In this document: positions 1 through 64,000 of the stretch, one piece after another
Layout of the letters: each line of letters begins with the position of its first letter
Numbering within the stretch: the first letter of the stretch is position 1
NCBI GenBank assembly: GCA_963674825.1
Contig: OY771587.1
Location: forward strand, 256,001-320,000
Origin: Candidatus Cloacimonadales bacterium
GTDB lineage: Bacteria > Cloacimonadota > Cloacimonadia > Cloacimonadales > JAIOQZ01
Length of the DNA stretch: 64,000 nt
Direction of reading: 5' to 3'
The notes under the pieces: model-generated
The model's database searches: none
Told to the model about the DNA's origin: nothing
Seen by the model: the letters and a program-made list of their open reading frames with translations, nothing else
Program-made: the position numbers and the translations under genes

Positions 1-415
1 GCCGCTTGCGCGTAATAGTGCCGGAATGATTCTCATGCCCCAGCTTACGGTTCATCAGGTAGAGAATCGTCACAATGGGTAGCATCACAAGCAAGATGTA
101 GCGCACAAAACCTGGATTGATAATCAGCACCGTGCGCGAACCACTGAACGACCCAATCAACGCGAACGCAGCGCTGAATAGCGCGATTCGAATATCGATC
201 AAACCGTGCTTAAGATAGCGAAGCGTGGAGAAGAGCGTCCCGAAAGTTGACGAAAATTTATTGGTTCCGAGTGCGAAATGCGGCGGCAGTCCGGCAGCCA
301 GGTAGGCTGGAACCGTGAGCAAACCACCACCACCGGCGATCGAATCGACCATACCAGCCAGAAAAACGGATGGCAGAACGATCAGATAGATGTGAAGCAG
401 ATCGGTGGGGATCAT
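1..415 (-). CDS. TSUP (TauE/SafE sulfite exporter) family membrane protein, runs off the window edge
   Basis: Manual translation MIPTDLLHIYLIVLPSVFLAGMVDSIAGGGGLLTVPAYLAAGLPPHFALGTNK carries the family AGGGG/GTNK motifs; its ATG overlaps the mscS stop (ATGA). Confidence 0.85.
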   Translation of the reverse strand, partial: MIPTDLLHIYLIVLPSVFLAGMVDSIAGGGGLLTVPAYLAAGLPPHFALGTNKFSSTFGTLFSTLRYLKHGLIDIRIALFSAAFALIGSFSGSRTVLIINPGFVRYILLVMLPIVTILYLMNRKLGHENHSGTITRKR

Positions 416-1377
416 TCATCGGTATCAGGCGCAGCCGGTAGATCGACCTTCAAATCCGGTGAAGGTTTGAATCCAGGCTTGCCTTCGGTGACGTTGTTGT
501 AGAAACGACTTGTGGGATATGCCAGATCGATGTCGTTACACTTCGCGAATTCGTCCAACACACTCTCCCACAATTTTTCCGTCGTACCGCGTCTGCTTCG
601 AACCTTACAAAGGTAACGTATGGTAAGCAGAACACCGCTATTTTCGACAGATGTATAGACAATCGGCGTGAGATTTTTGTAGAAAATCATATACTTTCGG
701 GCCGCTGACTGGATTTGGGAAGCTACGTCCTTGCTTAAATCCTTGGAATGATCGAGCGCGATATCGGTCAGGATTTTCTTGGCCTTCTTCCAGTTGCTCT
801 CGAATGTTATCATGATGGGGATTTCGTTCCAGATATAATCAAACCCCTTCTGGTAATTGGATAGTGGATACTGGAAGACCATACCGTTTGGGATATTGAT
901 CATGCGACCGGTACTCTGGTCGGCATGCACCCAGTTTCCGATCTCGAGAATGGTGAACATGAACGGCGCTTGGTCAATCACATCACCGGCAAAATCGCCG
1001 ATCTGAATTCGATCACCGACCTTGAATGGCGTACGGCTAAGGATGAAAATCCATCCGGCGAGATTCACCAGGAAATCTTTCAGCGCAATCGCCACACCTG
1101 CAGAAAGTAAACCAAAATATGTTGCCAGCGACTGCATACCCGCGAACCACTGCCTGCCGATCAGGATTAGACCAACAAAAACAGTGATGTAAGACACTGT
1201 TTTACGCCATCTGTAACGAAGCTTCACATCCGATATTCGAGAAAGAAGCCAACGACTGATAACTAACCGTACCACCGTTAAAATTACGATGATAAGAATG
1301 CTAACAATCAGTTTCTTAAACGACCCTTCGTCGAATTTGAGAAACATTCCCTGCATTTCTTTCAGCATTTCATTCAT
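412..1377 (-). CDS. mscS: Small-conductance mechanosensitive channel (MscS family)
   Basis: Three N-terminal TM segments, then PFKVGDRIQIG and IPNG motifs; start set at ATG 1377, overlapping the upstream stop. Confidence 0.88.
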   Translation of the reverse strand: MNEMLKEMQGMFLKFDEGSFKKLIVSILIIVILTVVRLVISRWLLSRISDVKLRYRWRKTVSYITVFVGLILIGRQWFAGMQSLATYFGLLSAGVAIALKDFLVNLAGWIFILSRTPFKVGDRIQIGDFAGDVIDQAPFMFTILEIGNWVHADQSTGRMINIPNGMVFQYPLSNYQKGFDYIWNEIPIMITFESNWKKAKKILTDIALDHSKDLSKDVASQIQSAARKYMIFYKNLTPIVYTSVENSGVLLTIRYLCKVRSRRGTTEKLWESVLDEFAKCNDIDLAYPTSRFYNNVTEGKPGFKPSPDLKVDLPAAPDTDE

Positions 1378-2551
1378 GCAATAGATCCTCGACTGCCTGC
1401 TTGAGTCTGTCAAGCGCTGTTTTCAGCACCGACCTCGGACAAGCAAAATTGATCCTCGCAAAACCGCTACCGTTCTCGCCGAAAATGGTTCCCGGATCGG
1501 GTGCGACCTTCGCTTTCTCGAACCATAACAATTCCAGCTCTTTATCTGAAAGTCGGAGTTCACGGCAATCCAGCCACGCCAGGTAGGTTCCTTCCGGTTC
1601 GATCAGCTTGATTTGCGGAAGCTTGTCGATAAAAAATTCTTTCATGTAGCAGAGGTTTCCGGCGAGGTACTCCAGAAGCTGTTCGAGCCATTCCTCTCCT
1701 TCATCATAAGCACTTTGGAGTCCGATAGCCCCGTAGAGATTGCCGATATATACAGCGGTACGGAAGAGCACGTTGTTGAATTTCTCGCGCATCTCCTTGT
1801 CCGGTATGACGATGAAAGACGCCGTCAGTCCCGCGAGATTGAAGGTCTTGCTAGGTGCGAAACATGTGATTGAGTTTTGTAGAATCCGATCATCAAGCTT
1901 CGCAATCGGTGTATAGCGATTCGGTTTGAAGATGATATCAGAATGGATGTCGTCAGAGATGAGCGGAACATTGTATTTCAGGCAAAGCTCACCGAACTTG
2001 CGTAATTCATCCTCGTTCCAGACGCGTCCGACAGGATTATGTGGATGACAGAGGATCACCAGCGAAACGCCTTCCTTGAGCTTCTTCTCGAGATCTTCGA
2101 AGTCCATGAAGTAGCTACCGTCGCGGTAGATGAGTGAATTTTCGACCACCTCGCGTTCATTCGCCTGGATCACCTCAAAGAAGGGGCGATAGACAGGTGT
2201 CTGGATCAGAACGCGGTCTCCGGGCTTCGTATAAGCCATAATGCTGAACGCAAGCGCGGGGACCACGCCCGGCGTTGTACAGATCCAGTCTTTCTCGATT
2301 TTCCAGCCGTGACGTCGCTCCAGCCAATTCATGATCGCGTTGTGAAAGGCTTCCGTGTGACCGGTGTAGCCGTATACGCCATGCTTTGTTCGCTCGAGTA
2401 GTGCATCGATAACCGGCTGTGGACACATGAAATCCATGTCTGCAACCCACATCGGCAACGCGTCGCCACAGCCAAGAAAAGCGTCTGCGAAATCCCATTT
2501 GATCGACGCGGTATCACGCCGCTCGATAATCCGATCGAAATTATATTTCAA
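1370..2551 (-). CDS. malY: PLP-dependent cystathionine beta-lyase / aminotransferase (MalY/PatB)
   Basis: LPMWVADMDF, HPHNPVGRVW, SDDIHSD, APSKTFNLAG, EGTYLAWLD motifs. Confidence 0.9.
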   Translation of the reverse strand: MKYNFDRIIERRDTASIKWDFADAFLGCGDALPMWVADMDFMCPQPVIDALLERTKHGVYGYTGHTEAFHNAIMNWLERRHGWKIEKDWICTTPGVVPALAFSIMAYTKPGDRVLIQTPVYRPFFEVIQANEREVVENSLIYRDGSYFMDFEDLEKKLKEGVSLVILCHPHNPVGRVWNEDELRKFGELCLKYNVPLISDDIHSDIIFKPNRYTPIAKLDDRILQNSITCFAPSKTFNLAGLTASFIVIPDKEMREKFNNVLFRTAVYIGNLYGAIGLQSAYDEGEEWLEQLLEYLAGNLCYMKEFFIDKLPQIKLIEPEGTYLAWLDCRELRLSDKELELLWFEKAKVAPDPGTIFGENGSGFARINFACPRSVLKTALDRLKQAVEDLLHE

Positions 2552-2589
2552 CGTTATACTCCTGATTGTTTTTCAGGAGCATATCAGCC

Positions 2590-3138
2590 TTATTGCGGAT
2601 ACCTGTCAATAAAAACGAATTCCTCGAAATCCTTCCTCGGTGCCCTGGCATTTTCCTCTTTCTGCGCTTCCGGATCGTGCGAGAGATCCATCTTCTTGCC
2701 TATGCCGATCAACGTGATGACGTTGTACTCGTCCGGGATGTCCAACACCTTACGTACCTTTTGGGGACTGTATCCCGCGATTGCGTGCGCTACATAGCCA
2801 AGCTCCGTGGCCCGTAGCATCAGAAAGCCCGTACTAAGCCCCGTATCGAACAGGTAGTACTCACGATCGTGAATGACGCAATCGTCATCCTTGCGGCTGA
2901 ACACGACCACAACCATTGAAGCATCATGAAGCCATTCGTTACCCTTGGAATAGGCTTCTTTCATCTCTTCAAGCTTGGCCTCGTCTTTCACAAAAACATA
3001 GCGCCAGGGTTGGTTGTTGTAGCAGGAAGGCGCAAGTTGCGCAGCTTCTGCGAGCTGCTCTATGAGTGTATCGTTTATTTCACTTTTCACCAGTTTCCTG
3101 TGTGACTTTCTTGTATGTATTGTATCAATAACAGACAT
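2590..3138 (-). CDS. Nitroreductase family protein
   Basis: RKSHR, APSCYNNQPWRYV motifs; GGAGG RBS before ATG 3138. Confidence 0.88.
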   Translation of the reverse strand: MSVIDTIHTRKSHRKLVKSEINDTLIEQLAEAAQLAPSCYNNQPWRYVFVKDEAKLEEMKEAYSKGNEWLHDASMVVVVFSRKDDDCVIHDREYYLFDTGLSTGFLMLRATELGYVAHAIAGYSPQKVRKVLDIPDEYNVITLIGIGKKMDLSHDPEAQKEENARAPRKDFEEFVFIDRYPQ

Positions 3139-3344
3139 TTTATCCTCCATTCAACAGATATTGCTTTTATGGAAATTACGCATCCATACATATTTTTATA
3201 ATATGAATTTTTGATATATGCAAATGTTATTTCTCTCAGAGGGGTTCTGCTGAACAGAGAAGCCCTTCTATCTCCCATATCTGAAAGACCAGATCGATCT
3301 GTCCGTACTCGTACATCTCTGAATATGGAGGTATAAGAAGAAAA

Positions 3345-4085
3345 TTATTTTACAATTGGCAGATGCGAATGCAATATGTTTGTTTGTGCCGCCATAAGGC
3401 TGTTTTTTATCCCCGGGTATGTTTCTGAAAGCATCTCGATCAGAGTCTTCATCTGAGCGCGCTGATTTTCATCGGCATACTTGCATCGGTTGTGTATTAC
3501 AGGCAATCCCGATTGTTGAATATATGCCTTGATATCATCCTCCGCTGTGAGAGCCAGTGGACGGATTACTTCAACTAGATGTCGCTCGATCTGGTATTTG
3601 ACCGGCATACTCGCCAGCGTACCGGAGAAGAAAAGATTCATGAGCAGGGTTTCGTTGAAATCTTCACGGTGATGCCCGAGCGCGATTTTATTGAAGCCGT
3701 TCTTAACGGCGTGGGTTGTCAGGAATCCACGTCTTAGTCGCGCACAGAACGCACAATGCGATTTATTCTGGTTGATATTTTGCGAGATAATCTCTTCGAT
3801 ATCGGTTTCGATCAGCATAAAATCGGTCAGGATCTCTCGGCATGCGTCTTCGATAATGCGGTTATCTTCAACAGTGTGGGGATAATCAACTTTCGCGGCG
3901 TGAAGCTCGAAATGGACCGGCGCTTTTTTTTGCAGCATGACCAACGTTTTGAGTAGAGCCCAGGAATCTTTTCCGCCGGATATACCGATCAGGATGCGAT
4001 CCCCATCTTCGATAAGCTTATAATCGGCAATAGCTTGGCCGGTTTTCTTGAGGATTGGCTTTAACAGTACGTCAGGAACTTTCAT
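3345..4085 (-). CDS. ttcA: tRNA 2-thiocytidine biosynthesis TtcA-family PP-loop ATPase
   Basis: SGGKDS PP-loop, CAFCARLRRG, LGHHRED, IRPL. Confidence 0.82.
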   Translation of the reverse strand: MKVPDVLLKPILKKTGQAIADYKLIEDGDRILIGISGGKDSWALLKTLVMLQKKAPVHFELHAAKVDYPHTVEDNRIIEDACREILTDFMLIETDIEEIISQNINQNKSHCAFCARLRRGFLTTHAVKNGFNKIALGHHREDFNETLLMNLFFSGTLASMPVKYQIERHLVEVIRPLALTAEDDIKAYIQQSGLPVIHNRCKYADENQRAQMKTLIEMLSETYPGIKNSLMAAQTNILHSHLPIVK

Positions 4086-4092
4086 GCAGCAA

Positions 4093-5154
4093 TCAGATCA
4101 GGTTTTCTTTGATTGTTATCAGTTGAGGTTTGACGTCAAAGAATAGCTCAACCAGCGTCGGATCGAAGTGGTACCCAGCGCTTCCGCGGAAATAATCGTC
4201 AATCTCCGGTTCGTTGAACGCATCTTTGTAAACTCGTTTGAATGAAAGTGCGTCATAGACGTCAGCCAGGGTCACGATGCGTGCTTCGAGCGGAATTTCT
4301 TCGCCGCGGAGCCGATTGATATAGCCCTTGCCATCCCATCGCTCATGGTGATACAGCACAATGTTCTTGGCCATGACATCCACAGCCGGCGTATTGAGCA
4401 TCTCGAACCCGTAGCGCACATGCTGTTCGATCACTTCGAACTCTTCCGGTGAAAGCGGGCCAGGTTTTTTTAGGATATTGTCCGGAATCCCAAGTTTACC
4501 AACATCGTGCAACGAGGCGTAATTTTCGATGCGGTTGACAAAATCGTGGTCACAACCATATTCCTTTGCCAGCAGCGATGAATAACGGCTAACTCTGCGG
4601 ATATGATTGCCAGTATCCAGGTCGTTGTAATGATTCGCATTCTCCAGCGCTGAGACCATTGCCATGGTGATCTGCTGGTTTTTACGCGTCTTTTCTTCAA
4701 CCAGCGCTGAGAGGTGCATCTCGCGGTCTTGCAATAGCATGTTCTTGTATTTGAGCTCGTCCTGCGTGCGTTTGAGTGTAAGCTGAGCGCGCACCCGTTC
4801 GAGTAATACACGAGTATTCATCGGCTTGGTAACGTAGTCGATACCGCCCAGCCCGAAAGCCTTCACCATGAAATGCTCATCTACGATGCCAGTCATGAAA
4901 ATGATGGGGATATGCTGGAAAAGTAGGTTTGTCTTCACTTGCTTTGCGACCTCGAAGCCATCCAGCTTGGGCATCATGATATCGAGAAGGATAAGATCGA
5001 CATCATTCGACCCAATGAGCTCAAGCGCTTCCTCACCATCATGAGCGATCAGGATGCTATAATCGGTAAGTGCTTCGAAAATATCTTGGAGTAGTTCGAC
5101 GATGGATTCGCTGTCTTCGGCGATGAGTACCTTGCAATTCGTAAGATCGACCAT
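4093..5154 (-). CDS. Response regulator with HD-GYP phosphodiesterase domain (RpfG-like)
   Basis: Receiver domain (LLDIMMP, KP) plus LHDVGK, HHERWDGKGY, ADVYDAL. Confidence 0.9.
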   Translation of the reverse strand: MVDLTNCKVLIAEDSESIVELLQDIFEALTDYSILIAHDGEEALELIGSNDVDLILLDIMMPKLDGFEVAKQVKTNLLFQHIPIIFMTGIVDEHFMVKAFGLGGIDYVTKPMNTRVLLERVRAQLTLKRTQDELKYKNMLLQDREMHLSALVEEKTRKNQQITMAMVSALENANHYNDLDTGNHIRRVSRYSSLLAKEYGCDHDFVNRIENYASLHDVGKLGIPDNILKKPGPLSPEEFEVIEQHVRYGFEMLNTPAVDVMAKNIVLYHHERWDGKGYINRLRGEEIPLEARIVTLADVYDALSFKRVYKDAFNEPEIDDYFRGSAGYHFDPTLVELFFDVKPQLITIKENLI

Positions 5155-5221
5155 GAGTTCTCCGTATCCCGTTCATGCACCTGAGAATTAATGGACCCTT
5201 TCAGAGAATATAATCCGAAGT

Positions 5222-6184
5222 TTAGTAGTAGCCACCGAATCGCAGGATCAAAATGCCATCCGTACAGGCAGCATAGATGACATCGTAATCGACATCGAGC
5301 GCCCAGGCGTTGCTCGATGTGTAATAGGAATCAACCTGTGAAGGTGAAACCGGATTTGAAATATCCAGCGCAACAATACCATTGACGCCTGCTGCGACAA
5401 ATAGCTTGGACCCTGCTGCAACAACATCGTAGCATGGTGAGAAGAAAGCATAACCGCCTACGTCCTGCGGATGCTCCACATCGCTGATATCCAGCACCGT
5501 GATTCCTGTATCGGTTGCCAGATAAGCATAGTTTCCGTAAACCGTCAATGCATTCGTGTCGTACTCTGTATAATCCGAGATCATATCGGGTTGCTGCGGA
5601 TGATCCACATTGATAATCCACATGCCCGAATCATAGATGCCTAAGATATAAGGATATTTGTATTCAATCTCGATGATCTCGCGGCCCGTGAAATAGCTGC
5701 CGATTTCATAGATGTAGTTCGGGTCACTCACATCGAGAATTCTCAGCCCGTAATCGACATCCGCCAGATACGCCAGGCCCCCTTTGACAATCACATCCGA
5801 GGCATTGGTTCCGTAATACTCGTTTTCGTAGAAGATATCGTCGAACCATGTGATGTTTGCCACCTCGAGTCCATCACCCGCGAGAAAAGCATAATCGCCC
5901 GAGATATCAAAGTCGGATGCGACATTCGAATAGTAGCCGAGTACTTCGGGAGATGAAGGGATGACGACATCGTACACCATCAGGCCGTAGTCGTCGTTCA
6001 TGGTGAATAGATAGCCCGAATCCATCTTTACGCGGTAGGTAATCCCACTGACGGAGAAATCTCCAAGCCTGTAAAGATACCCTGTGCTTCCGTTTCCGGT
6101 TCCGGTCGATATATCATCGCAGGATACAATCATCGCAAGGATCGCAAGTGCAATAAATATCCTCAGAACCGGGAGTTTTCTCAT
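5222..6184 (-). CDS. LVIVD-repeat beta-propeller lipoprotein
   Basis: Lipobox MIVSC; repeated YAYLA...G(L/I)xxxD(V/I)SxP units. Confidence 0.8.
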   Translation of the reverse strand: MRKLPVLRIFIALAILAMIVSCDDISTGTGNGSTGYLYRLGDFSVSGITYRVKMDSGYLFTMNDDYGLMVYDVVIPSSPEVLGYYSNVASDFDISGDYAFLAGDGLEVANITWFDDIFYENEYYGTNASDVIVKGGLAYLADVDYGLRILDVSDPNYIYEIGSYFTGREIIEIEYKYPYILGIYDSGMWIINVDHPQQPDMISDYTEYDTNALTVYGNYAYLATDTGITVLDISDVEHPQDVGGYAFFSPCYDVVAAGSKLFVAAGVNGIVALDISNPVSPSQVDSYYTSSNAWALDVDYDVIYAACTDGILILRFGGYY

Positions 6185-6186
6185 AG

Positions 6187-6651
6187 CTAATCCTGATAGA
6201 AGAAAGTCAGACCGGTGTAGTAGTCCACGATCAGGATGCGGACGAAATTAGCTGCGTCGTCGTTGTTGAACACTTCGAAGTTTTCGGGGTCGATTTTCCG
6301 ATACTTTCTTCCCTTCTCGATATCTTCCGCTGTGATCCGCTTGAAGGCATAGTAATCACCTTTCCTGAGCTCGATCATGTCCCCTTCAAGGACTTCCCGA
6401 TAACCATCGCCCAGCTCTTCCGGTGCGTCCATCAGCTTCAAATAGCCACCCATCTCTGTCTTTCCGATCAGCTTGCTATTGAAGTAAACCTCTATATCGT
6501 CGAGATTCGGATCATAGTCATTGGCGGCTTTTCCGCTGGTAACTTGTAAATGGAATTCCGGTGCGGGTGAATTGTACATCCAGTTTGCACAGCCTGTGAT
6601 CATTGTGAGAGCGAGAAGGATGATCCCGATTGCGAATATGTTTCTGGTCAT
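6187..6651 (-). CDS. Hypothetical lipoprotein
   Basis: Signal peptide with lipobox ITGC; AGGAG RBS; ends 2 nt before the LVIVD gene start. Confidence 0.65.
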   Translation of the reverse strand: MTRNIFAIGIILLALTMITGCANWMYNSPAPEFHLQVTSGKAANDYDPNLDDIEVYFNSKLIGKTEMGGYLKLMDAPEELGDGYREVLEGDMIELRKGDYYAFKRITAEDIEKGRKYRKIDPENFEVFNNDDAANFVRILIVDYYTGLTFFYQD

Positions 6652-6860
6652 TGATGCGACTCCTGATTTCATTTCGAATATATTGACCGATAAACCTTAT
6701 TGCTGTCAACGAATATTTGAATGTCCGTCTGCTTTATCCGGTTCGATCTCCTCTATATAGCGCACGAAATGAGATTTTGTTACAAGCGGAAGCCGCAATA
6801 AATCTTGACAGATTGGATTTCTTCAGCTTTTCTTTAATCATCACTAATTGGGATGACGAT

Positions 6861-7322
6861 ATGAAGATTTCGAAAAAGACAGACTACGCGCTTCGAGCAC
6901 TTGTCTTTCTGGCGCTTAAGCCGGATAAGCTCTTCTCCATTCGTCATATAGCTGAAGCAAACGATATCCCGAAGCGTTTTCTGGAGCACATCATGCTCGA
7001 TCTCAAAGATGCCGGGTGGGTAAAAGGCATCCCCGGTCGCGACGGTGGTTATCATCTACTCGTCGATCCCGCCAAACTCACCATCGGAAAAGTCGTGAGA
7101 TTTTACGATAGCATGCTCGCACCCATTTCCTGTGTCTCGAGCTGTGAATACGAAAAATGCTCCCAAGAAAAGTCCTGCCATTTCAGACGCTTGTTTCTCG
7201 ACATTCGCAACCACATCGCACAGATGCTGGATCGCGTTACCATACAAGATCTTGCCAGTTTCGATCCCGTGAACGAAGAAGAATTAAAGGAACCGGTGTG
7301 TTCTGACGATAATAGGGTGTAA
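6861..7322 (+). CDS. Rrf2 family transcriptional regulator (CymR/IscR-like)
   Basis: MKISKKTDYALRAL, GRDGGY, Cys-rich CVSSC..C...C region; start set at ATG 6861. Confidence 0.9.
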   Translation: MKISKKTDYALRALVFLALKPDKLFSIRHIAEANDIPKRFLEHIMLDLKDAGWVKGIPGRDGGYHLLVDPAKLTIGKVVRFYDSMLAPISCVSSCEYEKCSQEKSCHFRRLFLDIRNHIAQMLDRVTIQDLASFDPVNEEELKEPVCSDDNRV

Positions 7323-7377
7323 TTTTTTTTACCAGAAAACATACACCGATAAGATCGTGATTATAAAAGAGGTGGTT

Positions 7378-8448
7378 ATGAGATTTGCCAAATATGCTTT
7401 CTATATTTGCCTGATGGTTACCTTACTGTCATGCAAGGGCACGAGTAATAAACTGGAGCTACTGAATGTCTCCTACGACCCGACAAGAGAATTCTACCAA
7501 GACTACAATCAAGCCTTTTCACAGTATTGGAAAGAGAAAAATGGCCAGGAAGTGACCATCCGGCAATCGCACGGTGGCGCTGGCAAACAAGCTCGCAGTG
7601 TTATCGATGGGCTGCCGGCCGATGTTGTAACCCTCGCGCTTTCCTATGATATCGACGCCATCAGCGAAAAGACAGGGCTTCTCCCCCAAGACTGGCAGAA
7701 ACGACTGCCCAATCGCTCCTGTCCATACACATCAACCGTCGTTTTCCTTGTGCGTCGTGGCAACCCGAAAGGAATAAAGGATTGGGACGATCTGCTCAAG
7801 CCGGACGTGGAAATCATCACGCCGAATCCCAAGACCTCAGGTGGCGCTCGGTGGAACTACCTGGCTGCATGGGGTTACTTCCTTCAGAAGGAACTCGGAG
7901 ACTTCTACAAACTGGGTAATCCATATTATAAAGAGGAGCAGTTCGAAGCCGAGAAGAAGGTTCAAGCCATTATCGCCGAGCTTTACAATCAAGTACCCGT
8001 CCTCGATACCGGTGCAAGAGGTTCCACAACTACATTCATCCAACGCGGAATCGGCGATGTCCTCCTCACCTGGGAAAACGAAGCCTATCTGGCAATCAAC
8101 GAGTTTGAGCCCGATCAATTCGAAATTATCGTCCCGTCGCTCAGCATCCTCGCAGAACCCCCCGTTGCATTGATGGATAAAAACGCAGAAAAACACGGAA
8201 CTACTGAACTCGCCAATGCGTATCTTGAATATCTCTATTCACCAGTAGGGCAACGCCTCGCAGCGAAGCATTATTATCGTCCCTGCCGTCCCGAACACGC
8301 CGATCCGGTCGACAACAGCCGGTTGGGGCATGTTGAAACATTCTCGGTCAACAACGTTTTCGGTGGCTGGAAAAATGCGCAGCAAACCCACTTTGCCGAC
8401 GGTGGAATCTTCGATCAGATCTATCTGAAAGGGAAATCGAAGGAGTAA
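7378..8448 (+). CDS. sbp: Sulfate/thiosulfate ABC transporter substrate-binding lipoprotein
   Basis: LLNVSYDPTRE, QSHGGAGKQAR, PNPKTSGGARWNYL, WENEA. Confidence 0.95.
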   Translation: MRFAKYAFYICLMVTLLSCKGTSNKLELLNVSYDPTREFYQDYNQAFSQYWKEKNGQEVTIRQSHGGAGKQARSVIDGLPADVVTLALSYDIDAISEKTGLLPQDWQKRLPNRSCPYTSTVVFLVRRGNPKGIKDWDDLLKPDVEIITPNPKTSGGARWNYLAAWGYFLQKELGDFYKLGNPYYKEEQFEAEKKVQAIIAELYNQVPVLDTGARGSTTTFIQRGIGDVLLTWENEAYLAINEFEPDQFEIIVPSLSILAEPPVALMDKNAEKHGTTELANAYLEYLYSPVGQRLAAKHYYRPCRPEHADPVDNSRLGHVETFSVNNVFGGWKNAQQTHFADGGIFDQIYLKGKSKE

Positions 8449-8451
8449 CCT

Positions 8452-9276
8452 GTGAAACGGAAGAACATCCTGCCGGGATTCGGCATCAGCCTCGGGTACA
8501 CACTGTTGTACCTGGGCTTGATCGTCCTGCTCCCACTAACCGCGCTTGCAGTCAACAGCAGCAAGATCGGCTGGGCAGGCTTATGGGACATCCTCACGGA
8601 TGCACGCGTTATCGCATCTTTCAAGCTCACAATCGGAACCGCTTTTACCGCAGCGCTGGTCAATGCGGTCTTTGGGCTGATCATCGCCTGGTTTCTGGTG
8701 CGAATATCCTTCCCGGGTAAACGCATCCTCGACGCCATCATCGACCTCCCCTTCGCCATGCCTACGGCAGTCAGCGGAATCGCACTCACGGCTATCTACG
8801 CGCCAAACGGATGGCTGGGTAAGCCGCTTATCGACGCGGGAATCAAGGTCGCATTCACTCCCATCGGGATCACAATTGCCATGATTTTTATTGGACTGCC
8901 GTTTGTAGTACGAACCGTTCAACCAGCGCTGGAAGAACTCGACCAGGAAGTTGAAGAAGCATCGCTGAGCCTGGGGGCAAGCCGCTGGAAGACATTCTAC
9001 AGAGTGATGATTCCCATGATTCTGCCATCGCTTCTGACTGGCTTTGCTATGGCGCTGGCGCGTTCACTTGGCGAATATGGTTCCGTGGTTTTCATCGCCG
9101 GCAATATGCCCATGAAAACCGAGATCACATCGTTACTGATTATCACACGCCTTGAGCAATATGATTATTCCGGCGCTACGGCGATTGCTCTGGGTATGCT
9201 CGTCATCTCGTTCATCCTGCTTTTCTCGATCAATTTGCTCCAGTTCTGGAGCGCAAGGCGATTGAAGGAGGCATAA
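8452..9276 (+). CDS. cysT: Sulfate ABC transporter permease
   Basis: DLPFAMPTAVSG, EEAS..LGA loop, GEYGSVVFIAGNMP. Confidence 0.95.
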   Translation: MKRKNILPGFGISLGYTLLYLGLIVLLPLTALAVNSSKIGWAGLWDILTDARVIASFKLTIGTAFTAALVNAVFGLIIAWFLVRISFPGKRILDAIIDLPFAMPTAVSGIALTAIYAPNGWLGKPLIDAGIKVAFTPIGITIAMIFIGLPFVVRTVQPALEELDQEVEEASLSLGASRWKTFYRVMIPMILPSLLTGFAMALARSLGEYGSVVFIAGNMPMKTEITSLLIITRLEQYDYSGATAIALGMLVISFILLFSINLLQFWSARRLKEA

Positions 9277-9277
9277 G

Positions 9278-10117
9278 GTGAATCATGTAACCGTCCGTAC
9301 CGGCATCCAGACTTCGCGTTTCGTGAATATCGTTATTATTCTGCTCGCATTGGGATTTCTGGGAGCCTTCCTGATTCTGCCGCTTATTGTCGTTTTTGGC
9401 GAAGCTTTCAGGCAGGGTATTGTTGTATGGCTCAAAAGCGTTACCGATCGCGATGCCCTCTCCGCCATCCGAATGACGCTGCTTGTCGCCGGTATATCGT
9501 TGCCCCTGAATATCCTCTTCGGGCTCGCAGCCGCATGGTCGCTTTCCAAGTTCAGGTTCAAGGGTCGCAACCTCATCATCACGCTCATCGACCTGCCTTT
9601 CGCCGTATCGCCGGTAATCTCCGGTCTCATTTTCGTTCTGCTGTTCTGTGCACGTGGCTGGCTCGGTCCGTACCTTATCGAGCATGACATACACATCATC
9701 TTCGCTGTACCGGGCATCATCATCGCAACGCTGTTTGTCACGTTCCCCTACATCGCACGTGAGCTGATCCCGCTGATGACCGAGCAGGGAAACGAAGAAG
9801 AACAGGCTGCGCTAACCCTTGGCTCCAGCGGCTGGAAGACATTCTGGCGCATCACGCTGCCAAATATTAAGTGGGGCCTGATTTACGGCATCATCCTGAG
9901 CAATGCACGGGCAATGGGCGAATTCGGTGCCGTTTCCATCGTCTCGGGGCACATTCGCGGCGAGACCAATACACTACCGCTTCACACAGAAATCTTATAC
10001 AACGAATACCAGTTCACTTCAGCGTTCGCAGTCGCCTCTCTTCTGGCACTGCTGGCCCTGGTGACGATCGTCTTCAAATCTTCCATCGAATGGAAAATGA
10101 AGGAGAAGCAAGCATGA
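9278..10117 (+). CDS. cysW: Sulfate ABC transporter permease
   Basis: [33 protein letters not shown]. Confidence 0.95.
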
Positions 10118-11154
10118 GCATCACGCTGAGCAATATAACCAAAACCTTCGACCGCTTCCAAGCGCTCAAGGACATCTCCATCACCTTTAAAAATGGTGAA
10201 CTCACTGCCCTGCTCGGGCCTTCAGGATCGGGCAAGACCACCCTTCTGCGACTCGTTGCCGGGCTCGAACTGCCGGATGATAATCCCGAATCGCACATAC
10301 TCTTTCATGGTGCGGATGTCTTAGGAAAGCCGGCAAGCCAGCGACAGGTAGGCTTCGTTTTCCAGCACTATGCACTCTTTCGTCACATGACCGTTTTCGA
10401 GAATATAGCCTTCGGTCTGCGCGTGATGAAGCGCTCCGAACGGCCATCCAAGGCTGAGATCAAAGACCGGGTGAATGAGCTCCTGAAGATGATCCAGCTC
10501 GAATCGATGGCGAGAAGAATGCCCTCGCAGCTCTCCGGTGGGCAGCGTCAACGTGTCGCGCTCGCAAGAGCGCTGGCGATCCAGCCACAGGTTCTTCTGC
10601 TGGACGAACCCTTTGGCGCGCTGGACGCGAAAGTCCGCGCTGAATTGCGTCGTTGGCTGCGTGAACTGCATGACAAGTTGCACGTCACCAGCATTTTCGT
10701 TACGCACGATCAGGAAGAAGCACTGGAGGTTTCCGACCGCATCGTTGTGATGAACCAGGGTATGATCGAGCAAGTTGGTTCGCCAGACGATGTCTTCCAT
10801 CACCCTGCCAGCGAGTTTGTGCTGAAGTTTCTGGGCGACGTCAATGTCTTCCATGGCCGATTCGATGAATCGCAGACGATCTTCCATGGCCATTCGGAGG
10901 AGAAATCGTCCCGTATGCTGGTGCGATCTTACGAGATCGAAGTACTGCTCAATCCGCATGGTATCCGCGACGTACTGCCCGTGCAGACGCAACGGGTGCT
11001 GACCGCCGGCTCGATGGTCAAGCTGGAGTTCACCGACGCCATGCATCAGATTATCCAGGTTCACCTCTCGCATGCCGATTACACCCGCACGCCGCTTGAA
11101 CCCGGTATGAAGGCTTACCTCAGGCCCGTTCGGAGCATGCCGTACTCGATATAG
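10114..11154 (+). CDS. cysA: Sulfate ABC transporter ATP-binding subunit
   Basis: [34 protein letters not shown] 10114 overlaps the cysW stop. Confidence 0.95.
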
Positions 11155-11263
11155 TCAGAGGATTCGGTAGTATTGAAATGCAAATAGAGTCCACAATTTC
11201 TTTTCATTGACAAACAATCGCACCGGTTTTTTCTATCCGAAAAATCGCTATGAAAGGTTACCC

Positions 11264-12058
11264 ATGAAAGAATTTGACGAACTGAGAGAAGTTGTGGCTC
11301 GGCTGCGCGACCCCGAAAAAGGTTGCCCGTGGGACTTGAAGCAGACATCCCGCTCCCTTGTGCCAAACTTCATCGAAGAGCTATATGAAGCAATCGAAGC
11401 CATTGAACACGACGATCAACCTCATCTTGCCGAAGAACTCGGCGATATCATGTTGCATGTCGTGATGCAAATCCGCATTGCGGAAGAACAAGGTTTTTTC
11501 ACAGCTGCGGATGTTCTCAAGCGAATCTGCGAAAAGCTGATCCGTCGTCATCCGCATATCTTTGGAGATACGACCGAGACCGATGCAGACACGGTTAAGA
11601 TGAATTGGGAAAGGCTCAAGCGGCGCGAGAAGGAGAAAAAGGATCGCTCCGCCATCGACGGAATCCCGCACAGCATGCCTGGACTGATCGTCGCGCAGCG
11701 TATGCAGGAAAAAGCGGCGTCTGTAGGATTCGATTGGGGAAAACCACAGCCTGTGTTCGATAAGATGCGCGAGGAATTCGCTGAGTTCGAAGAGGCTTGG
11801 GAAACCGAGCCACAGGAGCGCATCGAAGAAGAGATCGGGGATATCCTGTTCACCGTGGTGAACCTTGCCCGTAAGCTTCACATCGATAGCGAAGCCGCGC
11901 TACGCGGTTCGATCCGTAAGTTCGATACCCGTTTCCGGCAGGTGGAAAAAGAATTCGCCAATGCCGGGCTTGACATGCATGAGCAAACACTTGAGCAACT
12001 TGATGAAGTTTGGGATGCAGTCAAACGAAAGCAAAAAGAAGCCATTGAGCAGGAGTAG
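11264..12058 (+). CDS. mazG: Nucleoside triphosphate pyrophosphohydrolase MazG
   Basis: GCPWD, EELGD, KLIRRHPHIFG, second EEIGD domain. Confidence 0.93.
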   Translation: MKEFDELREVVARLRDPEKGCPWDLKQTSRSLVPNFIEELYEAIEAIEHDDQPHLAEELGDIMLHVVMQIRIAEEQGFFTAADVLKRICEKLIRRHPHIFGDTTETDADTVKMNWERLKRREKEKKDRSAIDGIPHSMPGLIVAQRMQEKAASVGFDWGKPQPVFDKMREEFAEFEEAWETEPQERIEEEIGDILFTVVNLARKLHIDSEAALRGSIRKFDTRFRQVEKEFANAGLDMHEQTLEQLDEVWDAVKRKQKEAIEQE

Positions 12059-12062
12059 TTAA

Positions 12063-13358
12063 ATGAAGTTCGGGAAGATACTAAAGGGAAGTGATCGAAA
12101 CCTGCTGTTGAAACTCTATTTCATCTTCGGCAGTGCATTGATCATGATCTTCTTCGTGATCTATTCAAACACCCTGATTTATCACGCCCGTAAGGACGCG
12201 CATATCGTCCCGAATCTTTTCGCACGTTATTTTACTCTGCTGACGGATAACGACTGGGAAAGCGAGATATGGAAAGATCGCCTCGTTGAATACATTCAGG
12301 AGCATATCTTCCAGAATATAGATTACACGATTATCGTCACCGACAATAGAAACCAACCCATCGCCTGGAAAAACATCGATGTCGATATCCTGCCGTTCGA
12401 GTACTTGAACGAAGAACAGCAATCCATCCTTCGTGAAGAGCTCCATAAAATGCACAGCGCGAATAAAATTCTCCTGCAATACACCGCGACCGACAGCCTT
12501 TACGCCGAACCGCTTGGAGAAGCGTTGCCCGACAGTATGCACGCTCCGAATGTATTCGGATACGTATATTACAGCGAGCCTTTCAGCATGAAGCAATTGC
12601 GCTATATGCCGATCTTTGAGATGGCGCTGGTTCTGGTTTTTGTTATCTTCGGTCTTCACGGCGTTTTCCTGGTCAAAAAGCGCGAGAAGGACAAGCTCTG
12701 GATTGGCCTCGCCAAGGAAACCGCGCATCAGTTCGGAACGCCGATATCATCGATGCTTGCCTGGCTCGACCTCTTGAAGATGCGCATCGAGAGCAACTGT
12801 CAGGATGTCGGCATGGCTGATATGATCGATCACATGAAGGCGGATGTATCACACCTCCAGAAAGTTGCGAATCGCTTTGGAAAGGTCGGCTCCGTGGTGA
12901 AGCTGAAACCCAGCAACATCCACGAAATCCTAGAAGAAACCATCGCTTATTTCAATACGCGATTGCCCAATCTCGATAACGAAATCGAGATCCATCTGAT
13001 CAGTAAAATCGAGGATAAGGTCATCAATATCGATCCGGACCTTATCCGCTGGACAATCGAAAATCTGGTAAAGAACAGCATCGATGCCATGAAAAACAAA
13101 GGCGGTAACATCATTCTCACAGCCGCCTGCAAGAATAGTAACACCTACATCCAGGTGCGCGATGAAGGAACCGGCATCCCGAAATCGCAGTTCTCCAAAG
13201 TATTCGAGCCGGGAATCACTTCGAAAGCACGCGGTTGGGGGCTCGGCTTGAGTCTGGCCAAGCGTATAATCGAAGATTACCACAAAGGCCGTATCAAAGT
13301 GCTCGAAAGCACCATCGGAGAAGGTACGACCATCGAAATTATGCTTCCCGAAAAATAA
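12063..13358 (+). CDS. Membrane sensor histidine kinase
   Basis: Two TM segments, KETAHQFGTP H-box, ENLVKNSIDA, DEGTGI, GWGLGL. Confidence 0.92.
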   Translation: MKFGKILKGSDRNLLLKLYFIFGSALIMIFFVIYSNTLIYHARKDAHIVPNLFARYFTLLTDNDWESEIWKDRLVEYIQEHIFQNIDYTIIVTDNRNQPIAWKNIDVDILPFEYLNEEQQSILREELHKMHSANKILLQYTATDSLYAEPLGEALPDSMHAPNVFGYVYYSEPFSMKQLRYMPIFEMALVLVFVIFGLHGVFLVKKREKDKLWIGLAKETAHQFGTPISSMLAWLDLLKMRIESNCQDVGMADMIDHMKADVSHLQKVANRFGKVGSVVKLKPSNIHEILEETIAYFNTRLPNLDNEIEIHLISKIEDKVINIDPDLIRWTIENLVKNSIDAMKNKGGNIILTAACKNSNTYIQVRDEGTGIPKSQFSKVFEPGITSKARGWGLGLSLAKRIIEDYHKGRIKVLESTIGEGTTIEIMLPEK

Positions 13359-13370
13359 GGAGTATCCACT

Positions 13371-14876
13371 ATGTTTATCCTATCCCGTGAAGAGATGCAA
13401 GAGCTCGATCGCCACACAATGGAAGATTTCGGCATTCCCAGTTCTGTGCTGATGGAAAACGCAGGCAAGAGCTGCGCAGAGAAGATTATCGAGGATATCG
13501 AGGATGACGAACCCTTCTTCGGTATCTTTTGCGGACACGGCAACAACGGCGGCGACGGCTTTGTTATCGCCCGTTGGCTGGACAGTGCCGGCTATAGCGT
13601 CGGAATCGTATTCGTCGGCGATGAAGAAAAAATGACGCCCGAAACCCGCACCAACTACGAACTCTGCCGCAAGCTGGATATTCCCTTCTTCGAATTCGAC
13701 AAGGAGAACCTGCCCGACTTCGATATGATCATCGACGCGATCTTCGGAATCGGTTTCCATGGCGAGATGCGCGAAGAATACCAGAAAGTCATCCACTGGA
13801 TCAACGAGAGCCCGGCAGAAGTCTATGCTATCGATATTCCTTCCGGACTCGACGCCAATACCGGCGAAGGCGATTGGGCGATTGTCGCGGACGAAACCAT
13901 GACCATGGCCGCTCCCAAATACGGGCATTTCCTGTGCGACGGTGGAGCCTGTACCGGCGAACTGACCGTCATTGATATCGGAATCCCGCCACAGTTCTTT
14001 TATGAGCTGCGACCGCGAGCGAGCATCAATGAACTGCCGCCACTCCCCATCCGCACCGATTTCTCACACAAAGGCGTCTTTGGCCGCGTATCCATTTTCG
14101 CAGGTTCGCCCGGATTTTCCGGTGCGGCGGTACTGGCTTCCAGAGCAGCGCTTCGCAGCGGAGCCGGGATCATCAAGCTTTATCATACACCAGGAATGGA
14201 TACTATTTACGAGACCAAACTGACCGAAGTCATGACACATCCTATTCCCTACCTCGAATCCGGCGCACTCGACCGCGATCGGCTCATTACCGAGCACGAG
14301 AAGACCGACGCCATTCTCATAGGACCCGGCCTTGGAACCGGCGATAAAGCGATGGAGCTCATGGAATTCGTCCTCAACGGCAGTATCCCGACCGTTATCG
14401 ACGCCGATGGTATCAACTGCATTGCGCAAAACGAGACACTCCAGGAGCTTCTCAAGGAACACCCCGATGTGTTGCTCACTCCGCACATGGGTGAATTCGC
14501 ACGTCTGATGGATGTCGATCTGAGCGAAGTCGAGACCAACGTGATCGGCTTACTGATGAAATTCCATGCCGAATTCGGTTGCCCCATCCTGCTCAAAAGC
14601 AATGTCAGTGTATTCTTCGACGGCGAGCTTTTCACCTTCAATATCAATGGCAACAATGGCCTCGCGACCGGCGGTAGCGGCGATGTTCTCGCGGGAATCA
14701 TCACCTCGTTCGTCGCACAGGGACATACTTGCGACATGGCTGCTGTAGCTGGAAGCTGGTTGATGGGGTTCACCGCCGACAGCCTCGCGCTCAAACGCGG
14801 CACGGCATCCATCATTCCATCCGATATCATCGATCACCTGTTCGATTACGACTACCTCGCGCCACAAATCGACTGA
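13371..14876 (+). CDS. nnr: Bifunctional NAD(P)HX epimerase/dehydratase (NnrE-NnrD)
   Basis: LMENAG, GNNGGDG, DIPSG, HKG, GPGLG, DADG, TPHMGEF, GGSGDVLAG. Confidence 0.93.
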   Translation: MFILSREEMQELDRHTMEDFGIPSSVLMENAGKSCAEKIIEDIEDDEPFFGIFCGHGNNGGDGFVIARWLDSAGYSVGIVFVGDEEKMTPETRTNYELCRKLDIPFFEFDKENLPDFDMIIDAIFGIGFHGEMREEYQKVIHWINESPAEVYAIDIPSGLDANTGEGDWAIVADETMTMAAPKYGHFLCDGGACTGELTVIDIGIPPQFFYELRPRASINELPPLPIRTDFSHKGVFGRVSIFAGSPGFSGAAVLASRAALRSGAGIIKLYHTPGMDTIYETKLTEVMTHPIPYLESGALDRDRLITEHEKTDAILIGPGLGTGDKAMELMEFVLNGSIPTVIDADGINCIAQNETLQELLKEHPDVLLTPHMGEFARLMDVDLSEVETNVIGLLMKFHAEFGCPILLKSNVSVFFDGELFTFNINGNNGLATGGSGDVLAGIITSFVAQGHTCDMAAVAGSWLMGFTADSLALKRGTASIIPSDIIDHLFDYDYLAPQID

Positions 14877-14893
14877 TTATAGAGCTTTGTTAC

Positions 14894-14930
14894 GATCTCC
14901 GGGTAGCAATTTATTGCTCGCCCGGAGATC
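14894..14930. repeat. Intergenic palindrome (REP-like element or terminator)
   Basis: GATCTCCGGG-TAGCAATTTATTGCTCG-CCCGGAGATC nested inverted repeat. Confidence 0.55.
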
Positions 14931-15041
14931 AATCCTTACTACCACTTGTCTCTATCCGTTTCCCTCCCGATTCTCCTTGACAATCCTGAACCATTTATGT
15001 CTTTCTATTAACTGGTAAAAAACATTGTATAAACGGACATT

Positions 15042-18000
15042 ATGGGCATGAACGACCACGACATGAAAACGCGACGCAAACCGGCCAACGCCACCAGAGT
15101 GAGGGCTTATTCCTTTGGTGAAGCGGAAGTTGAACGTCCGGAGATCGAAGCAGGCGAGCTACTTGACGACCGTTATCAGATCGTCCGGAAAGTCGGCGAA
15201 GGCTCTTATGGCGCTGTGTATCAGGTGTTCGATCGCAAGATGGACATCCCAAAAGCGCTCAAAGTTTTCGGTCGTCGAGAAGAAAGCCTGCACATCATAC
15301 CCGATCTGCGTGACGAAGCTCGTACCATGGCAAGGATCAACCATCCAAACATCGTTCGTATCTACGATCTTCATGAAGACGGCGATTTCATCTACCTCGA
15401 TATGGAGTACGCCAACGGTGGTAACCTGGACAAGAATCTCGACAGCATACGCAAGAACAGCAAGATCATCCGCAAGACTGCGTTGCAGATCGCAGAAGGA
15501 TTGAAAGAAGCGCACGATCAGGGCATCGTTCACATGGATGTCAAGCCGTCCAACCTGCTGCTGGACAGCGCGCGCAATATCAAGATCGCCGATTTCGGAA
15601 TCGCCGGGCAACTTGGGCTTAAGCTCACAACCACTGCCGGCACCCCGGCCTATATGGCACCTGAGCACATCGAAGGCAATCCCGCCGACAAGCGTTCGGA
15701 TATCTTTTCCTTTGGCGTAGTACTCTACGAGCTGGTTTACGGCCATTACCCCTTCAAGCTGGATGAGAGCGACAACTATATCTACGATGTTCCCCGGCAT
15801 CTCCTTGCCGAGTCCTCCGACCTCAATCGTATCATTCTGAGGTGTATCGCGGCCAATCCAGAGCATCGCTACAACGACTTTTCGAACATCATCAGAGACT
15901 TGAATGAATCGAAAGAACTGCCAACAAAAGAAGAAGACAAACGCGGTTTTCGTGCCATATTCATGCGGCAGATGCGCGACATTGGTAGCGATCTGCGCAA
16001 AGAAACCCGCAACCTGATGATCCTGCTGATCCTGCTTCTCTTGATTATACCCTTTTACCTTCGCATTATCCGACGCCTGACCGAAGAGCAGAATCCCGCA
16101 CACATCGATGGTCCGCCCATGAGTACATCGGTCAATTTCCAACCGGATTCCAAGCTATCACCGGATCAACTGGAGCCGGGAGACCTCGTACAGCTTCGCG
16201 ACCTGCGCAAAGGTGGAGAGCCGGCCTTCGAATTCATCTACAACGGCGAAGATCCTCTCGACATCCGTTTCGAAGAAAATCGGATTTATTTAAGCGACAG
16301 GCTTGCCGGCATTCACGTACGAGACCGTAGCGACCTGCCGCTACCACCGAATCTCGATTTCGTACGCAGCGATATCGAACTAACGCAGAACGATCTATGG
16401 AACCAGCGCAATCCAAATCTGGCAGTTCACCTCGGCGAGATGGTCTCACCGCGAACCATCGAGAATCTCCCGTCCAATACACGCTTCCTGGATCTGTGGA
16501 AAAACAAGCGTATCTCCGATCTACACAGCCTTGACCATCTTGAAAATCTTGAAGGGCTCGACCTGCAAGGTGTAAGGGATTTCTATCCCGAAGGCTTGAA
16601 ACAACACGAGCGAATGAAGTGGCTAAACCTCGCAGATACTGGCCTGGAATCAGATGAATCGCTCCGAAGCCTGCAAGCATTAGAGCATCTGGATATCTCG
16701 AGAAATCGCCTGCAAAATCTCGCGACGCTCTATCGGCTTAAAGCGCTGCAGTCGGTTAAAAACGAGAGCAATTCGCAACTTCCCGAACTGGACCGCGCCT
16801 GGTTAGACGAGAAGAACCACAGCTATTACGCAGATAGAAATCAGGAACAATCCACAAAACGACAGATCCTCTGGCAGCGATCCAATGTCATGGATAAAAT
16901 CGTTTTTGGCCTTGCACTGATCGTGCTTCTGCTGGTCATATATCAGCTTTTCCGCTTACTCAGGCAAAATATTCCAACCATGATAGCAAAGAATCAGAAG
17001 AAGAAAGAAGAAGCTGTCCTGCCGCCAGAATTTCACGATCGTGTCAAGAAAGCCGACGATCAGGAGAGTGAGAATAAACTTTGGACACCAGCAGAAGACA
17101 ACGCGCTCCGTACTCTGCATGAGCTCTCCGTGGAATATCCGAACGAAAAGGTGCTTGAGAAGCGCAAAACGCAGATCCTGCGCAATGCTGAACGTAAGAT
17201 CCGGCAATATATGTCACGCGATGAATACGAACCGGCGTTCCTCACCCTTCAGCAGGTAACGGCCATCACCACCAATAACACCCTGAAAAGGTACCGCCAT
17301 CGCTGCCTCACCAACCTGGTACACGACGAACCGGTAAAGATGATCGATATCCCCGGCGGCAGCTTCACGATAGGTGACTTCGAAAGCGAATCGCTCTCCA
17401 CCGCCATCCCGTTGCATGAAGTGAATCTATCCAGCTATAGCCTCAGTGAGACCAACGTAACGAACAAGCAGTACTGCGAGTTTCTCAACGCCATGGGCAA
17501 GCATTCCGAACCTCTTTATGACTGGATCAACCTCAGCAGTCCCTACTGCCGCATCAAGAAAACCGAACGCGGCAAATACGAGCCGATCGAGCCCTATAGC
17601 TCCTTCCCTGTAATAGAAGTGAGTTGGTATGGAGCTAAGCGTTATTGTGAGTGGTTTGGCGGAAGGCTCCCTTCAGAAGCGGAATGGGAGTTTGCAGCTC
17701 GGAATCGAGGCAAGAAGATTCTCTTCTCGCAGGGAAACACTGCTGATCGCGCTAAGATGAATTTCCTGGTGGATAAAAACGACAACCTATGGCACTCTGT
17801 TTTCCCGGTTAAATCGCTGCCAGCCAACGCACTGGGGCTCTACGAAATGTCCGGCAACCTGTTGGAGTGGTGCCAGGATTTCTTCGACGCGAATTACTAT
17901 CAGGATTTGGAATCAGAAAACCCGCGAGGCCCGGAAAAAGGCAGCTTGAAATCGGTGCGTGGCGGTGCATGGTGCTTCCCATCAAAAAACATGAAAACCT

Positions 18001-18065
18001 ATTACCGCGGTTCGGCAAAACCTTCCGCGCGTAACAACTTTATCGGATTCCGCGTCGCCAGATGA
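15042..18065 (+). CDS. Ser/Thr protein kinase - TM - LRR - TM - FGE-sulfatase (SUMF1/CLec fold) multidomain protein
   Basis: GEGSYG, ALKV, HMDVKPSN, DFG, GTPAYMAPE; two hydrophobic helices; LxxLxLxxN repeats; RLPSEAEWEFAAR, GLYEMSGN..EW, RGGAW, GFRVAR. Confidence 0.88.
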   Translation: MGMNDHDMKTRRKPANATRVRAYSFGEAEVERPEIEAGELLDDRYQIVRKVGEGSYGAVYQVFDRKMDIPKALKVFGRREESLHIIPDLRDEARTMARINHPNIVRIYDLHEDGDFIYLDMEYANGGNLDKNLDSIRKNSKIIRKTALQIAEGLKEAHDQGIVHMDVKPSNLLLDSARNIKIADFGIAGQLGLKLTTTAGTPAYMAPEHIEGNPADKRSDIFSFGVVLYELVYGHYPFKLDESDNYIYDVPRHLLAESSDLNRIILRCIAANPEHRYNDFSNIIRDLNESKELPTKEEDKRGFRAIFMRQMRDIGSDLRKETRNLMILLILLLLIIPFYLRIIRRLTEEQNPAHIDGPPMSTSVNFQPDSKLSPDQLEPGDLVQLRDLRKGGEPAFEFIYNGEDPLDIRFEENRIYLSDRLAGIHVRDRSDLPLPPNLDFVRSDIELTQNDLWNQRNPNLAVHLGEMVSPRTIENLPSNTRFLDLWKNKRISDLHSLDHLENLEGLDLQGVRDFYPEGLKQHERMKWLNLADTGLESDESLRSLQALEHLDISRNRLQNLATLYRLKALQSVKNESNSQLPELDRAWLDEKNHSYYADRNQEQSTKRQILWQRSNVMDKIVFGLALIVLLLVIYQLFRLLRQNIPTMIAKNQKKKEEAVLPPEFHDRVKKADDQESENKLWTPAEDNALRTLHELSVEYPNEKVLEKRKTQILRNAERKIRQYMSRDEYEPAFLTLQQVTAITTNNTLKRYRHRCLTNLVHDEPVKMIDIPGGSFTIGDFESESLSTAIPLHEVNLSSYSLSETNVTNKQYCEFLNAMGKHSEPLYDWINLSSPYCRIKKTERGKYEPIEPYSSFPVIEVSWYGAKRYCEWFGGRLPSEAEWEFAARNRGKKILFSQGNTADRAKMNFLVDKNDNLWHSVFPVKSLPANALGLYEMSGNLLEWCQDFFDANYYQDLESENPRGPEKGSLKSVRGGAWCFPSKNMKTYYRGSAKPSARNNFIGFRVAR

Positions 18066-19873
18066 TCAGACGAACCTGTATCTTTATCATGCTGCTCTTA
18101 GCAGTTACAATCCTGATAGCACAAGACGGCTACAAGCTGCGCGACATCCGGTTCGTTGGCAACGAATCCATCTCCACTTCCGAGCTAAAAAAACAGATGG
18201 AGCTCAAAGAAGACGATTTCCTCTACCGGCTTCAGTTCTGGAAGGAAGACCGCCTATTCGACGAACCTGCACTGGAGCGCGACACTACGCGCATTCTATA
18301 TCATTACCGAACAGAGGGATTCCTCGACGCGAAGCTCTCCTTGGAGCTCGAAACCCTGCACGAAAAACAGCGAGTCTATCTCACCATCACGATCGATGAA
18401 GGCGAGCCGATCCTGATCGACAGGATCACGACCTCATACTCACCTGCAGATTCCAATCGCTTCCGTACGATCGTGCAGGAAGTGAAAGCACCCCTTCAGC
18501 CTGGTGAACGCTTCCGTGATGCCGATCTAATGTCACGCCAGGAAAAGCTGCGAACGGGCTTCGAGGAAAACGGCTATCCTATGGCGGAAGTAGAGTTCAC
18601 GCTCGATGTATCGCCCGAGCAGCACACAACGGATATCCGGTGGGATATCAAGCCGGACAAACACTGCAAGTTCGGCAAAATCAGGCTCACCGGGCTCGAA
18701 AACGATATCGATGAATACGTGCTTCGGCAGACGGAATCCATCGATAGCGGAGAATACCGGCAATCGGCGCTGAAAACAGCACAACGTCGCATCTACGAGT
18801 TGGGGATGTTCAAGTCGGTGACGGTGAAATCAATGCTGAGCGAAGAAGAAAACGGCGAAATCCCCATCGAGATCATGATGATCGAGTCACCACGCCACAA
18901 TCTAAAAGTCGGTGTAGGCTGGGGTATCGAGGATCGTTTCCGCGTCTTCGCGGACTACCGCAAGCTCGGTTTTCTCGGCGGTGTTCGCAGACTCCATATC
19001 TACCTCAAGCACTCCTATCTTGAGCCGGTTAATGCCAGCCTCAAGCTCGTGCAGCCGGACTTCCTGAACTCCAACGGCGACATCAGCATTAGTCCCTACT
19101 TCAAGCAGCAACGTGAGCTGAGCTATACTATCAACCGCCTGGGCGCGACGCTTGGTTACCAGAAATCTTTCACAGGAAATATCGCTGGTTACTCCAACGT
19201 CACTTACGAAAAGAACGACCTGGTGGAAATTCGACTTTCGGACGAGGATGTCTTTGGCGAAACCGCTGATGACATCTATGAGAAAACCGTCTTCACCGTC
19301 GGCAGCTTCTACGACTCGTCGGCTCCACCGCTGGACCCCGAAAAAGGCGTCTACGCCGGCGTAATCTATTCCGTTGCCCCCATCCGAGAGGTCAGCGACT
19401 ATGAGTTCTACAAGATCGTGCTCGACACCCGCGCCTATCAGCGGCTTGCAAGTTGGATGGTTCTTGCCCTGAAACTCAAGGGTGGCGCAATGGAGCCTTT
19501 CGGCGAAAGCCACGCCACGCCGGTGGAGGATCGCTTTTACGCAGGGGGCAGCTACTCGGTGCGCGGCTGGCAACGCTATCAACTCGGCCCCAAGAACGAT
19601 AGCGGTTATCCCATTGGCGGGAACAGCATGATCGAAGGTAGCATCGAGCTGCGTTACCCCATCTACGACATCTTCTCGGGCGTTCTCTTCCTGGATGGCG
19701 GAAATGTCTGGAAGGATTCTTACGTTTACATCGCAGACCAACTGCATTTCGCCAGCGGCGTGGGCCTGAGAGTTAATACTCCGGTAGGGCCCATTCGGCT
19801 CGACTTTGCTTCACCGGTTTTCGAGAAAAAGAAGGAGCTGCAGGTTCATGCAAGCATCGGGCACGCCTTTTAA
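18062..19873 (+). CDS. tamA: Omp85 family outer-membrane protein (TamA/BamA-like)
   Basis: Signal peptide, POTRA-like repeats, RFYAGGSYSVRGW, GVGLRVNTPVGPIRLD, C-terminal F. Confidence 0.85.
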   Translation: MIRRTCIFIMLLLAVTILIAQDGYKLRDIRFVGNESISTSELKKQMELKEDDFLYRLQFWKEDRLFDEPALERDTTRILYHYRTEGFLDAKLSLELETLHEKQRVYLTITIDEGEPILIDRITTSYSPADSNRFRTIVQEVKAPLQPGERFRDADLMSRQEKLRTGFEENGYPMAEVEFTLDVSPEQHTTDIRWDIKPDKHCKFGKIRLTGLENDIDEYVLRQTESIDSGEYRQSALKTAQRRIYELGMFKSVTVKSMLSEEENGEIPIEIMMIESPRHNLKVGVGWGIEDRFRVFADYRKLGFLGGVRRLHIYLKHSYLEPVNASLKLVQPDFLNSNGDISISPYFKQQRELSYTINRLGATLGYQKSFTGNIAGYSNVTYEKNDLVEIRLSDEDVFGETADDIYEKTVFTVGSFYDSSAPPLDPEKGVYAGVIYSVAPIREVSDYEFYKIVLDTRAYQRLASWMVLALKLKGGAMEPFGESHATPVEDRFYAGGSYSVRGWQRYQLGPKNDSGYPIGGNSMIEGSIELRYPIYDIFSGVLFLDGGNVWKDSYVYIADQLHFASGVGLRVNTPVGPIRLDFASPVFEKKKELQVHASIGHAF

Positions 19874-22800
19874 GCGCTTCGCCACGCGATTCATTAAAGC
19901 GCTGATCGCCATCGTGCTGATCGTGCCGCTCGTCGCGTGTTTCCTCTACCTGATGCTGCAAGCCGGTTGGCTCAATCCGATTATTCGCTATACCAGCGTG
20001 AAAATCGCCAACTCTATCTTGGATGCGGAACTCTCCATCGAGTCAATCCACGGCAATCCTATGCAACACCTTGAGATATCCGGCATCGAGCTTCGGAAAG
20101 ACGATCGCAAGCTGGCCGGTATCTCGCTGATCCGCCTCGATTACAACCTCGACCACGCCCTGGATATGCAGTTCACCATCAACGAGATCCTAATCGATTC
20201 GGTTTATGCCTACGCGGATCAGCTACCGGATAGCACCTGGAACCTCGCCCATATCGTGAAACCCTCCGAGCCCAAGCCTGAAGAACCGGATTCCCTATCG
20301 CAACCGCGCAACCTGAGCCTGCTTCTTCACTCGCTGCGGATCACCAATTCCAGCTTCGACATTCACGCCCTCGATCCGCGCATCCCGAAGCAAGTCCGCG
20401 ACTTCAATCTCGATTTCAATTTCGCGATGTTACCGAACCTTATTCACGCCAGCGTGAACAACATCTCGTTCACCGCCGACAGCTTGCACCTGAAGACGCT
20501 CCGAACAGAATTTACATGGCAGGATTCCACGCTGCTTCTTCAAGACTTCCTGCTCGAGACAGACCGCAGTAAAATCAAAGCCAACGGGCAATATAGCGAT
20601 GCTGCATCCAACATCAAACTGCGGTTGACGCCTTTTGATTTGCGAGATGTAGAAGCATTTCTGCCGGAATTCCAGCACCCTGACACATTATTTCTGTTCC
20701 TGGACGCACAAACCCAGGAGACAGAGCTGACATGCCATTTATCGTCATATATAGGTGAAAACCATTTTTCGTGTTCTCTCAAAATGCCCGATTACCAAAG
20801 CCTGGATAACTTCTCGATTTCAATCAACAGCTCCAAACCTGACTTACTCAAGGACTGGGGGATTCCTTTTTCCTGCCAATTTGCTACTATCAAAGTTGAT
20901 AACACCGACGGCCTTATTCCCGATGGGAATGCCAAGATCAGGATTCAGGGGACCCGTATTCAATATGAGCAGTACAAGCTGGATATTGCCACGCTGGACG
21001 TCGATTACACACCCGATATGCAAAAATTCACTTTAGATGTTGGTGAACCTCTGGGCAACTCACTCTACATGAAAGGCAACATCGATGCTTTTAATCCCAA
21101 ACGTCCTTATAAATTGAATGGCAATCTCTCTTTCAATACGCGGCGAGAAAAGATTCCACTGCTTCCTTTTGATGTTTCGGGAGGATTGAGATTCACTGCG
21201 AATGGAGAGCTACGCTCTTTCAAGTATCTTCTGACACGATTCGACATAAATATCAAAAACCTGACAATCGACGACTATCGAATAAAGACCGGAACAATTT
21301 GGATCAACATCGAAGATGGTCGCTACGAGCTGGCCAAGTTCGACATCAACACTGAAGATGGCGGCGCAACAGGCATGGGATACGGTTCATTCGAAGGTCC
21401 GCATCACATCGAGTTCGATACCAGCCTGCCAGACTTATCGAAACTCCAGAGTCTGACCGGCCTGGACAACCTTGCCGGCAGCCTGGACCTCTCTGCCAAA
21501 GTAGATGGCATGCCCGATTCCATGCGTTTCTCAGCAGATGTAGAAGCGTCCGACGCCCAGGTGAACGATCTATCCATAGAGAAAGCTCAGCTTCACGCCA
21601 ATGGCACGATCGACGGCAAAGACATTGATGCCGAAGCCACAGTTCAGCTTCAAAACATCCGATACAAGGATCTCACTCTGGAGCAATTGTCGCTCGACGG
21701 ATCCTATCATGACCAGAAAGCTTCGGCACAGCTCGAAGTGAAACAGAATCGGGAGCGCTACGGAGCGCTTCATGCCACGTACAAGCCCGGCGAGATCGAG
21801 CTTCCCATGCTCGACTTCCACTTCGACGGAGAGTACTGGCAATTGGCGCACGATTCGACGCGCGTCCGCTTCAACAGCGATGGCTATTTCATCAACGATT
21901 TCTCTCTTGCCTCAAATGAACAGCGCATCGGCGCAAAGGGCTATTACCGGCACGACGGCTCGATGGACGCGGATGTACGCATCGATTCGCTCGACCTCTC
22001 CATCCTCAACAGCTTCCTGCCAGAAGAAACCGAAGCAGACGGGATTCTGAACCTGGACATGAAGCTTCGCGGCAACCTCGATCACCCGGATGCCGATGCC
22101 ACACTGCGGCTGAATAATCTCGCCTGGGGACCATACGAAATCGCCGGTGTGAATGCCAACCTCGCAACAGCCGATAACTCGGCCAGCTTTCACTCAGCCG
22201 TGCGTTTCACTACCGATGAGCAAATTACACTCGATGCCCGAGTACCGCTTGGGCGCTTCCTGAAGAACATCCCGCTACCAGCTGATTCCCTCATCACCGC
22301 CAACGTGGTGAGTGATTCCATCGACATCGGCTTTGTAAATGAATTTACCGATCAGATCGCGCTGGACAAGGGCCATCTGGTCATGGATATCTCGCTCGAA
22401 AGCGATCTCAGGCAGCACAATGTGGAAGGCCGCATCAAAGTGACAGGACAAGCACTCACCATCCGCCAACTCAATACACGCTACGAGGATTTCTTCCTTG
22501 AACTTCACGGCGACAACAGCGCTGTCCGACTCGACACCCTCTATGCGGAAGGCGGCTCGGGAACGCTGTCCGCCACCGGAACGATCAACCTCGGCGACAT
22601 GAAGGAGAAATTCGTCGATTCTTTCGACATTCAGCTTCTGGCAAACCACTTTCAGTTCTCACGCAAGCGGCAACTGCGTCTGGTCTCCGATATGGACATC
22701 CACCTCTTCGGAGACATGGAGCGACAGAATTTCGACGCTGATGTGAAAATCATCGAATCGCGGGTTGATATCGACCAGTTTACCGGCGGATCGGGGCCAG

Positions 22801-23663
22801 CGCTTCCCAGCCAGAAACCGCTCCTTGTGCAGGCATTGAACGGGACAACGGATGTTGAACCGCCGCAGAAAAGAACAGAGATAAACATCTCGAAATCCAG
22901 CTATGGTACCGCCAAAGTAAATATCCCGCGTAACAGTTGGATTTATGGTAAGGATATGTCCGTCGAGTATTCGGGCGACATCAAGGCTGTTAAAGAAGCG
23001 GAGAATATTTATCTGACCGGAACTGTCGCCACCATCCGAGGCTACTACAACCTCTATGGACGCAAATTCACGATATCCGAAGCGAAAGTCACCTTCACCG
23101 GCGGCAAAGAAATCGATCCGATCCTGGATATAACCGCCGATTACACCTTCCGGGACATCGAAGAGAATCGCCGCACGCTGAGCGTTGTTCTCACCGGACG
23201 TGCATCCGATCCGCAGGCGGAATTCCTGCTGGACGGAACGCAGATCGAACAAGCTGACGCGATTTCGTATATTATCTTCAATCGCAGTACCAGCGAATTG
23301 ACCCAGAACGAGAAGAGCTCCATGAACGAAAGCAGTTCCAGCAGTGGCTTTGCGCAAGGGCTTATCATCAAGCAACTCTCCTCGCAACTTACCCGTTCCA
23401 TCCAGGAGCAGCTCGATCTGGACGTACTGGAAATCCAGGGGAACGAAGACCTCAGCAAGACCGCCATCGTCGTAGGCAAATACATCACGAATCGCCTCTT
23501 CCTGAGCTATGAAAGGCGACTCAACAATAGCAGTTCCAGCGATACCGAGATCGAAATCCTGACACTCGAATACCAGATCAACCGGGCTTTTTCGATCCAG
23601 GCGACGCGCGGAAACGACAGTTCCACCGGCATGGATCTCATCTGGAAGTATGAACATAAATAA
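19848..23663 (+). CDS. tamB: Translocation/assembly module TamB (AsmA-like, DUF490 C-terminus)
   Basis: N-terminal membrane anchor, long beta-rich body, C-terminal GKYITNRLFLSYE...G.DLIW; directly follows tamA. Confidence 0.82.
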   Translation: MQASGTPFKRFATRFIKALIAIVLIVPLVACFLYLMLQAGWLNPIIRYTSVKIANSILDAELSIESIHGNPMQHLEISGIELRKDDRKLAGISLIRLDYNLDHALDMQFTINEILIDSVYAYADQLPDSTWNLAHIVKPSEPKPEEPDSLSQPRNLSLLLHSLRITNSSFDIHALDPRIPKQVRDFNLDFNFAMLPNLIHASVNNISFTADSLHLKTLRTEFTWQDSTLLLQDFLLETDRSKIKANGQYSDAASNIKLRLTPFDLRDVEAFLPEFQHPDTLFLFLDAQTQETELTCHLSSYIGENHFSCSLKMPDYQSLDNFSISINSSKPDLLKDWGIPFSCQFATIKVDNTDGLIPDGNAKIRIQGTRIQYEQYKLDIATLDVDYTPDMQKFTLDVGEPLGNSLYMKGNIDAFNPKRPYKLNGNLSFNTRREKIPLLPFDVSGGLRFTANGELRSFKYLLTRFDINIKNLTIDDYRIKTGTIWINIEDGRYELAKFDINTEDGGATGMGYGSFEGPHHIEFDTSLPDLSKLQSLTGLDNLAGSLDLSAKVDGMPDSMRFSADVEASDAQVNDLSIEKAQLHANGTIDGKDIDAEATVQLQNIRYKDLTLEQLSLDGSYHDQKASAQLEVKQNRERYGALHATYKPGEIELPMLDFHFDGEYWQLAHDSTRVRFNSDGYFINDFSLASNEQRIGAKGYYRHDGSMDADVRIDSLDLSILNSFLPEETEADGILNLDMKLRGNLDHPDADATLRLNNLAWGPYEIAGVNANLATADNSASFHSAVRFTTDEQITLDARVPLGRFLKNIPLPADSLITANVVSDSIDIGFVNEFTDQIALDKGHLVMDISLESDLRQHNVEGRIKVTGQALTIRQLNTRYEDFFLELHGDNSAVRLDTLYAEGGSGTLSATGTINLGDMKEKFVDSFDIQLLANHFQFSRKRQLRLVSDMDIHLFGDMERQNFDADVKIIESRVDIDQFTGGSGPALPSQKPLLVQALNGTTDVEPPQKRTEINISKSSYGTAKVNIPRNSWIYGKDMSVEYSGDIKAVKEAENIYLTGTVATIRGYYNLYGRKFTISEAKVTFTGGKEIDPILDITADYTFRDIEENRRTLSVVLTGRASDPQAEFLLDGTQIEQADAISYIIFNRSTSELTQNEKSSMNESSSSSGFAQGLIIKQLSSQLTRSIQEQLDLDVLEIQGNEDLSKTAIVVGKYITNRLFLSYERRLNNSSSSDTEIEILTLEYQINRAFSIQATRGNDSSTGMDLIWKYEHK

Positions 23664-23684
23664 CCGCATCTGGGCCATTTTGAT

Positions 23685-25505
23685 ATGAACACAAATAGTC
23701 GCCCCATCTTGCTTCTGCTGGTTGTTCTCGCAGCTTCCTGGCTTTTCGCTGACGATCCTGAACAAGCCACGGAACCCCTGATCAACGAAAAGAAGGTACT
23801 CGATACTTTTCGTGAGATGTCCAGCAAAGACACCTGGAGCTCCCGCCTGCTGCGTAGCATCTTCATCTTTGAGCGCGAGACGAAAAAGACCGACGAGAGC
23901 ATGCCCGAAGATCCGATTGAATCCTTCCTCAACTATCAGGGCAAGACCATCGGTAATATCCGCATCCTCGTGCTGGACGTCTTCGGTACCTCGGTGAAGA
24001 ATCTTTCCAGGAAGCCGGATTACTGGCTGGAAAAAACCGGAAACGCCCTGCACGTAAATACACGGAAACGAATCATACGCAATCAACTTCTTTTCCATAC
24101 GGGCGACAAGCTCGATCCTCTGCTCATCGCAGAATCCGAGCGTATTCTCCGTAACAACCGCTATATCTACGACGCCCGGATCAAGGTCTTTAAAAATCCT
24201 GACGGCTCGGTCGATCTGGATGTCGTCGTACGCGATGTCTGGACACTGAAGGCGGAAGTCGCCATGTACAGCGTCGATAAGTGGAATGTCTCGATCTCCG
24301 ATGAAAACCTGGCCGGCCTCGGCGGAAGGCTTCACACAAAGGTGAAGTTCGATCCCGAGTACAAAGATGGCTGGAACTGGGATGCGAGCTACAGGCAGCA
24401 AAATCTTTTCAAGGACAACATCACAGCCGAGGTTTACCGTAAAGTGAAAGTGGGCAGCAGAAACAAGGGATTCGGCATTAACAGGGAGTTCAAGTCGTCA
24501 CTCATCCGTTGGCTATATGGCACTAACTTTGAGTGGAATCGTAACGAGGTCAGCATCCTCCGTGACGATACTGACCCGGTCGTGGAAGAGGTACGCTACA
24601 CCAGACAAGACCTATGGCTGGGGCGCACCATCCCGATCAATATCGAGAACGAAGAAGGCATGGCAAATTATATCACCGGTGCAGCTCGCGTTATCCGTAC
24701 CGATCAAACCCTGAAAGCTGCTTACGATCCCGAGGGCCATATCCAGGACTCATACATGGGCGTATTCAGCCTGGGATACCTGATACGATCGTTTCGGAAA
24801 GTCAGCTACCTGTTTCGTTTCGGTGTCACGGAAGACGTCCCCGTTGGGAGTAAGCTGGAACTCACTACGGGCTTTGAAGACGGCAGCAAAAATGATCGCA
24901 CCTATTATAGCCTCTATTATCTCTACAGCCTCTACGAGCAGGATTACGGCTATTTCTCGGGTGAGCTGTCCGCATCGGGATTCAAACGCAGCAGCACCTG
25001 GGAAAGCAGGCAGTTTGAGACAAGCCTCAAAGGTATTTCCCGGCTACTTTATATCAAGGATTACCGAATCCGTCAATATGCGATGCTACAATACAACGTC
25101 ATCGAAAACCCGATCTACTCTAACCAGATGCTGTCGATCAGCGACAAAGAAGGGATTCGTGGCCTGAGCAGCGACAAAAGCGGCGACAAGCGTCTGCGAT
25201 TGAACCTCGAAACCAATTACCTGATGCCGTTCCAGTTCCTTGGGTTCAATTTCTCGGTAAGTGTTTTCGGCGATTTCGCGCTCCTCGCACCCGAAAACGT
25301 GAGCATTTCATCTAGTAAAGTCTATCAAGGATATGGCATCGGACTGCGTTTTAAAAACGAACATTTGGTGTTTAAAACCATCGAGATCTTCCTGGGTTAC
25401 TACCCCGTGATGGACAGCAGTCAGGATTGGAATCTTTTCTCACGCTCAGCCAGCTACTACAACTTCAGTGGCATGGGCTTCGGCAAACCGGAGGTAATCG
25501 AATAA
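23685..25505 (+). CDS. Putative Omp85/POTRA-like outer-membrane protein of unknown function
   Basis: Signal peptide; T..RIIRNQLLF..GD..D...IAESERILR POTRA-like segment; alternating aromatic beta-strands; IRG and GIGLRF motifs. Confidence 0.62.
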   Translation: MNTNSRPILLLLVVLAASWLFADDPEQATEPLINEKKVLDTFREMSSKDTWSSRLLRSIFIFERETKKTDESMPEDPIESFLNYQGKTIGNIRILVLDVFGTSVKNLSRKPDYWLEKTGNALHVNTRKRIIRNQLLFHTGDKLDPLLIAESERILRNNRYIYDARIKVFKNPDGSVDLDVVVRDVWTLKAEVAMYSVDKWNVSISDENLAGLGGRLHTKVKFDPEYKDGWNWDASYRQQNLFKDNITAEVYRKVKVGSRNKGFGINREFKSSLIRWLYGTNFEWNRNEVSILRDDTDPVVEEVRYTRQDLWLGRTIPINIENEEGMANYITGAARVIRTDQTLKAAYDPEGHIQDSYMGVFSLGYLIRSFRKVSYLFRFGVTEDVPVGSKLELTTGFEDGSKNDRTYYSLYYLYSLYEQDYGYFSGELSASGFKRSSTWESRQFETSLKGISRLLYIKDYRIRQYAMLQYNVIENPIYSNQMLSISDKEGIRGLSSDKSGDKRLRLNLETNYLMPFQFLGFNFSVSVFGDFALLAPENVSISSSKVYQGYGIGLRFKNEHLVFKTIEIFLGYYPVMDSSQDWNLFSRSASYYNFSGMGFGKPEVIE

Positions 25506-26809
25506 TGGCAAAGAAAATCCGCTTCGAGGATCATATAGAAGCGCTTCTGGGAAAAGTAGAAGCAAGTCAGCTTATGGAGGCAATCAAAGGCTTCGCACCT
25601 CGAGCAGTGCGTTATAATTCGCAGCGCAACCAGCAAGGTCAGCTTCCTGGTGAACCAGTGCTCTGGTACCCGGAGTTCGGACGCTACTGGCACGATGACA
25701 ACAATCCCTCGCAGGCAATCAGCTATCTCACCGGTGATTTCTACATCCAGGAAGCCAGCGCAATGCTCTTGATTTCTGCTTTGAGCCGCGTAATCGATCC
25801 GCAAGGACTTCGCATCATCGACCTGACCGCAGCACCAGGCGGAAAGGCGACGCAAATCGCGGAGTTGGCAAAGGATGGCTTGGTTGTCGCAAACGAGGTG
25901 ATCAAAGGCCGTGCCGATGCGCTTTTATGGAACGTAATCCGTCATCGGCTACAGAATACCATAGTCTGCAATCTTCCGCTCAAACCTCTTGCAGAACAGC
26001 TTGAAGGCTGGTTTGATGTGGTGATCGTGGACGCTCCATGTAGTGGCGAGGGACTGTTCCAGAAGAAAAAGCACAACCCGAATGCCTGGAGCTATAAGAA
26101 CGTCCAATTCAACAGCACCCGTCAGCGCGCAATCCTCAGCGACGCCATGAGCCTGCTGAAACCAGGCGGGGTTCTGGCCTATTCTACCTGTACGTTCGGA
26201 GTCGAGGAGAACGAGGATCAGGTCGCGTTTCTGCTCGAAAATGGCTTCTCCCCCATCGAATTCCCCGATCTCGAAGGCGTATCGCCAGCCATAACGGACG
26301 ATCCCGCAATTGCATCCTGCGCCAGACGACTCTTCCCACACAGACAGAAAGCCGCCGGTGCCTTCGCAGCATTGGCCAGAAAAGAATCAGACGACAGCGG
26401 TCATCGCGTAAAGATGGTCTCAACCATAGATAAAAAGCTAAGCAGCCTATTACCCGAGTCGATCGAAATCCCAGATAACATGCACCTGTATCGTGTCGGT
26501 GACACCATTCACACGATCGGGCAAGAAGAGCTTCCCAAGCTATTGCACGACAGTGCAATCCAGATTGGTTCGGCAATCTGCACCTTGAAGCCCCTGCTTG
26601 AGCCCATGCATGGCGGCATACTCTATCCCGCAACATCACATATCATCCAGATGACAGACGAGCAGACACGAAATTACCGGCAGGGCAGCAACCTGAGCTT
26701 CGATAAACCGGATGGATTCTACTTCGTTCAGTCAGAGGGGAATGTGTTGGGGCTGGTCAAGATCTCGGGCGGTCGCGCTGTTAATCGCTTGCCGAAGCCG
26801 TTACGATAA
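25505..26809 (+). CDS. rsmF: RsmF/RsmB (NOL1/NOP2) RNA m5C methyltransferase
   Basis: YIQEASAM, DLTAAPGGK, VDAPCSGEG, YSTCTF..EENE; start overlaps the previous stop. Confidence 0.85.
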   Translation: MAKKIRFEDHIEALLGKVEASQLMEAIKGFAPRAVRYNSQRNQQGQLPGEPVLWYPEFGRYWHDDNNPSQAISYLTGDFYIQEASAMLLISALSRVIDPQGLRIIDLTAAPGGKATQIAELAKDGLVVANEVIKGRADALLWNVIRHRLQNTIVCNLPLKPLAEQLEGWFDVVIVDAPCSGEGLFQKKKHNPNAWSYKNVQFNSTRQRAILSDAMSLLKPGGVLAYSTCTFGVEENEDQVAFLLENGFSPIEFPDLEGVSPAITDDPAIASCARRLFPHRQKAAGAFAALARKESDDSGHRVKMVSTIDKKLSSLLPESIEIPDNMHLYRVGDTIHTIGQEELPKLLHDSAIQIGSAICTLKPLLEPMHGGILYPATSHIIQMTDEQTRNYRQGSNLSFDKPDGFYFVQSEGNVLGLVKISGGRAVNRLPKPLR

Positions 26810-26889
26810 ACGGGTTGCCCAGAGGTGAATGAAATCATCTTCCGAATGTTGATTTCATGAATGGCGAAAATCCGCATGACTTTGTGGGC

Positions 26890-27105
26890 GTTGATGCTTC
26901 GACTCTTGGGGGATTCGAGTTTATGCTTCGCAAAACTCACAACTCAGCATGACACAGCAGCGCTTTCTCTGGCTCGCTATCGTTTCACTCGGGATGATGG
27001 AGAAGAGGGAATGCCAAGCTAGAGCTTGGCGATCCGAAGGGGAAAGAGATTGCAGCCACGGACATCTGCGTACCCAGGGGAGCAGCGCCCCGTGTCTGCC
27101 CGTTT
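26890..27105. repeat. Cluster of degenerate REP-like palindromes
   Basis: GCCAAGCT-AG-AGCTTGGC at 27013-27030 plus several imperfect hairpin fragments between convergent genes. Confidence 0.45.
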
Positions 27106-27130
27106 AATACGTCACGACTTCAAATTCGCA

Positions 27131-27161
27131 AAAAATCCCCGACGACCTAAGCCATCGGGGA
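27131..27161 (-). terminator. Probable intrinsic terminator of tldD-pmbA
   Basis: TCCCCGA...TCGGGGA hairpin with adjacent A-tract (U-tract on the minus strand). Confidence 0.6.
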
Positions 27162-27181
27162 CATATAATCTTACGTTACAA

Positions 27182-28513
27182 TTAGTTACTGATACTGAGC
27201 TTCGCGACCAGTGTTGATGAACAACCAACCGCTCCCATTCCGAAACGGAAGTCATTCGCGATAAGTTCAACGTTCTTCAGCATATCCAGGAAGTTCCCGG
27301 AGATGGTGAACTGCTGGATGGCGTGCTTCTTGATCCCCTTTTCGTAAAGGAAGCCTTCAGCGGAGAGGGAGAAGTCGCCGGAAATATCGCTGGCACCGGA
27401 GTGCAGACCAGCCAGTGATACAATCTCGATCACCTTGTCGTGCTTTGCGAAAAGCGCGTCACGGTTGACCTTTCCCTGTTGCAGGTAGAGGTTCGAGGGC
27501 GAAACGTTCAGGTTACCCTTGTAACTGCGGCTGCCGTTACCGGTAGATTTCTTGCCTTCTTTGGCAGCAGTCTGAGTGTTATAGAGCAGGTTGGTCAGCT
27601 TGCCTTTGTCGATCAGAATGGTCGTCTGCGAAGGATATCCCTCGTAGTCGAACGGCCGGCTGGCTTGTCCACCCGGATAGAGCGCGTCATCGACGATCGT
27701 CACGTGATGATTTGCCACTACTTCACCGAGTTTGCCTGCGAGCAGCGACTGTCCTTCCTGCGCACGCTTCGAGCTGAAGATGCCCGAGAATGTTGCAAGC
27801 ATGGACGACATGGTGTCGTTATCGAACACAACCGGATAGGTTCCCGGTGGGATCGGCTTGGGATTAAGCAGTTCAACAGCCTTGTTGACCGTCTGGCGAG
27901 CCAGCATTTCCGGATCGATATCGCGGAAATCGCGGGTTGAGATATAGTCGCCATAGGATTGTTTATCTTCGCCGTCTTTCACCAAAACGCCGATATACAA
28001 TGTCGAAAGGTTGGCCTTGTATTCTTTGTGCAGACCTTTTGTGTTCGCGATCTTGATATAGTGTGAGCCATCGCCGTACATGCAGTGCGAAACGCTGAAT
28101 ACGCGCTTGTCAAATGCACGCGCGACACGTTCAAGCTCCTTGGTGCAGCGAATCTTCTCTTCGATATCTACGTCGCCCAGTTCGGGATTATAGATATCCA
28201 GGTTTTCCTCGGAGTCAGGATAGCTTTCGACCAACATGACGCCTTCGCCTTCGAGGTAATTGCTGTTCTCCAGCGCTTCGTTGACGATCATCTCGAACGC
28301 CTGGTCGCTGAATTCCTCTGTGTAAGCGTAACCGACTTTTCCGTCACGGATGATACGTATTCCGATACCCTTGTCGTCGGCGTAATCAAACGATTCGATT
28401 TCCTGATCGTGCACGCGAACCCGGAACGACTTGCCCATCGAGAGCATGATCTCGACGTCGTCCGCTTTACCTTTGGCTAACTCGAAGATTTTCTCGAATT
28501 CTTTTGAATACAT
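27182..28513 (-). CDS. pmbA: Metalloprotease TldE/PmbA
   Basis: FDYEG, GDFSL, ISGN motifs, no HExxxH; paired with tldD. Confidence 0.88.
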   Translation of the reverse strand: MYSKEFEKIFELAKGKADDVEIMLSMGKSFRVRVHDQEIESFDYADDKGIGIRIIRDGKVGYAYTEEFSDQAFEMIVNEALENSNYLEGEGVMLVESYPDSEENLDIYNPELGDVDIEEKIRCTKELERVARAFDKRVFSVSHCMYGDGSHYIKIANTKGLHKEYKANLSTLYIGVLVKDGEDKQSYGDYISTRDFRDIDPEMLARQTVNKAVELLNPKPIPPGTYPVVFDNDTMSSMLATFSGIFSSKRAQEGQSLLAGKLGEVVANHHVTIVDDALYPGGQASRPFDYEGYPSQTTILIDKGKLTNLLYNTQTAAKEGKKSTGNGSRSYKGNLNVSPSNLYLQQGKVNRDALFAKHDKVIEIVSLAGLHSGASDISGDFSLSAEGFLYEKGIKKHAIQQFTISGNFLDMLKNVELIANDFRFGMGAVGCSSTLVAKLSISN

Positions 28514-28514
28514 A

Positions 28515-29903
28515 TCAGTTCTCCTTTCTGCCGCCAACAACGATTTCATCGATCTTGATTGCAGGCTGACCAACGCTGGTTGGTACGCTTCCGCTGACAG
28601 AGCCGCACATACCGGCTGCGAAATCGAGGTTATCGGCCACCATGCTGATCTTATGAAGGACAGCCGGACCGTTTCCGATCAGGGTCATGCCGCGCACAGG
28701 CTCGGCGATCTTGCCATTGCGGACCATGTATCCTTCCGCAACTGCGAAGTTGAAATTACCGGTTCCGGGCATAACCGAACCACCGCCCATCTTCTTGGCA
28801 TAAATTCCGTAGTCGATGGATGCGATGAGGTCGTCCAGCTTGCTCTTACCGGCTGCAATATAGGTGTTACGCATGCGGGATGCGGGTGCAAATTTATACG
28901 ATTCACGGCGTCCACTTCCAGTCGCTGCATAGCCGGTTTTAAGGCTTCCAATGCGATCGACCATGAACGATTTGAGGATACCGTCTTCAATGAGCACGGT
29001 GTTCTTTGTCGGCAGGCCTTCGTCGTCAATGTTCTCGCTACCCCACATGTTGGGCATCGTACCGTCGTCGATCGCTGTGACCACCGAATTGGCGATCTTC
29101 TTGCCGAGCTGGTCGGAGAATACCGACACGCCCTTGGCAACCGATGTCGTTTCCAGGCCGTGGCCGCATGCTTCGTGGAAAATCACACCGCCGAAACCGT
29201 TGTCGATAATCGCCGGGAATTTTCCGCTCGGTGCGTAATCCGCCTCAAGCATAGTTATTGCGCGCTTGGAGGCTTCGTGCCCAAGCAATTCAGGATCGAG
29301 ACCTTTGAAGAATTCGTAACCGATCAGTGCGCCCGGGCTCTCGCTTCCTGTCTGCATCTCGCCGTTCTTCTCCGCGATCGAGGTCACGCGAATCCGCGAG
29401 TAATGGCGGTCGTCTTCTACAAGCAGACCTTCGCTGTTCGCGATAAGAACATGCTGCATACGCTCGTAGATTCCGAGGTCGGCCTGCACGATCAGGTCGC
29501 TGTAGTCGCGAGCGTGTTTGTTGATTTTCTGGAGAAATTCGATCTTTTCTTTCTTGGCGATGTCGTTCGCCATAATCTCGTAAGGATGCAAGTCCTTATA
29601 TTCCAAGCGGGTAAGGTCAAGCGCTTTCACGCGGCAATCGCTACGAGCAGCTTTGCTAACAGCATCAGCAGCAGCCAGTAAAGATGCCTCGGTGAGATCG
29701 TTCGTATAAGCATAAATCGCCAGAGTCCCGTAAATTACACGGATGCCAGCGCCGAAATCTCTTCCCACAATGGATTGTTTGACCTTGCTGTCGTTGAACG
29801 CGATGTTGGACTGGTACTGGTTCTCGACGAACAGTTCAGCAAAATCCGCACCACGTGACAGTGCCTGGTCGATCACTTTCTCGATGAGTGGCCTTGGTAG
29901 CAT
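28515..29903 (-). CDS. tldD: Metalloprotease TldD
   Basis: FHEACGHGLE, DDEG, RMRNTYI, GQP. Confidence 0.93.
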   Translation of the reverse strand: MLPRPLIEKVIDQALSRGADFAELFVENQYQSNIAFNDSKVKQSIVGRDFGAGIRVIYGTLAIYAYTNDLTEASLLAAADAVSKAARSDCRVKALDLTRLEYKDLHPYEIMANDIAKKEKIEFLQKINKHARDYSDLIVQADLGIYERMQHVLIANSEGLLVEDDRHYSRIRVTSIAEKNGEMQTGSESPGALIGYEFFKGLDPELLGHEASKRAITMLEADYAPSGKFPAIIDNGFGGVIFHEACGHGLETTSVAKGVSVFSDQLGKKIANSVVTAIDDGTMPNMWGSENIDDEGLPTKNTVLIEDGILKSFMVDRIGSLKTGYAATGSGRRESYKFAPASRMRNTYIAAGKSKLDDLIASIDYGIYAKKMGGGSVMPGTGNFNFAVAEGYMVRNGKIAEPVRGMTLIGNGPAVLHKISMVADNLDFAAGMCGSVSGSVPTSVGQPAIKIDEIVVGGRKEN

Positions 29904-30071
29904 GGTTCCTCCACAGTATTTCTATCTTCGTGCCACAAATTCGATGGAAAATGATATCCGTCAAGGAATTCATGCGTGTTCAATGTCTATCGTTCAACCA
30001 ATATTTATCGTTAAACGTCTTTTGACCGCTCGCAGTGCAGATTTAAATACTTCAGTAAAATTGATTAAAAC

Positions 30072-30100
30072 AAAAAAAAAGCGGCTGATTGCTCAGCCGC
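30072..30100 (-). terminator. Intrinsic terminator of the outer-membrane protein gene
   Basis: GCGGCTGA-TTGC-TCAGCCGC followed by 9 U on the minus strand. Confidence 0.8.
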
Positions 30101-30121
30101 TCAATATGGATCAGGTAATAT

Positions 30122-31450
30122 TTACCACTTGGTTTGTGCGCCAACACACCAGCCAAATGCTGTGTCTTCGCCATAACCCGGGTAATCCTTGTTTGGCATG
30201 ACAAAAGCAAATGTGGTGTACAGGCAGGTCTTCTTTGCGAGATCATAGCTGAGGTCGATATCGAGCTCATTGCACATGTTTTCGCCAGAGATTTCCTTTC
30301 CATTGACCTTGTAGTTAGCAGAATTATCGTTGAACATGAAGAAGTTCAGACCTGCACGGAAATTCTCGATCGGGGTGATACCGCCACCGATGTTGAACAT
30401 CATGAGACCAGCAGAGCCGACATTCGCGATGTTCCAATCATTGTAACCAACTTCGTGGTTACCGGTACCGGTTCCATTCCAGCCTTCCCATTCGTCGGCG
30501 GTATCAGCATCGTCACCAGAAGCCATGTAGATTTCAAGGTTTGCGTCAACCGCCATGTTGCCAAGGTCTTTTTCGAAGTCGGCACCAAGGTCGATCATGT
30601 AGCCAGAATAGGTGTAATCGTCGCCACCGGCAGCAGCTTTTTCATTTGCACCAAACTGAACTGCAAATTCTGCGTACGGCATGAGCATGTCATCCATAAG
30701 GCTGAATTCGCCACGTGCGCCAAAGATGCTGTGCATATCAGCGACAACTTCTTTTGCATCGTCCGGATCCTGCATCGGCATGTAGTTGAGCCAGTAGTAA
30801 ACGTTCAGGTCAACCATGTCGGCAAGGTTATCCATACCGCCATTAAGACCCCAGATGGTGTACTGAACAGCTGTTTCGTTCATAGCATAGTTCGGATACT
30901 GTTCGCGAAGCATGTAATGGAAGTTAACATAGAATACATCGCTCTTGTAACCGATTCTCCAGCCATCAACCTTATCCAGGTCGCCCATGACATTTCCTGC
31001 GCCATAGACATAAGCCTTACGACCGATTTCAGCATTCAGACCATCAAAGAACAGTTTCTTGAAGCCAATGTAGGCTTCCTGAAGCTTCGGAGAGGTATCC
31101 TGCATCTTGCTACCGTCATCGTTACCGTTGCTATCGTAGTTCTTACCAAAACTGAGCCATTTGTTGCCGTTTCCATTCTCGAAACGAGTACTGATAACAG
31201 CACAAATGTCATCGTTGATCATGGTCTTGAAGTTCAGATCTGCACGAGCGCGTCCATAGGATTCAGCATCGTTGCCAGCTCCGGTATCTTCATCGAAGTC
31301 GGTATAGTCGTTCATGTTGTTCTCATAAATGAGTTCCATCGTGATACGACCACCAAATTTGAACTGCGGATAGTCTTTATCCCCAGCGATGAGAGCGGAT
31401 GTAATCGCCATCAAGCTGATTACAATGACGAAAAGAGTAATTTTCTTCAT
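30122..31450 (-). CDS. Outer-membrane beta-barrel / porin (alginate-export-like)
   Basis: Signal peptide MKKITLF, LQEAY...GR motif, alternating beta-strands, C-terminal W, own terminator. Confidence 0.65.
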   Translation of the reverse strand: MKKITLFVIVISLMAITSALIAGDKDYPQFKFGGRITMELIYENNMNDYTDFDEDTGAGNDAESYGRARADLNFKTMINDDICAVISTRFENGNGNKWLSFGKNYDSNGNDDGSKMQDTSPKLQEAYIGFKKLFFDGLNAEIGRKAYVYGAGNVMGDLDKVDGWRIGYKSDVFYVNFHYMLREQYPNYAMNETAVQYTIWGLNGGMDNLADMVDLNVYYWLNYMPMQDPDDAKEVVADMHSIFGARGEFSLMDDMLMPYAEFAVQFGANEKAAAGGDDYTYSGYMIDLGADFEKDLGNMAVDANLEIYMASGDDADTADEWEGWNGTGTGNHEVGYNDWNIANVGSAGLMMFNIGGGITPIENFRAGLNFFMFNDNSANYKVNGKEISGENMCNELDIDLSYDLAKKTCLYTTFAFVMPNKDYPGYGEDTAFGWCVGAQTKW

Positions 31451-31741
31451 CTTTCCTCCTGTTTTGGATCTTTGTTTCCTCAGTCTTATTTTTTTTTCTG
31501 ATAACCTATCTATGAAATGCGAGGCAAGTCTGTCAAGAACGAAATTTCTCTGAAAATCGCTCCACGACGAACATTCATGGATACACACCCCATGTTAAGC
31601 CCTGACAAATTGCGCGTTAATGAAAGCTTAACCAACAGACCCGGCTACGCCGCATGACTATAAACTATTTACATACAGTCGATTACAACACAAAGTACTG
31701 AATTGGGAATAATCTCGCAAACTGGCGAATTCATTGAAAAC

Positions 31742-31771
31742 AAAAAAGAACCGGAATCTGAGTTCCGGTTC
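31742..31771 (-). terminator. Intrinsic terminator of the small Cys4 protein gene
   Basis: GAACCGGAA-TCTGAG-TTCCGGTTC with U-tract on the minus strand. Confidence 0.75.
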
Positions 31772-31795
31772 ATTATATTGAAATTTTCTTGTGAC

Positions 31796-31969
31796 TTACG
31801 CTTGCTGAGGGAGCTCACGCTTGCGACAAAGCTTGCAAACTTTGGTCTTTTTGTCTGCGCCTTTCACTTCGTACAGCAGCTTGACGCCGGTACGACTACA
31901 GATCGGGCAAGTACCACGTGCGTGGTTCGGAAATTCGTTGAGTCCTTTGCCTCTATGTGCTTTCGCCAT
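31796..31969 (-). CDS. 57-aa basic protein with two CxxC motifs (putative zinc-binding); absent from the ORF track
   Basis: Manual translation MAKAHRGKGLNEFPNHARGTCPICSRTGVKLLYEVKGADKKTKVCKLCRKRELPQQA; GAGGTG RBS, upstream TTGACG, downstream terminator. Confidence 0.85.
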   Translation of the reverse strand: MAKAHRGKGLNEFPNHARGTCPICSRTGVKLLYEVKGADKKTKVCKLCRKRELPQQA

Positions 31970-32066
31970 AACTTCACCTCTTTATTGATATTACATATAG
32001 TTTTTCAATAAATTCCTGCGCCTATTCGCGTCAAGAAATATTTATATCCGGGTGCAATATCGTGGA

Positions 32067-34091
32067 TTACGCGATCCCGCATCCGTCCGGAAAATCCTTG
32101 TCTGGAACCATCACCGAGTGCTTCCCATTGTATTCTGCTGCAAGGATCATTCCCTGCGACATATGCCCCATGATTTTCCGCGGCTTCAAGTTAAGCAGCA
32201 TCGCAACCGTCTTGCCGATAAGCTCTTCCGGTTCGTACGACTTCGCGATACCAGCAACCAGATCGCGTTCTTCATCCTGTATTCGCACCCGAACCTTGAG
32301 CAGCTTGTTCGCCTTCTTGATCTTCTCTGCATGCAGAATCTTCACAAGGCGAATCTCAAGCTTCGTGAAATCTTCAAATTCGATCTCATCCTTGTGCTCA
32401 ATTGCCGGTTTGGGATCTTCTGCAGGTTTGGAGTTTGCGATCAGATGCTGAATCTGCTCTTCGATACGTTCGTCTTCGATCTTGGGGAACAGTGTTTCGA
32501 TTTCACGGATTGCGTATTTCGCTTCCGGTGTATCAAGCTCATTCCAGCTCTTGCACGCCTCAAAGCCAAACATCGCACGTAGTTGCGCCATTTTCACCGG
32601 CAGCACAGGCGTATATACGATCGAAACGATACGCAGGATCTCCGCACAGACGTACATGGTTTCCATAGCCTGTGCAGGCTCGGTCTTGACGCTTTTCCAC
32701 GGTTCGGTCTCATCAAAGTACTTATTGCCCAGGCGTGCGATGTCCATCGCTGTCCTTACTGCCTTGCGTACCTTATAGGTATCGTAACTATCCAGAATCC
32801 AACCAGCCATCTTGCGTGCTTCTTCGAGCGTCTCGATTGCTTTCTCAGTCAATGCTTCTGGACGAGTAATTTGGCCGTCGAATGACTTTTGGGCGAACTT
32901 AAACACGCGGTTCGCGAGGTTACCGAGGATGTTCGCGAGTTCACCGTTGACCCGCGCCTGGAAATCCTTCCAACTGAAGTCTGCATCCTTCGATTCAGGT
33001 GCGTTCGATGCCAGCACGTAGCGCAGAAGGTCGCCTTCGAAGTACTTCAGATAGTCTTCCACCCAGATCGCCCAGTTGCGACTGGTGGAGATTTTCTGAC
33101 CTTCGAGGTTGAGATATTCATTGGCCGGTACATCGTTCGGTAGTACATATTCTCTGTCCTGCTCCATCAGCATGGAAGGCCAGATGATGGTATGGAACGG
33201 GATGTTGTCCTTGCCAAGGAAGTGGATAAGCTTTGTCTCTGGATCGAGCCAGTAGTCTTTCCAGCGATCCGGTTCACCCATATTCTTCGCCCACTCGATG
33301 GTTGACGAGATATACCCGATCGGTGCGTCGAACCATACGTAAAGAACCTTACCGTCGGCTTCGGGCAGCGGAACCGGTACGCCCCAGTTGATGTCGCGTG
33401 TAATCGAGCGTTCGATAAGTCCTTCCTCAAGCCAGCTCATGATGAAACGGAATACGTTGTCCTTCCAATTCTCTCGTGTGTAGAGCCAGGCCTTGAGCTC
33501 CGGTTCGAATTTCGGCAAGTCCAGATACCAGTGTGTTGTCTCTTTGATCACGGGCGTGTTTCCGCAGATCTTGCATACAGGCTGACTGAGCTTGATCGCA
33601 TCGATTAGCTTCCCGCAGGCATCGCACTGATCGCCACGAGCGCCTTCCGCCCCGCAGTAAGGGCATACGCCTTCCACGTAACGATCCGCAAGGAAGCGAT
33701 TATCGTGCTCGCAGAAGTGCTGCTGCTGTGTATGCTGCGTGATGAATCCGCGGTTATATAGGCTCAGGAAGAACTCCTGTGAAAGCTTGACGTGCTCCGG
33801 ACGCGCTGTTCCGGAGAAATTATCGAACTCGAAGTTGAGTCCGTCGAAGCTACGGACGATGCTGTCGTGGAAGCGATCGACGATTTCGCGAGGTGTGACG
33901 CCCTCAGCTTCAGCACGAATCGAGATCGGCGCACCATGTTCGTCCGTTCCGCAGATATAAATTACATCTTCGCCCATCATTTTTTTATGGCGTACGAAGA
34001 TATCAGCCGGAAGATAGGCCCCGGCCACATGCCCTATATGAAGCCCCCCATTCGCGTAGGGAAGCGCACTGGTTACAAGATATTTACCCAC
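32067..34091 (-). CDS. metG: Methionine--tRNA ligase with C-terminal tRNA-binding domain
   Basis: ALPYANGGLHIGH, GTDEHG, Zn knuckles, KISTS, SQGMILAA. Confidence 0.97.
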   Translation of the reverse strand: MGKYLVTSALPYANGGLHIGHVAGAYLPADIFVRHKKMMGEDVIYICGTDEHGAPISIRAEAEGVTPREIVDRFHDSIVRSFDGLNFEFDNFSGTARPEHVKLSQEFFLSLYNRGFITQHTQQQHFCEHDNRFLADRYVEGVCPYCGAEGARGDQCDACGKLIDAIKLSQPVCKICGNTPVIKETTHWYLDLPKFEPELKAWLYTRENWKDNVFRFIMSWLEEGLIERSITRDINWGVPVPLPEADGKVLYVWFDAPIGYISSTIEWAKNMGEPDRWKDYWLDPETKLIHFLGKDNIPFHTIIWPSMLMEQDREYVLPNDVPANEYLNLEGQKISTSRNWAIWVEDYLKYFEGDLLRYVLASNAPESKDADFSWKDFQARVNGELANILGNLANRVFKFAQKSFDGQITRPEALTEKAIETLEEARKMAGWILDSYDTYKVRKAVRTAMDIARLGNKYFDETEPWKSVKTEPAQAMETMYVCAEILRIVSIVYTPVLPVKMAQLRAMFGFEACKSWNELDTPEAKYAIREIETLFPKIEDERIEEQIQHLIANSKPAEDPKPAIEHKDEIEFEDFTKLEIRLVKILHAEKIKKANKLLKVRVRIQDEERDLVAGIAKSYEPEELIGKTVAMLLNLKPRKIMGHMSQGMILAAEYNGKHSVMVPDKDFPDGCGIA

Positions 34092-34253
34092 AATTCACTC
34101 CTGTTTCGTGATGGATAAACCATGTACTCAAAACGTGTTTGGCTGTCAATGAAAGGATTCCGGGAATTTGTCTTACCATAGTAGAAAATTATCGGACTCC
34201 GTCACCTTGATTGACGAAGCCCGATTCGATAGTTTTAGTCCAATATGTTCTGA

Positions 34254-35327
34254 TTAATTCTTGATCCTCTTCTCGATGTATCTCGAATTCATAAGCCGCA
34301 GCAATCCCATGTAGTCCATCCGGAATTCCAGGAGGTCGCCTACCTTATAATTATTAGGATTGTCTTTTAAATCGATCACAAGCATATCCGAGCTCGCACC
34401 GGCAAATTGCACTTCGGTGTCAGAGCACCATATGTGCTTCTCATCGACATCCAGGAGTCCAAGATCCACGATCGCACGGAACGAAACCTTGCCGACTTCC
34501 CGGTCATCGAAATCAAAAGTCTTACCATCCACATTGGAGCCCATCATGCCAGAAGGCACACTGGGTTTCTCCATCAGTTCGATGATCTCGGCGTAGAGCT
34601 TGAAGATATCGTGCTTCATTTCTGGTATAAGGCTGTTGTTGAAAACATTCGTACCGAGATAGAGCGTTTCGCCCACACGAAAATGATTGATCCCTTTCGG
34701 GAGTGTATTCTTGAGCAAAATTGGGATCACTACGGAGCTACCTCCGGAAACATAAGGTAGATTCCGGTTGAATTTCGCCTCGATGAGCTGCTCATAAAGG
34801 CTCAATTGGATCAGCTTGTCTTCGTGCGGCAAGACACCGTACAGGCAGCTAAAATTCGTACCGATACCGACAACCTTGATATTCTCCATCTTGAAGACAC
34901 TTTTATAGAACTGCACAAATTCATCTCGCAGCACGCCTTCTCTAAGTTCTCCCATTTCCAGCATGATGATGATTTTATGAGTGATGCCTTGCTTACGGGC
35001 AGCCCGTGAAAGTGCTTTAATCGTCGCAATCTCTGTGTTAACGCTGATATCCGCATATCTCACTACGCTGGCTACATTTTTCCCTGCAGGCGGTTTGATG
35101 TAAACCGTCTCTACATCTGGTGCGAGTGCCTTGATTGTTTTAAGATTCATCAGGCGAGAATCGCAAACCTGCTTCACACCAAGTTTCAATATCTCAGTCA
35201 GAAACATCCGGTTTCCGCATAGCATCTTGGTTACAACAGCCCACTGGATATTGTTACTCACAAACAGATTGTCTAAAAACCTGTAGTTGAACTCCAGCTT
35301 TCCAACATCCATTTCCAGATATGCCAT
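34254..35327 (-). CDS. Alanine/ornithine racemase family PLP-dependent enzyme
   Basis: VVTK, DSR, GELREG, GIGTNFSCLYG, SGGSS, RVGE, GASSD. Confidence 0.85.
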   Translation of the reverse strand: MAYLEMDVGKLEFNYRFLDNLFVSNNIQWAVVTKMLCGNRMFLTEILKLGVKQVCDSRLMNLKTIKALAPDVETVYIKPPAGKNVASVVRYADISVNTEIATIKALSRAARKQGITHKIIIMLEMGELREGVLRDEFVQFYKSVFKMENIKVVGIGTNFSCLYGVLPHEDKLIQLSLYEQLIEAKFNRNLPYVSGGSSVVIPILLKNTLPKGINHFRVGETLYLGTNVFNNSLIPEMKHDIFKLYAEIIELMEKPSVPSGMMGSNVDGKTFDFDDREVGKVSFRAIVDLGLLDVDEKHIWCSDTEVQFAGASSDMLVIDLKDNPNNYKVGDLLEFRMDYMGLLRLMNSRYIEKRIKN

Positions 35328-35779
35328 TATTCCGATCCTCGTTTGTAACGCATCTCAAGATACTTGCTGGTAAATCCCACCTTTTCATATAAGAATTTTG
35401 CTGGGTTATCTGGTTCGACATGAAGTTTTAAATCGCCCTCGGTGTTTTCGATTGCTTGCTGCATGAGATATTTCCCGATCTTCTTCCCGCGGTAATCTCG
35501 ATGTACGGCAATATAAACGAGAATATTCTCGGGAATGTAGCCGTCCATACCGGTACGATTCAACACAACCGCACCCACGATCGTGCCATTTATCTCGGCT
35601 TTCAGTATCTTGCCGCCGAAAGAATCGAATTCCTTCAATGCATAATCGATTGATCTCCTGATATCATTTCGTGGGTCGCCAAATTGTTCCAAATGTTCGA
35701 AAAGAAAATCAGCAATTGCGTTCTTCGTTTCTATTGTCGGTTTTCTTTCCGGTGTATAGACTGTTAGTGTGGTATCCAT
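35327..35779 (-). CDS. GNAT N-acetyltransferase
   Basis: LVYIAVHRDYRGKKIG, NPAKFLYEKVGF; GGAGG RBS; stop overlaps the racemase start. Confidence 0.9.
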   Translation of the reverse strand: MDTTLTVYTPERKPTIETKNAIADFLFEHLEQFGDPRNDIRRSIDYALKEFDSFGGKILKAEINGTIVGAVVLNRTGMDGYIPENILVYIAVHRDYRGKKIGKYLMQQAIENTEGDLKLHVEPDNPAKFLYEKVGFTSKYLEMRYKRGSE

Positions 35780-35909
35780 CTTAAGTTCCTCCATATTGTT
35801 AAATGTGTATGTCAGGTGCAAAATCAGACGAGGCGATCACAAACCATTTGAGAGTGTTATGATAAGGTTAACGACGGTCTTTGCATTACATTTCAGAAAC
35901 ATACAAGCC

Positions 35910-35937
35910 ATTATAATCGTGTCCGCGAGGGAGTCAA
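35910..35937 (-). promoter_or_regulatory. Sigma70-type promoter of the GNAT-racemase operon
   Basis: TTGACT-16 nt-TATAAT on the minus strand. Confidence 0.7.
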
Positions 35938-36453
35938 GCATTAATTCACTGTAATTATTCACCTGGAAATTGCTCTGCCCTGAATATTCACACCTAGTTT
36001 GATTTTCGATTAAGATATTTTTTTTTATTCTTTCTTTGGCATGATACATTGAGACTCTGAATTCCAGAATGGAACACAAATCGCTTCCAACGTATTCTCT
36101 TGTAAGTAATAATGACATTCAACGCAAAAAGGGAATCATAAAAAACGTGTTTTTAAAAAAAATTTCTGGACATCATTTCTCTTCAGGCCGATATCTGGAC
36201 ATGAGTAAGTTTTGGCATACGATCTTATGATCGATTGAAATTTATTGGGGTGCTTCTGAAACAAGAATCAGTTTTGTCCATGTGAATGATGTTTGCATGA
36301 CATTTTTCTTTGCATCCCGCTGTTCTTTCACACGTTAGCAGCGTTGAGAGCGAAATGAATCTGTGACAGCAACAGAACTTGAATATCGTACAAGAAACCC
36401 AGATAAGTCGAATATTGCAACCACAATAGAAATCACACAGTTATGGAGGTGGA

Positions 36454-39400
36454 ATGAAAACGTACAATTCACGCAAATTCATGTTATTGATCAGTTTACT
36501 GATGATCGCTTTTAGCGTTCACGCAGCATATGTCGAGATTGGCACAGGCACATCCTCGACAAACTATGCGCCTTTTACAGGTCTATGGGACTATAGCTGG
36601 TCACGGTCTGTTTATCTGCAATCCGAAATCGGTATGTCGATGGACATTTCCTCACTTAGCTACTACGTTGGTTCAAATCCAGCAAATTTCACGATCGACA
36701 ATCTTTCCTGCTACATCAAACACACGTCTGACGCTACATTTACCAGCCCGGCATACATAGCCGATCCAGTTGCTGAAGGTTTTCAGCTCTGTTATACGGG
36801 AAGCCAGACATTTAATGGCGGAGGCTGGCACGAGATTAATCTCGATACAGCTTTCTCTTATAACGGTACTGACAACCTGATCATCATGTGGGATTCTCAC
36901 GATGGTAGCTGGGCAAGCGGTGGTCCTTCCTTCCTATACACAAGCGCACCAGAACGCGTTGTGTATGATGTACAGGACAGTATCTATCCGGCAGAAGATG
37001 GAACCATCAGTGATTACTTGCCGAATACCCGGTTACATTACGAACTGGTAGGTGGACCCGGGGAACCGACTACTCCCAATCCAACCGACGGTCTTACCGA
37101 CGTATCCATCAACCTGAGCAACGTTTCCTGGACATCCGGTGGCAATACAACCAACTACGATGTCTATTTCGGAACTGACTATCCTCCGACGACCATGATC
37201 GCGGACAACATGGCTGCCCTGGCAAGCTCAGTGAACCTTCCGGCCACACTCGAATACGGAACCACCTATTACTGGAAAGTGATAGCTCGTAACCTCGTTG
37301 GTGAAGTAAGCAGCCCGATCTGGAGCTTCATCACTGAAGACGAAACAATCACAACTTTCCCTTATGAGACTTCTTTCGATACATTCCCACCTACAAGCTG
37401 GGATCTTACTGGCGGAATTCGCAACTGGGCTGCATATAATAGCGGCGACCTCCATTGCGCATACGCTAACTTCTGGGGCTGGAGCACCGGCGAATGCCAT
37501 ATGAAAACCCCGTCTATGGTACTTCCCGATGCTGCAATGCTTTCCTTCAGCTGGTCTCATTTTTATAACACAAGCTATCCGAATGACGCGCTTACCGTTC
37601 AGATCAGTACTGACGGTGGCGAGAATTGGACAGAACTGTGGTACCGTGTTGGCGAGAATTTCGATTCCGGTGACGGCGCAGGCAACACATCTCCTGGCAG
37701 CTTCACTCAGGCTTCTGTTAGCCTCGCAGCATATGCCGGTCAGAATGTTATCGTGAACTTCTTAGGAACTTCAGGATATGGCCCGAACGTTTATCTCGAC
37801 GACATTTCCTTCTTCTCAAACAACTCAGCTCCGAATCCCGTCACGCTTATCGCGCCGGCTGATCTCGAAACTGAAGTACTGGTAAATGGCAACCTTGCAT
37901 GGAACGGAAGTGGCCTGGCGACTGGCTTCTATCTGTATTTTGGAACCGACAACCCGCCCACAAACATCGTCAATGGTGAAAACCAGGGCACAAATACATC
38001 ATACGCGTTCAATGGCCTTACGGCCTCGACCGTTTACTACTGGCAGGTTGTTCCCTTCAATGAAAGCGGTAGCGCAACCGGTTGCCCAATTTGGAGCTTC
38101 ACGACTCAGGTGCTGCCGACGCTTTCCGAAGAAGTATATCCTGTTGACAATGCTATCGACATTCCTCTCTCATTTGATCTGGAATGGGAAGCAAGTATTG
38201 GCGCTGATGGATACAAGGTTTTCCTTGGAACCGACGATCCTCCAACAAACATCATGAATGGTGATGTTATCGAAGACGGACTGACCGCTGCGGTTAGCGG
38301 CTTAGCTGGCGAAACTGAATATTTCTGGCAGGTCGTCCCCTTCAATACAAACGGTGACGCAATCGATGCCGAAATCTGGAGCTTCACTACCTATGGTGCT
38401 CCTGACACGACATCTGTTTACGCTCCCGCCAATAATGCAACCAATCGTCCTGAAACTGGCGCTCTCGCATGGGAACCGGTCAGTGGAGCAGACGGTTACA
38501 GGGTCAAATTCGGCACAGATAACCCGCCTACAACGGAATATGAAGTCGGAACCGACACATACTTCGATTTCGGCGTACTCGAATACAGCACAACCTATTA
38601 CTGGCAGGTTATGCCCTATAATGAAATAGGCAATGCTGCCGACTGCCCGATTTGGAACTTCACAACCACTGATACCGGCACATTTACCGGTACCGATGGT
38701 ACATACTACTTCGCGAACTCCATGGCAGACGCTGTCTCCAAGCCGACTTACCAGTGGGTCGACTTCTCAGGCCATACAGAACTCCCGGCTACCCCGGAAA
38801 ATGGTTCTGTTGACGATGGTAACTGGCTTGTCGATCTTCCGTTCAGCTTCCCGCTTTACGGTGCTGATAAGAATTCAATGTATGTAACAACCAACGGTAT
38901 TCTCATGTTCACACAATCATCACCGTACTCGAATGCGTTCATTCCGAATACATCAACACCGAACGAATTCATCGCGATTGTATGGGATGACTTCCAGTGC
39001 TACTCAACAAGTGATGTTCACATTTACTACGGTGGCGACGAAAATAGCTTCACTGTTACATACTGGCACCTTCCGCGCAGAAACGCTGCTGATTACTACA
39101 TGACCATGCAGGCTACGCTGTTCCCGGATGGTAAAATCATCATGTGCTACAACGCTGATGAATCCACAACAATGCCTTGGTACTACTCTGGCTACACTTA
39201 CTCCAGTACAATCGGTATCGAAAATGCTGACGGTACGGTAGGTGTTCAGTATCGTGCAGGCTTTGCCTCCAGCACATCCGCGATGTCCGAATGGGTTGGT
39301 GGACCGATCTTCGATCCGATCAATGGCGACCTCGCTCTTTGCTTCGGCACAGATATGAACGACCTGAACTGGCCGACCGGTGGACTCGATGCACCGACAA

Positions 39401-39702
39401 ACGTAGTGATCACGATTGACGGCAATAACGCTAACCTCACATGGGAAGCAGTTGCTGGCGCTACTGAATACGAAATCTATAGTTCTGACACACCGAATGG
39501 AACCTACTCATTCGTTACTGTCGCATTGGATACTACAGCGTCAGTCGAGATTATCGACGGTGCCAAGTTCTTCTACGTAGTTGCTACCGATGGTACGGTA
39601 CGTCACGCACAAGCACCGGTTGTCCGCAAACAGCAGGCAACCAAGAATACTGCGACTCGCACAACCGACGCGACTCGCACATCCAAGAAGATCTCTAAAT
39701 AG
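36454..39702 (+). CDS. Large secreted/surface protein with FnIII-like repeats and adhesin-like domains
   Basis: Signal peptide; four ~95-aa repeats (FGTD.PPT...YYW.V.P.N..G....IW.F.T); GGAGG RBS; terminator follows. Confidence 0.8.
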   Translation: MKTYNSRKFMLLISLLMIAFSVHAAYVEIGTGTSSTNYAPFTGLWDYSWSRSVYLQSEIGMSMDISSLSYYVGSNPANFTIDNLSCYIKHTSDATFTSPAYIADPVAEGFQLCYTGSQTFNGGGWHEINLDTAFSYNGTDNLIIMWDSHDGSWASGGPSFLYTSAPERVVYDVQDSIYPAEDGTISDYLPNTRLHYELVGGPGEPTTPNPTDGLTDVSINLSNVSWTSGGNTTNYDVYFGTDYPPTTMIADNMAALASSVNLPATLEYGTTYYWKVIARNLVGEVSSPIWSFITEDETITTFPYETSFDTFPPTSWDLTGGIRNWAAYNSGDLHCAYANFWGWSTGECHMKTPSMVLPDAAMLSFSWSHFYNTSYPNDALTVQISTDGGENWTELWYRVGENFDSGDGAGNTSPGSFTQASVSLAAYAGQNVIVNFLGTSGYGPNVYLDDISFFSNNSAPNPVTLIAPADLETEVLVNGNLAWNGSGLATGFYLYFGTDNPPTNIVNGENQGTNTSYAFNGLTASTVYYWQVVPFNESGSATGCPIWSFTTQVLPTLSEEVYPVDNAIDIPLSFDLEWEASIGADGYKVFLGTDDPPTNIMNGDVIEDGLTAAVSGLAGETEYFWQVVPFNTNGDAIDAEIWSFTTYGAPDTTSVYAPANNATNRPETGALAWEPVSGADGYRVKFGTDNPPTTEYEVGTDTYFDFGVLEYSTTYYWQVMPYNEIGNAADCPIWNFTTTDTGTFTGTDGTYYFANSMADAVSKPTYQWVDFSGHTELPATPENGSVDDGNWLVDLPFSFPLYGADKNSMYVTTNGILMFTQSSPYSNAFIPNTSTPNEFIAIVWDDFQCYSTSDVHIYYGGDENSFTVTYWHLPRRNAADYYMTMQATLFPDGKIIMCYNADESTTMPWYYSGYTYSSTIGIENADGTVGVQYRAGFASSTSAMSEWVGGPIFDPINGDLALCFGTDMNDLNWPTGGLDAPTNVVITIDGNNANLTWEAVAGATEYEIYSSDTPNGTYSFVTVALDTTASVEIIDGAKFFYVVATDGTVRHAQAPVVRKQQATKNTATRTTDATRTSKKISK

Positions 39703-39730
39703 TGGGTTAATTCCCCTCTTATTGCCATAA

Positions 39731-39765
39731 CGCCGGCTGTCCCCGCAGCCGGCATTTTCTTTTTC
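39731..39765 (+). terminator. Intrinsic terminator
   Basis: GCCGGCTG-TCCCCG-CAGCCGGC followed by a T-rich tract. Confidence 0.75.
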
Positions 39766-39841
39766 ATAAACTATTGGTACTCACACAGCGCTTACAGAAG
39801 CGGGAAATAGCATTCCTGCTGGAAGCGATGCTTTCCCCAAG

Positions 39842-39872
39842 AAAAAAGGGCAATCACCATGGATTGCCCTTT
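39842..39872 (-). terminator. Intrinsic terminator of the gltS-like gene
   Basis: AAAGGGCAATC-ACCATG-GATTGCCCTTT with U-tract on the minus strand. Confidence 0.7.
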
Positions 39873-39894
39873 CAATAAAAACATACGATAAGAA

Positions 39895-41256
39895 TCAATT
39901 AACAGATGGCGCGATCCTGAGCTTCCTAAAGAAAAGAAACCACACGACCAGCCACACTACAATCGCTCCGAGCGATATCAGCAGCACTGGGAAACCACCA
40001 AACAGAACAATTAATGGAATCGCAGAAGATGTCCAGAGTCCTCCCCCCATGAAAGGCTCGTGCAGGAGCTGTTTATACGCGAAAGCCTGCGCAGCGTTTG
40101 TTTTATTCTCCGGATCCGCCGCACGCAGTAATAGAAGCCCTGTTGCAGTAACGCCCATCGATTGGCCCATCTCGGCAATCGCGCGCTCAAACCAGCTGTC
40201 TGCAAACCACCTTGGCGCCATAAACAGCACACAAAATACATTCCATAAAGTCCCCGCAAGTACGATGATAAGGAAAGGAACCAGGTTGTTCGTAATCACC
40301 TCAATACGAATCGTCGCTATTGCTGCCACCACGAGGAAATCCAGCGCCAGGCCAGCGAGCCGCTTGGACAGCCCGGAGTCGATGACATCAAAACGATTCG
40401 ATTTAGACGAAAGCGTCTGCACGATCAGTCCACCGACCATACTCAGAGGAAACAGAGGGAATCCCTGGAAAATCTTGTTTTCGCTCAAAACAGGAACAGC
40501 TCCTTCAATGAATAGCATGCCCTGTTTTATCAGCCACCCGATTAACACGGCAATGCCAATCATAGCCAGGTGCAGCGCAAGTGAATCTACTGAATCAGCG
40601 GACACCGTTTCATATCCCGCAATGGGACGCTGATTTTTGGGGTAAATTCCATCACCACCGGTCACGATGTCGGTGCCGGTTGCTTCCAGCCAGTTACGGC
40701 GCTTGGCTACATTGATCAGCGCGATACCGATGATCACAGCCAGAATGATTCCAGCCGTGGCAGATGCCAGACAGAGGTCGGTACCAGACTTCCAGTCAAA
40801 GTTTGCAAACGTATCTTTCAATCCACCGGCAGTACCATGACCACCTTCGAATCCCACGGGGATCACGACGCCGAAAAGGTCGGGAAGCTTCCAGATTGGC
40901 TTCAAAAGCGCAAGTGTCAGGCCGAGGCCCACCACATACTGCCCCCAGACCACGATTTGACCGTATGCAAGTTGCGGTCCGGCGATTTTCCATGATCTGG
41001 ACAGGCTTGGAATCGCTACCCCCAAAAAGAGCGAAGCAAACACAATATTGATCAGAAATCCCGGGAGCTTGCTCCAGCCAGCTGTCCAGCCCACAGCAAA
41101 GTCGCTGGATCCGATAATCTGAAGCGCAACCAAGCCGATCACGCCACCTATAACCGACGCCGGAAGGTAGAGTCTCTGCAGGATGGGGATTTGGGTTCGA
41201 ATCCATTTGCCGAGGAAGAGTAGTACACAGATACCGATAAAGGATGTCACAATCAT
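39895..41256 (-). CDS. gltS: Sodium/glutamate symporter (GltS family)
   Basis: LPASVIGG, GFEGGHGTAGG, GQSMGVTATGLLL, multiple TM segments. Confidence 0.85.
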   Translation of the reverse strand: MIVTSFIGICVLLFLGKWIRTQIPILQRLYLPASVIGGVIGLVALQIIGSSDFAVGWTAGWSKLPGFLINIVFASLFLGVAIPSLSRSWKIAGPQLAYGQIVVWGQYVVGLGLTLALLKPIWKLPDLFGVVIPVGFEGGHGTAGGLKDTFANFDWKSGTDLCLASATAGIILAVIIGIALINVAKRRNWLEATGTDIVTGGDGIYPKNQRPIAGYETVSADSVDSLALHLAMIGIAVLIGWLIKQGMLFIEGAVPVLSENKIFQGFPLFPLSMVGGLIVQTLSSKSNRFDVIDSGLSKRLAGLALDFLVVAAIATIRIEVITNNLVPFLIIVLAGTLWNVFCVLFMAPRWFADSWFERAIAEMGQSMGVTATGLLLLRAADPENKTNAAQAFAYKQLLHEPFMGGGLWTSSAIPLIVLFGGFPVLLISLGAIVVWLVVWFLFFRKLRIAPSVN

Positions 41257-41427
41257 AATAACCTCGTATGTGCTGATAGCTAAACAATCCGGTTCATTGT
41301 TGCGGTTGTAAAGGAAAATCATTCGTTCGCATTAATTATGAATATTTATCGTCATCGCATCGTATTGCAATAGAGCCGATTGCATTTCGCAAGTCACATC
41401 ATGACCTACATCCGATCGAGGATAATC

Positions 41428-41478
41428 TTGACAAACGAAACGCCAATCACCCATAGTGGTACCTGTTAGTAACACTAA
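41428..41478 (+). promoter_or_regulatory. Putative promoter and palindromic operator of the TrmB-family gene
   Basis: TTGACA-18 nt-CATAGT, then TTAGT-AAC-ACTAA just before the RBS. Confidence 0.45.
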
Positions 41479-41492
41479 TCGAGGATGATGAT

Positions 41493-42362
41493 ATGAATGA
41501 CCAACAGAGAATCGAATTGCTGATCGAGTTTGGACTTACGCAAGTTGAAGCAAACGTTTACTTTGCACTACTGAAAGAATCACCGCAATCAGGTTATAGT
41601 ATCGCGCAGCAAATCGGGAAATCACGTTCCAATGTCTATCAAGCACTGAAGTCACTTGAACAAAAAGGGACGATCGTACAGCTTCAGGGGACCAAAAATC
41701 AGGTCTTTCAGGCAATACCTGTCGAGCAGATGTTGGAGCTGAAGGAGCGGGAATTCGAGAACCAGCGGAAAAAAGTCACAGACGCCTTTCGCAATATGAA
41801 GCAACAGGAGCAAGTTGAATCGATCTATTACCTGCAAAGCATGGAGCAAGTTTACGAGAAAGCAATCCAGGTAATCGATCAGACTCAGAAGATCGTCTTC
41901 ATCGAAGCTGAACCTCATCATTTCGAGAATATCAGGGAGGCAGTACGTCGTGCGGTCGATCGCGGTGTAATCGTAGCGATCTACACTTCGGAGATGGAGT
42001 CGTTCGAGGGTGCGGAAGTAATCCGGCACGACACCATGCATATCAGCAACCTTGTCACCGAAAGCTGGAATATCAACTGGTTTTGCATCGCGGCAGACGG
42101 CAGCCAATTCATTATCACCACAACCAAACAGAAGACCGAAGAGCTGATTCACGCGCTCTACAGCGGCAATCGCTATCTGGCTGGGTGGGTGTTCAGCGAT
42201 ATGATCTACCAAATCGGATATTACAGCATCATTACCATGTTCAATCAAGGAATGTCGCGTGATGACATCTGGCAGAACATCCAAGTATACATCAAAAAGT
42301 TTGTGGGGCACGCGCCGGGAATCGCGGATCTGAGAAAAGAATATTCGAAGACCAAAAGCTGA
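41493..42362 (+). CDS. TrmB family transcriptional regulator
   Basis: FGLTQVEANVYFALL...SGYSIA...SRSNVYQALKSLEQKG wHTH plus effector domain. Confidence 0.88.
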   Translation: MNDQQRIELLIEFGLTQVEANVYFALLKESPQSGYSIAQQIGKSRSNVYQALKSLEQKGTIVQLQGTKNQVFQAIPVEQMLELKEREFENQRKKVTDAFRNMKQQEQVESIYYLQSMEQVYEKAIQVIDQTQKIVFIEAEPHHFENIREAVRRAVDRGVIVAIYTSEMESFEGAEVIRHDTMHISNLVTESWNINWFCIAADGSQFIITTTKQKTEELIHALYSGNRYLAGWVFSDMIYQIGYYSIITMFNQGMSRDDIWQNIQVYIKKFVGHAPGIADLRKEYSKTKS

Positions 42363-42406
42363 CGTGTGTTAAGATCATTTCACATAACCGAATGAAGGAG
42401 AGAATC

Positions 42407-44779
42407 ATGAGAAAGCATCGATGTTCTTTGTTCTTGTTCCGTGCAAAGGATATCCAGTTTCTGTTTTTAATGACGGCACTGGCAATGTCGTCAGTCGGAC
42501 TCCTTGCCGACGCAATGTTCGAGGAGATTGTTTTATTCGAAGACACAGGTGGTGCATGCGCGATCGCAGCAGCCGATTTCAATCTCGACGGCAGCCCGGA
42601 TTTCGTTTACACCTGCTACCCTGACCATCACATCAAGTGGATGGAAAACGATGGCGAGATGAATTTTTCTGAGCACATGGTCATCGAAGGATTCCAGAAC
42701 GCAAAAGCGATCGATACCGGCGATATCGACGGTGACGGCTATCCCGATTTCGCTGCTACAGCAAACACCGGAGATAAGATATCCTGGTTTCACAATAACG
42801 GCGATGGCACCTTTACCGAAAACGTAGTCACATCCACTTGGGACGGCCCAGGGTGGGTCGTCGTCACCGATCACGTCCACAATCTGCCCATCGATATCAA
42901 CGGTGACGGAAACGTCGATATCCTCGCGACCGCCTGCGATAGCGGCAGACTTGGATGGTTCGAAAACGACGGTGACGAGAATTTTACCGAACACATTCTC
43001 AAGGATGGATGGACCAAGGTAAGTTGCGCACGCGCAGTTGACATGGATAACGATGGAGATATGGATATCCTCGCTGCCGCTCAAGCTGGTGGTATCGTTT
43101 GGTTCGAGAATATCGGAGAGGACGAGAACTTCACCGAGCACCTTCTCTTCAGCGACTGGGACAAACCCAACTGGATCAGCGCCGGTGACATCAACGGCGA
43201 CGGACATATGGACTTTGCCGCTACATCTTGCGGTAACAGCCATGCTATCGGCTGGTTTCTTAACGATGGCGAGCAGAACTTCACCTTGAATATGCTCAAC
43301 AACAGCTTTAACGGCGGACGCAGCCCCATCGTGTGCGATATCGACGAAGACGGTGACATGGATATCTTCGGGATCGCATGGATCGGCTCGTTCACATCGT
43401 TCTTCGAAAACGATGGACAGCAGAACTTCACAGAACATGTCATCAGCAACAGCGCTCACGAGATGCTCAAGCTATTCGTGGTCGATCTGGATGAAGACAA
43501 CGACCTCGATATCCTCGCCTGCGTGGCAGAATACAGCACCAATCACATCCGGTGGTTCAAGAGCATCGATTCGTTTCTGGATGCCGACTACCAGGTGGAA
43601 AACGTCAGTGGCCACGCGCCTGTCGAATCCCATTTTACCTACGAAGCCTACTCCAAGCCGGCTGTGACAACTTGGGAATGGGACTTCGATAACGACGGCA
43701 CCATCGATTCAACAGAACCAGAACCGACCCATCAGTTCACCACGCCAGGCACCTACGATGTGCGGCTGCATATCTCGAACGGTGTAGAAGAGCAAGAGAT
43801 TATCAAGGAAGACCTGGTACGGGTTTTCGACGGCGAAAGTGCGATCGAATTCAACGCGAACAGCAGCCGCACAAGAATGCCGGTTTTCGATCTCAGCGGT
43901 GGTTTCACTCTGGAAACATGGTTTAACGCCTTCGATTACGGCATGAATCCGACGCTAGGAAACGGCATGATCTTCTACAATGGCAGCATTTCAGCATACT
44001 TGAACAACGCCTATCCGCTTTACAATCAGATGACGCTGATCGTCAAGATGCAGCATGAAAGCACCCAAAGTGTTGTTGCGCTTCCATCGTTCGGAGTGTT
44101 CATTGAAACAGGATACCATCTTGCTATTAGCTATGACGGCGTCTCCGACCTGCGCATCTACCTCAACGGTGTATTACAGGAGCAGACAGTCTACACCGCT
44201 CCTTCAGGACCGGTCGTTTACGATCCGGAAGCATACTTCTTCTTCGGCAACAACAGCAGCAGCACCAGTGCGTTCAAAGGTGTCCTTGATGAAATGCGCA
44301 TATGGAGCGAAGTCCGCTCAGCAGGTGACATCAATGAGCATATGGCGGAGTACCTTATCGGCGATGAAGCCGGTCTGGAAGGTTATTGGCGCTGCAATGA
44401 AGGTAACGGCGAGACGATCGCAGATCTCACATCCAATGGTAACGATGGCGAAATGCTGAACTGCCGCTGGCATCAGGGAACACCATTCGATTTCACGCCC
44501 GTTGACGAGCAGAACATTCCCAGGCCGGATGCGATCAGCATCAGCAGCTACCCGAATCCGTTCAATCCGTCCTGCACGATCTGCTTCAGCATCCCTGATG
44601 CAGGCCCGGCAATACTGGAGATATTCAACATCAAAGGTCAGCGCGTGGACCAGTTCACAATCTCACCCGGTACGACAAGTGTTCGCTGGAATGGTGAAAA
44701 AGCAGGAAGTGGTATCTATCTGGCAAGGTTGCAGTCGCAGAATCAAGTTGCTGCGCATCGCATGTTGATGATAAAATAA
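42407..44779 (+). CDS. Secreted FG-GAP/VCBS repeat - PKD - LamG protein with C-terminal FlgD-Ig/T9SS-like sorting domain
   Basis: Repeated D.DGDG..D / W.ENDG..NFTEH; WEWDFDNDG (PKD); F.G.LDE.RIW (LamG); YPNPFNP...IFNIKGQ...SGIY. Confidence 0.85.
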   Translation: MRKHRCSLFLFRAKDIQFLFLMTALAMSSVGLLADAMFEEIVLFEDTGGACAIAAADFNLDGSPDFVYTCYPDHHIKWMENDGEMNFSEHMVIEGFQNAKAIDTGDIDGDGYPDFAATANTGDKISWFHNNGDGTFTENVVTSTWDGPGWVVVTDHVHNLPIDINGDGNVDILATACDSGRLGWFENDGDENFTEHILKDGWTKVSCARAVDMDNDGDMDILAAAQAGGIVWFENIGEDENFTEHLLFSDWDKPNWISAGDINGDGHMDFAATSCGNSHAIGWFLNDGEQNFTLNMLNNSFNGGRSPIVCDIDEDGDMDIFGIAWIGSFTSFFENDGQQNFTEHVISNSAHEMLKLFVVDLDEDNDLDILACVAEYSTNHIRWFKSIDSFLDADYQVENVSGHAPVESHFTYEAYSKPAVTTWEWDFDNDGTIDSTEPEPTHQFTTPGTYDVRLHISNGVEEQEIIKEDLVRVFDGESAIEFNANSSRTRMPVFDLSGGFTLETWFNAFDYGMNPTLGNGMIFYNGSISAYLNNAYPLYNQMTLIVKMQHESTQSVVALPSFGVFIETGYHLAISYDGVSDLRIYLNGVLQEQTVYTAPSGPVVYDPEAYFFFGNNSSSTSAFKGVLDEMRIWSEVRSAGDINEHMAEYLIGDEAGLEGYWRCNEGNGETIADLTSNGNDGEMLNCRWHQGTPFDFTPVDEQNIPRPDAISISSYPNPFNPSCTICFSIPDAGPAILEIFNIKGQRVDQFTISPGTTSVRWNGEKAGSGIYLARLQSQNQVAAHRMLMIK

Positions 44780-44799
44780 TCCTCTCTCTCAAAAGGCTC

Positions 44800-44830
44800 A
44801 GGCGGAGGAATTTTTCAGTTCCTCCGTCTT
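44800..44830. terminator. Probable bidirectional terminator between convergent genes
   Basis: AGGCGGAGGAA...TTCCTCCGTCT hairpin. Confidence 0.55.
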
Positions 44831-44831
44831 C

Positions 44832-45701
44832 CTATTTAAAAGACGGCGTCCACTCCGATGATGGACGTAAATCCTGGATATAGCCGTTGTGCATGCCGAG
44901 TTCCTCGACCACATCCAGCACCTTCCGGTATTCCTCCATTTTCAACGGACGATCAAGCGGCGGACATTCCAACGCCTGATGAGTTGGGTAATATTGCGAC
45001 ATCAGACTGATGAAGGTACGGTTTCCGAATTGCTCTTCGATCCACCGAAGCGCATCCGCAATCCCTCCGATATCCTCTGGCAAAACCAGCAGCCTGATCA
45101 GAACACCCTTCTCTGCAATGCCATCGTCATCCATGCGCAAATGCCCCACCTGACGAAACATCTCGAGTATCGCACGCATCGCCACTTCGGGGTAATTCGC
45201 GGCGTCGGAGAATCGCCTTGCCGCGTCTGGGTTCGTATAGCGGAAATCGGGCATGAAGATATCGACCAGTCCTTCCAGTTGCGAAAGCGTCTCCTTGAGC
45301 TCATAAGCGCTGCTGTTCCACACAATAGGAAGCTTGAGGCCCATGTCCTTCGCATGCACGATCGCATCGCGTATCTTCAGCGAAAAGTGAGTTGGCGTCA
45401 CCAGATTGATGTTGTGAACACCCTGAGCCTGCAAATCGAGCATGGTCTGCGCGAGCTGTTCCACGGTGATCGGCTTACCAAGACCCTCCTGACTTATCTT
45501 GTGGTTCTGGCAATAGACACAGCGCAGGTTGCAGTAGGTGAAAAAGATCGTGCCGCTGCCACGCTTCCCGCTGATAACCGGCTCTTCCCCATAGTGAGGC
45601 ATCGCCAGATTGACGATCGGGTCCCACCCACTCTTGCAGTAGCCCACGACTTGATCGCGATCCACGTTACACATTCGCGGACAGATATTGCAACGCGTCA
45701 T
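44832..45701 (-). CDS. Radical SAM protein, PflX-like
   Basis: CNICPRMC, GEEP.ISG, CNLRCVYCQN, NINLVTPTH. Confidence 0.88.
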   Translation of the reverse strand: MTRCNICPRMCNVDRDQVVGYCKSGWDPIVNLAMPHYGEEPVISGKRGSGTIFFTYCNLRCVYCQNHKISQEGLGKPITVEQLAQTMLDLQAQGVHNINLVTPTHFSLKIRDAIVHAKDMGLKLPIVWNSSAYELKETLSQLEGLVDIFMPDFRYTNPDAARRFSDAANYPEVAMRAILEMFRQVGHLRMDDDGIAEKGVLIRLLVLPEDIGGIADALRWIEEQFGNRTFISLMSQYYPTHQALECPPLDRPLKMEEYRKVLDVVEELGMHNGYIQDLRPSSEWTPSFK

Positions 45702-46918
45702 GCTTTCTCCAGCCCCAGGGGATTATTGACAACGCGATAAAGGAATTCGGCGATCTCGACAAGGCGTGCCGGATCCACCAGATTGATATTATCGCGCATG
45801 GTGTGTGTGATGTGCTCCGCGAGATCCCAGATATTGGCTGAGGTAAAAACGAGCGTCGGCACTCCGCGCGGAACGAAGATCATATGATCGCTGGCCGGCC
45901 ATGGATCCATCGGTTCGATTCCGTGATATTCCTCGATAAGCCCATCGACCAGGCTGGCTGCCTGCTCGGACAGATTCCAGTGCGAAAGTCCGCTGCGGTG
46001 TTCTTTGCATCCGGCGGCATCGATATTTGCTACAAGCGCGAAATCACTGAGCTTGTCGCCATTGATCTCCATGTAGTGGCATTCGCCGGTTGAATCGTAG
46101 TAATCTTCGCCATTGAAAAACACCAGCTCGATGTAATGATCGCCGTCGTAGGATTGCAGCATCTCTGCGAGCACGAGCAGAATCGCCACACCGGTCGCGT
46201 TGTCCAGCGCTCCGGGGGTCTCGATTTTGGTGTCAACATGCGCGCTGATGACAATCCGCTTTTTCGTCCGGTCGCCCTTGAGACCCGAGATTTGTTCCAT
46301 CCACGATTTCTTGCGCAGCGAGTCGATCGTAAGCTTGACTTCACGGCACTCCAGCAGTGCGAGTTTCTCTCCTGTCGCAGCATCGCAGTAGCATGACGGG
46401 ATATCGAATCGTGCGTCCTCGATCCACGGAAACGGTGAGATACCGCCAGCTCCACCGGGGTCGCTCTTGGTAGCCGCGATAATCGCCAGCGGTTTCCGCG
46501 CATTCAGGATGCGGAAGATTTCTTTGTGCTCGTCAAGGTTGTAGAACGGGTAACCCTGCGGTATCAACTGGCTCTCGGTCAGCTTCCCCTTACAAAGCAG
46601 GATTTTCCCGCATATATCGAGGTCGTTCAGCGCTTCGAAGTTATCCACCACGACGAGTTCTGCTTCTCCATCGAAGGGCAGTGAATAAGGCGCTGGCTTG
46701 AGCGGGTACGCCTTGCCATCGATATGCAGCGCAGCCGTTTCCGGTTGCCAATCAATGCACTCCAGCCGCGTGATATCCGCGTCCCAGCCCAGCAGATCGA
46801 GTTGCTCGCAGATGTATTTCGTCGCCGCGTGATTACCTCTGCTTCCCGGATGCCGGTTCTCGATATTGACGCAGAGATGATGGAGGTGGGTTTTAATTAC
46901 TTCCTTATGATTTTGCAT
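45698..46918 (-). CDS. M28 family metallopeptidase with PA-like insert
   Basis: SAHVD, GALDNATG, GED, NID, SDH. Confidence 0.85.
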   Translation of the reverse strand: MQNHKEVIKTHLHHLCVNIENRHPGSRGNHAATKYICEQLDLLGWDADITRLECIDWQPETAALHIDGKAYPLKPAPYSLPFDGEAELVVVDNFEALNDLDICGKILLCKGKLTESQLIPQGYPFYNLDEHKEIFRILNARKPLAIIAATKSDPGGAGGISPFPWIEDARFDIPSCYCDAATGEKLALLECREVKLTIDSLRKKSWMEQISGLKGDRTKKRIVISAHVDTKIETPGALDNATGVAILLVLAEMLQSYDGDHYIELVFFNGEDYYDSTGECHYMEINGDKLSDFALVANIDAAGCKEHRSGLSHWNLSEQAASLVDGLIEEYHGIEPMDPWPASDHMIFVPRGVPTLVFTSANIWDLAEHITHTMRDNINLVDPARLVEIAEFLYRVVNNPLGLEKA

Positions 46919-46958
46919 TTATGAAACCTCGTTGCATTGTTATTGGTGTTTCAAATGG

Positions 46959-47219
46959 TTATTTATCCAAATCGCTCTTTTGTATGAGCCAATAGATCAT
47001 AATATATATCAGCAATGCTCCAAATCCAAAGCCAGCGATGATCGAACCCTGGGCTTTGGTTATTACATCAGTCTTGTACAAATAGTAAAGAAATCCGCTC
47101 GCAGCCGTAATGACAAGACCAATGATGAAGTGAACCTTTCTAAAGATAGTAGCTAATGCTGAAAAGATCAAAAACGTAGCAAGTAAATTCCCTCTGCCAT
47201 ATCCACCATAACCGAACAC
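46959..47219 (-). CDS. Small hypothetical membrane protein (three TM segments, low GC)
   Basis: AAGGAG RBS, GTG start, three hydrophobic segments. Confidence 0.5.
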   Translation of the reverse strand: MFGYGGYGRGNLLATFLIFSALATIFRKVHFIIGLVITAASGFLYYLYKTDVITKAQGSIIAGFGFGALLIYIMIYWLIQKSDLDK

Positions 47220-47483
47220 GCACTTTCTCCTTGAGCTCCAATCTGCTGAATCTGGATCCTAATCGTATAAAAATCCCAGATTCACACGTCAGACTCTACT
47301 TGTCCAGCATAATATCATGTCCAACCCACTTACAGTATGCTTGTTTGTCTTAGCGATAAAAATTCCTTGCGTGAAAGACAGGCTGCGGATTTGTTGTATG
47401 ATTGTCAATTCGTGTATCATACCGCACGATTGGCCACCTTTGCCGGCAGGGCTGGCAAAGGAAAACATGCAAGGAGAACAAAG

Positions 47484-50400
47484 ATGTACAAACCCATGGA
47501 CCCGAAAGAGAGTCCGGCGGATTTTGAGCGCAGAGTACGCACGTACTGGGATGAGAACGGTACCGCAGAGAAGAGCATCAACTTCCGCGACGGACACCCC
47601 CAGTTTATTTTCTTCGAAGGTCCCCCAACCGCGAACGGCAAGCCGGGGGTCCACCACCTGATATCCCGCGCGATTAAAGACACCGTCTGCCGCTACAAGA
47701 CCATGAAAGGCTTTCAGGTCAAGCGCAAAGCCGGATGGGACACGCACGGACTTCCGGTGGAAATCGAAGTTGAGAAGATACTGGAACTGAACGACAAGAA
47801 GGCTGTTGAAGCCTACGGAATCGAGAAATTCAACCAAAAATGCCGCGAATCGGTCTTCACCTACGAAAAGCAATGGCAGGAAATGACCCGCACAATGGCA
47901 TATTGGATTGACCTCGAAAATCCTTATATAACCTTGCATAACAGCTATATAGAGAGTGTCTGGTGGATACTGAATCAGTATTTCACCAAAGGTATGATTT
48001 ATAAAGGACACAAGATCGTTCCTTACTGCCCCAAATGCGGAACCCCGCTTTCAAGCCACGAAGTGGCGCAAGGCTACCAGGATGTGGAAGATCCGTCCGT
48101 GTTCGTGAAGTTCAAGGCGAAAGACGAAGAGAATACTTACTTCCTCGCCTGGACGACGACCCCCTGGACGCTGATCTCCAACGCCGCGTTGGCGGTGCAT
48201 CCCGAGCAGGAATATGTCAAGGTGCTGCACAACGAGCAGTATCTGATCCTGGCACAAGCGCTTCTGAGCGTGCTGGACGGAGACTATGAAGTCGTCGAAA
48301 CCTATAAAGGCAAAGACCTCGAATACCGCGAATACGAACCGCTGTTCAACTTCATTCAGCCTAAGGAAAAGGCATGGTTCGTCGCGATGGCGGACTACGT
48401 CTCCATGGACGACGGTACCGGTATCGTGCACACCGCACCGGCATTCGGCCAGGACGACCACTCGCTGGGACAGAAGTACGGTCTGCCGGTCATCAATCCC
48501 GTGATGGATGACGGTACTTTCGGTGAAGTCGTAGAGCCCTGGAAAGGACTCTTCGTCAAGGTCGCCGACAAAGAAATCATCCGCGACCTCAAGGAACGCG
48601 GCCTGCTATACAAACGGCAACAGATCCTGCATAGCTATCCCTTCTGCTGGCGCTGCAAATCCCCGCTGATTTACTACGCGCGCGACGGATGGTTTATCCG
48701 CACGAGCGATTATAAAGAGCAGATGATCGAAAACAACAAAAAGGTCAACTGGTACCCGGATTTCGTCGGCGAGAAACGCTTCGGCGAATGGCTGGAAAAC
48801 AATATCGACTGGGCAATCAGCCGCGACCGTTTCTGGGGTACGCCGCTCAACGTCTGGGTTTGCGACAAATGCGGAACACACGACAGCGCCGGTTCTATCA
48901 AGGAACTGCGCGAGAAAGGCAAGTACGAAGACGGACGCGAAGTGCCCGAAGATATCGAGCTGCACCGTCCCTACATCGATGAAATCGTGATGACCTGCCC
49001 CGATTGCGGCGGCACCATGCACCGCACGCCCGAAGTGATCGACTGCTGGTTCGATAGTGGCTCTATGCCCTTCGCGCAGTGGCACTATCCCTTCGAGAAC
49101 AAAGAACGCTTCGATAGCGAACTCTTCCCGGCTGACTTCATCTGCGAAGGTATCGATCAGACACGCGGCTGGTTCTACTCGCTGCTGGCCATCTCCACGT
49201 TCGTCAAAGGCACCGCGCCTTATAAAAATGTGTTGGTCAACGACCTGATCCTCGACAAGTTCGGCAAGAAGATGAGCAAGAGCCTCGGCAACTCCGTCAA
49301 TCCGATGGAGATGATGCAGAAGTACGGTGCGGACGCAAACCGCTGGTACCTGCTCTATGTCAGTCCGCCGTGGGTGCCCACCAAGTTTGATCCCAAAGGC
49401 GTCGAAGAAGTGGTTAATAAATTCATCGGTACCATGAAGAACGTCTATTCGTTCTACGCCACCTACGCCAACATAGACGGCTTCGATGCAGCGCAACATA
49501 TGGATAGTTACAAGCCAACCGCCGAAATCGATCGCTGGATCGTGAGCAGACTCAATACGCTCATCCAGCAGGTAACTCAGAACAACGAGCAGTACGATTT
49601 CACCCGCTCGGTTCGCGCCATCCAGGCGTTTATCATCGACGACCTGAGTAACTGGTACGTTCGCCGCAGCAGACGCCGGTATTGGGCACTGACCATGACC
49701 GACGACAAGCGCGACGCCTACCTTACGCTCTACCACGCGATGGTCACTGTTTGCCGTGTCATGGCACCTTTCGCGCCCTATCTTGCGGAGGAAATTTACC
49801 GCAATCTCACCAGCGAAGAAAGTGTTCATTTAGCTGAGTATCCCGTAATCGACCAGGCAGTTATCGATACCGAACTCGAGAGCGATATGCAGAACGTGAT
49901 CGACCTCGTAAGCCTCGGACGCGCAGCGCGTAACGAATGTCAGATCAAGGTCCGCCAGACCCTGCAAACCTTCTACGTGCCGGATCGATTCAAGGACGTC
50001 GTCGAGAAGATGAAAGACCTGATCCTGGATGAAATAAACGTCCGCGAGATCGAGTATCTCAAGCCGCATGACGAACTGCTCAAGCACGACATCAAGCCTA
50101 ATTTCAAGGTGCTTGGTCCCAAAGTCGGAAAGCATATGAAATGCGTCGCCAAGGCCCTGCCGGAAATCGATGCCGACCACGTGCTGGAAGCCTTCAGCAA
50201 GAATGAACCCTTCGTCATCGAATGCGAAGGACACCCGGTGAGAATCGAAGAAGAAGACTTGATCTTCAGTATCCAGCAGCGCGAAGGCTATGTGTTTGCC
50301 AGCGAAAAAGGCATCCACACAGCGCTTTCCACCGTGCTTACACCCGAATTGATCCAGGAAGGCTACGCGCGCGAGCTGATCAACAAGATACAGTTCACCC

Positions 50401-50612
50401 GCAAGGAAATGGACCTCGATATCATGGACCGCATCAGCGTGTTCTTCATCAGCGATGACGAAATCAACGACGTCTGCACTGGCTATGCCGACTTCATCAA
50501 AACCGAAACACTCGCCGACGGTATCTTCCGCGAAGAGCTTCATCACAAAGATATGAAGCAGTGGGATATCAATGGTAAAGAGGTGTTTCTGTCCATCACG
50601 AAAGTAAAATAG
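47484..50612 (+). CDS. ileS: Isoleucine--tRNA ligase, type 2
   Basis: EGPPTANG.PGVHH, GWDTHGLP, WTTTPWTL, DWAISR.RFWG, KMSKS; IleRS2-type C-terminus; AAGGAG RBS. Confidence 0.97.
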   Translation: MYKPMDPKESPADFERRVRTYWDENGTAEKSINFRDGHPQFIFFEGPPTANGKPGVHHLISRAIKDTVCRYKTMKGFQVKRKAGWDTHGLPVEIEVEKILELNDKKAVEAYGIEKFNQKCRESVFTYEKQWQEMTRTMAYWIDLENPYITLHNSYIESVWWILNQYFTKGMIYKGHKIVPYCPKCGTPLSSHEVAQGYQDVEDPSVFVKFKAKDEENTYFLAWTTTPWTLISNAALAVHPEQEYVKVLHNEQYLILAQALLSVLDGDYEVVETYKGKDLEYREYEPLFNFIQPKEKAWFVAMADYVSMDDGTGIVHTAPAFGQDDHSLGQKYGLPVINPVMDDGTFGEVVEPWKGLFVKVADKEIIRDLKERGLLYKRQQILHSYPFCWRCKSPLIYYARDGWFIRTSDYKEQMIENNKKVNWYPDFVGEKRFGEWLENNIDWAISRDRFWGTPLNVWVCDKCGTHDSAGSIKELREKGKYEDGREVPEDIELHRPYIDEIVMTCPDCGGTMHRTPEVIDCWFDSGSMPFAQWHYPFENKERFDSELFPADFICEGIDQTRGWFYSLLAISTFVKGTAPYKNVLVNDLILDKFGKKMSKSLGNSVNPMEMMQKYGADANRWYLLYVSPPWVPTKFDPKGVEEVVNKFIGTMKNVYSFYATYANIDGFDAAQHMDSYKPTAEIDRWIVSRLNTLIQQVTQNNEQYDFTRSVRAIQAFIIDDLSNWYVRRSRRRYWALTMTDDKRDAYLTLYHAMVTVCRVMAPFAPYLAEEIYRNLTSEESVHLAEYPVIDQAVIDTELESDMQNVIDLVSLGRAARNECQIKVRQTLQTFYVPDRFKDVVEKMKDLILDEINVREIEYLKPHDELLKHDIKPNFKVLGPKVGKHMKCVAKALPEIDADHVLEAFSKNEPFVIECEGHPVRIEEEDLIFSIQQREGYVFASEKGIHTALSTVLTPELIQEGYARELINKIQFTRKEMDLDIMDRISVFFISDDEINDVCTGYADFIKTETLADGIFREELHHKDMKQWDINGKEVFLSITKVK

Positions 50613-50629
50613 CAACAATCAGATAAAGC

Positions 50630-50661
50630 AAATCCCCTGGTTAACGCCAGGGGATTTTTTT
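50630..50661 (+). terminator. Intrinsic terminator of ileS
   Basis: AAATCCCCTGG-TTAACG-CCAGGGGATTTTTTT. Confidence 0.85.
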
Positions 50662-50676
50662 AGGGAGACGCAGATC

Positions 50677-51651
50677 TTACATCTCCATCAAATCAAATAG
50701 ATCCAGCTGAAGCTCCGCCTTCATCAGGTAGTTAAAATCCACATCGTTGATCGATGTCGGTGCTGCAAGCGCTCCTGCGGTGATCAGCTCGCTATTACCG
50801 GCATCGGGATCATCCATCTTCCTGACCCAGATCGGTATCCAGCGCTTTCTCACAGCCTCCTGAACGCCCGACCATGTGCCACCTCTCAACCCAGAATGCA
50901 CTGCAAAACCCACGTCCGACAGGCAGTAGATCAGCTTGTTGCGCTGTATCGCTTTCACGGCGCTGAATCCAACCTCGGGACTGAACGGCGTAATCAGCGT
51001 TAGGCAACCTTGCAACAGATACTTGGAAAACACAGTACTGACGAGCGCTTTAAAAAGACTGTCCGCAAGGACTCCAAGTGATTCGCCGCCTTGCTCCAGA
51101 CAACCCAGCATCGCTGCCTGGTCCACGCCGCGTGCTCCGCCGGAAACGACCTGGACGTCATGATCCGCAGCCATCTCGCCCAGCTTTCTGCTGTAGGCCA
51201 GAACATCCGCCGTGGTTTTACGCGAGCCAACCACCGATAGTCCACCAGCCTTCATGCGCAGTGGTTCGCCGCAGCCAAAGAGAATCGTCGGGGCATCGCG
51301 ATCCAATCGCTTTTTCAGCACTTCGGGGTATTCTTCATCCAAAATGGTAACTTGCCAGATACCGGCCCGGCGCCACTTCTCCAGCGAGGCGAAAAGAATT
51401 TCCTTGCGTTGCAGTAGCGCTTTGATCCGCTCGTGAGTGATCGATGTATGGTTCCAACCCTTAAGCACTTCCTCGGGAGGCAATGCGAGAAGCATTTCGG
51501 GATCGATTTCCAGAAATCGCATCCATTCATGCAGTCTGTGCCACTCGCGGTTGGATAGCGGCCTGACGATCTCGTCGGAAGTGCTCGATAAACGAGCCGT
51601 GAGGAGTAATATGGCTTGTTGTAATTTATCCATATTCATCGTTATCAACAT
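50677..51651 (-). CDS. dprA: DprA/Smf-like DNA-processing protein (start uncertain, 51633-51651)
   Basis: YP..L, VVGSRK, VVSGGARGVD, RNKLIY, GGTW. Confidence 0.78.
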   Translation of the reverse strand: MLITMNMDKLQQAILLLTARLSSTSDEIVRPLSNREWHRLHEWMRFLEIDPEMLLALPPEEVLKGWNHTSITHERIKALLQRKEILFASLEKWRRAGIWQVTILDEEYPEVLKKRLDRDAPTILFGCGEPLRMKAGGLSVVGSRKTTADVLAYSRKLGEMAADHDVQVVSGGARGVDQAAMLGCLEQGGESLGVLADSLFKALVSTVFSKYLLQGCLTLITPFSPEVGFSAVKAIQRNKLIYCLSDVGFAVHSGLRGGTWSGVQEAVRKRWIPIWVRKMDDPDAGNSELITAGALAAPTSINDVDFNYLMKAELQLDLFDLMEM

Positions 51652-51658
51652 GATTCAC

Positions 51659-51765
51659 TCCCCTGATAAGGGGAGAAGAATCCTCTCGGAGAGTGGATTC
51701 AGAGGGGTTTCCCCTGATTCAGCATCCTGCCGAATTCCCCCTTTCATTCCCCCTTGTCAGGGGGA
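51659..51765. repeat. Inverted pair of short palindromes (REPIN-like)
   Basis: TCCCCTGATAAGGGGA (51659-51674) and near reverse complement TCCCCCTTGTCAGGGGGA (51748-51765). Confidence 0.55.
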
Positions 51766-51775
51766 TAAGGAGACG

Positions 51776-53320
51776 CTACTCCACGAATTTCTTATCCATG
51801 CTGCGGTATTGTACCGCTTCGCTGAGGTGCGCGCTGTTGATGTTCTGGCTGCCTTCCATGTCGGCGATAGTACGGGACACCTTGAGGATGCGGTCAAACG
51901 CGCGTGCGGAGAGCCCGAGACGCTCAACCGCTTTGCGAAGCAGCATCCGTCCCTGGTCGTCGATGGCGCAAAATTTACGAATCATCTTCGAATTCATTTG
52001 CGAATTACAGAAAACATCCGTTCCGGCGAATCGCTGCAACTGAGTCTGTCGCGCTCTATTCACACGTTCTCTAATCTCCTCTGATTTCTCGCCCGATGGC
52101 ATCGAACTGAGCTCATCATATTTTACTGCCGGTACCTCGACATGGATGTCGATCCTATCCAGAAGCGGACCGGAGATGCGCGACCGATAGCGCTGAATGT
52201 TGGTCGTCGTGCAGGTGCAGGCATGCCCGGGAATCGAATTGCCATAGTAGCCGCAAGGGCATGGATTCATCGAAGCCACCATCATGAATTTCGCTGGAAA
52301 GGCCAGGCTCTGCGTGGCGCGCGTGATGGTGACGATCCCATCCTCGAGCGGTTGACGCAGCACTTCCAGCACCGATTTTTTAAACTCTGGCAGCTCGTCC
52401 AGAAACAGAACGCCATTGTGCGCGAGCGACACCTCGCCCGGCTTGGGATAGCTTCCGCCGCCGATCAATCCGACATCGCTGATGGTATGATGAGGAGAGC
52501 GATAGGGACGCTCGGAGATAATACCTTTGCTATTGGCCGTCATGAATCCGGCGACCGAATGGATCTTGGTGGTCTCCAGTGCTTCGTCCAGCGTCAGGTC
52601 GGGAAGTATTGTCGGCAACCGTCTGGCAAGCATGGTCTTGCCGGAGCCAGGCGGCCCAATCATGAGCAGGTTGTGACCACCTGCCGCAGCGATCTCCAAC
52701 GCGCGCTTGACGTGAAATTGTCCCTTCACATCAAATAAATCCACTGCACTGATATTTAAGCTCGAGAAGATCCTGTCACGGTCCACCTGGGTCGGTAAAA
52801 TATCCGTCACACCCTCCAGAAAATCGACCACTTCGCGGAGCGATTCTACCGGATAAACCTCCAGTTCGTCGATTACCGCCGCTTCTTCGGCGTTATCACG
52901 CGGCACGATAAGCCGCTTCATGCCGTCTTTCCAACATCCCAGAGCAATCGGCAGAATGCCCCTTACCGGCCGCACTTCGCCATCCAGCGATAGCTCACCG
53001 ACAATCACCGTATCCTCCAGATGTCGCGAATTCACCTGCTTCGAGGCCGCCAGAATGGCCACTGCCATCGGTAGGTCGAACGACACACCTTCCTTTCGGA
53101 CGTCAGCCGGCGCCAGGTTCACCGTATAGTTCCAGGAAGCGAATTTATAGCCGCAATTTTTAATAGCTGCCGAAACGCGGTCGCGGCTCTCCTTCACTGA
53201 ATTGGAAGGCAACCCGACCACGGAAAATTTACTCACACCACCCTTGATATCGGCCTCGACGGACACATATTCAGCGTTTATTCCTTGAATTGCATACGAA
53301 ATGGTTTTCCCAAACATCAT
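51776..53320 (-). CDS. comM: YifB/ComM Mg-chelatase-like AAA+ ATPase
   Basis: VGLP...VKES, NLAPAD, GPPGSGKT, PHH, GE.SLAH.GVLFLDE, NPCPCG, SGPLLDRID. Confidence 0.93.
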   Translation of the reverse strand: MMFGKTISYAIQGINAEYVSVEADIKGGVSKFSVVGLPSNSVKESRDRVSAAIKNCGYKFASWNYTVNLAPADVRKEGVSFDLPMAVAILAASKQVNSRHLEDTVIVGELSLDGEVRPVRGILPIALGCWKDGMKRLIVPRDNAEEAAVIDELEVYPVESLREVVDFLEGVTDILPTQVDRDRIFSSLNISAVDLFDVKGQFHVKRALEIAAAGGHNLLMIGPPGSGKTMLARRLPTILPDLTLDEALETTKIHSVAGFMTANSKGIISERPYRSPHHTISDVGLIGGGSYPKPGEVSLAHNGVLFLDELPEFKKSVLEVLRQPLEDGIVTITRATQSLAFPAKFMMVASMNPCPCGYYGNSIPGHACTCTTTNIQRYRSRISGPLLDRIDIHVEVPAVKYDELSSMPSGEKSEEIRERVNRARQTQLQRFAGTDVFCNSQMNSKMIRKFCAIDDQGRMLLRKAVERLGLSARAFDRILKVSRTIADMEGSQNINSAHLSEAVQYRSMDKKFVE

Positions 53321-53440
53321 CTCTCCTTTCGGATAGAAATTGCGATTAATAAAGAAATATCGTCAATAAAAAAACGGAAATCCGGCTATTTTGTTAAGTC
53401 CGGCAGGCGTCTTGATTACAAAGGCGAAAAGTGTGTAAGC

Positions 53441-53477
53441 AAAAAAACTCGGGCAATCATCGTTGATTGCCCGGTTT
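53441..53477 (-). terminator. Intrinsic terminator of ltaE
   Basis: CGGGCAATCA-TCGT-TGATTGCCCG with U-tract on the minus strand. Confidence 0.7.
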
Positions 53478-53491
53478 GAAAGAAAAAGCAT

Positions 53492-54517
53492 CTACCTCGG
53501 AATAATGATTTCCAGCGTCTCAACAAAGCGATCGATATCGGATTCAGTCGTGTCCCAGGAGGTCATCCAGCGTACTTCGGAAGCGGCCTCATCCCATACA
53601 TAGAAGAAGGTCTCCCGCTGTAATGCTTCGATCGATTCTCTCGGAATACGTGCGAATACCGCGTTTACATCCACAGGGCGCGTGATTCGAACATTCTCGA
53701 TTTTCGCCGCCTTATCTGCCAGATAGCGCGCCATCCGGTTGGCATTCAACGCATTTTGCTTCCAAAGTTCACCGCCGAACAATGCCATGAACTGCGAGGA
53801 TATAAAACGCATCTTAGAAGCCAGTTGCATCGCCTGCTTCCGCACGTATTTGAAATCTTCCGATGTATATGGTGGGAAAAAGACAATCGCCTCACCGTAC
53901 ATCATGCCATTCTTGGTGCCGCCGAAGGAGAGAATATCGACACCGCGATCACTCGTCATTTCATGGAAGCTGCAACCAAGCGCTGCTGCGGCATTGCTGA
54001 TCCTGGCACCGTCCATATGTAGAAGAAGGTTATTCTCGTGGGCAAACCTACTGATCGCTTGAATCTCGTCGAGTTGGTAAAGCGTACCGAGTTCGGTGGG
54101 CTGTGTTATTGAAATGACACGCGGCTGCACATGGTGCTCGAAACCTACCTCGGTCAGGTGATGATGAATATCCTCGATATGAATCTTGCCGTCGTGACTG
54201 GGGACGTTCAGGAGTTTGCAGCCAGTTATCTTCTCCGGCGCGCCACACTCGTCCACCTGCATATGCGCTGTCTCGGCGCAGATTACTGCCTGCCACGACC
54301 GGCATACCGACTGGATCGAAAGAGTGTTTGCCGCGGTACCGGTAAAGACAAACCATGTCATCACTTCCTCGCCGAACATCTCACGGAAGAGCTCAAGCGC
54401 TTTCTTGGTATGAATATCGTCACCGTAGGAAACGGCGTGATCCCGGTTTGCGGCTGCCATCGCATCCAGCACCTGGGGGTGTACGCCCGAGGCGTTATCG
54501 CTTGCAAACATCCTCAT
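53492..54517 (-). CDS. ltaE: Low-specificity L-threonine aldolase
   Basis: FASDN, YGDD, TGTAAN, DECGA, HMDGAR, GGTKNG, SKMRF. Confidence 0.9.
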   Translation of the reverse strand: MRMFASDNASGVHPQVLDAMAAANRDHAVSYGDDIHTKKALELFREMFGEEVMTWFVFTGTAANTLSIQSVCRSWQAVICAETAHMQVDECGAPEKITGCKLLNVPSHDGKIHIEDIHHHLTEVGFEHHVQPRVISITQPTELGTLYQLDEIQAISRFAHENNLLLHMDGARISNAAAALGCSFHEMTSDRGVDILSFGGTKNGMMYGEAIVFFPPYTSEDFKYVRKQAMQLASKMRFISSQFMALFGGELWKQNALNANRMARYLADKAAKIENVRITRPVDVNAVFARIPRESIEALQRETFFYVWDEAASEVRWMTSWDTTESDIDRFVETLEIIIPR

Positions 54518-54518
54518 G

Positions 54519-55424
54519 TTATTCTCCGATCCGTTTGTATTCCGTGGGATTCCACGGCGGCTTTCTGTATGCCTTGTTTATTATTGCTGTCTCGGCTACG
54601 ACCTGTTCAATCGAATCGACCTGAATGTAAATTCCAGCGTATTTCTCTTCGTCTGACATCTCGTCATATGGCGGTTGATCCGTATCCTGCTTCTCGATAA
54701 CCAGCGTCCCTTCGATCAGATAGAATTTGTTCGGCAGCAGCGATTCAACGATCCGGCTGTCTTTTAAACGCAATCGGACGCTGATCGGCTTGGTCAATAC
54801 GGGGTGATCGGTTGGAAGCGCCATCGTCATTATCGCATCGGTCGGCAACATATACTTCGGGTAGCGGTGCTCTGCATTGTTGGCAACAAAACGAAAATGC
54901 CGGGTTCCTATGTGGTCGATCGTTAACATGCTTTGTGACTGCCTATATCCCGCGGCTGTATGGTTCCATTCGTTACGGATGATATTCACTAGCTCCCTGA
55001 GATTCAGCTCGCAGACCTCGTCCTTTTTGTAGAACGGGTATTCGGGTTCATCTTTCTTCACCGGAGGATGATAGGATATCGTATCAGTCTTTTCATAAAA
55101 CGTCATGGAGTGGTGTTCTTCGGTGCCCGGCTCCAGCAGGTCATCAAGGTCATCCTCGAATGTCATCTTCCAGATCAGAATCTGCATGATTGACATGACC
55201 AGTAGGAAAATCACGATCCAGAAAAAAATATGCACTCGCCGTTTGGCTTTGTCATCGAGATCTTTTTTCACAGACTGCGCGGCCTGGTCGATCACGAATG
55301 CCAGCAAAAGCAGGCTGGTAAAGGTAAGCATCAACGGCGGCTTGGGTGGCGTACCAGTCAGAAAGAGCGTCAGAATGGTGACCGACAACAGAAAGCCGAC
55401 CACCAGCACAATCGTCTTTTTCAT
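54519..55424 (-). CDS. Hypothetical membrane-anchored protein
   Basis: Three N-terminal TM segments and a soluble C-terminal domain; ends 1 nt before ltaE. Confidence 0.6.
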   Translation of the reverse strand: MKKTIVLVVGFLLSVTILTLFLTGTPPKPPLMLTFTSLLLLAFVIDQAAQSVKKDLDDKAKRRVHIFFWIVIFLLVMSIMQILIWKMTFEDDLDDLLEPGTEEHHSMTFYEKTDTISYHPPVKKDEPEYPFYKKDEVCELNLRELVNIIRNEWNHTAAGYRQSQSMLTIDHIGTRHFRFVANNAEHRYPKYMLPTDAIMTMALPTDHPVLTKPISVRLRLKDSRIVESLLPNKFYLIEGTLVIEKQDTDQPPYDEMSDEEKYAGIYIQVDSIEQVVAETAIINKAYRKPPWNPTEYKRIGE

Positions 55425-55478
55425 CTATCATTCCCCTTTACATTGTAAACTCATATTATCCCCATTCGCTTCGAATAT

Positions 55479-56174
55479 TCAATCCGGCAGGAAATCCCTG
55501 TTGATTCGCTGCATGCTCGCGAAGATGTTTTCCATCACGTCGATTTTTCCATGCTGCGCCTGAACCTGCCGTATCAACTCCCGAATCGTCTCGCGCTTGG
55601 TCGAACCGGCATACGGGCAGCGATCTTCCATCACGGGAAGCTGTTGCTCCTTCGCGTAGGATTCGATCAGCTTTTCCGGGATCAGATACATTGGCCTGAT
55701 AATGTGATATGCTCCGTCGAAAAGCGGTTGCCGCGGTGTCATGGTGCTGATCTCCCGCGAGAAAACCATATTCAGCAGTAGCGTTTCGACCACGTCGTCC
55801 TTGTGGTGCCCCAAAGCAATGCGATTCATGCCCAGCGACCGCGCTGTTTCCAGCAATCTCCGGCGTCTTCTCTTTGCGCATTCGAAGCAAGGATTCTCCC
55901 TTCCCGGGATATTTGCGAGGATATCCTCCTCGATGATATGTAGCGGTGCAAGGTCGCGGCAATATTCCAGAAAGCACTCGTCCGCTTCGACACCCACATG
56001 TGCAAGCTCGATTTCAATCGGAAAGCGCTTCAATAGCCGCGGTAGCGCAAGGCTGTCTTTCCCGCCTGATACGCCAACCAGAATTCGCTCACCTTCGGCG
56101 AAAAGATTCCAGCGACGATTGGCGTCATCAATATGCTCGATCAGGAGCCGTTCCAGTCTGGTTGATTCCTTCAT
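55479..56174 (-). CDS. Second TtcA-family PP-loop ATPase
   Basis: SGGKDS, PCFECAKRRR, LGHHKDD, IRP, CPY. Confidence 0.82.
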   Translation of the reverse strand: MKESTRLERLLIEHIDDANRRWNLFAEGERILVGVSGGKDSLALPRLLKRFPIEIELAHVGVEADECFLEYCRDLAPLHIIEEDILANIPGRENPCFECAKRRRRRLLETARSLGMNRIALGHHKDDVVETLLLNMVFSREISTMTPRQPLFDGAYHIIRPMYLIPEKLIESYAKEQQLPVMEDRCPYAGSTKRETIRELIRQVQAQHGKIDVMENIFASMQRINRDFLPD

Positions 56175-56278
56175 GGTCAACAAGTTTTACGACTGCGGAT
56201 TTTCCGGTCAAGCTGAAATGCAGCATGAAATCTCTTGCGCGAAAGAAGGTTGTTCGCCGGAATGCAATTGAGGTAATT

Positions 56279-57496
56279 ATGAACCCAAATCGATTTCTCG
56301 GCATTACATCGTTTGGCGAAAGCCACGGGCCTTTTATGGGTGTCGTTATCGAAGATGTCAAGCCTGGCATATCCTTTCCGTCCGATCAGCTTCGGGAGCT
56401 TCTGGCAAGGCGCAAACCCGGCAACGGCGAATTCTCGTCTCCGCGAAACGAGCAGGATGATTACCAGATCATCAGCGGCGTTCTGGATGGCAGAACCACC
56501 GGAATGCCCATCTGCATTCTGTTCCCAAACCGTGATGCCCGTTCCGAAGATTACGAGCCAATCCGCGACGTCTTCCGGCCCGGCCACGCCGATTATACGC
56601 TCTTCCACAAGTTCAAGATCTATGACTACCGTGGCGGTGGTCACCTCTCCGGTCGCGAAACCATCTGTCGCGTGGCAGCATCTGCTCTCGTGGCGGACAT
56701 CACCGCATCGATCGATGTACATTTCAAGATCATCCACCCCACTTACAAAGATGAGCTCCAGAAACTCAAAGCCCAGGGCGATACCAGCGGGGGTATCCTC
56801 GAGATCACCGTCAGCGGCCTTATGGCTGGGCTTGGCGATCCGGTCTTTGAAAAGCTGGACGCGAATCTCGGCAAAGCGCTTCTCTCTATCGGCGGGGTGA
56901 AAGGAATCGAATTCGGCGATGGTTTTCTGCTCGGAATCATGACCGGCAGCCAGGCGAACGACGCGATGACATCCTCCGGCTTTGCAAGCAACCACTGTGG
57001 CGGTATTTTAGGCGGTATCAGCACTGGCGAACCCATCGTTATCCGGCTCGCCATCAAGCCGGTGTCGTCCATCTCGCAACCGCAGCAGACTATTCGCCAC
57101 GATGGCTCGGAAGTAGAGCTCACGCTCACCAGCCGCAGTGACGTCTGCCTCATCCAGCGCATCCAGCCCGTTTGCGAAGCAATGATCAGGCTGGTTATAG
57201 CGGACGCTATTGCGCATCAACAGCTCATCGAAAACCATGAACCATCCTTGGACAACCTGCGTGAGGCTATTGATCGCATCGACGAAGATATTCTTCTAGC
57301 GCTCTGGCGCCGTGATCGTATCGTGGAGAAAATCGGTGAAATCAAAAAGGAAATGGAATGCCCGGTTTACGATCCCGAGCGTGAAGAAACCATGATGAAG
57401 GCCCTCGAAGAGAAGGCAACCGCCTGGAATATCGATAAAAAACTTGTCAAACGCGTATGGGAAGCTATTGTGGAGCATAGTCGGAGGAAACAATGA
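56279..57496 (+). CDS. aroC: Chorismate synthase fused to an AroQ-type chorismate mutase
   Basis: FGESHG, RPGHAD, SGRET, SNHCGGILGGISTG, RSDVC; C-terminal LREAIDRID...RR...IGEIK...VYDPERE. Confidence 0.88.
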   Translation: MNPNRFLGITSFGESHGPFMGVVIEDVKPGISFPSDQLRELLARRKPGNGEFSSPRNEQDDYQIISGVLDGRTTGMPICILFPNRDARSEDYEPIRDVFRPGHADYTLFHKFKIYDYRGGGHLSGRETICRVAASALVADITASIDVHFKIIHPTYKDELQKLKAQGDTSGGILEITVSGLMAGLGDPVFEKLDANLGKALLSIGGVKGIEFGDGFLLGIMTGSQANDAMTSSGFASNHCGGILGGISTGEPIVIRLAIKPVSSISQPQQTIRHDGSEVELTLTSRSDVCLIQRIQPVCEAMIRLVIADAIAHQQLIENHEPSLDNLREAIDRIDEDILLALWRRDRIVEKIGEIKKEMECPVYDPEREETMMKALEEKATAWNIDKKLVKRVWEAIVEHSRRKQ

Positions 57497-58812
57497 TTGT
57501 GCTGTCGTTACCCTATCTGAGCGGAAATTTTCTTAGTAATTACACAAAGAACATCGGCGACCGATACGATTATATCGAGTATCGGCTCGATATGCATAAA
57601 GATCCCTTTTCCCTACCGGAAGAGCTGATCAACGAACGAACCATTCTTACCTATCGCGGCGAAAACATCCCGCGACTCGTCCTTTGGATGCGTAAACAAA
57701 CCCTGCAATATCGCTGCCTTGCCGATATCGACATCGTGCAATACGAGCGCATGGTCACGCCCATACCGCCAACCCAGTTGATTCTGTCACATCACTGCGA
57801 CAAACCGGACTGGACGGTCGAATCCATTCGCGAAATCGTGCAGCTCTCCAACGAGATCCCATCGAAGATCCTGAAGCTTGCGCTTCGCGTAGAGCGCTAC
57901 GAGCAGCTTCTACAGTTCCCTGAGATCGTCACAATGTCACGGAAACCGGTGTTGATCGTGGGTACAGGCAAGCTCGGATTCCTCACGCGTGTGCTCTATA
58001 GTAGCCTCGATTCTATCGGAACGTATGTGGGACTCGACGGCTACCTCACCGCTGACGGACAACTATCCCATACGCAAGCCGAACGTTACCGCATCCGCAA
58101 CAATCGGCTAATCCCGGGCGGTATCATCGGCGGCGACCAAGTCATGCACTCGCTTGGATTGTTATATTACAACGACTATTTCCAGCAGAACGACATCGAA
58201 GCCGTTTATCTACCCTTCCCCGTAGCCGACCTGCAAGATTTCTTCGCCTGGATGGATGGCTGCGGCCTCAAGTTTTATGGCTTCTCTGTCACTATGCCGT
58301 TCAAGTCACAGTTCGCACCGGAAGGGCTACCCGCCGGAAACACAGTTATATACGGAAAGTCCGGCAAGCGAACCCTGTGCTCTGATCTGACCTCATTCCA
58401 TAGATCGATCGAATTTCTAGAGCTCGGAACCGACGAGCATATCGCTGTTTACGGTACCGGCGCAACCGCTGAGCTGGCACTGATCGCGCTGAAAGATTTT
58501 AAGAAGGTTACTGTCGTCGGAAGAAACGAAGCCAAAGCCCAAAAACTCGCAGAGCAATTTGGACGCTCACACGCACTGGATTTTCCCGAGGCAGACGCAC
58601 TCATCAATTGCACTCCGGTTATCTTTTTCCCACCTATTCCAGCGTCCATCCGTAAAGTCATCGACCTACCCTACACCATCAGCGCTACCAGCTTGATCCG
58701 CTATGCAAAGCGCGAAGAAATCGCGTATGTAACTGGTGTTCAATTCTGGGAATGGCAGGCCGAGGAGCAACGCGAGGTGTTCACGAAATCGATCGAGGAG
58801 ATACGCGGATGA
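57493..58812 (+). CDS. aroDE: Type I 3-dehydroquinate dehydratase - shikimate dehydrogenase fusion (divergent)
   Basis: IEYRLD, ILTYR, LSHH, KLA (AroD); HSL, SVTMPFK, GNT, GTGATA, NCTP, DLPY (AroE). Confidence 0.78.
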   Translation: MIVLSLPYLSGNFLSNYTKNIGDRYDYIEYRLDMHKDPFSLPEELINERTILTYRGENIPRLVLWMRKQTLQYRCLADIDIVQYERMVTPIPPTQLILSHHCDKPDWTVESIREIVQLSNEIPSKILKLALRVERYEQLLQFPEIVTMSRKPVLIVGTGKLGFLTRVLYSSLDSIGTYVGLDGYLTADGQLSHTQAERYRIRNNRLIPGGIIGGDQVMHSLGLLYYNDYFQQNDIEAVYLPFPVADLQDFFAWMDGCGLKFYGFSVTMPFKSQFAPEGLPAGNTVIYGKSGKRTLCSDLTSFHRSIEFLELGTDEHIAVYGTGATAELALIALKDFKKVTVVGRNEAKAQKLAEQFGRSHALDFPEADALINCTPVIFFPPIPASIRKVIDLPYTISATSLIRYAKREEIAYVTGVQFWEWQAEEQREVFTKSIEEIRG

Positions 58813-59504
58813 AACGGATTCTGTTCATTATTATAGCAACAACCTTAACCACCCTATGGGCGCAGCCAAAGGCTTCCATGCGTTTCGGGATCGCGTTCGA
58901 TCCCATGTTTGCCGATTCTATCTTCACCGCCACGGACAGCATTGATCAGTTGCTTGTGATGGGAAAAATCCTTCCCAGGAGTGCGGTGAAGGACAGCGTA
59001 ACCGTGCGCGATTCGCTCATCATGGACTTCGCAGTGCGTGAGAAAGCACTGGTCTATCCCATCGATTTCAGCTTTAAGAGCGACCCCACAAGGATGATCC
59101 GCTGCGGAAACATCCCTGGCATGGACAAACTGGACACATTCCGGCTTGACGACGCAACCATTCGCGTCTTTTCGCTCTATTCGCCGGATACCATCGTCAA
59201 ACATCCCATCTATAAGCCCAACCGGTTCGACTACAATCTCGTAAAGCTTGTCGATGAAGCCTTCTCCGGCAAGGATTCAACCGATTTTGACATCCTGGTT
59301 ACCAACCTTCCCAAACACGTCATCAAGCGGCTGTTCCCAAAACCACCCTGCGACTTGATCCTGTCGTTCGACTACGTTCCCACGCGCAACGAGACGCTCT
59401 TCGATGACGCGACAAGGTTCTACAGCCTGGCAACTAACCCGAAGGCAATTCTGCATATCAAGCGTGAGCAAGGTAAAACCGACGTGATCTGGCAAAGGAA
59501 ATGA
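58809..59504 (+). CDS. Hypothetical exported protein
   Basis: Signal peptide MKRILFIII...LWA; ATGA overlaps on both sides. Confidence 0.65.
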   Translation: MKRILFIIIATTLTTLWAQPKASMRFGIAFDPMFADSIFTATDSIDQLLVMGKILPRSAVKDSVTVRDSLIMDFAVREKALVYPIDFSFKSDPTRMIRCGNIPGMDKLDTFRLDDATIRVFSLYSPDTIVKHPIYKPNRFDYNLVKLVDEAFSGKDSTDFDILVTNLPKHVIKRLFPKPPCDLILSFDYVPTRNETLFDDATRFYSLATNPKAILHIKREQGKTDVIWQRK

Positions 59505-60415
59505 AGCATACCCTCGCTGAAGCAACCTCGCTGTTTATGCGGCACATGAAAGCTGGTGGCCTGTCGCAACACACTATTTCCGCATACGGCAAAGACCTCG
59601 AGCAACTCGATGAATTCCTGACTCACTTCTTCGAAGACGGCGTACCGGTGCTTACTGCTATCGACCGTCACATGGTGCGCGACTTCCTGCGCCACATGAG
59701 TGAAAACGAGCGTTCCAACCGTACTTTAGCACGTAAGACGACCACCATTCGCTCGTTCTTCAAATTCTGCATCGCCAACAGCTATATCAACGACAATCCC
59801 ACTGCAGGTATGCCGACGCCCAAGTTCGGAAAGAAGCTGCCAAAGTTTTTCAGCGAAGAGCAGATTCGTAAGCTCCTGGAGCTACCCGATCTCACCTCGA
59901 AATTCGGGATCCGCAATCGCGCGATCCTCGAGCTGCTCTATTCCTGCGGTATGCGTATCAGCGAAATCGGAGAGGCGACCATATCGCAAGTCGATCTCCA
60001 GCGGGAAATGATTCGCATCATCGGTAAGGGCAACAAAGAGCGGATCGTACCGATCGGGCAATGGGCATGCGCTGCGATACGGAGCTATCTGAAGGTTCGG
60101 CCAAAGTTCGAGAGCGACGATAGCGGCGATACGCTGTTCCTCTCCAAAAGCGGCAAGCCTCTGACTGGCGACGAACTTCGGGAGATCCTCGATCGCTACA
60201 TCATGCTGGTGGCTGATACGAAAGGCTATTCGCCACACTCACTGCGGCATTCGTTTGCGACCCATCTGCTCTCTCACGGCGCTGACCTCAAGGCTGTCCA
60301 GGAGATGCTCGGGCACAGCAACCTCTCCACCACCGAGATCTACACCCATCTCACCATTGAAGACTTGCAGAAGGAATACATGCAAGCACACCCGCGTAGC
60401 CGCAAGGATGATTGA
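59501..60415 (+). CDS. xerC: Tyrosine recombinase XerC/XerD family
   Basis: T..AY..DL, LYSCGMRISE, GKGNKER.VP, HSLRHSFATH, LGH..LSTT.IY. Confidence 0.88.
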   Translation: MKHTLAEATSLFMRHMKAGGLSQHTISAYGKDLEQLDEFLTHFFEDGVPVLTAIDRHMVRDFLRHMSENERSNRTLARKTTTIRSFFKFCIANSYINDNPTAGMPTPKFGKKLPKFFSEEQIRKLLELPDLTSKFGIRNRAILELLYSCGMRISEIGEATISQVDLQREMIRIIGKGNKERIVPIGQWACAAIRSYLKVRPKFESDDSGDTLFLSKSGKPLTGDELREILDRYIMLVADTKGYSPHSLRHSFATHLLSHGADLKAVQEMLGHSNLSTTEIYTHLTIEDLQKEYMQAHPRSRKDD

Positions 60416-60432
60416 TAAAGGAAATTCCTACA

Positions 60433-60641
60433 ACACCCAACATAAGTAGCCCACGGTGTAAACCGTGAGATCCAAACGCGACAATTGTAATAAAACACCC
60501 ACGGTATTGTTCTCTATATACCATGAGTTGAAGATCAATCACACCCAACATATTTAGCCCACGGTGTAAACCGTGGGCCCCCAACGCAACAATTGCAATA
60601 AAAACACCCACGGTTCACACCGTGGGCTAATGATGTTATCG
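60433..60641. repeat. REP/REPIN doublet: two tandem ~108-bp units, each with two REP-like hairpins
   Basis: GTAG/TTAG-CCCACGG-TGT(A/G)AA-CCGTG(A/G)G at 60446-60469 (+), 60554-60577 (+) and 60607-60630 (-); degenerate copy from 60498. Confidence 0.8.
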
Positions 60642-60649
60642 TAGAAAGA

Positions 60650-61063
60650 TCATGAACCAGATAGATACTTCTCGCATTCTTCCTGGAGGGTCATTTGCCT
60701 GTGGTGCTCTTGCTGGTTACGGATATATCTTGAAACGACATATACATTTGATCTGCTGACACTGAATGCCGCATACCCTTTCTGCCACTCGAACTCCGCA
60801 TTATAATTCTCTCGGAACCATCTGCTCGAATTACTTTTGATAGTTCGAACGCAATCGATCAAACTCTTGTCTTTTGGTAAAGCAAACAGAATATGTACGT
60901 GATCCTCGTCGCCGCCTGCAGCTAATAACTTACCGGAGATATTCTCAATAATCCCATTGATGTATCTGCATATATCTATCAAGCTATCCTCAATCAAATA
61001 TCTTCTTCGATTTTTTGTCGAGAAGATCAGATGGATCGTCACATTCGTATAGGATCTGCTCAT
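60650..61063 (-). mobile_element. tnpA: HUH Y1 transposase, IS200/IS605 TnpA or REP-associated (RAYT-like)
   Basis: HLIFSTKNR, DHVHIL (HUH), IKSNSS, WQKGY..FSVS, YIRNQ..HH; low GC; adjacent REP hairpins. Confidence 0.88.
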
Positions 61064-62325
61064 TCACCCTTCTTCTTGCTGTCAATCTCCTCGGCGATGT
61101 AATTTTTCATACCGAAGCTGAGCGGTGGCTTATCCACCGGCCGATACTTGTAATCACCAGACCGGCAATCACCGATACGGATCACGCTGTCGCCAAAGCG
61201 CTTTTTCAGGACATCCACCGCCTCAGCCATCCTGACTTTCTTTTCGTCGAAATCCGGGAATATTCTGAGCTGTAGGGGCTCCTCATCGAAGGACAGATTC
61301 GTTACACCAACTCCGACAAGTCGAAGCCGCGCCGGCTCAAAGTGAACCTTGTCAAACAGTCGAATGATTTCACTATAAAGGTCGGTCTCGAAGAAAATCT
61401 TGTGATCCAGCGTCTGATGATACTGATGCGTCTCGAAGCCATGCGTGCGCAGCGTTAGCCGTACGGTACGCGCTACAGCACCGTGCTTGCGCATGCGAAA
61501 AGCCACTTTGTGAACAAGGGATAGCAGCACTTTTTTGAGAAAGACGCGGTTGTTTGTCGCCTCGAAGAGCGTCGTTTCATTGCTAATTGATTTCGGTTTG
61601 TCCGCTTCGCGTTGCGCGACCACCTCCGAATTGTCCTTGCCGCTCGCCAGGTCTCGAAGATGATAACCCATCACACCGAATTTCCGCGTCAGTACTTCGA
61701 TGGGAAACTGCGCCAATTGTCCCGCAGTGAAGATGCCCAGAAGATTGAGCTTCTCGGTTGTCTTGGGTCCTACGCCGAAGAGTTGCTGCACAGGTAGGTC
61801 TTTCAAGAGATTTTCGATGTCCTGAGGATGGATGATGTAGAGTCCATCCGGTTTGGCCAGTCTGCTGGCGAGCTTGGCGAGCGTCTTGTTTGGTGCGATG
61901 CCAACCGAACTGGGCAATTGAAGTTCATCCCGTATCGCGCCACGAATTCCCTCGCCGATAGCCTCAAGCGAGCCGAAAAGCTTTTCACACCCGGACAGAT
62001 CCAGGAACATCTCATCGACAGAAAAGGGCTCGACAACAGGCGAAAAGCGGTTGCAGATTTCCACGATCTTCATGGAAGCATAGACGTATTTTCCGTGGCT
62101 GCCGGAGATGTAGATTCCATTGGGGCAAAGTCTTCGGGCATCGAGCACAGACATCCCAGAATGGCAGCCGTACTTCCGAGCCTCATAGGAACAGGTAGTG
62201 ACCACTCCCTTCTGCGAGTGGGAGCCGGCAATCAACACAGGCTTGCCGCGAAGCTGCGGGTTGTCTCTGATCTCGATCGACGCGAAGAAAGCATCCATAT
62301 CGATCAGCGCGATGTAACGTTGCAT
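61060..62325 (-). CDS. dinB: DNA polymerase IV (Y-family)
   Basis: IDMDAFFASIE, SYEARKYG, SVDE, GIAPNKTLAKLAS..AKP, RLVGVG. Confidence 0.95.
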   Translation of the reverse strand: MQRYIALIDMDAFFASIEIRDNPQLRGKPVLIAGSHSQKGVVTTCSYEARKYGCHSGMSVLDARRLCPNGIYISGSHGKYVYASMKIVEICNRFSPVVEPFSVDEMFLDLSGCEKLFGSLEAIGEGIRGAIRDELQLPSSVGIAPNKTLAKLASRLAKPDGLYIIHPQDIENLLKDLPVQQLFGVGPKTTEKLNLLGIFTAGQLAQFPIEVLTRKFGVMGYHLRDLASGKDNSEVVAQREADKPKSISNETTLFEATNNRVFLKKVLLSLVHKVAFRMRKHGAVARTVRLTLRTHGFETHQYHQTLDHKIFFETDLYSEIIRLFDKVHFEPARLRLVGVGVTNLSFDEEPLQLRIFPDFDEKKVRMAEAVDVLKKRFGDSVIRIGDCRSGDYKYRPVDKPPLSFGMKNYIAEEIDSKKKGE

Positions 62326-62488
62326 GTTCGGATCCTGTTTCGACTGGTAAAAATGTATCAACCCCACGGGTAGTAAAATTGCCCGTGCCCAGACTGTCAA
62401 TTGAAATATTCTTGACTGAATTGAGCCCGGATTACCGTTTTAATTTACGCACCAGATGATTATCGATGAACTTTTTCTGGGAGAATTC

Positions 62489-63781
62489 ATGAAAAAAATT
62501 GAGGAACTGCAGGAAGAACTGAAATCGTCAGAGGGTATCAAGCGACTTGAAATCCTGAATTCACTCTGCTATGAGTGCTGGTACAGCAACCCTGAATTAG
62601 GCGCTCGCTACGGTAAAGAGACGATCGAACTCGCGAAGTCGCTCGATATGCCATTGTACATAGCCAAAGGACACTACTATACTGCGGTCAACCTCGTACA
62701 GAATGGAGAACCGGAAGCAGCGATCGACCACGGACTCAAGTCACTATGGCTTTATGAAGAAGCGCAGAACGACGAAGGTATCGGCGACGCGCTCAGCAAT
62801 CTGGGGATGATCTATAAGTCCATCGGTCAGATCGATAAGGCGATAGATTACATGTTGCAGACGATCCCTTACTATCATAGCCCTGAAACCAAGCCGCATC
62901 TTCGCAACACCTACAACAACATCGGTACCTGCTATCAGGATCTCAACCAACTTTCAGAAGCCAAGAAATTCCTTAACATCGCCCTCGACCTCTCCCGCGA
63001 TATCGGAGATGACCGTTTTACAGCGCGAATCATCAATAACTTTGGCATCATGCACGCCGTTGAAGGCGACATGGCTGGCGCAATCAATTATTTTAACCAT
63101 GCCATCGAGATCAAGAAGAAGCTGGATGATAAAACCGGCATTATCTCCACCCTGCACAACCTGGGCTCCTGCTGCATGCGCATCGAAGATTATTCCGGCA
63201 CCGAAGAGTATTACAGACAAGCTCTGGAGCTTTCGGAGGAACTGAACGCAAAGGACTTTATATGGCGATGCCAGTACTCATTTTTCGAGCTATATAACAA
63301 GCAGAATCTCAAGGATAAAGCGCTCGAATATCTGCTCAAGGCAACAGCGCTGAAAGAACAGGTTATAAACGAAAAAAGCAATCAACGTATCCTGGAACTT
63401 CATGCGAAATATGAGAACGAAAAGAAGGATCGAGAAGCCGAGATCTACAGGCTGCGCAATATCGAACTCGCCGAGGCCAACCGCAAGCTAAAAAAGACGC
63501 AGGACGAACTGATCGAGCTCGAGAAAAAGAGCGCTGTTCTGGCGATGGCGGTCACGGCTAATCATGAGATCAATCAACCGCTGATGGTCTGCCGCGGAAA
63601 CCTCGAGATGCTTGATGATTCCCTCAACGACCCCAGTCCGAATCAACGACGCTATCTGCAACGAATCTCACAGGGACTCGATAAGATCAAGGCAATTCTC
63701 GAAGCCTTCCGGCGCGAAAACATCCGCTACGAAAGCTACAGTGACGACGTCCAGATGGTCATTTTCGAGGGTGACGAATAA
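62489..63781 (+). CDS. TPR-repeat protein with C-terminal HisKA-like domain and no ATPase domain
   Basis: TPR units (LSNLG, YNNIG, INNFG, LHNLG), coiled coil, AVTANHEINQPL. Confidence 0.8.
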   Translation: MKKIEELQEELKSSEGIKRLEILNSLCYECWYSNPELGARYGKETIELAKSLDMPLYIAKGHYYTAVNLVQNGEPEAAIDHGLKSLWLYEEAQNDEGIGDALSNLGMIYKSIGQIDKAIDYMLQTIPYYHSPETKPHLRNTYNNIGTCYQDLNQLSEAKKFLNIALDLSRDIGDDRFTARIINNFGIMHAVEGDMAGAINYFNHAIEIKKKLDDKTGIISTLHNLGSCCMRIEDYSGTEEYYRQALELSEELNAKDFIWRCQYSFFELYNKQNLKDKALEYLLKATALKEQVINEKSNQRILELHAKYENEKKDREAEIYRLRNIELAEANRKLKKTQDELIELEKKSAVLAMAVTANHEINQPLMVCRGNLEMLDDSLNDPSPNQRRYLQRISQGLDKIKAILEAFRRENIRYESYSDDVQMVIFEGDE

Positions 63782-63788
63782 CCGCACC

Positions 63789-64000
63789 ATGCAAGATTTC
63801 ACACTAACAGCTAACATTGTCGACGTCGTGCAGGGGACAATCAATCCCGGTACAATCCATATTCTCGACGGCATCATCCGCTCGATCGAACCTTATCACG
63901 GATCCTGCGACCGAACCATCCTCCCTGGACTCATCGACGCACATGTTCATATCGAAAGCTCCATGACGCTTCCCGCCGCTTTCGGCGCTGCCGCTGCGGT
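63789..64000 (+). CDS. ade: Adenine deaminase, truncated by the window end
   Basis: Manual translation MQDFTLTANIVDVVQG...ILPGLIDAHVHIESSMTLP. Confidence 0.85.
   Translation, partial: MQDFTLTANIVDVVQGTINPGTIHILDGIIRSIEPYHGSCDRTILPGLIDAHVHIESSMTLPAAFGAAAA

Follow-up and report, generated by a model that had tools for sequence, protein, structure and literature searches.

The window analysed here is a 64,000-nucleotide stretch of one Candidatus Cloacimonadales contig. On its forward strand it carries a gene that joins a Ser/Thr kinase, leucine-rich repeats (LRRs) and a formylglycine-generating enzyme (FGE)-fold domain in one protein, and three envelope genes follow it. The features are as follows.

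15042..18065, + strand: kinase-LRR-FGE gene, a single open reading frame of 1007 aa
15174..15911, + strand: Hanks-type Ser/Thr kinase domain (aa 45-290), from Pfam match, alignment and fold match to PknB/Stk1
15531..15539, + strand: catalytic loop H-M-D, non-RD (aa 164-166), middle residue free across the family
15591..15665, + strand: activation segment, DFG to APE, 25 residues, sequence not conserved
16014..16070, + strand: transmembrane helix TM1 (aa 325-343), Kyte-Doolittle 2.88, predicted in-to-out signal anchor
16089..16337, + strand: beta-rich N-terminal cap (aa 350-432), AlphaFold2 strands
16353..16781, + strand: LRR solenoid (aa 438-580), predicted periplasmic, with five canonical rungs and two degenerate ones
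16785..16886, + strand: C-cap helix and poorly conserved stalk (aa 582-615)
16896..16952, + strand: transmembrane helix TM2 (aa 619-637), Kyte-Doolittle 2.48, predicted out-to-in stop-transfer
17019..17321, + strand: helical domain (aa 660-760), in which E728 and E730 are invariant
17337..18062, + strand: FGE-sulfatase (C-type-lectin fold) domain, predicted non-catalytic and cytoplasmic
17760..17798, + strand: family-specific FGE motif with invariant N907, D914, W917, H918 and S919, a candidate binding site
17958..17978, + strand: RGGAWCF, whose C978 is kept in 17/18 orthologues and lies close to the first copper cysteine of the FGE pair
18062..25505, + strand: TamA-like, TamB and POTRA/Omp85-like genes, the first overlapping the kinase stop codon

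The domains follow in the order kinase, TM1, beta-rich cap with about seven LRR rungs, TM2, helical domain and FGE-fold domain. Eighteen orthologues of 997-1057 aa could be aligned with the protein end to end at 30-72% identity, and all 18 kept the whole architecture. A full-length orthologue was found in 20 of 177 Cloacimonadota genomes, one copy each, and in each genome searched of seven families; paralogue expansion of the gene was not seen. Word-indexed protein searches under-report the family, as they recovered only four genus-level relatives; a scan of all GTDB genomes with generic FGE patterns contained at least one full-length relative among the matches listed. On present evidence, the family does not extend beyond part of a single uncultured order. 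A promoter and terminator scan of 14700-15200 found none.

The sequence-only reading had proposed a Hanks-type kinase with HMD at 15531-15539, helices at about 16010-16070 and 16900-16960, four to five LRRs between them at 16470-16770 and a C-terminal FGE-sulfatase domain, and each of these elements was confirmed. The Pkinase profile matched aa 45-277 (E 5.8e-55), with HMD at aa 164-166, and the FGE-sulfatase profile matched aa 766-1007 (E 2.2e-53). The protein had only two Kyte-Doolittle peaks, TM1 and TM2; the same two and no others were present in 18/18 orthologues, with TM2 values of 2.25-3.64. LRR_4 matched aa 525-563 (32.5 bits against a cut-off of 27) and was matched in 15/18 orthologues at E <= 0.5. 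AlphaFold modelling, which that reading had suggested as a check, was applied to the ectodomain and supported the LRR fold (AlphaFold2 pLDDT 90.7, pTM 0.89), with two degenerate rungs and the cap preceding five rungs at aa 480-577. The best structural matches were LRR proteins: internalins and one Leptospira LRR protein in Foldseek, and FBXL17, FBXL2 and designed LRRs in VIA-align (top Z 14.0, rmsd 8.0 over 206 residues). The cap resembled PEGA by eye only; PEGA was not among the families listed, the hhalign probability to a PEGA protein was 0.3, and this assignment was not confirmed. The two-pass architecture had not been recognised as described, and we likewise found no description of it in the literature searched.

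Because an even number of hydrophobic segments returns the chain, the C-terminus would lie on the kinase side. In the 30-residue flanks of TM1, K+R were in excess on the N-terminal side in 16/18 orthologues; the charge bias around TM2 was weak, with C-in favoured in 10/18 at 10 residues and in 0/18 at 20-30. We infer an orientation in which the LRR ectodomain is most likely periplasmic and the kinase and FGE domains cytoplasmic, as the sequence-only reading had proposed.

K74, H164, D166, N171, D184 and F185 were invariant in 18/18 orthologues, alphaC E92 was kept in 15/18, and the window's own kinase retained every catalytic motif. The triad of VAIK Lys, HxD Asp and DFG Asp, as defined in the accessible text of bioRxiv 2025.01.12.632604, was present as K74, D166 and D184 in 18/18. 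By this sequence criterion, the protein is predicted to be a catalytically competent Hanks-type kinase. In three orthologues the alphaC Glu was lost, DFS was present and the Gly loop was degenerate, and two further orthologues showed DFS together with loss of K168; therefore, some members of the family may catalyse only weakly or be able to do without catalysis. NF033483, the PknB/Stk1 model, scored 207 bits against a cut-off of 450, on the kinase part only, and profile searches matched no PASTA repeats.

The middle residue of HxD was M, Q, L, R, C, T, H or K across the 18 orthologues, of which 17 were non-RD and four had Cys; two relatives, G006 and P0121, kept HRD. The sister kinases described below were non-RD in 15/15 cases, with an LRR region in none in the scans run, and in the phylum as a whole about 55% of the matches to the catalytic-loop motif were non-RD. 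Among the nearest outside kinases, 109/116 were HRD, and their activation segments had a median of 29 and a minimum of 26 residues (n=111/116). The HMD loop had been read as a signature of pattern-recognition receptors. This part of the sequence-only reading did not hold, because the position is free to take eight residues and because LRR-less sister kinases and about 55% of the phylum's motifs are non-RD. The partner genes, out of sight for that reading, are the more telling result.

The FGE domain was the best-conserved region (mean pairwise identity 54% vs 38% for the kinase). Alignment to bacterial FGE (6muj/2q17) and the family columns showed that the second copper cysteine is absent, and the CxxxxC cysteine pair of the formylglycine-generating enzyme (SUMF1) was not found. 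The curated EgtB, SenA, OvoA, PvdO and GldK models all scored far under cut-off, on the FGE part only. The C-terminus was also considered as a DGR target and rejected: the last 265 nt had no second copy in the source genome (G000) beyond chance, and the C-terminus is highly conserved. G000 encodes four other FGE proteins, two of them secreted; its secreted FGE proteins include PEGA-FGE and CsgG-PEGA-FGE forms. The conserved helical domain between TM2 and the FGE domain was absent from the earlier reading, and no informative Pfam family matched it.

The kinase gene is part of a newly found module with three partners that are themselves uncharacterised, the CsgG-like, FHA and secreted-protein genes. 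A helical FHA protein of 730 aa occurred in 20/20 genomes with the kinase and 12/157 others, a CsgG-like membrane protein in 19/20 and 5/157, and a secreted protein in 15/20 and 0/157, counts that overstate the association because the genomes are kin. The genome with no CsgG-like match, G019, is 93% complete. In 10/20 genomes the CsgG-like gene immediately followed the kinase gene; the kinase-CsgG-FHA order was intact in G015 and G010, and G000 keeps a CsgG-FHA-secreted gene order at C1:1046209-1050161 (CsgG-like C1:1049517-1050161, FHA C1:1047309-1049498, secreted C1:1046209-1047309). The FHA protein retains G-R, SxxH and NG, which we take to be FHA motifs. A PP2C query from G000 matched in 11/20 genomes, and the PP2C gene, at C1:2557405-2558190, is non-adjacent in G000. 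In genomes without this kinase, CsgG-like and FHA genes stood beside PP2C and kinase-FGE genes, and 7/9 of these kinase-FGE proteins had no TM helix. The secreted companion and the LPP20-like protein of such genomes gave an hhalign probability of 1.0% and one HMM match at E 9e-6.

In kinase trees, the soluble kinases of the module were sister to the kinase-LRR-FGE kinase (SH-aLRT 98), and the grouping held when 23 more phylum kinases were added (SH-aLRT 94); kinase branches were long. The trees held 12 family rows, with 20 rows in the set with outside kinases and 10 in a later run; domain-length filters or subset choice removed 6 of at least 18 orthologues. In FGE trees, the window's FGE domain was not recovered as sister to the module's soluble FGE domains. 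An origin in which a soluble kinase-FGE protein gained an inserted TM-LRR-TM part fits the kinase trees; the FGE trees contradict one another, and an AU test (p 0.43) neither rejected this origin nor demonstrated it. The cytoplasmic kinase and FGE pairing appears native to the module, because the mostly TM-less sister kinases sit with CsgG-like and FHA genes.

The best explanation is that several Cloacimonadales families have retained the protein by vertical descent as a Ser/Thr receptor kinase of the inner membrane. We consider it probable that this lineage-specific receptor feeds a kinase-FHA-PP2C pathway, with envelope-state signalling as the likely role. TM1 would export the cap and LRR, and TM2 would return the chain, so that the kinase, helical domain and FGE domain face the cytoplasm. 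The LRR may bind a fixed envelope protein of the cell itself; gene order and co-occurrence point to the CsgG/LpoB-like membrane protein or the secreted protein as the likeliest target. Ligand binding would cluster the receptor, and oligomerisation, instead of an Arg-phosphate contact, may switch the kinase, which is non-RD and has a short activation segment. A phospho-threonine on the receptor or a partner would then recruit the 730-aa FHA protein, a likely substrate or adaptor, and the PP2C phosphatase would reset phosphorylation, with the FGE-fold domain as a putative non-enzymatic docking or dimerisation module. More tentatively, and with some doubt, we can imagine a four-part pathway of eukaryote-like logic, consisting of a two-pass LRR receptor, a CsgG-like co-receptor, a secreted ligand and an FHA effector, in which the ligand joins kinase and lectin-fold domains in the cytoplasm and catalysis is optional in some lineages. 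Such optional catalysis has been shown for plant EFR.

The protein might instead be a bacterial pattern-recognition receptor convergent with FLS2/EFR/XA21, in which the LRR recognises something foreign (the surface of a phage, predator or epibiont, or the effector of a competitor) and the kinase and FGE domains launch defence. It couples a non-RD kinase with an LRR ectodomain, loss of HRD is unusual among the nearest outside kinases, the loop Cys of four orthologues recalls EFR (PMC8463890, accessible portion), and FGS/FGE domains have been proposed to act as intracellular invader sensors (PMC8195603). However, the non-RD state is common in the phylum and in sister kinases without an ectodomain, the gene is kept in every searched genome of seven families, and the LRR is not hypervariable (within-genus identity 67% vs 74% for the kinase), nor does the FGE C-terminus have a template repeat in G000. 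PADLOC matched only the kinase domain, with nothing on the three companions; for the anti-phage kinase systems PD-T4-6, MADS and BREX PglW, only kinase-domain matches were found (MAD6 148.5 bits against a cut-off of 460, PglW 68.5 against 990). Single copy and conserved LRR are indirect signs that seem to argue against foreign-pattern binding and defence, and we regard an immune receptor as very unlikely. The evidence favours an envelope-signalling pathway not described before over an immune receptor of the plant type, and it does not show plant-like innate immunity in bacteria. A somewhat better, still unlikely, case can be made for a scaffold in which the conserved function rests with the membrane complex and the FGE domain in the cytoplasm, and the kinase, under relaxed selection, drifts towards a pseudokinase. 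The higher FGE identity, the long kinase branches and the three orthologues without alphaC Glu, DFG Gly and an intact Gly loop fit this, whereas invariant K74, D166, N171 and D184, the intact motifs of the window's protein and the FHA partner in 20/20 genomes do not.

There is a slight chance that TM2 does not return the chain or that a helix is otherwise placed, which would make a periplasmic FGE domain a built-in TagR-like activator. TagR, a known FGE-fold kinase activator, is periplasmic (PMC13713981, available text), G000 has the secreted FGE proteins mentioned above, and the TM2 flank charges are ambiguous; yet two strong hydrophobic segments and no more separate kinase and FGE in 18/18 orthologues, and the sister kinase-FGE proteins are mostly TM-less. 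Least credible is a dedicated regulator of the adjoining TamA/TamB/Omp85 outer-membrane assembly genes. Here the kinase stop codon overlaps the TamA-like start, and the order is shared by three other genomes of the genus, but it was missing at 16/16 other orthologue loci examined. A TamA/TamB link as conserved function was ruled out, as these are neighbours in one genus only and lie outside the conserved module.

The known Ser/Thr receptor kinases of bacteria mostly consist of a kinase, a single helix and an outside sensor, and the two-pass form with an outside LRR loop and a second inside domain broadens this plan. PknB/Stk1, the best NCBIfam and fold matches, likewise have an N-in kinase, a TM helix and an extracytoplasmic sensor; the Cloacimonadales protein differs in lacking PASTA, in its two passes and second cytoplasmic region, and in its non-RD loop and short activation segment. 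Plant EFR, FLS2 and XA21 also combine an outside LRR sensor with an inside non-RD kinase (PMC8463890, accessible text), by analogy only. Their N-terminal ectodomain, single pass and C-terminal kinase are not found here: the domain order is reversed, with two passes, about seven rungs, a PknB-like kinase and a non-RD state independent of the LRR.

Kinase-FGE fusions with an N-terminal Hanks kinase and a C-terminal FGE-fold domain include the chlamydial DUF323/NirV kinases (PMC1262709) and the Proteo1 family (bioRxiv 2025.01.12.632604), both from the accessible text, and many ESM Atlas clusters of 576-734 aa. The Cloacimonadales protein has about 400 more residues, as TM-cap-LRR-TM-helical domain, and chlamydial kinases did not group with its kinase in the kinase trees. 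It offers a tractable case for the role of non-catalytic FGE-fold domains beside kinases, a very common unexplained fusion, and within the family the kinase motifs grade naturally from intact to decayed. With a candidate co-receptor, ligand and phospho-binding adaptor named, pathway reconstruction in vitro or in E. coli is feasible.

In the P. aeruginosa H1-T6SS pathway (TagR-PpkA-Fha1-PppA), an FGE-fold domain activates a kinase-FHA-PP2C pathway via protein contacts, according to the available text of PMC13713981. PpkA, PppA, Fha1, TagR and TagQ likewise comprise an inner-membrane Hanks kinase, FHA, PP2C, an FGE-fold domain and envelope partners. Kinase, FHA, PP2C and FGE fold were all present in our case, with PP2C unlinked in G000; unlike in the H1-T6SS pathway, the FGE domain belongs to the kinase polypeptide and is predicted to be cytoplasmic, and the sensor is the LRR loop between two helices. 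The T6SS structural family searched, VipB/TssC (PF05943), had 0 matches in G000, which is 99.6% complete. The pairing of kinase and LRR is not unique, because single-pass kinase-TM-LRR fusions, still uncharacterised (P0025, P0137), exist elsewhere; these share the kinase, TM helix and LRR-rich C-terminal part and differ in length (2200-2400 aa), in their 12-30 LRR motifs and in having neither a second TM helix nor FGE. An LRR kinase of P. aeruginosa is also listed in the accessible part of PMC1262709.

The gene and its 1007-aa product comprise the following features.

Features of the kinase-LRR-FGE gene and protein
15042-18065, + strand: kinase-LRR-FGE gene (ORF, 1007 aa)
15531-15539, + strand: HMD catalytic loop (sequence)
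aa 45-277: protein kinase domain (Pfam)
aa 325-343: TM1 (hydrophobic peak)
aa 474-572: LRR models (Pfam)
about aa 619-637: TM2 (hydrophobic peak)
aa 766-1007: FGE-sulfatase domain (Pfam)

The order of kinase, TM1, LRR, TM2 and FGE proposed in the sequence-only reading was borne out by Pfam, hydrophobic peaks and AlphaFold2 models; however, its list lacked a helical domain at aa 660-760. The protein has only these two hydrophobic peaks. The whole-protein AlphaFold2 model (mean pLDDT 74; C-terminal FGE part poor) matched PknB/Stk1 kinases, and in the model of the inter-helix segment (pLDDT 90.7) approximately seven LRR rungs lie between a beta-rich cap and a C-cap helix, with LRR proteins only among the structural matches listed.

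Of the 177 phylum genomes searched with a middle-region profile, 20, including G000, which carries this gene, contained full-length matches (E <= 2e-74), and 38 others had LRR-level matches only (E >= 2e-19). The 20 genomes are every searched genome of seven families; with the same profile, the kinase was absent from all 76, 41, 15 and 10 searched genomes of four others. The best 150 matches among 1.84 billion cluster representatives contained at least 15 family members (14 near-complete, one fragment), a lower bound because LRR-rich proteins crowd that match list. For relatives with a name, the label is Candidatus Cloacimonadales or Cloacimonadota. The 18 aligned orthologues were 30-72% identical to the query, with identical domain order and exactly two hydrophobic peaks in each.

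K74, H164, D166, N171, D184 and F185 were invariant in the aligned orthologues. A bacterial kinase atlas (bioRxiv 2025.01.12.632604) defines pseudokinase status by the catalytic triad; by that definition, the protein is not a pseudokinase. The 25-residue activation segment is unconserved in sequence. The non-RD loop noted earlier is real and unusual, as 109 of the 116 nearest outside kinases have HRD; however, it is not tied to the LRR. The middle residue varied among the 18 orthologues (Leu and Cys in four each, Gln in three, Met and Thr in two each, Arg, His and Lys in one each), and was again Arg in a further relative, P0121. The sister kinases of the module were non-RD in 12/12 and 15/15 cases in two overlapping sets. 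A catalytic-loop DNA pattern, which misses some loops including that of the kinase-LRR-FGE protein itself, matched 246 sites across the 177 genomes, against 112 for its Arg-coded version (one a Ser codon); about 55% were non-RD by hand count. Thus, constraint on the Arg is relaxed in Cloacimonadota kinases generally, whether or not they carry an LRR.

Outside the genus, a 204-217-aa gene directly 3' of the kinase encodes a signal peptide, a CsgG/LpoB-like domain (hhalign, 88%) and two C-terminal helices; it adjoins the kinase gene in 10/20 genomes. In G000 the FHA and secreted-protein genes come after it; kinase, CsgG-like and FHA genes share one row in G015 and G010.

Companion genes in G000, contig C1
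1046209-1050161 (locus L069:10210-14159), minus strand: row of CsgG/LpoB-like, 730-aa helical FHA and 367-aa secreted (no family) genes
1049517-1050161: CsgG-like gene

This row is co-inherited with the kinase: FHA, CsgG-like and secreted proteins occurred in 20, 19 and 15 of the 20 kinase genomes versus 12, 5 and 0 of 157 others, in counts where the models were built partly from the counted genomes and kin genomes are not independent. In G018, G031, G013, G141 and G053, companions lie beside PP2C, LPP20-like and kinase(-FGE) genes, and the kinases are sister to the kinase-LRR-FGE protein (SH-aLRT 88, 98 and 94 in three trees, without bootstrap). The clusters (L077, L226, L229, L230, L278, L279) are expanded and contain non-RD kinase(-FGE) genes beside PP2C, FHA, LPP20-like and CsgG-like genes; some of the kinases carry zinc ribbons at the N-terminus or several helices at the C-terminus. 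These clusters are a second version of the module. The CsgG-like partner (alignment A7) has a near-invariant (T)KGY motif in a short loop between its C-terminal helices, which, speculatively, could be a cytoplasmic docking or phosphorylation site.

The cysteine pair of FGE is needed for formylglycine chemistry. Aligned with a solved bacterial FGE, our domain retains a single cysteine, the other being absent; therefore, this chemistry is unlikely. The domain forms its own clade in trees, fell under every cut-off of the curated EgtB, SenA, PvdO and GldK models, and has invariant N907, D914, W917, H918, S919, R989 and N999. It is best read as a putative binding module.

From domains, conservation and gene associations, we consider it reasonably probable that the protein is a self-ligand receptor kinase. 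The periplasmic LRR would engage a self envelope protein, receptor clustering would activate the kinase, phospho-threonine would recruit the FHA protein, PP2C would reset phosphorylation, and the FGE domain may dock or dimerise. Among working models, the P. aeruginosa TagR/TagQ-PpkA-Fha1-PppA pathway comes nearest; in it, according to PMC13713981, FGE-fold TagR with TagQ likely dimerises PpkA, PpkA phosphorylates Fha1 and PppA opposes it. We found no T6SS sheath gene (PF05943) in G000; therefore, the output probably differs.

No hydrophobic segment precedes the kinase, which is therefore predicted to start in the cytoplasm. K+R was richer N-terminally of TM1 in 16/18 orthologues (6.7 vs 2.7 over 30 residues) and C-terminally of TM2 over 10 residues in 10/18 (opposite in one), a TM2 bias absent over 20-30 residues. 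By default, we read TM1 as a probable signal anchor and TM2 as stop-transfer, placing the LRR in the periplasm and the helical and FGE domains in the cytoplasm. FGE-fold domains are often exported, in G000 too, which counts against this placement. In the module, 7/9 related kinase-FGE proteins lack a TM helix, independently supporting a cytoplasmic FGE. We regard a periplasmic one as very unlikely.

The FGE domain and membrane complex could instead be the conserved function, with the kinase under relaxed selection. Conservation peaks in FGE (mean pairwise identity 54%, against 38% for kinase and 28% for LRR), and three orthologues (L036, L037, L038; genomes G012, G051, G028) have lost the alphaC Glu, with DFS and a degenerate Gly loop, suggesting natural drift towards pseudokinases; their Lys/Asp/Asn/Asp are intact. 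Two others have DFS, and Asn replacing K168. Beside the residues invariant across the family, we judge this account unlikely. A defence receptor whose LRR senses a foreign ligand is more doubtful still; PMC8195603 proposes that FGS domains, often accompanied by DGRs, sense invaders in conflict systems, and no template repeat for the FGE domain was found in G000. Regulation of adjacent Tam genes seems highly improbable. The kinase gene overlaps the first of these:

18062-25505: TamA-like, TamB and third POTRA/Omp85-like genes in one row

The third gene has a weak POTRA/BamA match only, and the TamA-like/TamB neighbourhood is confined to the genus, in 3/19 other orthologue loci (a twentieth, a fragment, lies outside the comparison).

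The proposed self-ligand receptor belongs with membrane Ser/Thr kinase-FHA-PP2C systems, and its two-pass LRR plan and partners are undescribed: no description of architecture or module was found in the literature searched, which covered few subscription journals. The main text of the kinase atlas (bioRxiv 2025.01.12.632604), showing architectures present in >20% of a family, leaves LRR unmentioned and names FGE only for the Proteo1 family. Entries of a 2005 survey (PMC1262709) include kinase-DUF323 proteins of chlamydiae and, for P. aeruginosa, a single LRR kinase. ESM Atlas neighbours were plain kinase-FGE clusters of 576-734 aa (homologue P0010), and databases contain single-pass kinase-TM-LRR proteins. 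P0025, P0137 and P0054 (2200-2900 aa) comprise two such receptors and one LRR-rich protein with a C-terminal FGE.

Clear Hanks kinases and FHA proteins number two each in G000, with a single PP2C match. A secreted CsgG-PEGA-FGE protein (L086:6977-8941) adjoins a 1595-aa protein without Pfam match (L086:1906-6690; together G000:C1:541905-548940), downstream of a BamA/TamA-like gene. An 1835-aa HKD kinase-TPR-GAF-histidine kinase hybrid (L087:4123-9627; G000:C1:2776122-2781626) has related HKD kinases in another family of the order. A 274-aa FHA protein (L276:967-1788; G000:C1, near 1100-1950) resembles, by eye, a cyclic-nucleotide-binding domain in its N-terminal part.
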